A stretch of 64,000 bases of DNA from Vitrella brassicaformis CCMP3155 (lineage: Eukaryota > Protista > Chromerida): contig CDMY01000481.1 of NCBI GenBank assembly GCA_001179505.1, positions 1 through 64,000 of the forward strand. The letters run 5' to 3'. Below are positions 1 to 64,000 of this stretch, in pieces. Numbering within the stretch: position 1 is the stretch's first letter; every line of letters starts with the position of its first letter. A program made the translations under genes and the position numbers. The notes under the pieces are model-generated. The model had not been told where the DNA came from, made no database searches, and worked only from the letters and a program-made list of their open reading frames with translations.

Positions 1-1163
1 GTATGCGGTGCATCCATCCATCCGCCGTCCGTCTGTATGGTGTGTGTGCACATCAAACACGACCCCCCCACACACGCATCCACCCCCTGGCTCTCTGTTT
101 CCGTACATGGGTTTTTGGCCGACTTGCCTGGGACCTGTAGGCACGAGTATTAGGTGTTTGCCTTCCCCTTAACCTATTCTGTAAACTGCCAGCTAACATA
201 GGGTGCCATTGGGCGTTTCCACAAGGTTGCACCCTCTATATCACTTCATCGCACTGAGCACCTCAATACCCTCCGTGATGCATCCCCCACTTCTCACACA
301 CGCAAGGCCATCCGCTCAAAGTCGGCACACGTGATGTCTGTGACACCATTAGCCACCTCACAGCTTCCCACCCTCCTGCGTCCAACACACACCGAGTTCC
401 GTCTGTCTGAGACTCGTGCGCGGGTGTGTCTGCCACATGCTGCTACACACCAACCGCATTCACCGATTTCGCAAACCCAACGCCTCCTTGGTGGTCAGAT
501 GAGCATGGCAGCAGCCTCCACACGCATTTGCAATGGAAAAAGTTCCCCCGCACAGCGATCGCCAGACCTTGCGAGCTTAGACCTCGAGGAGGGGACAAGG
601 GAAGACACCGCCTTCACAGATCAGCAGCAGAGAGGCTCACAAACGCACACAGGAAGGCCACCAACACGTGCAGGCAGAAGGGCTCTCACTGCCTCTCAGC
701 TGACATTTCTCTCTCTCTCTCTCTCTCTGTCTTTGAAGCCGCCGTGATTTGGCTGCCGAGCTCACTTACTACACAGCGGATCACCAGCAGCGGCCAACCT
801 TCGTAAAGATCACGTTTATTCTCTCCCGGATCTCTCCGAGTGGAGGCAGGCATGAAGCCGCCTGCGTTCGTGAGCGTCGCTCCTCCAGCCACGGCTGATC
901 CCCCAGACGTCCTCAGACAATCATCTTCTGAACTGGACGTCCCGATGAAAAAGCCAGCGGAGTCATCGGAGCACCAAGGGGAGGCTGAAGGAGATGGCGA
1001 GGGCGGCACTCGGCTGTCAGATATCCCCACCACCGTCTCGACATCGGTCTCCACCCCTGCAATGGACGGCCGGGTTCCGCTTGACGACGAGGATGCTTCG
1101 CCTGAGGAGGCTGATCTGTGGGGCTTTCTGGTGCTGCGGATTGGCTGTGTGACCTTTTGGCTG
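1..1163 (+). repeat. Near-identical direct duplicate of 5216-6369 (upstream region plus 5' part of the multi-TM gene)
   Basis: Position 1 gtatgcggtgcatcc matches 5216; identity continues through ATG 852/6058 to ...ccttttggctg at 1163/6369; the ORF track shows paired near-identical ORFs (331/5545, 840/6046). Confidence 0.95.
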
Positions 1164-1211
1164 TTCTCCGTGCATCGACCAACCCGACGGGTGGAAGGGA
1201 TCTCCCGATGA
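852..1211 (+). pseudogene. Truncated, internally deleted copy of the intronless multi-TM membrane protein gene
   Basis: MKPPAFVSVAPP... nearly identical to the 6058 copy up to VTFWL, then jumps to sequence matching 6771-6807 and stops. Confidence 0.85.
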
Positions 1212-1528
1212 TGAGAAGAAAGTGCCTCAGAGGGTAGTCCGTCAGCCAAAGGTCACACAGCCAGTCCGCAGCACCAGAAAGCCCCACAGATCAGCCTCCT
1301 CAGGCGAAGCATCGTCCACTGCAGGGGTGGAGACCGATGTCGAGACAGTGGTGGGGATGTCTGAGAGCCGAGTGCCGCCTTTGCCATCTCCTTCAGCCTC
1401 CGGCTGGTGCTCTGAGGACTCCGCTGGCCTTTTCATCGGGACGTCCACTTCAGAAGATGATTGTCTGAGGACGTCTGGGGGATCAGCCGTGGCAGGAGGA
1501 GCGACGCTGACGAACATGGGCGGCTTCC
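1208..1528 (-). pseudogene. Inverted third fragment of the same gene's 5' end
   Basis: Reverse complement matches ~6060-6404 (ORF 1242-1517 MFVSVAPPATADPPDVLRQ...) with substitutions and a short deletion. Confidence 0.9.
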
Positions 1529-1563
1529 TGTCGTTTTTCTCGGCCTGACGCGAGTCCCGTTAA

Positions 1564-1623
1564 ACACAATAACCAACCAACCACAATAACCAACCAACCA
1601 ACCACACAATAACCAACCAACCA
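1564..1623. repeat. Short tandem repeat (acaataaccaaccaacc)x3 at the rearrangement junction
   Basis: Three consecutive imperfect units are directly visible. Confidence 0.8.
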
Positions 1624-1724
1624 CACCCCCTCAGAAATGCGCCATCAAGTTCAGCCGTTCAGCACCGGCCACCCTCTCACTTCTTCAGCTCCAGCGCTGC
1701 TGCTCTCAGGTTGCCCCGTTTGCA

Positions 1725-2931
1725 ATGTCTGATGCCGCTGCTTCAAGCGACACCAGGCGGCCGGGGAGCTGGCGACGGCGAGGTGCGCGCACAGCAAGAG
1801 GACATGCGTGTCTGCGTCATTGCCATGTTCATGGGGGTGTGTGTGTGTGCAGAGCGGCAGCAATATGAGAGACGAATAGCTGAGCTCGAAGCCGAGAGGG
1901 ATACATACAAACGTGAGCGAGACGCTGCTCTGGAAGAGCTGCGAGAGCTGCGAACACGGCTGGCTCAAGATGATCACAAGACTCTCCGCGAGGTAGCCCA
2001 TCAGGGCCGTCTCTATCGCGGCACTATGGTGGATGACTTGCCTCACGGCTCGGGAGTGCTGTACGCGATGGATGGCGAGACCAAGATCTACGAGGGCGAG
2101 TGGCAAGATGGCACGAGGCATGGCCAGGGAAAGGAGTTCACTGATGACAAGATGACCTACAAGGGTGCGTGGGCAGACGGAGAGAAGGTGGGAGATGGCG
2201 AGGCGACGGGCATGCAGTGGGAACGGTGCTGTAGCTACTACGGGAAGACAATCGACGGCAAACCACACGGCGAGGGGGAGCTGCTACAAGGCGAGAGTGT
2301 CATATACAGAGGCCGGTGGAAAGACGGAAAGCGGAACGGCAAAGGAGATGAGTTCGTTGACGGCCGGCTGATCTACACAGGCACCTGGTTTTGCGGCAAG
2401 CGAACGGGTCGTGGGGCAGAGTTCAGCCAAGGCGGCGAATTGATCTATGAGGGGAGCTGGCACAACGGAGAGAGGACCTACAGACGAGAAGGGAAGGTGG
2501 GCGGCATGGAACTCAAGGGAGATCAGGGGGAGTTGCTGGGCTATTACTCTGGAGCCATATACTATGGGAGACCACACGGCGAGGGAGAGCTGCGAGATGG
2601 TGGCGACAACAGAGTCGTCTACAAGGGCGGATGGAGAAACGGCATGCGGCACGGCCACGGCAAGGCATACTACCACTGGAATGGTCCTGTGTTGTGGTTT
2701 CGTGGCGAATGGCGGCACGACAGAATCCACAGCGGTGCTCTCTTCCCGGACGGCAACTGGAGTGGGGAAAGGGAGCAAGATGGAATGCCGGTGTTTCCGG
2801 CTGACATCACAATGTGGCAGGGGGGAGAAGCGATGACTGATATCAACGTGCCGGGGAGCGGATGGACGGTGGCGGAGCTGTTACGGGATCGCGGTGTGTC
2901 GGTGTATCTTCCTGTCGGTGCACTGGGATAG
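1725..2931 (+). CDS. MORN-repeat protein with N-terminal coiled coil (2 exons: 1725-1782, 1853-2931)
   Basis: Repeated YxGxWxxGxRxGxG motifs (YEGEWQDGTRHGQG, YRGRWKDGKRNGKG, YKGGWRNGMRHGHG); the GT-AG intron 1783-1852 joins ATG 1725 in frame. Confidence 0.9.
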
Positions 2932-3210
2932 GAAGGGCGTTTTGCTTCGGTGGCTGTGTGTGTGTATGTGTCGAATCATGGTGCGCATACACAGAGAGGA
3001 AGAGAGAAGCCACTGCGGTGTGTGTGGTGTGTGTGCTGATGCCAGTCGGTGTGGCTGTGTGGTTGACGTTTGTCAGACCGTTTCATAGGTGCGTGAATGC
3101 CTGCCTAGACCTGTGCGTGGTGTATGTATAGTCCTTGTCTCTCTGTCCTTGCCTGCCACACACACGTCTTCTCTCGGTTGGTGCCTTGTCTGTGTCTGCC
3201 TTGATCGTTA

Positions 3211-4201
3211 CAGTAAGTATCGCTTAAAGCAATCAGTACAGGGCTGATTGCTTTAGACGTTTGATTGGTTTATACGGACAAGCAAGTGATATCGATTGGT
3301 TTATCTTCTGCTTGTTTTCTGCGGGGTTTCTCGACGTGAATGACTCACCGGAGCCACCCTCCATCGCATTGACCTTTTTTTTTCCCGCTCAAATGCCTCT
3401 GAAATGACGAAAAACCATCCGTTCTCTCACTCATTCAATCAGCCTGCAGACGGCTGCGAGGCCTTTCGGTGTCTCCGAGTGTCTGATTCACCATTGACCT
3501 CCACATATATATACACCGCTCAAAGTGATGCAATCCGAGCTTTTTTGCAAGAAGATTCGTCGCCAACACACGGAAAAGGCATGAACAGCAGGCATGACAG
3601 CAACCATGCCATACATCGGCCAAAATCGGTCAAAGTTCCTGGCCGGCCGCCGCCTGCAGCAGTGAATGCACCACACGAAATGACCTTCAAATCGCTCGTG
3701 CGACGGGTGGGTGGGTGGGTGAGAGCGTGAAGGGAGAGGAGGGAAGGGGAGGAGGGAAACTGACCGGTCACATCAGGGCCGCACAAACGTGTGTTCGGCT
3801 GGATGAATGCCGTGAGATGCCTCAGATGACTCGATTGTCCCTCCTGTGTCACAAATGGGCCTTCGCTGCCTCGGGCGTCATTGATTCTCTTTACATCGTG
3901 ATCAACCTCGCCAAGCAAACTCACCCTCTGGAATGATTCATCTCAGAGCATGCCCATCAAGATGTCTGTGTTTCTCCATGGAACCGCTCTTTCATCGGTC
4001 CGCTCTTTCACAGTGGGGTGCTCCATCGTCTTGCGGTCATTTTGAGCTATGAATGGTTGGTTTGGATGGCTGATTTGGGTCTGTTTGTGAGGTGATTGGT
4101 TTATGCGAGTCATTTTGCTTGTGTACAGAGTGATCGGGCTGGGCTGATTGCTTAACGGAAATGATTGGTTTATACGGTGATTGCTTAACCGATACTTACT
4201 G
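3211..4201. mobile_element. Non-autonomous TIR DNA transposon (MITE-like), Tc1/mariner-type ends
   Basis: TA|CAGTAAGTATCG at 3209-3222 and CGATACTTACTG|TA ending at 4203; ~25-bp imperfect TIR; repeated TGATTG(C/G) subterminal motifs; no transposase ORF. Confidence 0.8.
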
Positions 4202-4724
4202 TATACGACTGACACAGCTGAATTCGTTATTATGTCGAACGGACAATTATTGAAAACGGACTTCTTGCATCAGTCAAATGATCCGAATGCGCGCTTGCAG
4301 TGGAGTGCTTGTGCGAAACCCACAAACGACGCAAGCACGAACCACCTTGCCATTCTGCAATGACACGGCGTCAGTTGAGTCACACGAGTGTGTGCTTGTC
4401 AGTCAGTCAAGCAATGTGATATCAATCAATGATGGGTCATTGTCATTCAATTCATTCAGTGAATCACTGCATCACTGCAGACAACCTTTCTGGGTTGCTT
4501 CGCGTGAGAGACGGCCGTGATCCTGTCAGGCTGGCCACGAGATGTGGGTGGATGGGTGCCTCATTACACCTATGTATGGTCGTCTCAGCCGAGGTTCGAG
4601 TGAGGCAATGGCTGTCAAGCCGAGGTTGGGGAGGTGGCTTATCGACCGGAACTCAGAAGGTGAGGAGAGGGGCGATGAGGACGGAAAACATGGAGGGCGT
4701 CATCTTGCTTTGTGTGTGATAATA

Positions 4725-5110
4725 GGGAGAGCCATCGGTGGTATGATGGATGGCACGCTGTTGGGCACTTATGTATGTATGTAAGGGGGACGTGTGGTGT
4801 TTCCTGCTAATGGGATTGACAAGAGGCTGGCTATATATTTTTCTCCCGGTCAATCGGACAGGGAGGGACCCAAACGATCGGAGGATTCCACCGGCAGCCG
4901 CAGGACCAAAGTGGCTGTGCGTACGGATCTACGCGGGTACGTGTGTGTGTGCAGATCCATGCATGTCAGTCAGACGCTTTTTTGCGTTTCGCAGCCGGCG
5001 CAAAGAAGGGTGTATAGTTTCATGCCTTTCGCCTGCTTAGACTTGCCCTGATTGAGGCGCCTTTTCTTTTGGCTCGTTGACATGCACGTCTGTGATATGT
5101 ATGTGTCGTT
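4725..5110 (+). repeat. Diverged paralog of the 3' end/flank of the multi-TM gene (7577-7880)
   Basis: Shared blocks gggagagccatcggt, ttgggcacttatgt, tcaatcggacagggagggacccaaacgatcgg, gtcagacgctt, gacatgcacgtctgtgatatgtatgtgtcgtt. Confidence 0.85.
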
Positions 5111-6057
5111 AAGCTCTCGTGACATGAAACTTGGCTTGAGGCCTTCTTTTTCTCTTTTGCTCGTCGACATGTGACATCTGTCGTTACGTGTGTGTTGTGT
5201 GCGTGTCTCAGTCGTGTATGCGGTGCATCCATCCATCCGCCGTCCGTCTGTATGGTGTGTGTGCACATCAAACACGACCCCCCCACACACGCATCCACCC
5301 CCTGGCTCTCTGTTTCCGTACATGGGTTTTTGGCCGACTTGCCTGGGACCTGTAGGCACGAGTATTAGGTGTTTGCCTTCCTCTTAACCTGTTCTGTAAA
5401 CTGCCAGCTAACATAGGGTGCCATTCGTCATTTCCACAAGGTTGCACCCTCTATATTACTTCACCGCACTGAGCACCTCAATACCCTCCGTGATGCATCC
5501 CCACTTCTCACACACGCAAGGCCATCCGCTCAAAGTCGGCACACGTGATGTCTGTGACACCACTAGCCACCTCACAGCTTCCCACCCTCCTGCGTCCAAC
5601 ACACACCGAGTTCCGTCTGTCTGAGACTCGTGCGCGGGTGTGTCTGCCACATGCTGCTACACACCAACCGCATTCACCGATTTCGCAAACCCAACGCCTC
5701 CTTGGTGGTCAGATGAGCATGGCAGCAGCCTCCACACGCATTTGCAATGGAAAAAGTTCCCCCGCACAGCGATCGCCAGACCCTGCGAGCTTAGACCTCG
5801 AGGAGGGGACAAGGGAAGCCACCGCCTTCACAGATCAGCAGCAGAGAGGCTCACAAACGCACACAGGAAGGCCACCAACACGTGCAGGCAGAAGGGCTCT
5901 CACTGCCTCTCAGCTGACATTTCTCTCTCTCTCTCTCTTTGAAGCCGCCGTGATGTGGCTGCCGAGCTCACTTACTACACAGCGGATCACCAGCAGCGGC
6001 CAACCTTCGTAAAGATCACGTTTATTCTCTCCCGGATCTCTCCGAGTGGAGGCAGGC

Positions 6058-7595
6058 ATGAAGCCGCCTGCGTTCGTGAGCGTCGCTCCTCCCGCCACGG
6101 CTGATCCCCCAGACGTCCTCAGACAATCATCTTCTGAACTGGACGTCCCAACGGAAAAGCCAGCGGAGTCATCGGAGCACCAAGGGGAGGCTGAAGGAGA
6201 TGGCGAGGGCGACACTCGGCTCTCAGATATCCCCACCACCGTCTCGACATCGGTCTCCACCCCTGCAATGGACGGCCGGGTTCCGCTTGACGACGAGGAT
6301 GCTTCGCCTGAGGAGGCTGATCTGTGGGGCTTTCTGGTGCTGCGGATTGGCTGTGTGACCTTTTGGCTGACGGACTACCCTCTGAGGCATTTCCTTCTCA
6401 TCATCGGCCTTATCGTGATCTATGCACTCTGGTGCTGGGGTGGCGTCATCTACATTTTCCCTTTCCTTTATGACGGCGAGCTTGGGATAACCGCGCTTGG
6501 GATAACGTTCGGATTGATTCTGATTTTGGCACCGCCCTTTCTGATGGTCCTCGCTGGATTGGGAAGTCTGTGCGAGAGCAATCGTTGGATGCGTCATCTA
6601 TTTCTCGATTTTCCTCATCGTTGTCATCTATCTCTCGGCTCGTCGGCAGCTCAGCCCTCTCTACGAAACGACTAACGAACCAGGCTGGCGCTTCGGCACA
6701 CTGGCGTGGCTGACTGGTGCGGTCCTCATACAGTTTACCCTCTTCATTGTCATCTCGGAGCCGCGTGTTATCCGTGCATCGACCAAATCGACGGGTGGGA
6801 GGGACCTGGACGTCGATGACGACCGGCTCTCATGCTGCGGCCGTCGGGCAGGGTGGCGACCCTCGGCGATCGCCGAGCGCATAGCCAAGGCTCGGGAAAC
6901 AGAGCCCTTCCTCTACCGCTCGTGATCAAGCGGTGGCTCAAATGGGTAGACTTTCTCACCTTCATTCGCCTCTACAAGTTAGTGAACGATGCAATCAAGG
7001 AAAGTACACTTCGATGCGTTCTCTGTGTTGATCTGCTCAGATTGCTGGCCGTTGTGGGGATGGCCGTGGACTTCATTACTGATGCGGAGGTGGGGGTGGA
7101 ATTGATGAACCGAGGGGTATCTATTCTTGGATCTATTCCGAGGGATGAAGATGATGAGGGCGTGATCACCACGATGAGAGAAAAAGCGGAAGGCTACCAA
7201 GCTGTTGGCCTCGTCATCTTGGGCTTATCGCTGGCGGACGTCGCATCGCTGTTCATTCACTATGCCATTCGCGGCTCTCCATCACTATACCAACACATCT
7301 GGATTGCGGCCCTTCCATGCTGGAAGTGCCCATCTTGGTGCTGACAATTGTGTGGGCGACGGAGGCTATTAATCCGATACTCTTCATCGTGTCTGCCTTC
7401 TTCACTCTTGTGACGGTTCTATCTGGAGTCGGGCCCTTTGCGTGGAGCGTGTTTGTGCGGCGAAAGATCGGGGCGACTGCAAAGAATACTCACGAGGTGA
7501 GCAAAGAAGGGCGAGCGGGAAACGAGAGTGAAGCCAAGAAAAGATATCAGTCATGTTTGTGTGATAATTGTCAGGGAGAGCCATCGGTCGTATGA
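6058..7595 (+). pseudogene. Intronless multi-pass membrane protein of unknown family, frameshifted
   Basis: Hydrophobic segments continue across frame switches at ~6580, ~6920 and ~7317 (FLLIIGLIVIYALWCW / GCVIYFSIFLIVVIYL / LLAVVGMAVDFITD / LEVPILVLTIVW); no introns. Confidence 0.75.
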
Positions 7596-8329
7596 TTTTG
7601 GCTCACTCTTGGGCACTTATGTGTGTCTGTATGGGCAAAGTGTGGTATTTGGTGCTGTTCTCTCCCAGTCAATCGGACAGGGAGGGACCCAAACGATCGG
7701 TGGGTGGACGAGTGGATGTGTGTGCAGATGCATGTTAGTCAGTCAGACGCTTCTTTGCGTTCTGCAGCCAGCGCAAAGAAAGGTGTGTAGTTTTATGCTT
7801 TTGGTCGTGCTTTTAGTCTTGCCTCGATTGAGGCCCCTTTTTTGTCTCATCGACATGCACGTCTGTGATATGTATGTGTCGTTAGCTACGCTCGCTTGAT
7901 GTCGCTGGTCGATATGTGTGCGCTTCCGGACCGACCGATGGCTGGCTGGCTGGCTGGCTGGCTGAATGGCTGGCAGATATTTGATGTCGTCGTGGTGTCT
8001 TGGCAGCGATTTGATGAATGGCTGACGTGATGGATTTACCTCTGTGTGTGTGAATGTATGTGTGTCAACACGTGTAAGTGTGCGTGTGTGTGCTGTGTGC
8101 GTCTGTCTGTCTGTGTATGGGTCGATGTGTGGTGTCTGTTGTTCCGGCCTAAGTGTCTGTCTGTCTCGTGTGCGTGTTTATGCATCACAAACAACCCCCC
8201 GCACACCCATCGACCCTGCACCCACCCAACGGTTGTTTCTCTCTCTCTCTTTGCGTGCGAAGGCGGGGCCCGAAGGCCCGAGCGTGCCTCGTTCGTGTGT
8301 GTGTGCCTCCCTCGTGTGTGCATCACATA

Positions 8330-8990
8330 CACCGCCCCCGTACACCCACTCACCCCCCAGCTGCACTCTTCGGTTGTCTCTGCCTCTCTCTCTGTGTCCA
8401 TGGGTTTTTCGCCGACTTTCCTGCGACCTACAGCCATGGGTATTAAGAGTTAGACCTTATCTCAAGTTGTTCTGTAAACTGCGAACCACCATTGGTTCGC
8501 CATTCGCCCTTTCCACTAGGTTGCATCTCTCACCACTTCACCGCACACAGCACCTCGATATGTACCCTCCGTGCTGCACACCCACTTTTCACACACGCAA
8601 CACCAGCCGCCCAACCGCCGCGCACAGGACGCCTGTGACACCAGCAGCCATTCCTCAGCTTCCCACCCTCCTGCGTGCGTTGGACACTCATCGAATTCTC
8701 TCTGTGTGAATAATGTGTGGTGCGTCTGCCATGTGCTGCTGCACATGCGCATTCACGAAATTCGCAAACCCCACATAGCGTCATTAGGGTTTGGATGAGC
8801 ACGTCAGCGGTCTCCCCGCCTACCTGCAATGGGAAAAAACCTCGGCACACCGATCGGCAAACCCTGCGAGCTTAGAAGTGCGAAAAAGGGAGGCCGCACA
8901 AACTGCACAGATCAGCAGCAGAGAGGCTCACTCACACGAAGGCCACACACGCAGCCAGAAGGCTCCTCATGCAGCTGACATTTCTCTCTG
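8330..8990 (+). repeat. Diverged third copy of the upstream region found at 60-720 and 5280-5930
   Basis: Collinear matches catgggttttt..., ttctgtaaactg, cagcttcccaccctcctgcgt, ttcgcaaaccc, ctgcgagcttaga, gcagctgacatttctctct. Confidence 0.8.
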
Positions 8991-11175
8991 TGTTGTGTGA
9001 TCTGTCGGTTTGTGTGTGAAGACAGAGATGGCCGTGTTGCGCGAAGACCCGGAGGCTCATTCATTTGGCTGTCAACGGATTGCTCTCGGTAAGCGAATCG
9101 TTATGGGCCGGCTTTCTTCTGTCTGTCTGTGTGCTGGCTTTAATTGCCTTTCTGACCCTCCCTCCCTCCCTCTCCCATCTCTGCAGGTGCGTCACACCAT
9201 CTGTGGGTGTGCCCCGGTCCATCCAATACATGAGTCAAGTGCACCAGTCCAGTGGCCACACAGGTGCGAAGAGAGAGGACAGGAGCACACACACAGCAGG
9301 AGCACCAACCAACCCTGGCACAAATTTCACTTTTCTGACTGTAGGGTGACCCTTGCCAGCCGCCTGCAGGCCGATAGAGGACTGATAGACAAGAAACCAG
9401 ACCACAATATCGATCATGCGGGGTCACTACTGACCCTAATACCATCGAGAAAATCTCCCGTTCTCACTTGACGCATGTGAGCCACCCACACACACACTGA
9501 CCTGCACACTCACTCACCCATGTGTATCTCAGCAATGAGTGGACATGTGGGGGTGTCTTGGGCATGAGAATGACGGCAGGTGAGTGCTCGAGACGGTCAT
9601 ATATAGTGACGCTCTTTGTGAGGACCTGACGCTCTTGCTTTTGGCTGCTTGTGTGTGGGGTGCAGGGCTTTGCGGAGATTGGAGGCTTGCAATGCGAAGA
9701 CAAGTGTGTATGGTGCCTGTCTGTCTGTCTGTCTGTCTGGTGCATGAGTGATCGATCGATCGCGGGAGACGAGCGCTTCAGTGAACTGACCTTGAGGCAA
9801 TAGCTCTTCCCCTGCTGCAGTGAAGTAAGCACGCCATGTGTGCACTCGATGGATGACGGATGGATGATGAAGCCAACAAGGCTTCGGACAGTTTTGCGGT
9901 CTTGACTGTACTGTTTGTTGCACTGTTCTCTCTCTCTCCCTCTGTCTCTCTCTCTGTCTCTCTGTCTCTCTCTCGCTTTCTCCATCCGTGTATGTGTGTC
10001 TGTGAGTGTGAGTGTGAGTGTGTGTGATGCGGTGGTGGTATGGTGTCCGGCTGTGGGTCGACTGCATCGCTCATTGTGATGATGCAACCCCCGCGAGCCA
10101 TGCATGAGTGTCTGTCTTGCGTGCGTGTGTGTGGCTTTCTTTATTTGTGCTGTCCGGCAGTGCGTTCTCCTTTTTGCTCTTCCCGGTCGGTCCGGATCTC
10201 GTTCCTCTTTTGGCCTTTTCTGACAGACATCCCAAACGAGCGGCCTCTTCTCTTTTTTGTGAACCTCTTTCTGACGTGCGTGCCTCCCTCCTGAGAGCTC
10301 GGTGCCGCTCGCTACACCATACCATTCCCGTGTCGATGCGAACCAATCACTACGGCGCCCATATGGTATTGTGCGTATTGTGTCTGTGGATGTGCGTGCC
10401 TCTTTCCCCCCATTGTGTATACTCCCGTCGATCTTGTGAGTGTTTTGTTATGGGAGGTGCAACTAGAGGGGGCGGGGCCACGATGATCGAAGGAGGCAAC
10501 TCTGACTGACCCGAGCTGGATCGAATATTAGCGTTATCATTGTTCTTTCCTGCATGCATGCAACAATGGGTGTCTGCATCACCCCCTGCCTGCCTGCATC
10601 AATCGGTATCGCTCCCTGTGCGTGTGTATGGTCGTGTGTGCGTGTGTATGGCTTTATAACGCCCATGGCTGACTGGCAGGGGTGAGGATGATTGGATTAG
10701 TGTGCGTGGACAGACCTACATTGTGTGTGCTGTGCCGAGTTGTGCCTTTGTCGATGGTCGATAGCACTCACTCAACGACTTACAGATTGAATTGCACACC
10801 TTGAACACTATCGAAATAGTCATGCATTCACAGCAAAGACACAACACATATCACCCACACACACACCCATTCACCCCCTGCACCCACCGATTGTCTCTCC
10901 ATGGGTTTTTGGCCGGATTTCCTGCGACCTAGAGAGAGACAGCAGAGCCCAATGAGAGGAGAGGAAGATGCGCCCAATGATGTCGTCGTCATGGCCTCCC
11001 TCTGTGCCGCACATAGCCAAAAAAGGCGGGCGGGCAGTGCGCATACCTGTTTCATTTTGCGCGTTTGTCCCTCCATCCATTCGAGCAGTTTGACAGTGAC
11101 CCCCTCACTCAGGCACCTGGATTAGTGTACGCACATATGTGACCGAAACATGTTCTTGGGTGTCATCTTGGATGT

Positions 11176-11210
<35 letters not shown>

Positions 11211-11869
11211 AATACAGGAATGCACCATGGTTGCTTCCTCGCTCCACGACTCGCCCACCAGTTCGTCTCGGCACCGCTTGCGCCCTCTCTCACGATTCGT
11301 GTCGTCCGTCTCATCCCTAAGGCTCATCCTGTATAGCACACGACACCTTGACGCTAGTGCTCTCTTTCCCATCCTTCATGTATTTTTCCTTTATGTGATG
11401 GCCTGCCTCAGGTGTCAGTCAACAGGACGGACATATTTGTGACTCTGGTTTGGTACTTTCTCACGCCAGTAAATGTGCGTGTCTAAAGTCTCTCTACCTG
11501 TCTCTCCACACATAGCGACCGAAATGCTGACCGTCCAGAGAGACACCACCCAACATATACATTGAAATCACCCGCACGATAACGGCGGCATTGCCCTGCG
11601 CTCATTTGGGGGATGGCGAACGGTTGGATTCATTTGCACGCATCTTCAATGATTCTGTCTTCTTGAACAGTGCAAATGTATGAAGTTTGATATATGCCTT
11701 TACGCTCGCGTCTGTCTGACTGTCTGCTGTGTAGCCATCATGAATACGTCCATCATTCATGATACTGTCGCGTGCATGTCGCGTGCATGCATCCATGCGT
11801 CTACACACTCGATGCAACAGATGAACCGTACAGACATACACCTACATACACAAGTACACATGTATGGCA

Positions 11870-11889
11870 TGTCTGTCTGTCTGCCTGTG

Positions 11890-11941
<52 letters not shown>
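11870..11941. repeat. (GTCT)n microsatellite
   Basis: Directly visible tetranucleotide run. Confidence 0.95.
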
Positions 11942-13694
11942 GTGTTTTGTGTGTATGCAGCCATTGCATTGCGCGATGGGTGACATGCACATACAAAGAG
12001 AGACTAGACGGTTAGTGAGTGAGCTGAGTACCAGCCATCCACACATCCTGGACATACACACAGCATTAACAGCTGCATACAACCCACCCCCTCCCCCCTT
12101 CCACCCAACAACGGCCAGCCATTTTCAGGCTGTCTTTTTCCGCAGTGTGTGAAAAGGAAGACACACAACACCCCACACATTGCCAAATCGTTCACCGACG
12201 AAAACATGCCGACCGACCGACCGACAGACGGACCAACGACCACATGCGACAAGCAGATGAGCGTTTGTATGTACCCACAGCAACAAAGCAATGCCCGAGC
12301 GGACGACACAGCAACAAAAGCATACATCCATCCAGCCATCCATCCACGTGTCTATTTCATCATACACATCATGCCCATACACATATGTGTGTCTGTCAGA
12401 TGCCCACAATCGCACAGACTTTGTGTTCGATGCGCTACATGATAGCCGTCTCATCCGTGACGGACCGACCAGGACTCACTCACTCGTTGGACCCCTGGCT
12501 TCATATAGCCACACAGACGCACGAGTGAGTGAACTACGCAGAGCTGACGCGCAGTTTGGGTGTGAGTAGCCGCACGACTCACCGCACGTGGCCCGCAATG
12601 GGAAGAATCTTGCGAGAGTGAAGATCTGCAAGCTTAGCTCGCAGGAGAGAAATGGGACTTTCTGCAGATCTGCTAATGAGAGGTGCGTTCGCTCATCGTA
12701 TCGCATCAGACGCGTCTGCAGATGATGAGTGTCGTTCCGCATCCGATGATGATTCTTCCGCCCGTCGTCCTTATTGCCCTCTGCTCGTCGCTCGTGGCGT
12801 CTTCGCCCCTTCGGCGTACCCTCCAGGCCGTCAATCAGACGGCCGCATCTCCTCCCCTCCCTCCGGGCTGGCGTGACCCAGGCGGCTGAGGCTCCTGCAA
12901 CTCTCTCGGGTCTTCCGCCAGGCGGATGTAGAGCTCTCGAATGGCGACATGCAGCGAGGCGACAACATTCTTCCCTACACCGAAATGGAGGAGCTCATGC
13001 GGTGTGATTTGTGTCAGGAGGATGCGGCGGCTCTGTTTGCGTGGTCTTACGAGGCTGGATTGGTGGACAATGGCACCGAGTCCACCTTTGAGGACAACCT
13101 GTGCGTCGTGCCGTTCATCACGTGTGTGCGGCTGAGGGAGGCGCTCGCGGACGGCGGTCCGCAGGATGGCTACATCATCAATCTGACAGGGCGACCCGAG
13201 GATATGGACGTATCGGACGTGCCGCAGATCCTGCAGCAGCGGGGGGCGCCTTTGGTGTTTTCGGAGGTGTTTTATCGGCTGCGTCATGTGGTGTGTTTCT
13301 GGGCTGCAATGCTGGCTATGCAGGGGAGCTTGGGCGATGACATCGCCAAAGTGACCTCTCTGCGCGCCTTCTACCTGTTTGAAGTGGTGAGCTGCATTTG
13401 AGACGTGCACTCATCCATTCGCATGCTTGTGTGTATGTTATTTTGCAGGACGGCTTTGAGGGCCCGCTTCCAAGCACTATCGGCGAGCTGCCTTATCTGA
13501 AGGGCCTGTACATTATGAACATGGCTTCAATCAGCAGGCCCATCCCGCCCTCCCTCACGAGCCTGCCGATTGAGTTGGGTGGCTGGAAGTCCATGGAGGT
13601 CCTTGATCTGTACAATAACAACTTCAGCGGCCCCATACCAGCAGAGCTGGGACAACTGTCTAAGCTACGACGACTGAGCCTCGGAAGCAACAGG

Positions 13695-15772
13695 GTAGAT
13701 ACCGACACACACTCATACCGACACATGGACATCAATGACTGAATCCATACATATGATCTCCCTCTCTATGGATGGATGTCTGTGTAGTTGTCGGGTCTCA
13801 TACCAGCAGAGCTGGAACAACTTTCGAAGCTACGACAACTGTACCTCGCAAGAAACAGGGTAGATACCGATACACACTCATACCGACACACACGGACATC
13901 AATGACTGAATCCATACATATGATCTCCCTCTCTATGGATGTCTGTGTAGTTGTCGGGTCCCATACCAACAGAGCTGGGACAATTGTCTAAGCTACGACA
14001 ACTGAGCCTCAGAAACAACAGCGTAGATACCGACGCACACTCATACCGACGCACGGACATCAATGACTGAATCCATATATATGATCTCCCTCTCCATGGA
14101 TGTCTGTGTAGTTGTCGGGTCCCATACCAGCAGAGCTGGGACAACTGTCTAAGCTACGACAACTGAGCCTCGAAAACAACAGCGTAGATATCGACATATG
14201 CTCATACCGACACACGGACATCAATAACTGAATCCAGACATATGATCTCCCTCTCCATGGATGTCTGCGTAGTTGTCGGGTCCCATACCAGTAGAGCTGG
14301 AACAACTGTCTAAGCTACGAGAACTGTACCTCGAAAACAACAGGGTAGATACCGACACACACTCATACCGACACACGGACATCAATAACTAAATCCATAC
14401 ATATGATCTCCCTCTCCATGGATGTCTGTATAGTTGTCGGGTCCCCTGCCGATTGAGTTGGGTGGCTGGAAGTCCATGGAGGTCCTTGGTCTGGGAAATA
14501 ACAACTTTAGCAACCACATACCAGCAGAGCTGGGACAACTGTCTAAGCTACGACGACTGAACCTCAGAAACAACAGCGTAGATACCGACGCACACTCATA
14601 CCGACGCACGGACATCAATGACTGAATCCATATATATGATCTCCCTGTCCATGGATGTCTGTGTAGTTGTCGGGTCCCCTGCCGATTGAGTTGGGTGGCA
14701 GGAAGTTCATGGAGGTCCTTGATCTTGGAAATAACAACTTTAGCGGCCCCATACCAGCAGAGCTGGGACAACTGTCTAAGCTACGACGACTGTACCTCGG
14801 AAGCAACAGGGTAGTACCGACACACACTCATACCGACACACACGGACATCAATGACTGAATCCATACATATGATCTCCCTCTCTATGGATGTCTGTGTAG
14901 TTGTCGGGTCCCCTGCCGATTGAGTTGGGTGGCTGGAAGTCCATGGAGGTCCTTTATTTGACCAGTAACAACTTTAGCGGCCCCATACCAGCAGAGCTGG
15001 GACAACTGTCTAAGCTACGAGAACTGTACCTCGCAAGGAACAGGGTAGATACTGACACACACTCATACCGACACACGGACATCAATGACTGAATCCATAC
15101 ATATGATCTCCCTGTCCATGGATGTCTCTGTAGTTGTCGGGTCCCCTGCCGATTGAGTTGGGTGGCAGGAAGTTCATGGAGGTCTTTGATCTTGGAAATA
15201 ACAACTTTAGCGGCCCCATACCAGCAGAGCTGGGACAACTGTCTAAGCTACGAGAACTGTACCTCGGAAGCAACAGGGTAGATACCGACACACACTCATA
15301 CCGACACACACGGACATCAATGACTGAATCCATATATATGATCTCCCTCTCCATGGATGTCTGTGTAGTTGTCGGTTCCTCTGCCGATTGAGTTGGGTGG
15401 CTGGAAGTTCATGGAGGTCCTTGATCTTGGAAATAATAACTTTAGCGGCCCCATACCAGCAGAGCTGGGACAATTTTCTTAGCTACGACAACTGAGCCTC
15501 GGAAACAACAGGGTAGATACCGACACACACTCATACCGACACACGGACATCAATGACTGAATCCATACATATGATCTCCCTCTCCATGGATGTCTGTGTA
15601 GTTGTCGGGTCCCATACCAGTAGAGCTGGGACAACTGTCTAAGCTACGAGGTCTGTACCTCGCAAGGAATAGGGTAGATACCGACATACACTCATACCGA
15701 CACACGGACATCAATGACTGAATCCATACATATGATCTCCCTCTCCCTCTCCATGGATGGATGTCTATGTAG
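13695..15772 (+). repeat. Tandem array of ten LRR cassette exons plus near-identical introns
   Basis: 72-nt exons 13788-13859, 13951-14022, 14112-14183, 14273-14344, 15602-15673; 144-nt exons 14434-14577, 14667-14810, 14901-15044, 15134-15277, 15369-15512. Each is flanked by ...tag and gtag... and all are phase 0. Confidence 0.95.
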
Positions 15773-15906
15773 CTGTCGGGTCCCCTGCCGATTGAGTTGG
15801 GTGGCTGGAAGTCCATGCAGTATCTTGCTTTGCAAAACAACAACTTCAGCGGCTCCCTAGAGCCGCTCAGCAACCTGACGTCGCTTGTAGAGCTGGTCGT
15901 GTCCAA

Positions 15907-16206
15907 NNNNNNNNNNNNNNNNNNNNNNNNNNNNNNNNNNNNNNNNNNNNNNNNNNNNNNNNNNNNNNNNNNNNNNNNNNNNNNNNNNNNNNNNNNNNNN
16001 NNNNNNNNNNNNNNNNNNNNNNNNNNNNNNNNNNNNNNNNNNNNNNNNNNNNNNNNNNNNNNNNNNNNNNNNNNNNNNNNNNNNNNNNNNNNNNNNNNNN
16101 NNNNNNNNNNNNNNNNNNNNNNNNNNNNNNNNNNNNNNNNNNNNNNNNNNNNNNNNNNNNNNNNNNNNNNNNNNNNNNNNNNNNNNNNNNNNNNNNNNNN
16201 NNNNNN
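15907..16206. other. Assembly gap (300 N)
   Basis: N run. Confidence 1.
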
Positions 16207-17188
16207 GAGTGTACGCGTATGTGCTGTGCTTCTGTGTCATGTCAGTTTGAGGGTTATCTGCCCCTCGGTTCCCACAGTTTCTCGAATCTCACCACCATCG
16301 TAGCCGCCAACATCGGTGCGCACGCAACACACACGCAAACGCTTTTCATGTATGCTTCATCGGTCGTCAGGCTGACTGCCATGCTGGACCGCCCCTCTGG
16401 TGGCCCGGCGTACCCGAACGTTCGTTATCTGGACCTCGACTCCAATCGTCTCAACACGTCCATCAACCTGACGTTGTTCCCCAACCTCCGTCAGGCCGAC
16501 TTTAGTAACAACCGCATCCCGGGATTCATCGGCAACGGATCCATGCCCAAATCGTAAGCGACATACAGAGAGATGAGGATATAGCGACAGGTGTTTGCCT
16601 GTCAGGTTGTGGTACTTGAGTTTGGCGGACAACCTGCTGACTGCCCTGCCGGAGGGCTTCCGCTCCATGCCGAACCTACTGTCGCTGAATCTCGCCAACA
16701 ATCGCATCAGCCAGTGGCCCACATGGGGGTCGACACCACCAGGATTATGCATGGGGGATTTTCTCAGTAAGTTCTTGGAATATACAGGCGAGCAGGCGGT
16801 CGTGTTCTCTCTGTGACGATGCGGTAGGCTTGGATATTGTGAAAGATCATGATCCCCCGCCGGACTGGGGCAGCCTGACCTACTTCGACGTCTCCAACAA
16901 TCCCATCAACACAGACGTGACCGCATTCCTGATGCCCCTCAAATGGCAGAGAAGGTAAAACAATACACAGACGCATTAATACACAGACATGGCATCTGTG
17001 GTCGCTGGAATGCATCTGTCTGATCTCCTCGTGTGCGTCAGTTTGACGGTGCTGGGTGCATCGAACTGCAGTCTTTACGGCCCCATGAATTGCGAGGCTT
17101 TCACGACATTCGAGGTTGCGAAGGTTGCGGGCCTGATGGACCAAGGCATACCGGTAACCACACGCATACACACGCGCACGCGCGCGCG

Positions 17189-17236
<48 letters not shown>

Positions 17237-20200
17237 AGTGCAGAGGACTTTCCTGTGTGCGTGTGTGGTGTGTGCAGGTGACAGCTTCAATCTGGTCGTT
17301 TCCTAACCTCTTTTTTTTGTATCTGAGGGACAATCGCATCACGGCCATCGACACGGGCGGCGTGCAGCTGGAACTCTACCACATCGACTTTTCCAACAAC
17401 TCGCTTGTGAGCGTGGCGAGCGGCGACTGGAGTTTCTTCGACGTCCTGCATGCAAGGTTCACGGAGAACCCAGACTTGAGGCACGACTCGGTCCACCCCA
17501 TACCGATTGAGGTAAGAAAATGGCGGGTTGTATGCGCTGCAGGCGATGGCGGTGTATCATCCTCTGTGTGTGTGTTTGTATGTCTCTCAGAAGTGTCAGG
17601 ATTTGCGTCAGAACTTCAACGAGATGAGCATACCGAGACCACTGGTGCCCGACCCGCAGGGTGGGTAACACAGCACAGCACACGCAGACGTCCACTGCCA
17701 TCGTGATAACGCCTATGCATGCTTGATGCAGGATATTCGGTGCGTACGTTGGACAACGGCGAGGAGCGTTTCGAGTGCACCGAGTTCTGCTCCACATTCA
17801 ACAAAATCGAGGTCAGTGATCAGCCAGCCAGCAAAACAAGCTCGCGTACAGTCATTGTGCTCGGTGTGCGCACAGGTCGACTACACCATCAACTCGGATG
17901 CGCTGTGCCGCTGTCTGCCCGGCTACGAGGGCACGGGGGCCAACTGTACCAAGTGCCCACGGAACACATACTCCAACAGAGATTACGGCACACGAACCTG
18001 CAAACAATACCCCGATGATGCAGGTCAGCAGCATTTGACCGCTTCCGACTATATACACGATTGGATTTAATTGTCCAGGTTCTGCCGAGGGGTCAGCTGC
18101 ATGTTACTGTCGTCTTGGATACGAGAGGGGCGAGGAGCCGTGCGAGCCGTGTACAGAAGGGTCTGTTGGCGTGCAGAAGCGCGGTAACAACGGCAGCCGC
18201 GCCACGTGGATCTGCCAAGACTGTTTGCCGGGATTGAACTGCTCCATTCCCGTCAACTACAATGCGAATGTGCTGCCGGGCTTCTTCCAACTTACTGTCC
18301 AGCTGCAATCTGAGAATTCATCTCACAACGCCGCACGAGAAGTGACAACGTAAGAATGAAAGGCAAGAAAGGCTAGTGCTGAGCAGGCAAGTGAGTGGGA
18401 TTTTGGTGTCTCTTAGATATGGCGCTAGATTGACTCTGTTGCCGATAGTGGTACCGTGTCCATTGCGGTCGGCCTGCATAGGCACCAACAAGACGAATGG
18501 ACTCAATATATGCTCGGTAAGAGCCAATTGCATCATTGTGAGAGCCGCCATTTTTATATTCTTGCCTTGTCTGCGTTTCAGGAAGGGCATGAGGGTTTTG
18601 CATGCAACCGGTGCAAGGCGGCTTTCTCGCGTCAGACGCCCCTGCAGCCGTGCACCCCATGTGCCCGACTGTGGCAGATTGTGATAGTCAACGTGTTGCT
18701 TGTGGTCGCCATTCTGATGGCCATCTTCTTACTCACCGCGCTCGCGGAAAGGTCAGCACGCAGCCATGTACCTATCACGGAGGCCCGCTAATCGATCGAC
18801 CCCCGTGCTGTCTGGGTGTGTGTCTGAGTACAGAGCGGCGGCATCCTCCCGCGCTGAGGTCCCCTCTCAGCTGATCAAAATTGGACTCTCACATATTACC
18901 GCTGTAAGCGAAGACAGACACAGACTACGGACTCGCGTTCCTTCTGTTACTTTTCTGCTGTCGGTGTGAGTGCAGGTGTGTGGTCTGCCTTTCTCGTGTT
19001 CGACGAGTCCCTAGGGGGCGACCAGATATCCTCACTTGTCGGTCCCTTCTTCGGATGGAGTGGCGGCGTGCCTGAGTCGTATCAGGTGTGGGAGTGTCTG
19101 CTGAGGGATTCCTTGGGCGACAAATGCGTGTTGTATCGGCATGCTATCTGGCTGGCGCTACCACTTGTCTGGCTCACCATTGTGCCCCTCATTGGTAACC
19201 ACACAGACATTCTAGAGGCCGATGATTTGTGGTCATTTCTGGCTCGTGTCATGGCTGCAGCGAGCGGGTTTGATCGAGTGCGTGATGCCTGCAAGTCAAG
19301 CTGGCGCATTGGCACCGACGAGTCGAGCTCAAAGCCTCCATCCGTAACCACTGGCAAAGCAGACACAGCCGCCGCACACGGCCCTCACCAGCGATCGGTC
19401 ACATTCCAGGAGGCCTCACGAACCGAGCCCGTGACACCACCCTCCTGCCAGCCTTCTTTGGCGAAGCCCCGCAAGAGCGGCCGACGGCGGCAGTGGCTCG
19501 ACAGCCGGGGCACCATGATGGTCGTAATCCTCACGTTCATCCATCCCACCGTGACCAAGAGCATGCTGGCCCTCCTGCGCTGTCGATGGTATCCCTATGT
19601 GGACGATGTCATACCTATCGCCTGAGAAGAGAGTGTCAGTCTGCTGCCCACTGACCCGATGGATGACATGCGGCCCCGAATGGACCTCGATTCTCATGTC
19701 GTCTGCCGATCGGCCGAACACGTCCCGTTCCTGTGGATTGCCGTGGCTGGTCTATTGCTGTGGACATTCGCGCCTGTGGTATGTGGCGTGGCGTTTCTGT
19801 GGCGGCATAGAGAGGGCCTGCAGGACTATCACACTCGAAGGCGAGTGGGCTTCCTCTATATGGGCTATCGCAAGAACTTCTACTGTTGGGACGCTGTCCT
19901 TGCCATGAGGCGTGTATTGGTTCTGGTGATCGCACAACTGGCAACTGGGCAGCCCCGCGGACAGCTGCTTGGCTGGACGGTCGTCGCCGCTGTGTGTCTG
20001 GCGCTGCAACTCACCGTGTGGCCGTTCGATCGAGGCAGCATGGACATCCTCAATGTGACGGAGATGCGTGGATTGATGGTGTGGCTCATGTCGCTGTTCA
20101 TCATGCGCTTTGTTGTTATGCTATTCGAGAGGATTTCTCGGGAGCTGACGATCGGCCTTGTGCTCGTGGTCATAATTGCCAACTTGGTGCACTACATCAT

Positions 20201-20654
20201 CCTGGCGGCGCAGATATGTCGGTATGGTCTGCTGCAAGTGGGCTACAGATACACGGCACTCACCGACTACAATAAGGCTCTCGGTGGGCAATATGGACGA
20301 GCACAGAACTATCATTCACTGTTCCATCTGCCCGCGTGTGGCCTCTCATATTGTTGCAACTCGCGTGATGTCTGGTTGGGTGACGGGGCCTCTTTTGTCG
20401 TGGCTCATTCGCAGAGAGGAGGACAGACGGCGAGTCGCACCCAAAGTCTTCTATGACTGGTCCAGTGCGGCCCTCTCTGCCGACGGCCCCCTTGCTGCAT
20501 CAAGGCGGTGCCATCCGTTTGTCCGCCGTCCGGTGCATCGTGTGGTGACGGCCATGGAGCTGACGTCAGCCGCCGTGAGGGAAGCTATCGAGGCACTCAA
20601 ACTCACACACGTGCCCGGCGACTTGTAAGCACACACACGCCCCCCCCCCCCCCC

Positions 20655-20954
20655 NNNNNNNNNNNNNNNNNNNNNNNNNNNNNNNNNNNNNNNNNNNNNN
20701 NNNNNNNNNNNNNNNNNNNNNNNNNNNNNNNNNNNNNNNNNNNNNNNNNNNNNNNNNNNNNNNNNNNNNNNNNNNNNNNNNNNNNNNNNNNNNNNNNNNN
20801 NNNNNNNNNNNNNNNNNNNNNNNNNNNNNNNNNNNNNNNNNNNNNNNNNNNNNNNNNNNNNNNNNNNNNNNNNNNNNNNNNNNNNNNNNNNNNNNNNNNN
20901 NNNNNNNNNNNNNNNNNNNNNNNNNNNNNNNNNNNNNNNNNNNNNNNNNNNNNN
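20655..20954. other. Assembly gap (300 N) flanked by poly-C
   Basis: N run. Confidence 1.
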
Positions 20955-22809
20955 CCCCCCCCCCACCACCAGCATGGACAGCAAATGATCTGTCTATGTG
21001 TGTGTGTCTGGCGGTTTGATCAGCCATGAGTTTCTGTGGAGCCATGCCTTCCTGGTGCAGAGCCTGCGGCAGAAACGAGTGGAGATGCGCAGTCGCACAC
21101 GGGACCAAGTGGTCGTCCACCTGCCAAAACCTGATGACAGCAGCGCCACCGTAAGTAATACAACAAGTGAGGACCCGTCCCGGCTGCATGTATCTCTGCT
21201 TGGCTGGGCAGAAATTGCGGGACATGAAGACTGCCGACCTGTCGGACGCCTTTCTCAACCAATGCTCCACCAAAGGTCACAATTGTTACTTGATCGATTC
21301 GTGTCGTCATGTGATGGTGATGTCTTCAGTGTCTTCAGTGTCGACTCGACCAGAGGCCGGCAAGACGTTCAGTGATGTGCGTGTTACTCAGCCGGGGGCA
21401 TCTCACATCGACACACAGCCGGCAGACAGGTCCGCACCCCACACATGAATGGCCATGAAGTGTATCTGTCTGTCTGTTTGTGTATCGTGTTAGCGCTGAT
21501 GTGTCCCCGGGCATCACACTGCACGACCTGCAGGCCAACTTGTGCCATGTGGTGGACGAACTGGTCAGCAGAGAGCAGCTGTACCAGCCTTCTTTGCGAG
21601 CGGCCGCCGATGGCAGTGATTTCGAGAAGGCCGACACCGAGGCATCGATAGACCACCAGCAGCACACTGGCGGCTGGCGGGGGCTCTATGAGGCGTTTCG
21701 AAAGGCCAAACGAACGCTCATCGAGAAGGGCAGCCGACCGGTCAGTCAGAGAGAAACCCACGTGTGTCTTCGAGTCTGTGTATACTCATCTGAGCTGTTT
21801 GTTCTATTGAATGCAGGAGACCATCCCGGAGGTCATCGCGAGCCTCGCGCCCACCGTGCTGGAGACGCCATGTGGCGATACAGCAGAGGACGTGCCGATG
21901 AGTGGTGGGTCGTCGCCCGTCAGCTCGACCCAATCGGGGCAGAGAGACCCCCACACCTCCGCCCTCACGCCCCCCTGTCATACTCTCATGCGTGTCGATT
22001 GGCATCGGCTGAGCAGTGATGAGGACAGCGTGGCATTATCTCTGTCAGCCGAGGCCGTCTATGATGCAGTGGCCGCCATGTCGTCATGGTCGTCATCGTC
22101 GCGATCGACCAGACCGAAATTCTTCTCGGTCGTCACTACACACACAATCATGAAACGTGCCATGGACATCGATGTATACGTGTCTGTGCGTATGTTGACA
22201 GGTCGGTGCTCACTTACCGGTTTGTTTGTATGGTGCGTGCAGCGGCCTTTCTTCATCGTGTGCAGCCGATTGATGATCTATTTGCCAGATGCGTCGTAGT
22301 CGACGTGTGTACTGTAGCTAAGTCAGAGGCTACCGTTGTTTGTGGTTTGTGTATGTGTGTGCTGTGAATGAGTGAGTGAGGGCGCATTCCTTTTGTGCCT
22401 GTCTGTCGAGGGCAATCGATACACTCGATCTGCCCACGCATACGTAGTGGATCGATCGGGTGTAGTGTACGTTTTATGACTGGCTCGGTCATCTAGAGGA
22501 CTGACTTAGGTGCATACAGACAGTTGTAGCAGGCAGCTTCCTGGCTTTTGTAGTAAAAGAGGATCGGACGAATGTGGATAGACTTCCGGACGATGCAGAC
22601 ATTCATCTGCCAGTCAACCATGAATGACACTCATGCACACAAGCCACCTAGTCCACACGCTCGACACGAGCACGCACAGACATGAACACGCAGCAGCAAC
22701 CGAAACACGCACAGACAGTGACAGACAGACAGACAGACAGACATGGATATACGAACGTATAGTACACACGCACCCATCCAACACACGTGTAGGCATGCAT
22801 CACCTTGCT

Positions 22810-25030
22810 GACTTACCAATGAGTTCGCGCAGGTCCCTTCGCGCGTTGAGTTTGACGCACAGCATGCGGGCGTTCTTAATCAGACGCATCATGCTGTGCA
22901 TATTAATATTCTGCACACACGCACATACATCAATAAAAGCACGTGTCCATAACGCGTGTCACCTGGTAAGTGAGACAGAGGCCGTCCAGCAGGCGCTGCC
23001 AACAGCCGGGCATTGAAGCCCTGCATAATTGCGTAAGTGACACAGAAATTGGCACAGGTGAGATTCATGCGTCGGTGAGACTGATCTTTGTCCGCATCTG
23101 TGTACGTGGGTACGACTTCCCAGAGTGACGACTGCACTCCCCCGCCCTCATCGTCACCCACACCCGTGCTGAACAAACAAACAACTATCACCGACACACA
23201 CGCACCAATGAGTGCTCACGCGTTGATGTCATCATGTGTCGGCGGTACGTACCTGCTGGGCCTGTGCTTCTTTGGGGGGATGTTCGTGTCGGGCACCAGA
23301 TCCTAAAACCATAAGGCTGCCTGCACAGACAGAGAAGAGCATGCATGTACAACACACGCATACATCCATCCATGTGTGCGTGAGTGCGTGAGAGCGTGGG
23401 TGCCTGTCTGATGGGTCTGTCCAGCCCCCGCGCCGTCCACTCGTGCTGGTCATCAGTCATGCTGGGACAAACAATCCAGGAACGCTGAATACCGCAAACA
23501 CACACATTTACGTGAATGAATAAACGAGTGAATGAATGGCTGTGTCGTACCCTCGTGGTCATGATCGTCGGTATGCTGCCGCTCCGCGATGGGCGGGGGG
23601 AAGGGTTTCAGCGCAATCACTGCACGCCATACACACACACACACGTGCACTGTGCACCGACCGAGAGAGCGTGCGGCGGTGTAAGGGTCTGTACGGACCT
23701 TTTTCTGTGGTGGGTTGTTAGGAAGCAGACGCACACGATACGATATACATTCATGGACGTGGGGGGGTGTCCGTGTGCGTAGGTACCTGAGGAAGGTGAC
23801 GCTTTCGGTAGGGCCTCTCAGCTCGACCGACGCTGCGGTTGAAGCCGTCAAGACTACACAACGTACATGCAAGAAAGATCGATACATACATGTATGTGTG
23901 AGTGGGCAGGCATCTATTCACTGACCCGGCGTCCACATCGTTGCAAAACACGGTGGCCACGGCACCAACAGGATAATCCACACACGTACACCCATCCATC
24001 GATCCATCGTGCCTCTATGCTGTTCTCATCGACCTACCTGCCATTCCGGGCATTCCGCAGCTGAGAGTCATTTTGGAGGGGACGTGTGCAGCGGGAGGTA
24101 GTAGTAGTACTGGCGCAGCCTCTGGCAGATGGGCAGGTCGCTCGCTCGCTCGCTCGCACGCTCCCACGCTCGCAAAGACATGCAGGCTGCAGACACACAC
24201 TCACTCGATTAATTGAGCACGTGTGCATCAATCTCTCTAAGTGTGCATGTGTGACTACCATGTGTCTGCACTTGAGTCCGCTCATGTCACAACGCAACCC
24301 AGCCAGGAAATCAGTCAACAAAGGGGAACCTATAGATACCACACATATCACGTATGAATGTGGGTGGGTGGATGGATGGATGTGTGCATCATGGTGCCCT
24401 CTGAGTGAATGCGTACCGATCTTGATGCTCTTCTCGCACCGTTTGCGATCCTTCTCCAGCTTCTCAGCTGCCTTGGCCAGCAGAGCTCGCACCTCTGAAC
24501 ACACATACACACACACAAATACACGCGTACATCCGTATATGCGTACAGTGGTGCTTCTGACCTTTAGCCTGTGAGGTGTGTGCGGCCATGAGCTCATGGA
24601 TGTCGGGGGAGGGGGGAGGCACAGAAGGCTGCACGCACGGACGCACAACCATGAATGTGTTTTGTGCGCATAGAAAGATGGATGCTTGCCCCTGTGCGGC
24701 CTCGTCAAGCAAAGACTGTTATTCAGATAGAGACATGTACAGAGAGAGGTGAGGTGAGAGACGCATACACTAGTCCTGTTGGTGCGGGAGCAATGCAATT
24801 ACACCCATCCACCCCCTCACCTCGTCGTGTTTCTTCCTCTTGCCGGCCGTGCTGGGGGCCGGCAGGCAAAAGTAATGTACAAATGCAGATGGATGCTGCA
24901 GGTGTGGCTGAATGGTCGATGTGTACACGTACCGTTTGTCGTTTGCGGCCGGGCGGGCTGTTGTTGTCTTGCTTGCGGGGTGCTGAGTTCGTCGTCGCCC
25001 TACTCGCCCTACCGGTGTCCAAGTATTCAT
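22810..25030 (-). CDS. Probable multi-exon hypothetical gene or remnant with many short exons
   Basis: Series of short AG/GT-bounded coding-like segments (e.g. EVRALLAKAAEKLEKDRKRCEKSIKI 24417-24494, GSPLLTDFLAGLRCDMSGLKCRHM, NLTCANFCVTYAIMQGF) separated by microsatellite-rich introns; no recognisable domain. Confidence 0.35.
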
Positions 25031-25453
25031 ATGTGTATGCAGATGGATGGATGGATGGATGGACTCACCTTTGCAAATGCGGATGGCGGAGCCATTGGGG
25101 AGCGATTCTGTGAACATACAGGTAAGGTGCCTGTGCATGCGTATTGTATAGGCAGGCATGAGACCTCCGTCCACTCAGCCTCACACCCAACATGGTGGTT
25201 GTCGTGATCATGATCCTGGTCGTCATTCCCGCTGCAGCACACAGGCAGACACGCAGACAAGCACACACACATGGATGGATTTGCTCCACGTGTAATACGT
25301 GTTGTGTGGGCACGTGCGCACCTGGGTGAACATCCATCTCATTCAGCACGGCGAAGGCGTTCTCGGTCGACCTGTATACGCACACATACAGACACACGTG
25401 TATGCATCCCCTCGACGGTCCGTTCGTCCGTCCATACCTCTCTCTGCTGGGGC

Positions 25454-26022
25454 ACAAGGAGGTGGTGTTGAAGGAGGGGGTCAGGACGGACCTGGTGATC
25501 CGTGGTGTGTGGGACCGCCAGAGGGATGCATCATTCGACGTGTGCGTCACTGACGCTGATGCTCCCTCATACGGTACTCGCCCCACGCGATCCATCCTGG
25601 CGACGCACGAGCGCAGGAAGAAGAACAAGCATGTGCGCGTCTGCGAGGATCTGTCCATGACCTTCACTCCTCTGGTCGTCACCGTCGATGGGGTGTGGGG
25701 GAGGGAGGCAGAGCACTTCTTCACCCGCTTCACTGAGCAGCTGTTGGCGAGGCAGGGGTAGTCAGATAGGGGGCGTGGGCGGGTGCATGGGTGGTTGTGT
25801 GCTCGTTAGTCTGTTGCATTGGTGCGGGCTGCTAGCCTGTGTTTGAGGGGCGGGAGGCAGTCATGGCGTAGTGTTGGGGCGATGGATGGGGCTGGGGTGT
25901 TCTCATCGGATGAGTGAGCGAGATCTTTGTGCATAGGCGTATGTGGATACATTCATGTGGACGATTTGTGGACAAGCGAGTGCATGGATGCGATCGGTCA
26001 ATCTTTCTCACCGAAAAAAAAA
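25454..26022 (+). mobile_element. 5'-truncated CRE-clade non-LTR retrotransposon (RLE domain plus 3' UTR and A9 tail)
   Basis: RTDLVIRGVWDRQRDASFDVCVTDADAPSY...RRKKNKH...FTPLVVTVDGVWG; highly similar to the 40796-42849 copy including the 3' UTR; premature TAG at 25759. Confidence 0.9.
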
Positions 26023-26549
26023 CTTCACCCCTCTGTCGTCACGGTGGATGCGGGTCTTCTGTGGCCTGGCTGCCGGGGCCCCCCTGGCCCCCTGATGACG
26101 TGTGGTGGGAGGTGGGGGACCGTCGATTTGGGGTGGGCCGCGAAGAGACGTCGCCGGCGCCGCGAGACACACCACGAGGGAGAGCCCTGTTGCGGCCTAT
26201 GGGTGGGAGGTAGTCAGCGCAACAAAGAGGGAATAAACACGCTTGTGGTGAGCAAGCCATCCCACGTACCTTGGAGTGAGTTGATGCGCGACCGGCTTCG
26301 TGCCATGGAGTGCCTGCTCGCCGGCATCGCACTGGGAGGCACGGGCGAGTTGCCGCTCCCAGGAGGCATGTTGGCCAGCTGCATCAGGTGCAGTTGGCTC
26401 TCCAACATGCCGATCACGCTGTTCTGCCGGACGGCCATGGGCGTCCCCTCACTCGACGGCCGCTGCTGCTGTGGCATGTCCCGCGAGGGCGGGATGGGGC
26501 TCACAGAGGGAGGGGGTGGGGTGGATGGCCGTCTCAGGGCGGGAGATCT

Positions 26550-27050
26550 GTCGAACTCTTGGTCCACTTGCCGCACTTCGACAGGGTGCTGCACTTCGAC
26601 ATCCCCGCATTTGCCTCGAAGATCGACCGTTTCGTCGACTCATTCATTGTCCTATACGACTACGCGCCGCCCAAGCTGCACGCGTACACACACATGCCTC
26701 TCGACATGGTTAGGTTTGGCCCGTTGCGTGAGCAATGGTGCTATCCAAGTGAGATGATGCATCAGACAGTCAAGGGATGGGTAAAGACAGGCATCTGGAA
26801 GGAGCTAGGGGCCAACACTCTGCGTTCGTCTCTGCACAGCTTTTTCTACTCTCTGTCAACCTGCAGTGAGGACTTCCAGGGCCTGCCGGCCTCTGTGGTG
26901 TGCCCTCCACTTCTGCGTGAGAGAGAGTGTGCTGGTGTGGATGTGGCGGCAGGGAGGATGCTGCGTTTGTGTGAGGATGTGGCTCATGTGCTGCTGATCG
27001 ATAAGGTGCACTGGGAGGAGGGCAGAAAGATCGGGGTGACTGGCATGTGA
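26550..27050 (+). mobile_element. EnSpm/CACTA (CMC)-like transposase C-terminal fragment
   Basis: PKLHAYTHMPLDMVRFGPLREQWCYPSEMMHQTVKGWVK resembles the H-x-x-x-H...FGP...W-x-(Y/F)-P-x-E signature of CMC transposases (DUF4218 region). Confidence 0.55.
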
Positions 27051-27467
27051 GATGTGGTGGATACACTGGGTGCCTGTCGTGTTCTGTCGTTGATGGCTAT
27101 CTGTCGTTTGAGTCAGTGGTAATGCTGTCTGCCGTGCCGTACATGTTCGTCCCCCTCAACCAGAAGGACACTTTCTTTCTTGTCGATAGATAAGTCAGTG
27201 TCCATCAGTCAGTGTCTGCCCGTCTGTCTGTCTGCCTGTCTGTCTGCGTGCCTGGGTGGGTGGGTGGGTGGGTGGATGGGTGTGTGTGTGTGTGTGTGTG
27301 TGTTGGTTGAGCTGCGTAGAGTAGTGCGGGATGGCATTTTGATATCGCATATCTCTCTCTGGTCTGCCGCCCGCGTGTGTGTGTTGTGAATAGCCGTCTC
27401 GTGTACATATTACATCGGAATCGACTCAGCGTCGTCACGTAAGTGCATGTGCGTGTCAGATCTGCAC

Positions 27468-27677
27468 AAAGCCGGTCTCCACACAGGCAAAACCGGTCTT
27501 CACACAGGCAAAACCGGCCTTGGCGCAGGCAAAACCGGCCTTGGCACAGGCAAAACCGGCCTTGGCACAGGGAAAACCGACTTTGTCCATTGCAAAACCG
27601 GTTTTGCCGTAGGCAAAGCTGGTTTTGTCCATTGCAAAGCTGGTGTTGGCACAGACAAAGCTGGTTTTCGCATGTTG
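27468..27677. repeat. 21-bp minisatellite, about 10 units (aaaaccggccttggcacaggc)
   Basis: Regular 21-nt period with an AAA(A/G)C(C/T)GG core. Confidence 0.9.
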
Positions 27678-27961
27678 GCCCCAGTCTGCGAGCTAAGCGA
27701 GCTGGTTTTCGCTTCGAAGGTCGGCTTTCGTGGTTCAGCCCCAGTTTTCGACCACCAACACGCTTGCCTTGTACTTACTGTACGCAGAGCTGACGCGCAG
27801 TGTGGGTGTGAGTGGACTCACCGCACGTGGCCTGCAATGGGAAAAATCCGAGGCAACCGAAGATCTGCAAGCTTAGCTCGCAGGAGAGAAAATGGGACTT
27901 TGTGCAGATCTGCTGATGAGAGGTGCGTTCGCTCATCGTATCGCATCAGACGCGTCTGCAG

Positions 27962-30900
27962 ATGATGAGTGTCGTTCCGCATCCGATCATGATTCTTCCG
28001 CCCGTCGTCCTTATTGCCCTCTGCTCGTCGCTCGTGGCGTCTTCGCCCCTCTGGCGAATCCTCCAGCCCACCAATGAGACGGATCCATCGCCTCCCCTCC
28101 CTCCGGGCTGGCGTGACTCCAGGCGGCTGAGGCTCCTGCAACGCTCTCGCGTCTTCCGTTCCGCCGATGTGGTGTCCCCGGACACCGATGAAATGCTGTA
28201 CGGTGACAACATCCTCCCCTATACCGAGATGGAGGAGCTCGTGCGGTGTGATGCTTGTCAGGAGGATGCGGCGGCTCTGTTCGATTGGTCTTATGAGGCT
28301 GGTTTGGTGGACAACGAGACAAAGTCCGTCTTTGAGGACAACCTATGCGTCGTGTCCTTCATCACGTGTGTGCGGCTGAGTGAGGCGCTGGCGGACGGCG
28401 GACCGCGGGAGGGCTACATCATCACTCTGACAGGGTGGCCCGAGGATATGGAGATATCGGATGTGCCGCTGATCCTGCAGCAGCGAGGCTGGAAACCTTT
28501 CGTCTTTTCGGATGTGTTCTATAGGCTCCGTCACGTGATTTGCTTCTCAGCCTATCAGCTGCCTATGCAGGGAAGCTTGGGCGATGAGATCGCCAAAGTG
28601 ACCTCTCTTCGTGCCATCTTCCTGGCAAAAATGGTGGGTTGCATTCAATGCACACATTCATTCACACACATGCTCGTGCGTATGCCTTTTTGCAGGACGG
28701 TATGAAGGGGCCCCTTCCAGCTACAATTGGCGAGCTGCCTTATCTGAAGGGGCTGTACCTCTGGAGCATGAATTCAACAACCGGCCCCATCCCGCCCTCC
28801 CTCATCAACCTCTCTCGCCTCGAGGCTCTCACTCTCACGAACACAGACCTCTCAGGGCCCATCCCTGAACACATCGGCAGACTTCGGCGCCTTCGCGTTC
28901 TGGAGATTTGGGGAAACAATCGGATGGAGGGGCCCTTCCCGGCCAGTGTGACATCTTGCCGCAACCTGACCCGAATAAGGCTCGAGAGCATCGGACTCAC
29001 TGGCCCTCTACCTGGCGATCTGGGTACCCTGTCCCGCTTGGATGATTTGTGGCTGGCGAACAATTCGCTGAGTGGGGAGCTGCCCCGGTCACTGGTGCAG
29101 CTGAGACGGTTGCGAGCACTCGATCTGTCCAACAACAGTTTCAGTGGCCCGTTGCCGGACGGGCTGGGGAGCAAAATGAGCAGCCTATAAATTCTAGATA
29201 TGTCGCTCAACAATGTAAGAGACTGTTGCGCGGGTACATACAGACACACGGACATCAATGACTGAATCCATACATATAATCTCCCTCTCCATGGATGTCT
29301 GTCTGTGTAGTTGTCGGGTCCTCTGCCGATTGAGTTGGGTGGCTGGAAGTCCATGGACTTCCTTGGTCTGGGAAATAACAAGTTTACCGGCCCCATACCA
29401 GCAGAGCTGGGACAACTGTCTAAGCTACGAGGACTGTACCTCGGGAACAACAGGGTAGATACCGACGCACACTCATACCGACAGACGGACATCAACGACT
29501 GAATCCATGCATATGATCTCCCTCTCCATGTCTGTCTAGTTGTCGGGTCCCGTGCCGATTGAGTTGGGTGGCTGGAAGTCCATGGAGTATCTTGATCTGA
29601 CAAATAGCAACTTCAGCGGCTCCCTAGAGCCGCTACGTCACCTCACGTTGATGAAGCATCTATTTTTGCGAAACAACAACTTCAGCGGCTCCCTCGAGCC
29701 GCTCAGCAACCTGACGACGCCGCTTATAGACCTGGACGTGTCCAACAACTCGGTGAGCTAAAGGGGGGGAAGGCGATGGGATCGGCAAATCTGTGTGTGA
29801 GTGTGCATGTGTGTGCTGTGCTTTCGTGTCATGTCAGTTTGAGGGTTACCTGCCCCTCGGTTCCCACAGTTTCTCGAATCTCACCATCATCGCAGCAGCC
29901 AACAATCGGTGCACACACAACACCCACGCAAACACTTTTCATATATGCTGCATCGGTCGTCAGACTGACTGCCATGTTGGACCGCCCCTCTGATGGCCCG
30001 GCGTACCCGAACGTTCGTTATCTGTACCTCGACTCCAATCGTCTCAACACGTCCATCGACCTGACGTTGTTCCCCAACCTCGAGCAGGCCGACTTCGGGA
30101 ACAACCGCATCCCGGGTTTCATCGGCAACGGATCCATGCCCAAATCGTAAGCGACATATAGAGAGATGAGGACATAGCGACACAGGTGTTTGCCTGTCAG
30201 GTTGATTTGGTTGAGTTTGGCGGACAACCTGCTGACTGCCCTGCCCGAGGGCTTCCGCTCCATGCCGAATCTACTGTCGCTGAATCTCGCCAACAATCGC
30301 ATCAGCCAGTGGCCCACATGGGGGTCGACACCGCCAGGCTTATGCAGCTGGGGGGAACTCAGTAAGCTCCTGACATCATACCCAGGCGGGCAAGTGGTCG
30401 TTTTCTCTGTGTGACGATACGGTAGGCTCGCATATTGTGAAGGATCATGACCCCCCCCCCGACTGGGGCAGCCTAATCTACTTCCACGTCTCCAACAATC
30501 CCATCAACACAGACGTGACCGCATTCCTAATGCCCCTCAAATGGCAGAAAAGGTAAGAAAATACACACACGCATGAACACACATACATGACATGGAATGT
30601 AACTGTCTGATCTCTTCGTGTGTGGTAGTTTGATGGAGCTGGATGCATCGAACTGCAGCCTTTACGGCCCCATGAGTTGCGAGGCCTTTACCGCATTCGA
30701 CTTTATGGACCGACACTCATTGGTAACCACACACACGCATCACACGCACACACACACATGCAGAGGATTCTATCTGTGTGCGTGTGTGGTGTGTGCAGGT
30801 GACACCTTCAATCTGGTCGTTTCCTAGCTTGGTTTTTTGTCTCTGAGGGACAATCGCATCACGGCCATCGACACGGGCGACGTGCAGCTGGAACTGTACC

Positions 30901-33899
30901 ACGTCGACTTTTCCAACAACTCGCTTGTGAGCGTGGCGAGCGGCGACTGGAGTTTCTTCGACGTCCTGCATGCAAGGTTCACGGAGAACCCAGACTTGAG
31001 GCACGACTCGGTAGACCCCATGCCGATTGAGGTGAGAAAAAGGCGGGTTGTGTGCGCTGGAGGGGGTGGCGATGTATCATCCTCTGTGTGTGTGTGTGTT
31101 TGTATGTCTATCAGAAGTGTCAGGATTTGCGTCAGAACTTCAACGAGATGAGCATACCGAGACCACTGGTGCCCGATCCACAGGGTGGGTAACACAGCAC
31201 AGCACACGCAGACATCCACTGCCATCGTGATGACGCCTATGCATGCTTGATGCAGGATATTCGGTGCGTACGTTGGACAACGGCGAGGAGCGTTTCGAGT
31301 GCACCGAGTTCTGCTCCCTCTTCAGCAGACTTGAGGTCAGGTGACATAGAGTCAAATACACAGCACGAGTACACGTGCTCACTGTACTCGCTGTGCTTGC
31401 TACCGTGCGCTGCTCACACAGGTCGACTATACCTTCAACTCGGATGCCCTGTGTCGGTGCCTTTCCGGCTACGAGGGCATCGGCACCAACTGCACCAAGT
31501 GCCCGCCTAACACACACAGCAACAGACAAATCGGCACACGAACATGCGAACAATGTCCCGATGATGCAGGTCACCAGTGAAGCGACCACAACGCGAGACA
31601 GCCCTTCTCAGTATATACGTGTGTGTCTGCAGGTTCTGACGAGGGCTCAGCTGCATGCTATTGCCGTCTTGGCCACCAGCGTGGCGATGACCCGTGCGAG
31701 CTGTGTACAGAGGGGTCTGTTGGCGTGCAGAAGCGCGGTAACAACGGCAGCCGCGCCACGTTGACCTGCCGGGACTGTCTGCCGGGATTGGACTGCTCCA
31801 TTCCCGTCAACTACAATGCGAATGTGCTGCCGGGCTTCTTCCAACTTACTGTCCAGCTGCAATCTGAGAATTCATCTCACAACGCCACACGAGAAGTGAC
31901 GACGTAAGAACGAAAGGCAAGAAAGGCGAGTGCTGAGCAGGCAAGTGAGTGGGATTTTGGTGTCTCTTAGATATGGCGCTAGATTGACTCTGTTGCCGAT
32001 AGTGGTACCGTGTCCATTGCGGTCGGCCTGCTTAGGCACCAACAAGACGAATGGACTCAACATATGCTCGGTAAGAGCCAATTGCATCATTGTGACAGCC
32101 GCCATCTTTATATTCTTGCCTTGTCTGCGTGTCAGGAAGGGCATGAGGGATTCGTGTGCAACCGGTGCAAGGCGAGTTTCTCGCGGCAGACGCCCCCTTG
32201 GCCCTGCAAACCATGTGCCGCACTGTGGCGGATTCTCCTGGTCAATGTGATTTTCGTTGTCGCAACTCTGATTGCCGTCTTCGTCCTCACAGCACTCGCG
32301 GAAAGGTTAGCACTCATGTATGTGTCTATCGCACAAACGCGTCCATTCGCATCTGTGCCTGTGTTGTGTGTTCAGGGCTGCTTCCTCCCCCCGTGCTGAA
32401 GTGCCGTCGCAATTAATAAAAATTGGGCTCTACCACATCACAGCCGTACGTGAAGGAATGGACAGGCACATGCGCTCACCTTTCATCACAACCTCTTTGC
32501 TGTGACGGTGTGTGTGCAGGTGTGTGGTCTGGCCTTTGTCGTGTTCGACGACTCCCCCTGGGGCGACCCAGATATCGTCGCTGATTGGGTCGTTCTTTGC
32601 GTGGGACGGCGGGGTGCCTGAGTCGTATCAGGTGTGGGAGTGTCTGCTGAGGCGCTATGTGGGCGAGAGATGCGTGCTCTATCGACATGCTTTGTGGCTG
32701 GGGCTGCCGCTCGTCTGGCTTACCGTTGTGCCACTCATTGGTGAGGACACACAGTCTGGAAGGAGGTGCTTTGTGGTCATTTTGCCCCGGTTCATGACTG
32801 CAGCAAGTGCGTTTGACACAGTGCGTGGTGCATTTAAGTTGAGACGGCGCAGGAGCAGCGACCGTTCGACCTCATGTGCCACTGACACCTATCTGCGAGC
32901 CCCCTCAGCGCCCCCAGCCTTGAGCAGTAGCAGGGCAGAGCAGCCTAGCGCACATGACCCTCACCAGCGACCGGTCAGCTTCCAGAATTCACAAACGGAA
33001 TCGATGGCATCGCCGTCATGTCAACACACCTCAGCAGAGCACCGCAAGTGGTGTAGATGGCGGCATTGGCTTGGCAACAGGAGCAGTATGATGGTCGTCA
33101 TCATCTTGTTCATATATCCCACGGTGATTAGGAGCATGCTGGCCCTACTGCGCTGCCGGCCCTACAGGGGCCCTATGTGGACCCTGTCATCCCTGTCCCG
33201 CCAGGCGAGAGCGTCGGTCTGCTCCCCAGCGACCCGGCGGATAACCCGCGGCCGAGAATGGACCTCGACTCGAAAGTCATTTGCTGGTCTGCCGAGCATG
33301 CGCCCTTCATGTGGATAGCCGCGGCTGGTCTGCTCGTGTGGACGTTTGGCGCAGTCGTGTGTGGCGTGGTCTATTTGTGGTGGCACAGAGATGGCCTGCA
33401 GGAGCAGCAAACGCGCAGACGGGTGGGCTTCCTCTATGTGGGCTATCGAAAGCCGTTCTTCTACTAGGATGCCGTGCTGGCCATGAGGCGTGTATTGGTG
33501 CTGCTGATTGCACAGCAGGCGACAGCGCAGCCCCGCCAACAGCTGCTTAGCTGGACGGCGGTCGCCTGTGTGTGCCTGGCGCTGCAATTCGCCGTGTGGC
33601 CGTTCGACCGCGCCAATATGGACATTCTGAATCGCACGGAGCTTCGGGGGTTGCTGGTGTGGCTGATGTCGTTATTTGCTATCCATTTTCTAGTCGTGTT
33701 GGCGGACGGGGGCTCTTCCATCCTGACGATCGTGTTGGTTCTGGTGGTGATTACTGCCAATCTGGCGCATTACGTCACAGCTGTGGCAGAGGTATGTCGC
33801 TTTCGGCTGCTGCAGATGAGTTACAGATGCACGGCCGTCTCCGACCGCATGCAATCTCATCCCAAAAACAACTCAAATCGTCACTCCCGCCGCTTTTGA
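27962..33899 (+). pseudogene. LRR / Cys-rich / multi-pass membrane receptor-like gene, copy 2 (disabled, C-terminally truncated)
   Basis: Collinear with copy 1 in exons and introns from ~27783; TAA 29188-29190, frameshifts at ~30835 (T run) and ~33168 (G run), TAG 33465-33467; only one 144-nt cassette (29311-29454). Confidence 0.9.
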
Positions 33900-34944
33900 T
33901 GTCTCACACTGAGAGGACGACGGTATAGATGCCCTCTGTGCCAAAACGAGGCGATGAACGAATGTTTCCTTGGCGAAAGAGACACATTTAATGATCATGT
34001 ATGTGTCATATAGGCGGGTCAAACGCTTCAGTGAATCAGCTGTGTACCGGCTCGCTTAAGCGAAAATTACTGTTCTTGGTGTGTACAATGAATGTCTGTG
34101 TGCGCACGCCTGCGCAAGCCTATAGTTGGTTGGCGTGTGCAAAGAAAACCTCAGGTGCAGGAAGAAGGCAATCCGCAATACACACATCCAGGCATGCAGA
34201 ACCAAATAGCGATGGCCAAGGCTGAGAGACAGACTTAAGGATAGACTGACGACTTCCATACAGACGCTTCCGAATACAGAAGAGGCCCCAAGCGAGACGA
34301 AAGCATAAGCTCAAAACAGCCAAACTCCAAGGGCGGCAAGCCCATAACTTTTTTGGTACACAGGGACGAACGATAGGGGGAGCACGATACAGCTGCATTT
34401 TCCTTCTCGAGATCTAGAGGTGCAGCGATGGGAGGTGGCAAGGCACAAAGTCAGCCTAAGTTCGTAGGGTGCAGGCCCAGGACCCAATGGCACAGAGGGA
34501 TGAATGCTTGAGAGTGTAATACGACTCTACCTTCTTTCAGGGGAGCGGAGAAGGGGAGCGGGGGGGGTTGTGGAGAAGAGGTGTAATGAATGAATGAATG
34601 AACGAGGTCTCGGGATGACCCTATAGCCCTCTGGCGTAGTATTCATGGTCATACACATTTACACATAGAAGTATGCCATATTCATCATCCCTTGCTGAAT
34701 ACTCCAGCGCACATGTTGTCCTTACTCAATGCAAACACTTTCATAGGACTGCACCGGGACCATTTCTCGGATTTGCTGAGCCCGCAATTGTAAGGAAAGC
34801 GAGGATTCGGGTCGTCTGGAGGTCGAATTACGATCGCTCAAAGACTCAAACTTAGGGCGTGACGAGAAACCGCCGTGAGCGCTCAGACACAGATGGCATG
34901 ACATGTGTATGTGTTTCTTTTTTGGTTGGTCATGCGGCTATGCA

Positions 34945-35840
34945 GGTCAGTTGAAGGAGGAGTTTGTGCACGAGCATCGCGAGAACTCGGCCTCCTTCAA
35001 CATGGGCGGCGGCTACACCAACCGATTCTACACGGCCAAGCTGCAGGGAGCCACCATGGGCGGGGCCTTCCACAATGTGCGGGCCAACGGTTGCGCCAAG
35101 CGGTTCCTGCGCTGCTTCCGGCGGGGCTTCAGACATGACGGCAGCCATGAGAACACTGACCTGGGCATCGCCGAGCTGCCTGCCATGCTGGAGTTCACAT
35201 ACGGGCGTGACAACGGGTTTGATTTCTATTACATGGACAAGCACAAGCTGCACCGACTCGACAACTACAGTGAGTGACCGGTAGTGATGATCGCTTGAGG
35301 GCTCTTGTATGTTGTATTGTGTGAATCGATGCATGGATGCAGATGCGTTTCACACGGTGTCCAACCACACGCGAGGTTCCTCTGGCAGAGGACGCAGCAC
35401 GGTGCAGTTCCCAATCGAGGACATGGCCCCTGAACTGGTCAGTCAGCCAAACACGAAACACACACGCAGCAATGCATGGATGTCTCTCTGTGTGTGTGTG
35501 TGTGTGTGTGTGCAGGATGACCATCTTGTGCCGACAGCCGATGAGGTTGCTCAGGTCAAGGAGCGGCTGCGCCGAGTGTCGCCCAAGAGCGCTGAGATCT
35601 TTGAGAGCTTTGGGGGCGATTACGACGCGATGACCAGGATGCCCATCGATGAGGCCTGCAAATATCATGACAACAGCCGATGAATACCTCAACAGGTACG
35701 ACACACCGATCAGCCACACGCACGCACGGGAATTTATCTCGTGTGTGTGTGTGTGTGTGTGTGTGTAGGGTGCCGATGGAGTGGTTGACGCCCGACGGCA
35801 GCATCCAGGCCAGCCGCCTGACGACGGCACCAGCCAAGTT
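34945..35840 (+). pseudogene. Multi-exon hypothetical protein gene with in-frame TGA
   Basis: Exons QLKEEFVHEH...HKLHRLDNY, DAFHTVSNH...APEL, DDHLVPTADEVAQVKERL..., VPMEWLTPDG...AKF with canonical splice sites; TGA 35681-35683; no family recognised. Confidence 0.5.
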
Positions 35841-36629
35841 CTAGCCATACATACACATCTACAGACATACACAAAGATGCATGTGTTGGATGTCAGGCGT
35901 GAGAATGCGAGCCTTTTTTCATCCTCCGCACGCACTGTTGGAGTTTCTGACACTCCTTTCTTCGATGTTCGATAGACACAGCTGTCAGTAAGGCGGTTCC
36001 ATCAGAACAGGCCATGTGGTCAATCGGTGTGTCGTCACGTGTGTATCAGCTAGGGCAGTGTGAGAGAGCAGACGTTTTCGCCTGCTGCCTTTCTCTCCGT
36101 GTGTTGTGGTCGAGACATACATGACATGTCATGTCATGTTACGTGAGGCTGGCTTTCTTCCATTACAAGCAGGTGCGTGTAGTGCAGGGCGGGGGCAGAG
36201 AGTGCTTCTTCACACCCTTGTTCCGTGTGAATGTTGTCGCGTGTCAGTGCGTGCGACACACATGCACATCTGCCAGCCAGAGGACACATACAAGGACGCA
36301 TGCATGAATGCATATTGACCTGCGTGCATTTATCGGATTGATGAAAGTCATCCATCAGCAGAGAGCACGCTCAGCTGCTCATAAAAGACGACCATTCAGG
36401 CACAAATGCCTCGAGACTAGACGCTCCGCCTTCCCTGTGAACAGACACTCACACAGGGCTTCCCCAGCCAGATACCTATCTGGTAGGCAGACCGTCACCA
36501 TGAAGGAAAGGCAGCAAGACAAGGCCGAGCTACTTCGTGCAGCACCAGCCTGCCATGGCTCCCGCCATACACACACAGACCAGCACACCGCCAGCACCAA
36601 TCCAACAGACAGACAGGCGCGCACATCCC

Positions 36630-37892
36630 CTATCCGCCCGCCCCTAGGTCGTCAACAACTGCTGCGTGCTTGTCTCCTCGTTCTCTTATTGGCATTTCAG
36701 GCTCTCTGAGCTGGCTATCGTCCGATACTCTCAAGAGGCTCATACGGCAGGAAGGTCCTGCTCGCGATTGGAGTAGAGCGTCCACGGCAAACTTTTGCAT
36801 TTTCCAAGCATCGGAAAATGGAACGTATATCTCACCACTCATGTGAAGGGAGGGATCCACCTCCAACTGAACGAAGGTGCACAGCAGGGATAGCATGAGA
36901 CCAACATCTGTTCGCCAACGTACGTACCTCTGTGATTGATGCATATGTGACGCCCCATCGCGGGAACTGCACGCCAGGCACGAGGCAACGTGTTAGGTTA
37001 CACACATTGCAGTTGTGGGCCACGAGCAGCACTGTGTCATCCGGGTGGGCAGCTAGGATGGCCCTCATCACCTACAGGCAAAGAATGGATACAATCGGAG
37101 ACCACACAGATATACGTCTGCTCGCTCTCTCGTGCATGCCCACCTTCTGGCACCGCTCGTAGAAGGCTTCATCCTGAACATATATACGACGTTATGCGCA
37201 AATACGAATGATTGCACATCATCACTACCCGTGGCTGCACTGCTGACCCACCTTACCGTTTCTGGGAATGCGGGGACGCCCGTCTTGGCTTTCTGCTGAG
37301 GATCGATAAGCGGCAGGGTCTTGATAAGCTGCGATGGTGCCAACATCTTGGGCATGGGATCACCGCCACACCGCTCAGCAGCTGACCTGAAAACGTTTGA
37401 TGCAATGCAAACAGACGGGTCGGAATACAGGCCATGATTGACGTGTCGTTCCCACCGTTCTGTTCTCTACGTACCTTTGTGCGAGTCCCGGTTCGATGCA
37501 GACGCGCGCTGTGCCGCCCAGAGCTGTGGCCGCGCTGTGCGCAGTGCACACGCAACGGATGTAGGGAGAGCTGTAGATCACAGAGATACCTGCAGCAATA
37601 TATGAGAAAAGCAAGAATGCCTGCTTCATGCCTGTATATGCATACACACACGTCTTCCTTACCCTTCCCCCGCAGCGCCATTCCCATTTCGTAGGCCTAC
37701 ACCAAGCACACACACAGACAGGGAGAGCGACGTTGCCCTGAGAGCCATCCGCCTCTTGTTCATTTCACGCAGTACCTGTCGGTGGCCGCGTGCAGTGAGC
37801 AAGATATCTTCGGGCACAGCTGCCGTCTTGTCCCACGTCGGCTCGACGTGGTCGATGCGCTCGCCGTGACGACAGAGGAAAAGGCGAGGCAT
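36630..37892 (-). CDS. Histidine phosphatase (phosphoglycerate mutase-like) family protein
   Basis: MPRLFLCRHGER (RHG motif), IYSSPYIRCVCTA, VLLVAH motifs on consecutive spliced exons. Confidence 0.9.
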
Positions 37893-38328
37893 GGTCCAAC
37901 CCAATGCCAGGTTCAGGGGATGCACTCACATCCAGTATCCACAAACGAGCGCCAACGGCCACGATTCGGAAGCCAAGCTCGCAGGAGAAGCGCTTTTTCT
38001 TCAGTGGCAAAAAACAAGGGGGCGTTCCAGGGGCATACATGTGTCAGAAGACCGCTTAGAGGGGAGGAAGGAGGGGGAGACGGTTCAGAATATTAATACA
38101 ACGCAACCGGAGGTGTATTTCTATTTCTGCCCTCCCTTGGCAAAGGGGGGGAACAACTCTTCAACAAATACCGCAATGGCGCGACGAGTCCGTCAAGCAC
38201 GCAAAATAATAACTGGACTAAGTGTCCCTTGAATTCGATCACTGCGGACATGCCAAGTACAAGCCTCTGCTCAACAACCCACTCACTGCACCATCATTCA
38301 TCCATCTTTCACATGTAAAGTGCACAAT

Positions 38329-38539
38329 AGTGATGCCCTGACGGATGTGGCCGTCAGCGCACAGGGCGCAGAAGTCAAACGACGACGCACAAAGGGCGGG
38401 ATAGTCGGCACGGTGTAGAGCAGAGCTGTCGGGTTGGTGGGTGTGGTGGTGCACGTGACGCTCGGCAATGGTGGGTGCGGCAGTGATGCCCCGAGGGACG
38501 TGGCCATCAGCGCACGGGGCGCAGAGATCAAACGACGAC
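38329..38539 (+). repeat. 58-bp imperfect direct repeat pair (38329-38386, 38482-38539)
   Basis: agtgatgccctgacggatgtggccgtcagcgcacagggcgcagaagtcaaacgacgac versus agtgatgccccgagggacgtggccatcagcgcacggggcgcagagatcaaacgacgac. Confidence 0.85.
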
Positions 38540-38576
38540 CTTGGTAAAGGCCCTCCCTCCTTTATTTCTTCTACAT

Positions 38577-39829
38577 ATGGCGATGCGTCGCTATACCCTC
38601 ATCGCCAGCCTGCTGCTCGCTGCTTCAGGTGTGTGCAAGGATAACTGCACGCGCCATCACCGCCTTCTCTCTGTGTACATGTCTGACAGTGTTGCTGAGC
38701 AAGCCCCAGCAACAACAAGAGGGAGAAGAGCCAAAGACAGCCGCTGGTGTGCTCGAGGTCATCGACAGCATTCGAAGGCTCAGCAAGTTCGCCTCCCTTC
38801 TCCGGTCGCCTGATGAGGCGAGGCTGGCCAACGGACCCCAGCAGCAGCCAACACAAGACGACGGAAAGAGCAATGCAGACATCGGGCCATCTGCTGCTGC
38901 TGCTGCTGCTGCTGAGGTGACGACTGCCCCTCCGGCAGGGATGATGGTGAGAGCGATATGGAGATCATTACACAAGCCGACCAGCCGATCAGTAATGATG
39001 TGGCCTTGCCGAAGCCCAAGAAAGGGGAGGGCAGGGGCAAGACACCTAAGTAGGGCCCTGCCGCCCTCACCTGGGCTTGGAGGCCCGCCCCCCGCAGCAG
39101 CAGACAAGCCGAAGAGCACCCTTATCAGCCAGCGGACCAGGATCAGCCAGAAGAGCAGCCTACTGCTGGCCACGATGACCCAGCGCCTCCAGTGCCAACA
39201 GAAGGTGATGACATGAGTGACAGCACGCAAGGCGCTGTGACTGCGCCAAAAGGTGGCAAGGGCAAGCGGCAAGAGAGATGGCAAGAAGGCCAAAGCGCCG
39301 ACCAAGCCCAGGCAAGTGGGGCCGCAAAAGAAGGACTCTGGTGGGTCAAGGAGTGGCCCGAAGCGCAAGCACGGGCCTCCTAAGAAAGAGAGGGACACCC
39401 TAAAATGAGCTTGCTCGCCTCAATGCATGGTACTGACAGCAACACAAGAAGACATTGTTTTCTGAGCGTCAGATGGCGGCTGTGCTGCTGTGTGTGTGGT
39501 GTGCAGGAGCGGTCAAGAGGCGCACTAACAGGGTAATAGCACATGCCGCTCGAAAGCTCGTCGACATGTGCAAGACCACGGCCACAACCTCCATGGCCTC
39601 TTGCGCACCCATGTTGAAGCACAGAGGTACCCACCCACACACACGCGCGCAGAGAAACACGTGTTCGGCCCTCCCTACTTATATGTATTTGTCTCTGGGA
39701 AGAGACAACTATTCTGCTATGGCACGCAAGACGATAGCATGCGTCATGTGGAGATGTTACACCGACTGCGACCGTGACGCCCTAGTGATTCCGTTGAGTG
39801 AGAGCGTCCTGGCTCGTCTCATCTCATAA
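38577..39829 (+). pseudogene. Predicted secreted low-complexity protein with Cys-containing C-terminus, probably disrupted
   Basis: Signal-like MAMRRYTLIASLLLAAS; Q/A/K-rich middle with an apparent frameshift at ~38935 and TAG at ~39051; spliced C-terminal exons ending ...VLARLIS*. Confidence 0.45.
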
Positions 39830-40599
39830 TGGTGGTCGTGCTCTGCTGCCGCCCCCTCCTCTCCCAGGACATGCGGACATGCGTCTTGGACGTTTGTACG
39901 GCCTGGTCGATGGGTCACAGCCATTGCGGCCGCCGCCGACACACACAACACACAACATGCCGCAGACAAGACGATGATAGTGATCATGATGGAATGTGCG
40001 CCAAACACCATCGTCAGATAGAATGAAGGATTGGAGGAGCGATTTGTTTGTACATGCATGGCGCGTTTGTACGTACATGCGTGTGTGCGATTGAAGAGAG
40101 TCCACCGATAGATATAAAAAGTAGACAGCGATACAGGCACCTGTCGACAGCTAAAGCTGAGACATAGGACACCGAGAACTTGTGTTGACCGTAACATTCG
40201 TCTCTGTGTCCGTATCACTCATGAATTCGGTCCCAGGAACACTCAGTTAGGGGGAGGAGAAATCGATCTCCACCCCATCAGCACATCCCAGCCCCCCAAA
40301 CGCGCCCTCCCTCCCCCACGCAGACAGTAGCTAGTGGTACGCAAAAGAGCAATGGACAGGCGCGAGCGAATCCATTCAGACACATAACTGAACCCCCGAC
40401 CCCTCTATCCCTCTTTCTCCATCAGCGCACGGGCCATGTGGGTGATGAATATGTTGGCTTTATATGCCCACACACCGTCACGTCACCACCAGAGGGCAGA
40501 AGGACATGCGGAGAGCAATAAGCTTTATCATCGTTGTTCCTGGGTTGTTGCTGGATGGTTGATGATTTACTTGTTGCTGTGAGGGGCGGCGGTTCTCAT

Positions 40600-43500
40600 T
40601 CCGGGCCGCTTACTTTTGGCAATCGGCAAGAAGTTCGATAAGATCGAGCACCCTGAGGAACGGCCTCAATTCTCCATCGTAAGACACATGCAGCTTCTAC
40701 CTCATTTGCTACCTGTCATTACCGTGATGATCTATCTTCCATTCATGCAGCACTTCAAGAAGAGCTGTGCATGTCCTTTTAATGCAGACCATACAATTTC
40801 TTTTAAAAAGATGATAGATTGACCAATCGCATCCATGCATTCGCTTGTCCACACATCGTCCCCATGAATCTATCCACATATGCCTATGCACAAACTCTCA
40901 TTCGATGAGAACACCCCAGCCCCATCCATCGCCCCAACACCACGCCATGACTGCCTCCCGCCTCTCAAACACAGGCTAGCAGCCCACACCAATGCAACAG
41001 ACAGACGAGCACGCAGCCACCCATGCACCCGCCCACACCTCCTATCCGACCACCCCTGCCTCGTCAACAGCTGCTCAGTCAAGCGCGTGAACAAGTGCTC
41101 AGCCTCCCTCCCCCACACCCCATCGACGGTGCCGACCAGAGGGGTGAAGGTCATGGACAGATCCTCGCAAACGCGCACGTGCTTGTTCTTCTTTCTGCAC
41201 TCGTGCGTCGCCAGGATGGATTGTATGGGGCGGGTACCGTATGAGGGAGCATCAGCGTCGGTGACGCATACGTCGAACGATACATCTCTCTGGCGGTCCC
41301 ACACATCACGGATCACCAGGTCCGTCCTGGCCTCCTCCCTCCCCTGCCCATCCCCCTCCTTCAACACCACCTCCTTGTAGACGCTGTCTGCCCCAAAGGC
41401 CATCCTGCTGACGTCGCCAATCACATCCCGCAGCTCGTTGTATCGCTGTATCACCAGCCCGCCCTTCGCGCAGTCCAGGGCATGGGTGAGGGTAAAGGTG
41501 CAACCGCACCCTGGGCAGCTGGAGGGGAGGTTGGGTGGGCGGTAGCCGTAGCGAACAGCCAGGCCGTCCCGGAAGGTATCGCCGCTGAGGTCGGTCTGAT
41601 CGCTGCACGATGGCATGGCGGTAAGCCACGCATGCGTCTTGGCCTCCTGCGCCCGCCGAGCCGCTCGCTGGCATCCTGGAGGAAGGCGGGAGACGCCGTC
41701 GGTGAAGCGCTCCTTGGCCTGTGCGTCCGCCCGCCTCTTCCCCTCGTGAATCGCCGTGTGCATATGAAGGCGGTGGATGGACGGGTCGAAGGGCTGTTCT
41801 GGGGGGTTGCCGTACTAAATGGCGGCGACGAGCACGTTGGTGCCCTGGATGGACGTCTCGTACGCCTCAGCGACCAGCTCGGTCGGATCGCGCACCCCCG
41901 TGCCACCATGCCGCGCCGGCAGCAGCATGATCGTGGCCTCGGTCTTGTCGATGGTCTTGCCACAGAGGCCGGGCAGGTACGTCGTGGCGAGTAGGTGGTG
42001 AAGGGGCTTGAAGATCTGCTTCTCCTCGGAGATGACGCGCATGACGAAGTCCCACTCGGCCTGCAGCGACTTGGTCATGATGGCGTGGGCCTGCTGCGGG
42101 CGCTTGGTCGCGGTACGTGCGACGTCCTTGATGCACTCCTCCCACCGCTCCACCTTCTGCTGCACATACGCGTGGCGGCCCTCCCTTGTGTCGATGTAGC
42201 CGCCCAGGTATCCGCTGCCTGTCGTGATGGTCAGCCCCTCCACCCCCTCAAACACCTCTCGCGCCCTCTCCTCTAACCCCTCCCGCACCACCAAGATGGT
42301 CTTGTCCGCGGTGGGAAAGTAGCCGTACGGCGGCCCCCTCTCACCGAGCTTGTCCCACCACTCCCGCGCCCGCTCGAAGGAGCTGCACTTGGACGAGTCG
42401 TCTGCGAACCACAGCTGTGGCCCCTGCTCTGCTGGCTCCTTGAGACTGCGGATGAGTGGCAGGGTGCCGGCGGCGTACATCGGCATGGCCATCGGGTCGC
42501 CCTGCGTGGTCCCCTCCTGACTCCACAGCGGCTCCTTCTCGCCCCTCAGGTAGAGCGCAGCGTGGCCCTGGTAGGTGTTGAACAGGAACCGGGACGCACG
42601 TGGCCACAAGTGCCGGGCATTCCAGAGCGCTGCAGGACGACTGAGGTTGTTGAAGGCGTTCTTCGCGTCCACCCCCAGCACACACTCCGCCTCCCCCTCA
42701 CCACAATCAAACAGGCCGCTCACGGCATGAATCGCCGCCTCTATGCCCCCCTTCAGGCCCGCACACAGCTGGTCCTCGCCGCACTCTCTCTCCAAGTCGA
42801 ATGCGGTCTCCATGCTCATCGCCTTGCCCATGATGCGCATGAGGACCTCATGCAAACCATACATACGACCGCCCTTGGAAGAATGAGGATATTCGAGGCG
42901 ACTCTTGTCCCAAATGTCCGAGCTCTAGTAGAACCAACACGACATCAAACTTTACCGGATCCATACCAGCCTATGCTCCGTATTCATACAAAGAAAACAA
43001 ATACCCTATCCCGTGGAAGCACCGGTATGTGATTTGAGTCGAGGCATGTATTGATCATTGTGTTATCGGTCTGTCAGCACGTATACTTGGGATGCTTATG
43101 AGCCTAGCAACTGGCCGCTTTCTGGGTTTCACCTTGATGAGGCCCTCGAAAAGCGGTACTCCCTGTGAGCACACTTTTACAAAATATCTACCAGGAAAGG
43201 AATGGAACGGCGAAAAATACGTCAGACAAGAAGGCCCGAAATACAAAAACATCAAAATATGGGTCGCCGGAGCCCCTGGCGGGGTTGGTTCAGGTCTATT
43301 ACTGGGCCCCTACCATGACAAGGGCAAGGTATAGCGAGCACCAGCCTTGTGTCTCCATAGTTTATACAAGGCCATTTGCATGACACACACTTTCAATTCT
43401 GTTGTATGGCTGCAGACGGGGTGGAATGTGTTTGACGATGACATTGCTTTTTGGTTGACAACGTGGAAATCAGTTGATGGGCTTTCTCGAAGGACAAAAG

Positions 43501-43631
43501 AAAGGGAGGAAGATATTCTCCCACACAGAATCGCTTTGCTGGCTCTCAACGTTTGCATGTTTCTTGATTACATGTTCTTTTTCGCTATTCCAAGTATAGC
43601 AGCAGGCGAGGAGTACTGGGATTGCTGCTGA
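40600..43631 (+). pseudogene. Hypothetical gene interrupted by the CRE retrotransposon
   Basis: Removing the insertion and one TSD gives the in-frame HFKKSCACPFNADHTYDRPWKNEDIRGDSCPKCP...KYPIPWKHR; flanking short GT-AG introns. Confidence 0.6.
40796..42849 (-). mobile_element. 5'-truncated CRE-clade non-LTR retrotransposon (RT + CCHC-like + restriction-like endonuclease)
   Basis: RT motifs GIEAAIH, DAKNAFN, QGDPMA, WFADD, YLGGYI; LPARHGG; CPGCG...HALDCAKGG; RTDLV/FDVCV/KKNKH; single in-frame TAG 41815-41817; 14-bp TSD atgca(g/a)accataca at 40782-40795 and 42850-42863. Confidence 0.93.
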
Positions 43632-44134
43632 AGGGTGACTGGTTTAAGTCCTTGTTTACATTCATGAATCAACGATGAAAGGACAGCTCTTCGCTATGGA
43701 CTAAGACATCGAGGCCTACGGCCAGCTGCACATGCAGCCAATAATATCTGCTCGGTCACTCATGCTTCGATCACTAATTCTTCAACAAGCTACCATGACC
43801 TGAGCTGGCATTGCATCGATGAAAGGGACAAGGACCAGAAGTCGTCTATTTTGCAACTCAGAAGATTGGTCGGTTATGGCACGCCATACACACTGACTGC
43901 AGGGTGCGTCGATCAGCCAATCCTTACTTCCGTGGCTGCATGAATGCATCCTGCCCTGTCTCTCTCCCTGTTGCCACTGTGTGCCTCTGTGGCTTATTTT
44001 GTGGCAATGAATGCATGTAATGCTGTCTGTGAGAGTTGGCTGCGTGTCATGCTGTCGTCTGTGAGACTCACTCGTTCGAAAAAAACTCGGAAGAGAATTG
44101 TGTCGCAGGCACATCGCAGTCATCCATTCATGCA

Positions 44135-44710
44135 TAGTGAATGTCTGTGTGCGCACACCTGCGCATGCACGTTTGGACTTGGAGTGTGTCTATATAATGA
44201 ATGTCTGTGTGCGCATCCTTGCGCATGCACGTGTCGACTTGGAGTGTGCATATGATGAAGTCTCTGTATGTATATAATGAATGTCTGTATGCGCACACCT
44301 GCGCATGCACGGGTCGACTTAAAGTGTGGATGTGTAAGGAACGCCTCTGTGCGCACCCCTGCGCATGCACATGCACGTGTCGACTTGGAAAGTGTGTTAT
44401 GTAATAAATGTCTTTGTGCGCACACCTGCACATGCATGCGTGGACTTAAAGTGTGTGTATGTAGTGAATGTCTGTGTGCGCACTCCTGCGCATGCACGTC
44501 TGGACTTGAAGTGTGTACGTATGAGGAATGTCTGTGTGCGCATACCTGCGCATGCACGTGTGGACTTGGAGTGTGTGTATATGATGCATGTTTGTGTGCG
44601 CACACCTGCGGATGCACGTGTCGACTTGGAGTGTGTGTACATAGTGAATGTCTCTGTATGTATATGATGAATGTCGGTGTGCGCATACCTGCGCATGCAC
44701 ATTTGGACTA
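44135..44710 (+). repeat. 60-bp minisatellite array 1
   Basis: Units ...gaatgtctgtgtgcgcacacctgcgcatgcacgtgtcgacttggagtgtg... Confidence 0.95.
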
Positions 44711-44719
44711 AAAGTCTGT

Positions 44720-45969
44720 ATGTATGTGGACTGTCTATGTTGAGCTGACTGTCATTTGCGTCGTACTCGAGCAGCTTTTCGAAGGCCTCAACACGCCCCC
44801 ACTGATTGACGCAAGCAGAGGACAAGGCGTGTGGTGATATACTCAGACATACGTACCTGTGCAGCGACATGGATGGCCGCGTATCCAACCTGCAAGAGGC
44901 AGGGCAGTGCATGTCTGCGTATTGAATGCCGCCCTTTCCTACCGTCCCTGTTTGTTCAAGAAGCGCGTTGCCCCGCATTTGATACATAAAGTGGATCACA
45001 TTGGTGTGACCATACATGGCAGCCTGAGTAAATGAGAAATGGCAGCTCGAGTGAATTAGACAATGCAAGCGGCCTTGACGAAGCGGCCTCCACTACCTCG
45101 ATGAAAGGCGTATTGCGCCACTGAGTTTAATAACACACATCACACTGGCCATGGAAGACAGACCTAATGTTCTTTTCATTCGTACGCTGCTGAACTCCTC
45201 GCGTTCGTCGAGCATGGAAGGCCCATGAACCTCCAGCAATTTGGAAACCGCGTACAGATCTCCTTTCTTCACGGCCGCAAAGATGCCTTTCTGCAACGGA
45301 AAGGACAGCAAGTACGTTATGGCTCAGCTGTTATCGAATCGCCAATACCGATTCAATCTCAAGAGTGGCTTGGCGGGCCAATGGGGAAGCAGTTGGTGAT
45401 GAAGGGCCGTCTGCAATGCCACGGGTCAGACGCTCGAGTGCAGCCTGACGGCGGCCACCCACAGGCGACGAGCTTGACCGGCGGCGGAGACCCAGAAAAC
45501 TCAAGAAAGCTGCGGCCACAGATCCCGATGAGCGACGAGATTCAGACGGAGAACTCGGGTCGTGCTCTTCCATCGCTTCCAGAGCCTTCTCGTCCTCGTT
45601 CTCTCTGGCGACATCCAAAGGCGTCTTGCCCTAGATTGCCAGAGGCAAGTGAGCGTACTGATGGGCAGAGAGGTGATACCTGATTGTTCTTGATTTTCCA
45701 CAGAGACGGCTCCCATTCGAGCAACTGATTGACCACTTCCAGGTAATCTTCTTTCGTCTCCAGGAGGGCGGCGTGCAGTGCCGTGTTCCCCTTCTGCACA
45801 TAAATGGCAAAGAGACATGGATCACATCCTTGACCAAATGTTCATCTGCCTTGTTTTGTACCTCCGATTGTTTCTTCAAATCCTCTTTGCCACCCTTTCT
45901 TGCATGAATGGCTTTTACGACCTCTATATGGCCGAACTGGGCAGCCCCCCAGAATGGAGAAACGCCAGT
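44720..45969 (-). pseudogene. Ankyrin-repeat protein gene (multi-exon) with internal stop
   Basis: TGVSPFWGAAQFGHIEVVKAI, GNTALHAA, GKTPLDVA, AAMYGHTNVIHFM; TAA 45331-45333 lies before further ankyrin exons. Confidence 0.8.
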
Positions 45970-45984
45970 CTGTCACACATAGAC

Positions 45985-46870
45985 GCATACACACACTCCA
46001 TACACACACTCCAAGTTCAAACGTACATGCGCAGGTGTGCGCACAGAGACATTCATCATATACACACACTCCAAGTCCAAACGTGTATGCGCAGGTGTGC
46101 GCACAGAGACATTCATCACATACACACACTCCAAGTCGACACGTGTATGCACAGGTGTGCGCACAGCATGCGCAGGTGTGCGCACGGAGACATGCATCAC
46201 ATACACACACTCCAAGTCGACACGTGTATGCGCAGGTGTGCGCACACAGACATTAATTATATATACACACTCCAAGTCGACACGTGCATGCACCGGGATG
46301 CGCACACATACGTTCATCATATATACACACTCCAAGTCCAAACGTGCATGCGCAGGGGTGCGCACACATACATTTCTCATATACACACACTCCATACACA
46401 CACTCCAAGTCGACACGCACGCTTCAAGTCGNNNNNNNNNNNNNNNNNNNNNNNNNNNNNNNNNNNNNNNNNNNNNNNNNNNNNNNNNNNNNNNNNNNNN
46501 NNNNNNNNNNNNNNNNNNNNNNNNNNNNNNNNNNNNNNNNNNNNNNNNNNNNNNNNNNNNNNNNNNNNNNNNNNNNNNNNNNNNNNNNNNNNNNNNNNNN
46601 NNNNNNNNNNNNNNNNNNNNNNNNNNNNNNNNNNNNNNNNNNNNNNNNNNNNNNNNNNNNNNNNNNNNNNNNNNNNNNNNNNNNNNNNNNNNNNNNNNNN
46701 NNNNNNNNNNNNNNNNNNNNNNNNNNNNNNNCATCATATACACGCACTCCAAGTCGACACGTGTATGCGCAGGTGTGCGCACAGCATGCGCAGGGGTGCG
46801 CACACAGATATTAATCATATACACACACTCCCAAGTCGACACGTGCATGCGCAGGAATGCGCACACAGAC
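45985..46870 (-). repeat. 60-bp minisatellite array 2 (inverted relative to array 1; spans a gap)
   Basis: cacacactccaagtcgacacgtgcatgcgcaggtgtgcgcacacagacattcatcatata units with 60-nt period. Confidence 0.95.
46432..46731. other. Assembly gap (300 N)
   Basis: N run. Confidence 1.
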
Positions 46871-47046
46871 ATTCCTCATTACGTGACTCGTGCGACCCCC
46901 TGCTTCCCACCCACCCACCCAGTGCAATGCAATGTGGAGCAGCAAATCGATCCCATCAGATCAGTCGAGCCAACAACAACGAGCCAGTGGCACACAACCC
47001 TTTCCCATGACACCCGGCCACCCGGCAGCCAACCCCACCCACACAC

Positions 47047-48830
47047 TCACAGGATGGACGCCAACTTATACTCAATGTACCGCTCCTTACCAGTGCTACC
47101 CAGTCTGGCGGGCAGGATGAACCGCCACACCTCACCCACACGCATGTCAGTGAACATCTCCTGGCCCCACTCAGAACATTCAGACACACGACACTCATAC
47201 CCACGGGCCTCAGCTATCCTGTCTCGTCCGGCGAGGCCGTCACGCCACTCGATGTAGTCGCACTTGACGCGCTGGTCACGTGTCGGTCTGGGTTCACTGC
47301 CCGGCTGCACGATCTTGTACCGCACTCCTGACGGCAATAGCTTGAAGACATCACTGAGCAATGACAGACAAGACAGCGAGTGAAGACGCCAGTGCACTCT
47401 ATGCTGCTGTTATCTTACGTGGGCTGCTGCCCGAGGCCACCGCTGAACGATCAACAATGCAGAGAATCAGCACATGAGTGTCGGCGCTTCCGCATCGTCC
47501 AAGACTCACCTTGTCTGATGTGCCTTGCTGGCTTTGGGGCTCTCGTCGGTGAGGCCGTACATAAACGCATTGGTGTCAAAGGCATGCTGCTCGGTGGGAT
47601 TGGCCATCTTGAGCACGGCAGCCATGTCGGTGGCCGACGCGCCGAGCCGTTTGCGGCGATAGTGGTCGACCATACGGCTGATGTGGTCGGCCTGGACGTC
47701 CTCCACCGGACGAGACCACCTGCACACCACACGCAAAGCAGCGGCGAATCATCATGTGTATCTCCGTCTTCCGTCTGCGGCTCACATGTCGAATCGGTTG
47801 CGGAGCTTGTCGCTCATTTCGTCAATGGTCGACTGAGTGGTGGCTACTTTCTCTCCGCATACCTCCACCGAGCGAATCCATTCGTTGCCGTTCAGAGGTC
47901 GCAGAAATGGTGTGACTGCCTGGTCATCACACATAGACACAAGCCAGAGCATCGAACGTAACTGTACCTCTTGCCGCTTTCTGATGCTCACCTTGATTTC
48001 GTTGTTGAGATTTTCGCCTCGTCGTTTGGCGGCCGCCAACTCGGCCTCCAGCCGGACCTTCTCAGCAGCAAACGCCTTGACGAAAGAACCGACCGCCTCG
48101 ATAAAGCCGTTCAGGTCCTCGGGAGCCCCGGTCAGTCGCATCGTCGGCTCAGTGACAATACTGGTTGTCCCTGCAATAGCCGAGTCGATTGGTGACAGCA
48201 TTTTCTCGATCCAGTAATCATGAAGCCCTGCATCACAGAGAGAGAGAGATGGACACAAAGGAACAAGACAACCTCTCCCTCTCACTTTGCCCACTCACCA
48301 GTGAAGTTGCGTCTTCTTGCGTCTTCGAGAAGGTGGCTGATGGACGCCTGCGTGTTGGCCGTGCGGACAGTGGCGCTTCGGAGGGTCTCCGCGTCCAAGA
48401 TGGCCTTGTGGATGACCTTGAAGGCGGCCGAATCCATATCGACGAACATGCGCTCTTTCTTGTCCTTGTCATTGACGATAATGAAACGGCCGTCCCAGCT
48501 CCCACCAAACAGAGTGGCCAGTAGGATGCCCTCGACACCCCCTCCTTGCGTGAGGCGCTGACGCTTCACACTCAGCTCGTAGCCGCCCACATTGAGCAGC
48601 AGCATGTCGTCAGACGAGGCCTTTGACGCATCCGAGGCGCCGTGCTTCTGCCGCTCTTGCTGGGCCTCATAATCAGCTTGTTGGATTTGTTTGTGAAGAG
48701 AGTCGATGGCGTCGCTGGCCTTGGTCGTGGGAACGTGGAGTTTGTCGAAAATCGAGATGACGCTGAACTTCTGGGCTGACAACTCGGCCTGCATCTTCGG
48801 TATGAGCCACCTGACGTCGCTGCATCACCC
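47047..48830 (-). CDS. BTB/POZ (T1-type) + coiled-coil + C-terminal FKBP-like domain protein (5' end uncertain)
   Basis: LLLNVGGYELSVKRQRL...LLATLFGGSWD...MFVDMDSAAF (BTB); LPSGVRYKIVQPGS...EMFTDMRVGEVWRFILP (FKBP-like); spliced exons. Confidence 0.7.
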
Positions 48831-49093
48831 AGTGACACCCACGCACACACAGAAACGCGCCCGGAAGTTGATTCATTGGCAGATCTGCGTCCTTTTGTCG
48901 TCGTATAGCGCTCCTTAACCCACCTCGTGCTTTCCAAATTGGAAATTCCTTGCGAGCCGAGAAGACAAGCTCGCCGCAGGAACGTGAGGGGCATCACCTC
49001 TGCCAGTGCGTCATGTGAACCAGGTGAAAGAGCACACAAGAGAAAGCAAAAAGACGGAGGCGATCCATCGCTTCCCTTCCCTCTGCCGATACA

Positions 49094-49919
49094 GATGAAC
49101 GACCGCGTTGTCGGCCTCTTCGACGGCCATTTCGTATATGAGGATGGCCACGGAGGCTACGAGATGGACGTCAAGGGCGAGCGGCGGGCCATCTTGCCCG
49201 CCTTCCACCCGCAGATCAAGCTGTGCTTTAGTGACCCCAAGAACAGCAGCAGCAGCAAGGCCAACCAGGAATGGTACGCTCCACCAGATGCAGAGAGAAG
49301 GGGGGAGCCGGTCAACTCTTAAGTGTATGTATGTATTGTGCTGTCAGTAGTGACACACCGAAGATACCTCGCGGAGCCAGGTGACCGCAGCACACACCTG
49401 TGGCACATACATCTGCATCTCCTTTTCCTCTCTCTGTGTGTGCCTTTGCATTTTGTCAGCGGTGAGTCGGTGCCCTACCGCTCGCGTGTGACGTCATCCT
49501 CACCTTCACCTGTGGCTCCACCACCACCACCAGCAATGGCGGCTCCACCACCACCACCACCAGCAATGGCGGCGATGAGACCGAAAGTGTCTATCGAGCT
49601 GACGGACCCCGGCGTGCAACACCAGGTCGTGCAGCAGGGCGCCGGCCGCCAGCCGGCCGCCGACGATCGAGTGACCTTCGACGTCACCATGTGGGAGGAC
49701 AAAATCCACGGCAGCCAAAAGACGGTGGAGTGCCATGGCGTGACGTGTGCCGTGACCGACGAGCTGCTCTGTGACTGGCAGAGGGAGACGGTGCTGCTCA
49801 TGTCTGCGGGGGAGGTGCGGCACCTCACTGTGCCGTCAGAGGTGCAGGAATGGGTGCTGCAGGACAAGCGGATGGGATATGGAGAAATGAGGCTGGTGGC
49901 CATCCATGCTGACAATTAG
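49094..49919 (+). CDS. Gene or fragment ending in an FKBP-like domain after a Pro-rich linker
   Basis: DPGVQHQVVQQGAGRQPAADDRVTF...LLMSAGEVRHLTVP resembles the FKBP fold; upstream exon MNDRVVGLFDGHF. Confidence 0.55.
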
Positions 49920-50422
49920 TGGGCTGTCGATCTGTGTAGAGGTGGGGGAGGGAGGGGGGATTGACGTATAGGGGAGCGGGGTGGGCGGGGGGTCTTCGTG
50001 CGGGTGGCCGATCGTCTTCACGTGGTGTGTGTGGATAGAAATGGTGCGTGTCTGTCATGGATGTTCACGTGGCTGTTTTATGCGTGTACAGAGGTGAATG
50101 GGACTCATCGCATCTTCTTTGCAATTCCAAATGCCTCTTCAGATGCGAAGATGCATTCATCGTCAGATTGCAATGCAATGGATCACATCAGAGTCTCACA
50201 CGAACCCGCACATGAAACCTTCGTGTGCATCCATTTGTCGAGAGAGGATGGCAGAAAGAGCAAACTAGCCGAAGAGAGAGACGGGGATGACGGTGGGATA
50301 CTAGAAATGATGGGACTGTGTAGCCTCTCCTGCAGATGCACCGTTAGGCGGGTCTATCTACAGGCACACGCACTCTACGCCCCACCGTCGGTATATCTGT
50401 CTGTCGTCTGTGTGTGATAGAG

Positions 50423-51207
50423 TCAGTCGTCCTCCTCCTCCTCGTCTCCCGTGCTGGCGTCCTCCATCTCCGCATCGCTCTCGTCGCTTTCCTCGTCGTC
50501 TGAGGGCTCCTCGTCTGTGAAGAGCTCTACCTTGAGTGTCTCATCGACGGCCTCCTCGAGGTCGGAGGACCTGCATGCGCAGGTGTGCGCACACAAACAT
50601 TCATGATATACACGCACTCCAAGTCCACACGTGCACCTGCGCACAGAGAGATTCATCATATACACGCACTCCAAGTCCACACGTGCATGCGCAGGTGTGC
50701 GCACAGAGACATTCATCATATACACGCACTCCAAGTCCACACGCGCATGCGCAGGTGTGCGCACACAAACATTCATGATATACACGCACTCCAAGTCGAC
50801 ACGTGCATGCGCAGGGGTGCACACACACAGGTTCATTATGTACACACACACCAAGTCGACACGTGTGTGTGCGCAAACCCTGGTCATATACACATACTCC
50901 AAGTCGACACGTGCATGCGCACGTGTGCGCACACAGACATTCATTATACACACACATTCAAAGTCGACACGTGCATGCGCAGGTGTGCGCACAGAGACAT
51001 TTATCATATACACGCACTCCAAGTCCACACGTGCATGCGCAGGTGTGCGCAGGTGTGCGCATACAGACATTCATCATATACACGCACTCCAAGTCGACAC
51101 GTGCATGCGCACGTGTGCGGACACATCGGCAGGTTCTTCTCTTGGGTCCTCCCGGTAGATGAGGTGCTCCGCAACCATCCTTATCGACAGACCTACAACA
51201 TGAATGA
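50423..51207 (-). CDS. 3' exons of a hypothetical gene with acidic C-terminal tail
   Basis: Splicing out 50571-51122 gives ...EHLIYREDPREEPADVSSDLEEAVDETLKVELFTDEEPSDDEE...DD*. Confidence 0.55.
50571..51122 (-). repeat. 60-bp minisatellite array 3, occupying a whole GT-AG intron
   Basis: The array begins gtccgcac and ends catgcag on the minus strand; GGAC is duplicated at 50567-50570 and 51119-51122. Confidence 0.9.
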
Positions 51208-51695
51208 CCCTGTCATTCGTCATGGAAAGCGTTTCTATCGCTCATTCCAGGCATTCATCAATCCAACACATTGAATTGACCAGAGTGGGGGAGGGACCGT
51301 CAAGCAAACGAGGGAGGTGATGCAATCTTATGCCGATCAGAACGACTCTCGCTGGAATTCATTGTCACTGATGACATCAGTGATGGAAGAATATGTTGGG
51401 TTTTGATAGCAGGGTTTGTGCTTAGCTTGCAGACATGTCTTTCTATTTCGTGCATCTTCGGTGAGCGTTGGCAGCTCTCGTGCGTGTCTTGCTTGGCGGG
51501 CTGGCCATGCCCATGATGGACTCGTGCGTTGCGTGCCTTGCGTAAAGGCTTGTACGGCAGAGATTGATCCTTCTGACCACGGTGTGTGTTCGGCACACAG
51601 CAACTTCAACATGGGCGCAGCAAGAAGGTTTCTCTGCTGAAGCAAGGCTACTGCTGCTTGTATAGACTGTCCTCTGTTGATTCTGCACTGAGGCT

Positions 51696-52341
51696 ATGGC
51701 GGGCCGAGGCTTTGAGATCACCATCGACGACCAGCGTCTCACGGTTCCCGAGCTGGACGGCGACTCTCACGCGTATCTGAGCTGGACCTGGAAGGTCAGT
51801 CGGCTGCTCTCTTCCTATGCTGAGCGCGGAGTGATGCCCGAGCAATGGAGGGATGGTGAGGAGGCTGCCAACCTCACCAAGGCGACTCTGCAAGCGAATG
51901 CGACGGCAGCGAATGCGACTGACGAGGCAAAGAACAAATGGAAGTCCGCACAGGGACTGTGGCGTATCCTCGTGGGCGTCTGCAAAGGAAGAGCGGCTAC
52001 TTACCTGCAGCAGATGGGCAACACAGAGGAGGGCAATGGCGCATACGCGTGGTGGCATCTTCGCAACTGCTACCTGCGCAACAAGAACCAGATGGGCACG
52101 ATGCTGGCTCAGCAGCTCCGCTCATTCGCCTGGCAGACCCTCGAGCCTGAGACGGAGATCCTGCGCTTCGAGAGCCTGGTGAATCAGTATCGGGTGTGCA
52201 TGGGCGAGGAGCTCTCACAGCTGGATCAGCAGGCCTACCTGACTGACTCCATCCCCACCACCGAGACGAGCCTCAGCATCCTGAAGGAGAACATCCTCAG
52301 CGAGAACTTGGGGCTGGACGCCATCAAGGACCGTCTGCGCA
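51696..52341 (+). mobile_element. Copia-type LTR retrotransposon gag (UBN2/Retrotran_gag_2-like), cut by gap
   Basis: GNGAYAWWHLRNCY...LAQQLRSF...ILRFESLVNQY...AYLTDSIP pattern; intronless; no LTR or pol visible. Confidence 0.6.
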
Positions 52342-52641
52342 NNNNNNNNNNNNNNNNNNNNNNNNNNNNNNNNNNNNNNNNNNNNNNNNNNNNNNNNNNN
52401 NNNNNNNNNNNNNNNNNNNNNNNNNNNNNNNNNNNNNNNNNNNNNNNNNNNNNNNNNNNNNNNNNNNNNNNNNNNNNNNNNNNNNNNNNNNNNNNNNNNN
52501 NNNNNNNNNNNNNNNNNNNNNNNNNNNNNNNNNNNNNNNNNNNNNNNNNNNNNNNNNNNNNNNNNNNNNNNNNNNNNNNNNNNNNNNNNNNNNNNNNNNN
52601 NNNNNNNNNNNNNNNNNNNNNNNNNNNNNNNNNNNNNNNNN
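52342..52641. other. Assembly gap (300 N)
   Basis: N run. Confidence 1.
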
Positions 52642-52730
52642 ACGTGCATGCGCAGGCATACGCAGGTGTGCGCACACAAACATTCATCATATACACGCAC
52701 TCCAAGTCCATACGTGCATGCGCAGGTGTG
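52642..52730 (-). repeat. 60-bp minisatellite array 4 (partial, after the gap)
   Basis: Same unit as arrays 2 and 3; appears to supply the acceptor catgcgcag|GTGTGGTGTCG. Confidence 0.9.
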
Positions 52731-55700
52731 GTGTCGCACAGTGAGATGGCGTCGACGGTCGTGGACTCTCTGTACATATCATTCTTTGGTAAATGAAACG
52801 AACAAGCGAGCAAGAACCGACCAACGGCGTGTCTTGACGTCTCAGATTTGATCCACACGGTGGCGTATGACGCCTTTCTGCAGACGAGGCGCCGCACGGG
52901 CGACGGCGGCCTCGATGGCGAGCTGGTGGTCGGCCTGCCGCCGTCCGTCATCATGGAAGACGTATTCCCCGACTTCCATGGCTTCCAGGTCAGTCACATA
53001 TCAAAGAACCACCAGAGCAACCAAAAACGGTCTCCTGGGTTGATGCAGCGGTCCATGCGTGCCACGTTCTTCAGCCAGTCCTTCCAGAGCCAGCTGTACC
53101 GTGCACGTGAGGCCTACGAAGCGTCCGACTGGGCCCTCGCCACAACGGCCAAGCTGTGGCTGCCCCTCCCCCCTCACCTCAGCCGCACCCCAATGCCACG
53201 ATCGGTCATCGACCTGGCCCTCACACACTTCCAGCTGGGCCACGCGCCACACCCCCATGTCAGCACGCGAGGGCTCGCTGACGGCGAGGGAGACAAAGGG
53301 CCGGGGTACCGGTTGGTGACGCACACGCGGCCGTTTCTGCCGTTCTTTCGGTCGCCTGCGTACAAGACGGAGCACTACAGCAGCTGGGTGCCGGGCGCCC
53401 TGGGCGGGGTGAGGGGTTTCCGTACTGTGCGCGTCACGCAGAAGGCCTCGGCGCGCGACGAAGATGGCGGCACTTTCCGAGTACAGGTGAATGAATCCCA
53501 CACACACTGATGTTGCCCGCGTTGTCTCATGTGTGTGTCATGTTGTGCGTGTTTTGTCGGATTCGTTCCTGTGTGCCACTTAGGACCTCCTGCCGCACCT
53601 CTCAGTCACCATTTGCCGAGTCGGCTACCAGAGAGAACGGGTCGTCGATGCGAGTGAGGTGGCATGCTGCCGAGAAAGAGGAGTGCGAGAGGGGTCTTCA
53701 GCAGCCACCTGGTGGTCGAGCTACCGGCGGTCGCGAGGATGTCCTCTCCCGTCCATCTGTGTGCCCCCATCTGCTCTTCAACCTTGAAGGCACCGAGGCG
53801 TCCATCAATGGGGCCATGAGCATGCTCTTCTTCACACCAGTGGGCCGGCCATCCCCCCCCTCACCCCCGAACACCCAGCCACCCCACTGTATCAACACCA
53901 CCGTGTCAGGCGACACCGTCAAGCGCGACCCTTGTCCAGTCACTGTCGTCACTGAGGTGCCGGCGCAGCCATCCCTATCTCTCACTGACGTGGCCGAGGC
54001 CCGGATGGCGGAAAATGCCAATGGGACCGTCTTGGTTGGCGACGGGCTGCTGCAGTGCGAGATCGACTGGACGTGTCTGCGTGTGGGCGTCAACCCCGCC
54101 ATATTTGGGTGGGTCAATGTGACCCTGGCTCTGACGCGAGGAGAGGGCGAGAAAGCGCCTGTTGTGTGGCGAGGGATGAGTCGTGTGCTGCTGGTGGATG
54201 TAGAGGACGTTGTGACGGTCGTGGCGCACTCGGGGGGGCGCTGCTGGATACTCGACAGGTACGTGCGTCGGACTGCGTGTCTGTTTGTCATTCATTCATT
54301 CATGTCATCCTGTGGTCTGTGTGTGCAGGATGGCTCGATCTATCCGCCTGCTGTATCCTCGTATGCCAATCGTAGTCACATGCGAGAGGGAAGACCAGCA
54401 GGACCAGGCAGATGGTCCTGACGGTGGTCTGATAACGAAGTCGCCGCACGGCAGCATCCCCAACATGACGGTGCTATCAGTGCCCTTCGACTACGGTCTC
54501 GCGCGCGCCAAGAACCTCCTGGTCAGCCTCATCACCACCGAGTTCACCCTGGTGCTCGACGACGACTTTGTGACGTCACCCCACACATGTGTCGAGTGCA
54601 TGCTTGAAAAGATGACCAACCAGCTGCACCTTGGACACCCATTCGACATCGTACGCGTCCTCGCCATGCAAACCAACACGACAAAACACGCGTTCGTGTG
54701 TGCGTGTTGTGTGCAGGTTGGTTTCCCCATCCGTGAGGACGAGGAAGATTTCGGTGCGTTCCGCGGTGTGCTCAAGGTGGGCCAGGGCGCGGTGTACATG
54801 GAGGCGGGTGCCTGGGCGTCATACGCGGACGGCTGCCAGCGGATTGACCTGGTGCCAATGGTGTTCCTCGCTCGCACGCTGCGGCTGCGTGAGGTGCCGC
54901 TGCAGGAGGACCTCAAGCTTGGCGAACACGAGAAGCTCTTCTACATGGCCAAACGCAAGGGCCTGCAGGTGGGGAATATAGCCACTGGCGGATGCGCGTT
55001 GGCTGGAAGCTGGTGTGTTTGTGTGTGTGTGTGTGTGTTGGTGTTGATGGATGGTGTTCAGGTGGGTGTGTGTTTCGACTCTTCCTTAATGCACCTTCGC
55101 CTCAGTCCCGATGAGATTCCTGCAAGCTACGCCAGCCGGAGGAAACGATCCGGAAAGTATATGAGGTCAGTCTGAATGACCATGGCGATAATGCGACGCC
55201 CTCACCCCCCTCACCCTCACTAAATGGATGTGATTGATTTCGTCTCCAGAGACGCCTTTACCGAGTTCTCCGTCACCCGTCTAGCCCACTTCATGCGGCA
55301 GTACGCCCCCTCCTCCTCGCCAATCGACCACGCCATGCTCGCATCCGACGCCATCCCACCATGGACAGTCGACAACCACCACTGCCGCCCGGCATTCTCA
55401 TTGCCGCCCCCACACGGCTTCTCCCTGCTGCTGCTCGTCATCGTCATGACCACACCAGACAGGCGCGGACGTGACGCCAGGGACGCGCTGAGACGGCGAG
55501 GCTCGTGGTTGCGAGCCCTGGCTGTGCCGGACAACGGCATCTTCGCGTACTTTGCGATTCCGGCGCCTTCCGGCAGTCACCGTGACGGCCTGTGTGAGGG
55601 TTGGCGTGAGGTGGTTGGCGAGTATGAGGAGCATGGCGACATGGTGTGGGTGACGCTGCCGCCGACGATGGCCGAGCCCAGCCATCTGGACAGGGTGCCT

Positions 55701-56222
55701 CCCGAAGAGATGAGGCGGGCGAACATGGCTTCACGGGACGACCCAGACCAGTGCAAGCTGTTCCTGAACGAGCCGGTGATGAGGGGGCCACTGCATGGCA
55801 TGGCGACCAACTGCACCTGCACCAACGAGACACGATGGACGTCTCAGCATTATCTGTCTGTTTTGGAGAGCTTCCGGGTGATCGACAGCAACTGGGTGAT
55901 GGTGGTGCGGGACGACGTGCTTGTGGATCTGAAGCTCTTCACCGACATGATGGGCGACAAGGCCATGCCCTACTGGACCGTCGTCGCGCCCCCTGCCGAC
56001 GGCGCACCGACCCCTCCCGCTGCTCCTGCTTCGTTGAAGCCCATTGGCGTGAGGGTTGACGTGTCGATGGTGATATATCGGCGAGAGCTGTACCTGCTGC
56101 TGACGAGCCGGCCGTTGGTGGACTCGCTGAGGCATGATGATGGCAGTTTGGAGGGGTCGGTCCGGTGGCTGGACGCACTGAATGTGTATTGGACGCCGCT
56201 GCCGTCGTTTCATGTCGGATGA
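52726..56222 (+). CDS. Two-domain glycosyltransferase: B4GALNT/GT12-like GT-A domain + GT31-like domain (5' end in gap)
   Basis: VTVVAHS...MARSIRLLYP, VPFDYGLARAKNLLVSLITTEFTLVLDDDFV (compare [25 protein letters not shown]); the intron 55166-55249 joins in frame to a second domain with EYEEHGDMV and WVMVVRDDVLVDL. Confidence 0.75.
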
Positions 56223-56284
56223 CTGATAGATTGTGATGCACGTGATGGTGTGTACAGTGAGTGCTTCCTGTGTGTGCATAGATA

Positions 56285-57560
56285 GGTGGGTTGTGCATAG
56301 GTAGACAGACTACATGTGAAACCCTCTCGTTTGTACATCCATTCATCCATCCATTGGTTCATTGGCTCAGTCGATTGCTGTCGTCCTTTGCCTATCCACG
56401 CCTCCCATCCCAACTCCCTCCCTGTCCAACATGCACGCAGAAAGACACGGCGCACACACTGCCATGCACATGGATGGACACACAGAGACACGTACAACCA
56501 CACGAACCACACTGCCAGGTCAGCGGTAGAGCCGCTTATCGGGCCACAATCTGAATGCATTCATTGTGTTCACCAACATGGATCGATAAATACATCCCCC
56601 CTGCGCGGATTGAAAGCTCCCAGTGCACTGCCAGCCAGCTTTGAGTCACATTACAGACACGCACACACAATGGCAACAACCAACATAGAAATCTCAACCA
56701 CCCCATTTAGATGCAGCACCCTTCGCTCTCTCGTATATGCTCACGCACATGCATAGACACACAAACGCATGGACGAATTCTCTCCTCTCTTGTCTGAGAG
56801 CCCCACATGCACTCACTCACTGCACGCACACACATGGTTCATGCCGTGTGGTAAGCCAAGGAACTTCCTCACCCCAACAATATAATGCGATGGTAGTGAC
56901 CCGACGCATACACGCACAATACTCTGTGTGTGTGTGTGTGTGTGAATATATAGGTTGTGCATAGGTAGACTACATGTGGGCCTCTCTCGTTTGTGCATCA
57001 ATCCATCCATCCATTCAGGGGTTGAGTCGATTGCTGTCGTCCTTTCCCTCACCCATCCCTCACTCATACTGCGTTCATTCATGCGCTCAGATAGGATAGG
57101 CGCGTGGTGCTCACTGCCACGCACATGGATGATAAACACATCCCCCCTCCTCTTTCTTCGCATTATTGTGATACATATATCCCCTTCGAAGCGTGCATCC
57201 GGATTGAAAGCCCCCAGTGCACCGACCGTCACACACGACACGCAACAGCATCTCACCCACCACACAACACCGCTCCCCACCACCAGGTTTAGAACAGCCC
57301 AGTGGTTGGCTGATGCCAGCAGATGCAGCACCGCTCTCTCGTAGACGCTTACCCACACGTACACACATACATAAACGCATGGACGAATTCTCTCCTCTCC
57401 TCTCTTGTCTGAGAGCCCCACATGCACTCGCTGCACGCACACACATGGTGGGGTTGAGCTAAGAAACTTCCCCACCCCAACAATACAATGTGATGGTGGT
57501 GACCCAACACGTACACCCACATAAGACAGATACACGGAGGGTGATCGAGAAGAGCAGCGA
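56285..57560. repeat. Diverged tandem duplication, ~650-bp unit
   Basis: Paired blocks ggttgtgcataggtagac (56289/56954), ggattgaaag.cccagtgcac (56608/57201), gacgaattctctcctct and cttgtctgagagccccacatgcactc (56772/57382). Confidence 0.8.
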
Positions 57561-58042
57561 GCAACGGAGACAGACACACAGGCATGGACATCATGTACGT
57601 GCTGGGAAAAAAGCCAGATTTGCTCTCTTAGATACGATCCCAGGCAGGGCCAATAAAATCTCACTCTCAACCCCATTGGTCGGTCAATCCTCTCATGTGT
57701 GTCGTGCTATCATATATGCGCAAAAACGGGCGCCGAACACACAAGCCCCCGACATACAAGCGAAGCTCATACAAGCTCACAGCACCATCCCTCCGTGAAT
57801 AGCTATGCTCACGCTTTGCCTTTCCCGAAAGAGCGGTGCAGCACGCACGCCAAGTACCAAACAAATCAGCCCTTCCTGGATGGATGGATTAGCCAAACAG
57901 CACACAGCTCATGAAGCGCACGCGCACATGTGTAGACGACGCACACGGGCCCGAAATACAACCAGAGGGGAGCGACATGTGTGTGTCTACCGGTGTACGT
58001 AATGGTAGAGGGGTGAGTCAGAGCAGCAGCGAGCAAACGGAG

Positions 58043-58116
58043 ACAGACAGACAGACAGGCAGACAGGCAGACAGGCAGACAGGCAGACAGGCAGACAGGC
58101 AGACAGGCAGACAGGC
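58043..58116. repeat. (CAGA)n/(CAGGCAGA)n microsatellite
   Basis: Directly visible. Confidence 0.9.
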
Positions 58117-58372
58117 ACACGCACGCAGATGCGTGCGGACACACGGAAGACACTCGGTGGACAACAAACCGCAGAGGGACAATCAAAACGAAACACTCAG
58201 TGTACTACCACACACTCACCCACACGGAGGCGTTGCACGCCAGTAGAAAAACACACACCACACGCACAAGCCGGGCAGCCACAAAACCGACACCCACCAC
58301 ACGGCCCGCCCCCCTCTGCCCAGCAAGCAGCACGTGCAGAAGCAGGCCAGCTTTGGGGGGGCATTTCATGCA

Positions 58373-60896
58373 TTATATTCTGCTGAGGTCGCGCCCGAAC
58401 ATTCTGCTCTTCATCCAGTCGAAGAGGACCAACACCCGGTTGCGCAGGCTCACCTGCTTGACGAAGTACACCGAGCGCCACAGGTAGAAGCCGGCCTGGC
58501 CTGACGCCTTGATCAGGTCCAAATCGTTCGCCTTAACACACACATACACACACACACAGAGAGAGAGAGAGAGAGGGAGAGAGATGTGGGTAGTGGATGT
58601 GCTCTCTCTGGCTGGCCGCGTCCGTATCGTCACTCACCCACCTGTATGTGTGCGAGTCCCTTGTCGTTGCCCAGATAGGCCAGCATGCCGTAGTTGAAGA
58701 ACCTGAAGGGGTCGGCCTCGCGCTTGCCCAGGGTGCGCAAAAGGTTGAAGGTCTTCCTCACGCCTCCTCCGTTGTCGCCATTGTCGCCATTGTTGTCGTC
58801 GGTCTGCACGGGTGGCTGGTTGTCGGGCGTGCTCATGTCGTACCCTCTGTTCAGCATGCGCGCCAGGTAATGACCTTGCTGTGACGCCACCTGCAACCGC
58901 AACACAGAGGCGATTGGTTTGTGTGAGTGAGGGTTGGCCTTTGATCTCTCCCACCCACGCAGCCGCCAACGCACCTGTGCTGTTTGTGGCAGGATTGGTT
59001 CCATCTTGGTGCAGTCGCCCATGGCGAGGATGCTGCCGTTGGTGCCGTAGACGCGAAGCCACGGGTCGATCGTCAGCTTCTTGGAACGGGACGTCCTGAG
59101 TGGATGACGGGAGAGAGCACATTAGATACCATGCCGTGTGTGACCTGGTGGCTCACATTTCCGCCTGCACAGGCACTTTCTCGATCAGGCGCCTGATGGA
59201 AGAGGGCCAGAACAGTGCAGTGAGTATCTGTCCATCCATCAGGTGTACATGTTCCCTCCCGCCCCGCCCACTCGGTGATGTTCCTGGGCCCCGTGCCAGC
59301 CGTCCAGACGGCCAGACCATACGGCAGCTCCGTCCCATTCTGAATCAACGACGCCAGTCAGGCAGGCAGGCAGGCAGGAGTGGGAAGATGTATTGCTGGG
59401 TTTGGTGTGCTATACTTCACGTACGTTGAGTGTCATCGAGTAGGGGCCCACTGCGTTGACTCTCGTCTCCAACGCCACCTCCACCCCGGCATTCTGCACA
59501 CAATGCATCCATCCATGCGCACAGGCAGGCAATTCAGGCGTGTGTGTGTAGGCTGCGTGTGGTCTTCCTTATCGGGTTGCTCACGGTGATGACGTTAAGG
59601 CCGACGGACCGCAGGGACTCCTCGAAGACGGGCAGGATGGTTGGACCCGATTGAATCATCACCACACGCGCCAACGACTTGAGCCTGCAACACATACAAT
59701 GCACACACAGAACGGACGGACGTGTGTCAGGTACACACACGCATGGGTGGAGGAGGGGAGCTGGCTGACTTTGGGTAAAGTGTCTTGAATTCGGTCGAGA
59801 GCAGGTCATACAACTCGCCACAAAACTCCACACCAGTGGGCTGAAGATGCAGACAGACAGACAGACAGACAGACAGCACAATGGTCAGCGTCGTCGGTGT
59901 GAATGCTATGCTTCCATGAGTGCCTTTGCGCGTACCCCGCCTTCACACACGACAAATGTCAGGATGCGCCGCTTCTCCTCTTCTGTCACCTCAGGGATGT
60001 TCGCACTAACCAAAAACCACCAGCAACGATGGGAAATGTGCACGTCTTGGTCCTTCTCTGTCCCACCGACCGTTCGAATCTGTCCTGCACCGCACTTCTG
60101 AGCCTGCGGGCGTCGTCCACCTCCTTGAGGAAGTAGCAGTTCTCATACACGCCCTTGACGCCGAACGATGACGACTTGACGCCCGGCGAGAAGACCAGCA
60201 TGTCGTACGGCACGTTCAGGTCAATCTTGCTGCCTGGGAGATGCATGGTAGACGCTTCAGGAGCGTCCTGGGTTTGTGGGTGGGTGTGAGAGTTGGTGCC
60301 TGACCGTCATTTGTCTGCATTCTGGTCCTCATACGGATGGTCCTGTTCTCAGGGAAGATATCCGTGGCCTCACCTGACCAGTGACCATACCACATGCAGC
60401 AGAGCAGCACACGCGTGCGCTAGCAATCGGTGTATGCATGTCACTGACCCTCAAAATAACTGGCGTATGGGTTTGCTTTTCTCATCGGTTCAGTTATGGA
60501 TCGATACTCTACTGTGCCCACACTCGCAGCGGCCAACAGCGGGGTGAAAAGGAAGTAGTTGCGAGGCGATATGATGACAACATCAAACCTGACACACACG
60601 CATAGACACACACGTGTGGCGGCCGGCAGGCAGGCGTGTTATGGGTCGGTCTCACTTGTCAGTGTCGATTGACTTGATGAATGCGTGTGAGGACCATCCG
60701 GACCCAATCACCACTATTCGGTGCTTGCGCGGCCCCTTCACATCACCCAACTCATCCTCTGACCTGAACAAGGATTCCGAGCAGGAAGGAAGCAAGATGT
60801 GTGAGCCGTCTGCATGGCTGCTTTCTGACCTAAGCTGTCTGCTCCAGAAGAGCGACGCGTCTTCAACCGTGTCCAGCACTGCAACGAGCACGCACA

Positions 60897-60933
<37 letters not shown>

Positions 60934-61348
60934 TCACTGCGCAGCCAGTCACGAGCAGATGACAAAAACAACTTACATGAGGTGCCCACTTCGTCCACCA
61001 ATGCCATCACGCTCTCCTGCATTCACAAGCAGCCATCAGCTTTAGCTGTGGGCAGGCGCAACACCTGCCCACCTGCCTCCTTCTGTTGTCCTCGGTTGTG
61101 TCCAGGCCCCTCCCTCGCTCATCAGGGATTCGTATCTTGGTCTTTTCCGGCCGGGTCTTGATCTCCTGCATGTGCATTGGTGCTGTGGCCCTGTGCGAGA
61201 AGATGCGCCTGTAGCAGCCGGCGGGTGACGAGCGCTGAGTGACGTGGTGAGTGATGAATGAGGGACTCCTGGAGACTGCATCTGAGCTGCTGACGATGCA
61301 GGCGAGTCCTGCCAAGATCGATGCTGTCTGCGTCGTCGGCCACCACAT
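58373..61348 (-). CDS. NDH2: Type II (alternative) NAD(P)H:quinone oxidoreductase with long N-terminal leader
   Basis: RIVVIGSGW (FAD), [88 protein letters not shown] on spliced exons. Confidence 0.93.
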
Positions 61349-61672
61349 CCCTGCTGCTTTGGCCTTGGGCAGCCTTGGTAAGCGTGTCCCAAAATCAGCC
61401 GCGCAGAACCGTCTGTAAACGCTCAGGTATACGATGGATTCACAACATGCGGAACGACATGATCTGGATCTCCATCACTACAGAAGCGCCTCCGCAGCAT
61501 AACGGCATCGGTGTTTGCATGCATCGTTGGGCTGGGGGCCAAGCTCGCGGTGGAGACTGGAGGCAGCATTGCAGCAACAGCAGCAGTAGTGCCATCAACC
61601 ATGCCTTTGACGCCGGTGACAAGACCAACAGCCATCACGATTCGATGAGGGGAGGAGGAGCACACGTTCGAG

Positions 61673-63523
61673 ATGAAGATGCGGGCCGAGAAGGGCGGGC
61701 TCTCAAAAGTCTACCAAGGCGTCTGTGCAGGGGAGGAGGCGGCTTTCAAAACGGTTACGACTGAAGGCAAGGGGGCCTCGACTGACATCGCCTGCCTCAT
61801 CAGCGAGCGCCAGCGGCTGGAAGATCTCGCGAAGCTGGCGGGCGGCGGCGCGAACATCCGGGAGAGGGGCTTCCTGCCGCTGTACCACGCCAGCACCAAC
61901 ACACAGCAGCCTGCAACCCTTGTCGAGGGAGAGGGAGACGAGGCGACCAAGAGGCCGATCATCGTCCTGGTCACACCCTGGGTGTCCAGCGGCGATGATT
62001 CAGGCAAGTACGAGTTCATCGAGATAATGGCCGCCATATCAAAATACAACTTCCGCAAGATCTCGCAGAAGCACACGGCACCCCTGTCGGCCCCAGCAGA
62101 CGCCCAGGCCAAAGAGGAGGTGCTGATTGGCATTCGAGCTATCTGTCTATTCATTCACGCCCACATCACCGCCTCCAACGCCCTCCTCTACGCCCTGGAC
62201 AACATGGCGAGTGATGTGTTCCTCAAGTGGAGTGCATTGCTCGACAGGGGTGTTTTTCTGTCATGCTGCCCGTGGCCATCGACCAGCCTTCCCCACCACC
62301 CACCCTTTTTCGGTCGCTGCCCTGGGATGGTGATGATAGATCCCGCCAATGCACTGCGAGCAGAAGAGCCACCTAAGGGAGAAGGGGGTTGAGGCTTTGC
62401 AAGAGTACCCACTGACCATGGGGAGCAGGAGAAGCGGCTGCAGGTCGTCGGCCTGACGCCACACGCCGCACCTCCTGAGACCGCAGTGCTGAGATGGGTG
62501 GCCATCTGCGGGGCCACCGAGACACGAGGGGCAGAGAAGGAGGAGGTCAGGTCAATGGTGAACGAGATGAAGACGGCCATGAAGAAACGTGGCACGATGA
62601 CTGAGGAGGGAGAGGCCGTTTTCATCAGCCGCAAGGCCGTCAGCTGGGGAGTCGGCCAGATCCTCCGCCACTTTGTCTCTGGGGATTCGCACCCCATGGC
62701 GAGCATGGTCATCCACCAGCTGGACGCGGCTCTCAAGCAGGCAAGAAGGGAAGGGAGGCCGGCCGAGGAGGCGCAGGAGCTGGAGAAGAAAATGAAGCGC
62801 GAGAAGCTCATTTGCGATCTCAAGGACTGCCTCGAGTGGGAGAGCTTCTTGCCGAAGCTCTTCGACAACGGGCTTGGCAGGAGCTTTCGCAAGAGCGTCA
62901 AGCTGCTGCACGAAAGAGGGGAGACGGAGATGGAGTGGTCGAGAGAAATCGCCGAAGACATCAGCCGGCTGGCCTATGCAGCCCTCCAGGAAGATCCAGA
63001 GAAACGCCCGGGGCTAGAAGCAATTTTGAGGACCATACTGGAGGTCGAGCGGAGGCTGAGCGATGAGGCCAAGCAGCCGACGGGCAGCAGTGAGAGTGGC
63101 ATTAGCGGCAGAGTGCCATCAAGCGGCATTGGCCAGACGGGATCGTTGCCCTCGTGTCTCGAGATGCCCTCGTGCGCTTCCAAGCCCCCTCCCCCGGTCA
63201 CAGAGATGATGCGTGAGGCCATGATGGCTGCCGAGAGTGATGAGGTCACTCTGCAACAGCAGCAGCAGCAGCAGCAGCAGCAATACCAGCAAGAAGCAGC
63301 TGCCAACAACGCAAGGGCCAGGTGGAATATTGGGTGTTTCCTTAAGCGACTGTGGTCGAGGAGGGTCCAGCCCGCTGCTGAGTACAGCGACGTGGCGGAT
63401 GAGGAGAATTGGTCGTTAGTTGAGACACAGGAGGCGGAGGACTGGATGGAGCATGAGCGGCGAAGAGAAGCGGAGGAGTGGCAGTGGGTGGTGTTTGAGG
63501 CGGCCATGGAGGGTGGGGTCTGA
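61673..63523 (+). pseudogene. Divergent protein kinase-like (pseudokinase) ORF with in-frame TGA and poly-Q tail
   Basis: GGLSKVYQG, AAFK, ISERQRL, LDNMASDVFLK, IDPAN, AAPPE, AVSWGVG, LQEDPEKRP occur in kinase order; TGA 62390-62392 is in frame with the downstream ORF. Confidence 0.65.
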
Positions 63524-64000
63524 GGCTGGCTCCCTTCTTGCCCTTGACAACCTGCGGTCTGCATGATGTCGGTCTGTGTGTTGCCTGTCTGTGTGTCCGG
63601 CCGCCTAGCTGTTTGCCTGCATGGTGGCTCGCCTGCCTGACGTACACTTTCAGTGTTCCTCGCACACGTTCGTGCCTTTTTCCTCTCATTCGAGGGTGTA
63701 CGTGTGGGGTTGTTCCTTCCTCTCTGCCTTGGCATACTGCACTCATGATTCATTCATCTCCATGTCTGCAGTACATTTGACACGCACATTCATGCGTCGC
63801 TGCCTTCTTGTTCACACACGCATCGACCTTGTTTGCTCGCCTCTTTGCTCACGTCGGTCGTCACGCGGTTATCATTCATGTAAGGAAGGCGACTTGCTCA
63901 GTCGGTGGGTCAGTGGATCAGGAGACCTCCCTCTTCGCTTCGTTCCTCTTTTTGCTGCTGGCACTCATACTGTCTCTTTCCTTGATTCATACTTACCTTC

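What the first reader, a model, noticed from the sequence alone, without database searches (positions are those of the whole stretch)
13695..15772. Hypervariable LRR cassette-exon array: candidate combinatorial receptor-diversification system
There are ten symmetric phase-0 exons, each exactly one (72 nt) or two (144 nt) LRRs, so any subset splices in frame. Backbones are almost invariant, but exposed beta-strand positions vary in mosaic combinations (RQLYLARN, RQLSLRNN, RQLSLENN, RELYLENN, RRLNLRNN, RRLYLGSN, RELYLARN, RELYLGSN, RGLYLARN; first repeats VLDLYN, VLGLGN, VLYLTS, VFDLGN). This mirrors LRR exon shuffling in brown-algal ROCO proteins and is conceptually like lamprey VLR cassettes, but here it is on a multi-TM receptor in a probable chromerid. 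Exon structure and variation are seen; recognition/immune function is inference.
Basis: partly seen in the sequence, partly recalled or inferred. Interest (0 to 1): 0.9.

Follow-up and report, generated by a model that had tools for sequence, protein, structure and literature searches.

The report
Expanded LRR exon array, Vitrella receptor
One member of a family of surface-receptor genes in the alga Vitrella has lengthened its ligand-binding leucine-rich-repeat domain by repeatedly duplicating small exon-plus-intron units. The copies differ mainly at the predicted ligand-contact residues, but there is no evidence that the cell mixes them by splicing, and this copy looks broken in the reference assembly.

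Summary
There are ten phase-0 exons (five of 72 nt, five of 144 nt) separated by eleven near-identical 89-99 nt GT..AG introns.

- **Variation:** it concentrates at four β-strand codons. Their diversity is 0.28, against 0.065 in the introns and 0.05 in framework codons. Combinations are mosaic.
- **RNA:** contigs confirm the exact splice sites and show E0-E4 joined in series.
E9 carries an in-frame TAG, and the array abuts an N gap. As assembled, this gene (c1) has about five further disabling lesions, and its tandem neighbour c2 also has several.
- **Organism and family:** the genome is Vitrella brassicaformis. The gene belongs to a family with an LRR ectodomain, Cys-rich repeats and a CRMP-like multi-pass membrane core.
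- **Relatives:** intact paralogs have the same phase-0 LRR exons. Close paralogs carry 1 (c2) and 3 (c3) cassettes with the same intron family.

Best reading: a young array built by unequal crossing-over and gene conversion, shaped by diversifying selection, in a birth-and-death receptor family. It is the alveolate counterpart of brown-algal ROCO LRR exon shuffling. Combinatorial splicing and VLR-like assembly are not supported. Two RNA features disagree with the assembled second half of the array. First readers of this scan noted a similar array elsewhere in this genome (s1-205637).

The parts
12724..13386 (+). Exon 1 of gene copy c1: signal peptide and a Cys-containing N-terminal cap. It has a 1-nt deletion near 12878 relative to c2, which stops the signal-peptide ORF at a TGA at 12887-12889.
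   Evidence: alignment with copy 2; ORFs
13449..13694 (+). Exon E0: first LRRs, ending in an A-type plus B-type LRR pair that is the first member of the repeat family.
   Evidence: Pfam LRR_4/LRR_8/LRR_1 hits; spliced to E1 in RNA contigs
13695..15772 (+). The array: introns I0-I10 (89-99 nt, GT..AG) alternating with cassette exons E1-E4 and E10 (72 nt, one B-type LRR) and E5-E9 (144 nt, A-type plus B-type LRR).
15369..15512 (+). Cassette E9, with an in-frame TAG at 15480-15482 and changes at framework residues (G3V, L->F). Six of its seven private differences are changes to T. No read-derived contig lies on 15388-15474.
15773..15906 (+). Exon E11: an A-type LRR followed by the FSGSLEPLSNL.. 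LRR. It is cut by the N gap at 15907-16206.
   Evidence: RNA covers 15836-15906 but not 15802-15835
16246..20630 (+). Remaining exons of c1: further LRRs, Cys-rich (Ephrin_rec_like/EGF-like) repeats and a multi-pass membrane core. Lesions: a 1-nt deletion in exon 16246-16315, a 1-nt deletion near 18988, a TGA at 19624-19626, and a lost acceptor (AG to AA) near 20358.
27781..33860 (+). Tandem paralog c2 (annotated as P0160). It has one 144-nt cassette (about 29312-29455) flanked by the same intron family. It carries a TAA near 29188, a TAG at 33466-33468 and several frameshifts.

Best explanation
The stretch is a young tandem array of exon-plus-intron units, 161 bp for one LRR and 233 bp for two. 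It sits inside one member (c1) of a Vitrella brassicaformis family of surface receptors. These receptors have a signal peptide, a plant-type LRR ectodomain, Cys-rich repeats and a CRMP-like multi-pass membrane core.

In this family the LRRs lie on phase-0 exons of one or two repeats, so duplicating a unit never breaks the frame. Shown or strongly indicated: unequal crossing-over between the near-identical introns, including one two-unit 467-bp step, multiplied an ancestral B/A LRR module. The result is 10 cassettes in c1, 1 in c2 and 3 in c3.

Inferred: gene conversion or recombination reshuffled short tracts among units and between loci. Diversifying selection fixed amino-acid changes at the beta-strand positions that face the ligand, while indels were kept out of the exons. 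Shown for E0-E4: the exons are spliced in series, giving a longer solenoid with a new binding surface rather than a menu of alternatives. As assembled, c1, c2 and c3 all carry frame-breaking lesions. The locus therefore looks like recently disabled members of a birth-and-death receptor family, unless those lesions are assembly errors among close paralogs.
For: Anatomy.

Selection: the five exposed codons (16, 17, 19, 21, 22, of which 16 does not vary) have pi 0.284 and pN 0.359 against pS 0.043. Framework codons have pi 0.048 and introns 0.065. Permutation p is about 1e-5. Codons 17, 19, 21 and 22 show at least 10 non-synonymous changes where 2.8 are expected at the intron rate, Poisson p 6e-4.

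Mosaicism: 73 of 190 informative site pairs fail the four-gamete test. Intron distance and adjacent-exon distance are uncorrelated (rho -0.17).

Frame constraint: there are no indels in about 1.1 kb of cassette exon, against 4-6 indel events in about 1 kb of intron.

History: the E6 and E8 units differ at 6 of 235 positions, and W-S and R-F types alternate, which fits a two-unit duplication. Array neutral divergence (0.065) is below c1-c2 divergence (introns 0.117, dS 0.22). Omega of 0.30 in the non-array exons shows long constraint.

Family: intact paralogs keep the same intron positions, with exons of 144+72+165 nt in P0158 and 150+141+72 nt in P0156. c3 has three cassettes with the same introns, and c1-c3 intron distance falls as low as 0.022.

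RNA: GT..AG joints lie exactly at I0-I3, and one contig spans E0-E1-E2.

Structure: the AF2 model of the c2 ectodomain is an LRR solenoid (pLDDT 77.5) with a strand over positions 17-19.

Membrane core: it hits Plasmodium CRMP2 and piroplasm/coccidian relatives.
Against: Copy number and order in the second half of the array are unverified, because short-read contigs break at every unit. Two RNA runs hold an E7-end to E3-type-start junction that the assembly lacks. The expressed terminal exon differs from the assembled one at 15802-15835. c1 as assembled cannot make the receptor, so selection on this very copy is inferred from its past. The dN/dS figures rest on few sites and non-independent pairs, and recombination violates tree-based reasoning. 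Hypervariability could have been partly imported from paralogs by conversion rather than arising in place. Logan contigs drop rare variants, so skipped isoforms could exist unseen.
Confidence: 0.6

Rival explanations
1. Regulated cassette splicing. In an intact allele or paralog, the symmetric cassettes are included in varying subsets, as in brown-algal ROCO genes or Dscam, so that one gene yields a repertoire of receptor isoforms.
For: All cassettes are phase 0 with near-identical splice sites. The public model of c3 (P0159) joins the upstream exon straight to the terminal exon and skips all three cassettes. In the RNA run X6, no contig lies on I4-E6 at the 98% threshold, or on I7-I10, while E0-E4, E7 and part of E11 are covered. 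An ambiguous joint links the E7 end to an A-type exon start. Alternative splicing of LRR exons is reported for Ectocarpus ROCO genes (PMC11378527).
Against: For E0-E4, only serial junctions were listed, and one contig carries E0-E1-E2. The 89-nt introns favour intron definition, and unspliced pieces are what is seen beside the spliced ones. There is no selector/docking-type structure (intron fold z = -0.28). The ambiguous joint reaches only about 28 nt into the next exon and equally fits plain E7-E8 splicing (depth arithmetic). The c3 model may be an ORF-saving choice by the gene predictor, because its third cassette is frameshifted.
Confidence: 0.1
2. Assembly artefact. The array, or its second half and the lesions, is a chimeric or collapsed short-read assembly of several near-identical paralogs or alleles, so the cassette number, order and the E9 stop are not real.
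For: A 300-N gap abuts the array. c1, c2 and c3 share units with introns as little as 2% apart. The RNA junction from the E7 end to an E3-type start, and an expressed terminal-exon variant, are absent from all three assembled loci. No contig from three DNA runs lies on 15388-15474. Six of seven private E9 changes are to T. DNA runs hold a W-F type A-LRR with a normal framework.
Against: Contigs from independent DNA runs match many unit-specific stretches with no differences, for example 13745-13901, 14137-14229 and 15002-15083. cDNA confirms the order E0-E1-E2-E3-E4. Unit-specific variants are consistent across exon-intron borders. Other family members assemble into intact 1.3-1.9 kb ORFs.
Confidence: 0.2
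3. Neutral minisatellite-like expansion inside an already dead gene. The hypervariable pattern would be inherited from, or copied in from, functional paralogs and not selected in this array.
For: c1 carries about six ORF or splice lesions, and c2 and c3 are damaged too. There is inter-locus similarity of units and frequent four-gamete failures.
Against: The lesion density of the gene body is compatible with roughly 1% neutral divergence (my own estimate), far younger than the 6.5% divergence among units. All 22 splice sites are intact and no cassette exon has an indel, whereas the introns have 4-6 indel events. Known paralogs offer too few cassettes (1 and 3) to be the source of 11 different exposed-residue combinations.
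Confidence: 0.1

Closest known systems
LRR exon shuffling in brown-algal ROCO (and type I LRR) genes (Zambounis et al. 2012, PMC3341825; Teng et al. 2024, PMC11378527)
   Same: One 24-residue LRR per 72-nt frame-neutral exon. Tandem gain and loss of such exons. Positive selection on concave-face residues. 'Inactivated exons' with stops. A candidate recognition role.
   Different: The lineage is different (an alveolate rather than a stramenopile). The exon register is shifted by two residues (the exon starts at L-S-G here and at G in Ectocarpus), so the origin is independent. Here the LRRs are extracellular on a multi-pass CRMP-like receptor, not on a cytosolic ROC-COR GTPase. Here the intron is duplicated with the exon and stays 93% identical. 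There are single- and double-LRR units. No reversed or intronic orphan LRR exons were seen. Alternative splicing is not shown.
Apicomplexan cysteine repeat modular proteins (CRMPs; PMC9815656, PMC9670195)
   Same: The multi-pass membrane core of c1 matches Plasmodium CRMP2 and piroplasm/coccidian relatives. Cys-rich Ephrin-receptor-like/EGF-like repeats precede it. PMC9815656 states that Chromera velia has many diverse CRMPs.
   Different: CRMP ectodomains carry Kringle, lectin and similar modules, not plant-type LRR arrays. The Vitrella family is a large paralogous expansion. No link to rhoptry discharge can be inferred for a free-living alga.
Plant LRR receptor-like proteins/kinases and R-gene LRRs under diversifying selection
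   Same: The 24-residue plant-specific LRR consensus (LxxLxLxxNxLSGxIPxxLGxL). Hypervariable xxLxLxx residues. Unequal crossing-over and gene conversion. Birth-and-death evolution with pseudogenes.
   Different: Plant LRR ectodomains are mostly encoded on one large exon. Here every one or two repeats is an exon, and the signalling part is a multi-pass membrane module rather than a kinase.
Lamprey VLR and insect Dscam diversification
   Same: Both involve only the idea of many interchangeable cassettes for a binding surface.
   Different: VLR cassettes lie outside an incomplete gene and are copied in somatically. Dscam exons are mutually exclusive and use docking/selector RNA pairing. Here the cassettes are ordinary exons, joined in series in cDNA, with structurally unremarkable introns.

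Membership tests
Brown-algal-type LRR exon-shuffling arrays | Each LRR (24 aa) on its own 72-nt exon, with neighbouring exons frame-neutral | tested here: met
   Five 72-nt and five 144-nt phase-0 exons. The same design occurs in intact paralogs.
Brown-algal-type LRR exon-shuffling arrays | Copy-number change of LRR exons between close paralogs | tested here: met
   10 cassettes in c1, 1 in c2 and 3 in c3. P0158 has 2 and P0156 has 1 homologous B-type LRRs.
Brown-algal-type LRR exon-shuffling arrays | Excess non-synonymous change at concave-face residues | tested here: met
   pN 0.359 against pS 0.043 at exposed codons, with intron pi 0.065; p about 1e-5 and 6e-4. No likelihood site model was run.
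Brown-algal-type LRR exon-shuffling arrays | ROC-COR GTPase (ROCO) or kinase partner domain | tested here: not met
   The downstream part is Cys-rich repeats plus a multi-TM core, with no ROC/COR or kinase hit.
Brown-algal-type LRR exon-shuffling arrays | Alternative inclusion of LRR exons in transcripts | tested here: inconclusive
   Only serial junctions were found for E0-E4. The second half has ambiguous or non-colinear joints. Assembled contigs drop rare isoforms.
CRMP (cysteine repeat modular protein) family | Conserved core: multi-pass transmembrane region homologous to that of CRMPs | tested here: met
   phmmer with window:19659-20456 hits P0064, the cluster of Plasmodium CRMP2 (E 1.8e-9), as well as Babesia, Theileria, Eimeria and Cardiosporidium relatives. 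There is a weak PF06011 hit.
CRMP (cysteine repeat modular protein) family | EGF-like/Ephrin-receptor-like Cys repeats directly before the TM core | tested here: inconclusive
   PF07699, EGF_3 and TNFR-like hits fall below the gathering score on 17723-18070. Paralogs are named EGF-like or ephrin-receptor-like by UniRef.
CRMP (cysteine repeat modular protein) family | Nine TM helices; role in triggering rhoptry exocytosis | not testable with these tools
   About 8-9 hydrophobic segments were read by eye in the translation. No TM predictor was available and there are no functional data.
Plant-specific (24-residue) LRR class | Consensus LxxLxLxxNxLSGxIPxxLGxLxx in tandem, forming a solenoid | tested here: met
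   Translations. Pfam LRR_1/LRR_4/LRR_8 hits. AF2 solenoid model with pLDDT 77.5.
VLR-type somatic cassette assembly | Incomplete germline gene with flanking, non-spliced donor cassettes copied in somatically | tested here: not met
   The cassettes lie inside the gene, each with GT..AG borders, and are joined by splicing in cDNA.
Dscam-type mutually exclusive exon clusters | Only one exon of a cluster per mRNA; docking/selector intron pairing | tested here: not met
   One cDNA contig holds E0, E1 and E2 together. The intron fold is no better than shuffled sequence (z -0.28). No inverted repeats were found.

The most novel reading that the evidence does not exclude
An intact allele or paralog of this array is used at the RNA level to generate receptor diversity. 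It would do so by variable cassette inclusion, or by non-colinear joining. The E7-donor to E3-type-acceptor junction, seen in two independent RNA runs, would then be exon repetition, back-splicing or trans-splicing rather than an unassembled unit. This would give a free-living relative of apicomplexans a combinatorial repertoire on the CRMP sensor chassis.
Probability: 0.07. Interest if true: 0.85.

Novelty: new variant of a known kind. Interest (0 to 1): 0.45.

Why it matters
Apicomplexan parasites use CRMPs as surface sensors that trigger invasion. This locus shows that in their free-living relative Vitrella, the same membrane chassis carries plant-type LRR ectodomains. These ectodomains evolve by exon-unit duplication, conversion and diversifying selection, the mode known from plant resistance genes and brown-algal ROCO genes. 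That points to an arms-race-like or highly variable ligand for these receptors. It also gives a third, independent example of the 'one LRR per frame-neutral exon' architecture as a route to rapid receptor change. The specific locus is probably a recent casualty of that turnover, so its value is evolutionary rather than functional.

Tried and rejected
- **Metagenome scans:** scans for the intron core and for the conserved exon core found nothing.
- **Rfam:** no RNA family on the array.
- **Intron structure:** no significant intron fold and no inverted repeats, so a selector/docking or MITE-like hairpin idea was dropped.
- **Stop-codon reassignment:** rejected as the explanation for the in-frame stops. 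TAG replaces a Lys codon in E9 and a Trp codon in c2, and TGA replaces a Ser codon. These are unrelated sense codons, each one substitution away, and they occur alongside 1-nt deletions.
- **Small rescuing introns:** none with GT..AG and the right phase could be found for the exon-1 frameshift or the TGA at 19624.
- **c1's own public protein model:** not found in either length window searched.
- **Solved structures:** PDB sequence search with the TM core gave nothing useful.
- **Exhausted tools:** The lesions, the E9 stop and the odd junctions therefore could not be checked against reads.
Full report
**1. The observation**

The stretch 13695-15772 is a tandem array. Tandem Repeats Finder reports periods of 161, 233 and 467 bp at 89-92% identity.

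Splitting at the recurring AG|TTGTCGG and AACAG[G/C]|GTAG borders gives ten exons: E1-E4 and E10 of 72 nt, and E5-E9 of 144 nt. It also gives eleven introns of 89-99 nt, all GT..AG and all in phase 0.

Each 72-nt unit encodes one 24-residue plant-type LRR, which I call B-type (LSGPIPAELGQLSKLRxLxLxxNx). Each 144-nt exon adds an A-type LRR in front of it (LSGPLPIELGGWKSMEVLxLxNNN).

The upstream exon (13449-13694) already ends in an A+B pair. The downstream exon (from 15773) starts with an A-type LRR. The repeat family is therefore 11 B-type plus 7 A-type repeats. The intron core occurs 13 times in the window, where none is expected by chance. Eleven copies are in the array and two are in a neighbouring paralog.

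- E9 has an in-frame TAG at 15480-15482.
- The array ends against a 300-N gap at 15907-16206.
- Other lesions exist in the gene (section 5).

**2. Where the variation sits**

The introns are more alike than the exons: 93.5% mean pairwise identity against 85-86%.

In the B-type LRRs, nucleotide diversity differs sharply by site class:

| Site class | Diversity (pi) |
|---|---|
| Five beta-strand 'x' codons (16, 17, 19, 21, 22 in the exon register) | 0.284 |
| Other codons | 0.048 |
| Introns | 0.065 |

- At the exposed codons, pN is 0.359 against pS 0.043. In the framework, pN is 0.041 against pS 0.068.
- A random draw of 15 columns reaches the observed diversity in about 1 of 100,000 trials.
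- Counting only distinct states, codons 17, 19, 21 and 22 need at least 10 non-synonymous changes. At the intron rate 2.8 are expected (Poisson p 6e-4).
- An AlphaFold model of the c2 ectodomain (P0160:190-470, pLDDT 77.5) is an LRR solenoid with a beta-strand over positions 17-19 of the B-type repeat. This agrees with the textbook placement of the xxLxLxx residues on the concave face.

The combinations are mosaic:
- 73 of 190 pairs of informative sites fail the four-gamete test.
- The distance between two introns does not predict the distance between their adjoining exons (rho -0.17). For example, I9 and I10 differ at 2 sites while their exons differ at 13.

The cassette exons have no indel in about 1.1 kb. 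The introns have 4-6 indel events in about 1 kb. The units therefore diverged under selection for an open frame, with excess change at the predicted ligand face and with recombination or conversion among units.

**3. How the array grew**

- The E6 and E8 units differ at 6 of 235 positions.
- The A-type repeats alternate W-S / R-F / W-S / R-F, which explains the 467-bp period. At least one step duplicated two units at once.
- A tandem paralog, c2, lies at about 27781-33860 and is 77-88% identical over the aligned blocks. It has a single 144-nt cassette flanked by the same intron family.
- Neutral divergence inside the array (0.065) is lower than between c1 and c2 (introns 0.117, dS 0.22). The expansion is therefore younger than the gene duplication, or it is being homogenised.

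**4. Organism and gene family**

A phmmer search of 1.8 billion representatives with the membrane-core ORF (19659-20456) gave best hits at 78-79% identity. Their genes lie on contigs of GCA_001179505.1, named Vitrella brassicaformis CCMP3155 by the sources.

More distant hits include the cluster of Plasmodium 'cysteine repeat modular protein 2', as well as Babesia, Theileria, Eimeria and Cardiosporidium relatives. Pfam gives a weak PF06011 hit on the core and weak Ephrin_rec_like/EGF hits on the Cys-rich exons. The ESM Atlas neighbours carry the same families. PMC9815656 states that Chromera has many diverse CRMPs.

At least seven intact-looking Vitrella paralogs of 1278-1910 aa share the body at about 75-91% identity but have very different LRR ectodomains.

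Mapping three of the models onto their loci shows the same phase-0 intron positions:
- P0158 has exons of 144, 72 and 165 nt, including a single-LRR 72-nt exon homologous to the B cassette.
- P0156 has exons of 150, 141 and 72 nt.

The design of one or two LRRs per frame-neutral exon is therefore ancestral in the family. c1 is its extreme expansion.

A third close paralog, c3 (L003, protein model P0159), carries three cassettes of 144, 72 and 142 nt with the same introns. The 142-nt cassette is frameshifted. Some c3 introns are only 2% from c1 introns. The c2 and c3 cassettes add further states at the hypervariable positions: L and K at position 17, and D at positions 19 and 22.

**5. Integrity of the gene**

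Measured against c2 and the intact paralogs, c1 as assembled has these lesions:
- a 1-nt deletion in exon 1 that ends the signal-peptide ORF after 55 codons;
- the TAG in E9;
- a 1-nt deletion in exon 16246-16315;
- a 1-nt deletion near 18988 that destroys the conserved VCGLAFLVF segment;
- a TGA at 19624-19626 where paralogs have Ser;
- an AG-to-AA change at the acceptor of the intron that paralog P0003 splices out.

c2 has a TAA, a TAG replacing Trp, and several frameshifts. Its public model (P0160) avoids the TAA with an artificial intron and stops early. c3 is split into two gene models, and its third cassette is frameshifted.

Yet c1 and c2 differ with omega 0.30 over 545 codons. They were constrained for most of their history. 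By my own rough estimate, the lesion density of the gene body corresponds to about 1% neutral divergence, far younger than the array.

One caveat applies. Six of the seven private changes in E9 are changes to T. No contig from three DNA runs or the RNA run lies on 15388-15474. The DNA runs do hold a W-F type A-LRR with a normal framework. The E9 stop, and possibly other lesions in this trio of close paralogs, may therefore be assembly errors.

**6. RNA evidence**

Only assembled contigs of public runs were available. One run (X6) holds spliced contigs with GT..AG joints exactly at I0, I1, I2 and I3. One 186-nt contig runs E0-E1-E2 with no mismatch. The same run also holds unspliced pieces over I2, I3 and I6.

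The cassettes are therefore real exons, transcribed from c1 or an identical allele, and the first five units are joined in series. No skipped junction was listed for them.

The second half does not fit the assembly:
- X6 has no cover on I4-E6 at the 98% threshold, or on I7-I10.
- A high-depth joint from the E7 end reaches only about 28 nt into an A-type exon, so it is compatible with plain E7-E8 splicing.
- X21 (80 nt, no mismatch) and X6 both join the E7 end to an E3-type exon start. That order is absent from c1, c2 and c3.
- The expressed terminal exon reads ..VLDLYNNN before an exact match to 15836-15906, whereas the assembled 15802-15835 has no RNA cover.

Possible causes are an unassembled or collapsed unit, a fourth locus or allele, or non-colinear splicing.

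**7. Interpretation**

The best-supported reading is evolutionary. A frame-neutral LRR exon architecture allowed unequal crossing-over between near-identical introns to lengthen the solenoid. Conversion shuffled short tracts, and diversifying selection acted on the ligand face, in a receptor family that turns over by birth and death.

This is the same phenomenon as LRR exon shuffling in brown-algal ROCO genes, which show 72-nt exons, positive selection on the concave face and inactivated exons (PMC3341825), and alternative splicing (PMC11378527). It arose independently here: the exon register is shifted by two residues, the lineage is different, and the partner domains are different.

The proposals I do not accept:
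- A VLR-like mechanism is excluded by the anatomy.
- A Dscam-like mutually exclusive mechanism is excluded by the E0-E1-E2 contig and by the lack of intron structure.
- Regulated cassette skipping remains possible but has no positive evidence.

**8. Novelty and score**

Diverse CRMPs in chromerids are known, and LRR exon shuffling under selection is known. My searches found no paper describing their combination, an LRR exon array on a CRMP-like receptor in an alveolate. First readers of this scan have flagged the receptor family repeatedly, and they noted a similar exon array elsewhere in this genome. I rate it a new variant of a known kind, of moderate interest. The rating is lowered by the probable pseudogene state and by the unverified second half of the array.

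Noticed in passing
window 15004-15044 joined to 14111-14150 (RNA runs X21, X6): A cDNA contig joins the 3' end of E7 to an E3-type exon start with no mismatch. This order is absent from c1, c2 and c3. It could be an unassembled unit, another locus, back- or trans-splicing, or template switching.
   Followed up: partly
window 15802-15906: The expressed terminal exon reads ..CTTGATCTGTAC before an exact match to 15836-15906 and runs 56 nt into the N gap. The assembled first LRR of E11 (15802-15835) has no RNA cover.
   Followed up: partly
window 15376-15480: Six of seven private differences in E9 are changes to T, including the TAG. No contig from any of four runs lies on 15388-15474. This may be an assembly artefact.
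   Followed up: partly
L003 4247-5115 (CDMY01000669.1): A third paralog, c3, has three cassettes (144, 72 and a frameshifted 142 nt) with the same intron family. The public protein model P0159 skips all three.
   Followed up: yes
L001 18090-18708: A near-identical copy (99-100% at protein level) of the last two exons of the P0003 receptor gene lies 2.2 kb downstream of it. It is a gene-fragment duplication in the same family.
   Followed up: no
protein P0155 (1910 aa): An intact family member contains an internal duplication of a multi-exon block (B-type LRR, A-type LRR, FSGTLEPLS.., FEGY..). Block duplication is therefore recurrent in the family.
   Followed up: no
window 12652-12723 and 27893-27953: Both c1 and c2 have a conserved out-of-frame upstream ATG (MGLSADLLMRG..) about 70 nt before the signal-peptide ATG. 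It may be a uORF.
   Followed up: no
window 16316-16370: In c1, the short intron after exon 16246-16315 reads through in frame without a stop. This would mask the 1-nt deletion if the intron were retained.
   Followed up: no
runs X11-X16: Marine sediment metagenome runs hold 6-22% of the sampled 31-mers of 12900-15900. Near-identical Vitrella-like DNA therefore occurs in environmental samples and could show natural cassette variation.
   Followed up: no
window 1711-2931: A long ORF with MORN repeats (Pfam E 2e-17). This is an unrelated neighbouring gene.
   Followed up: no
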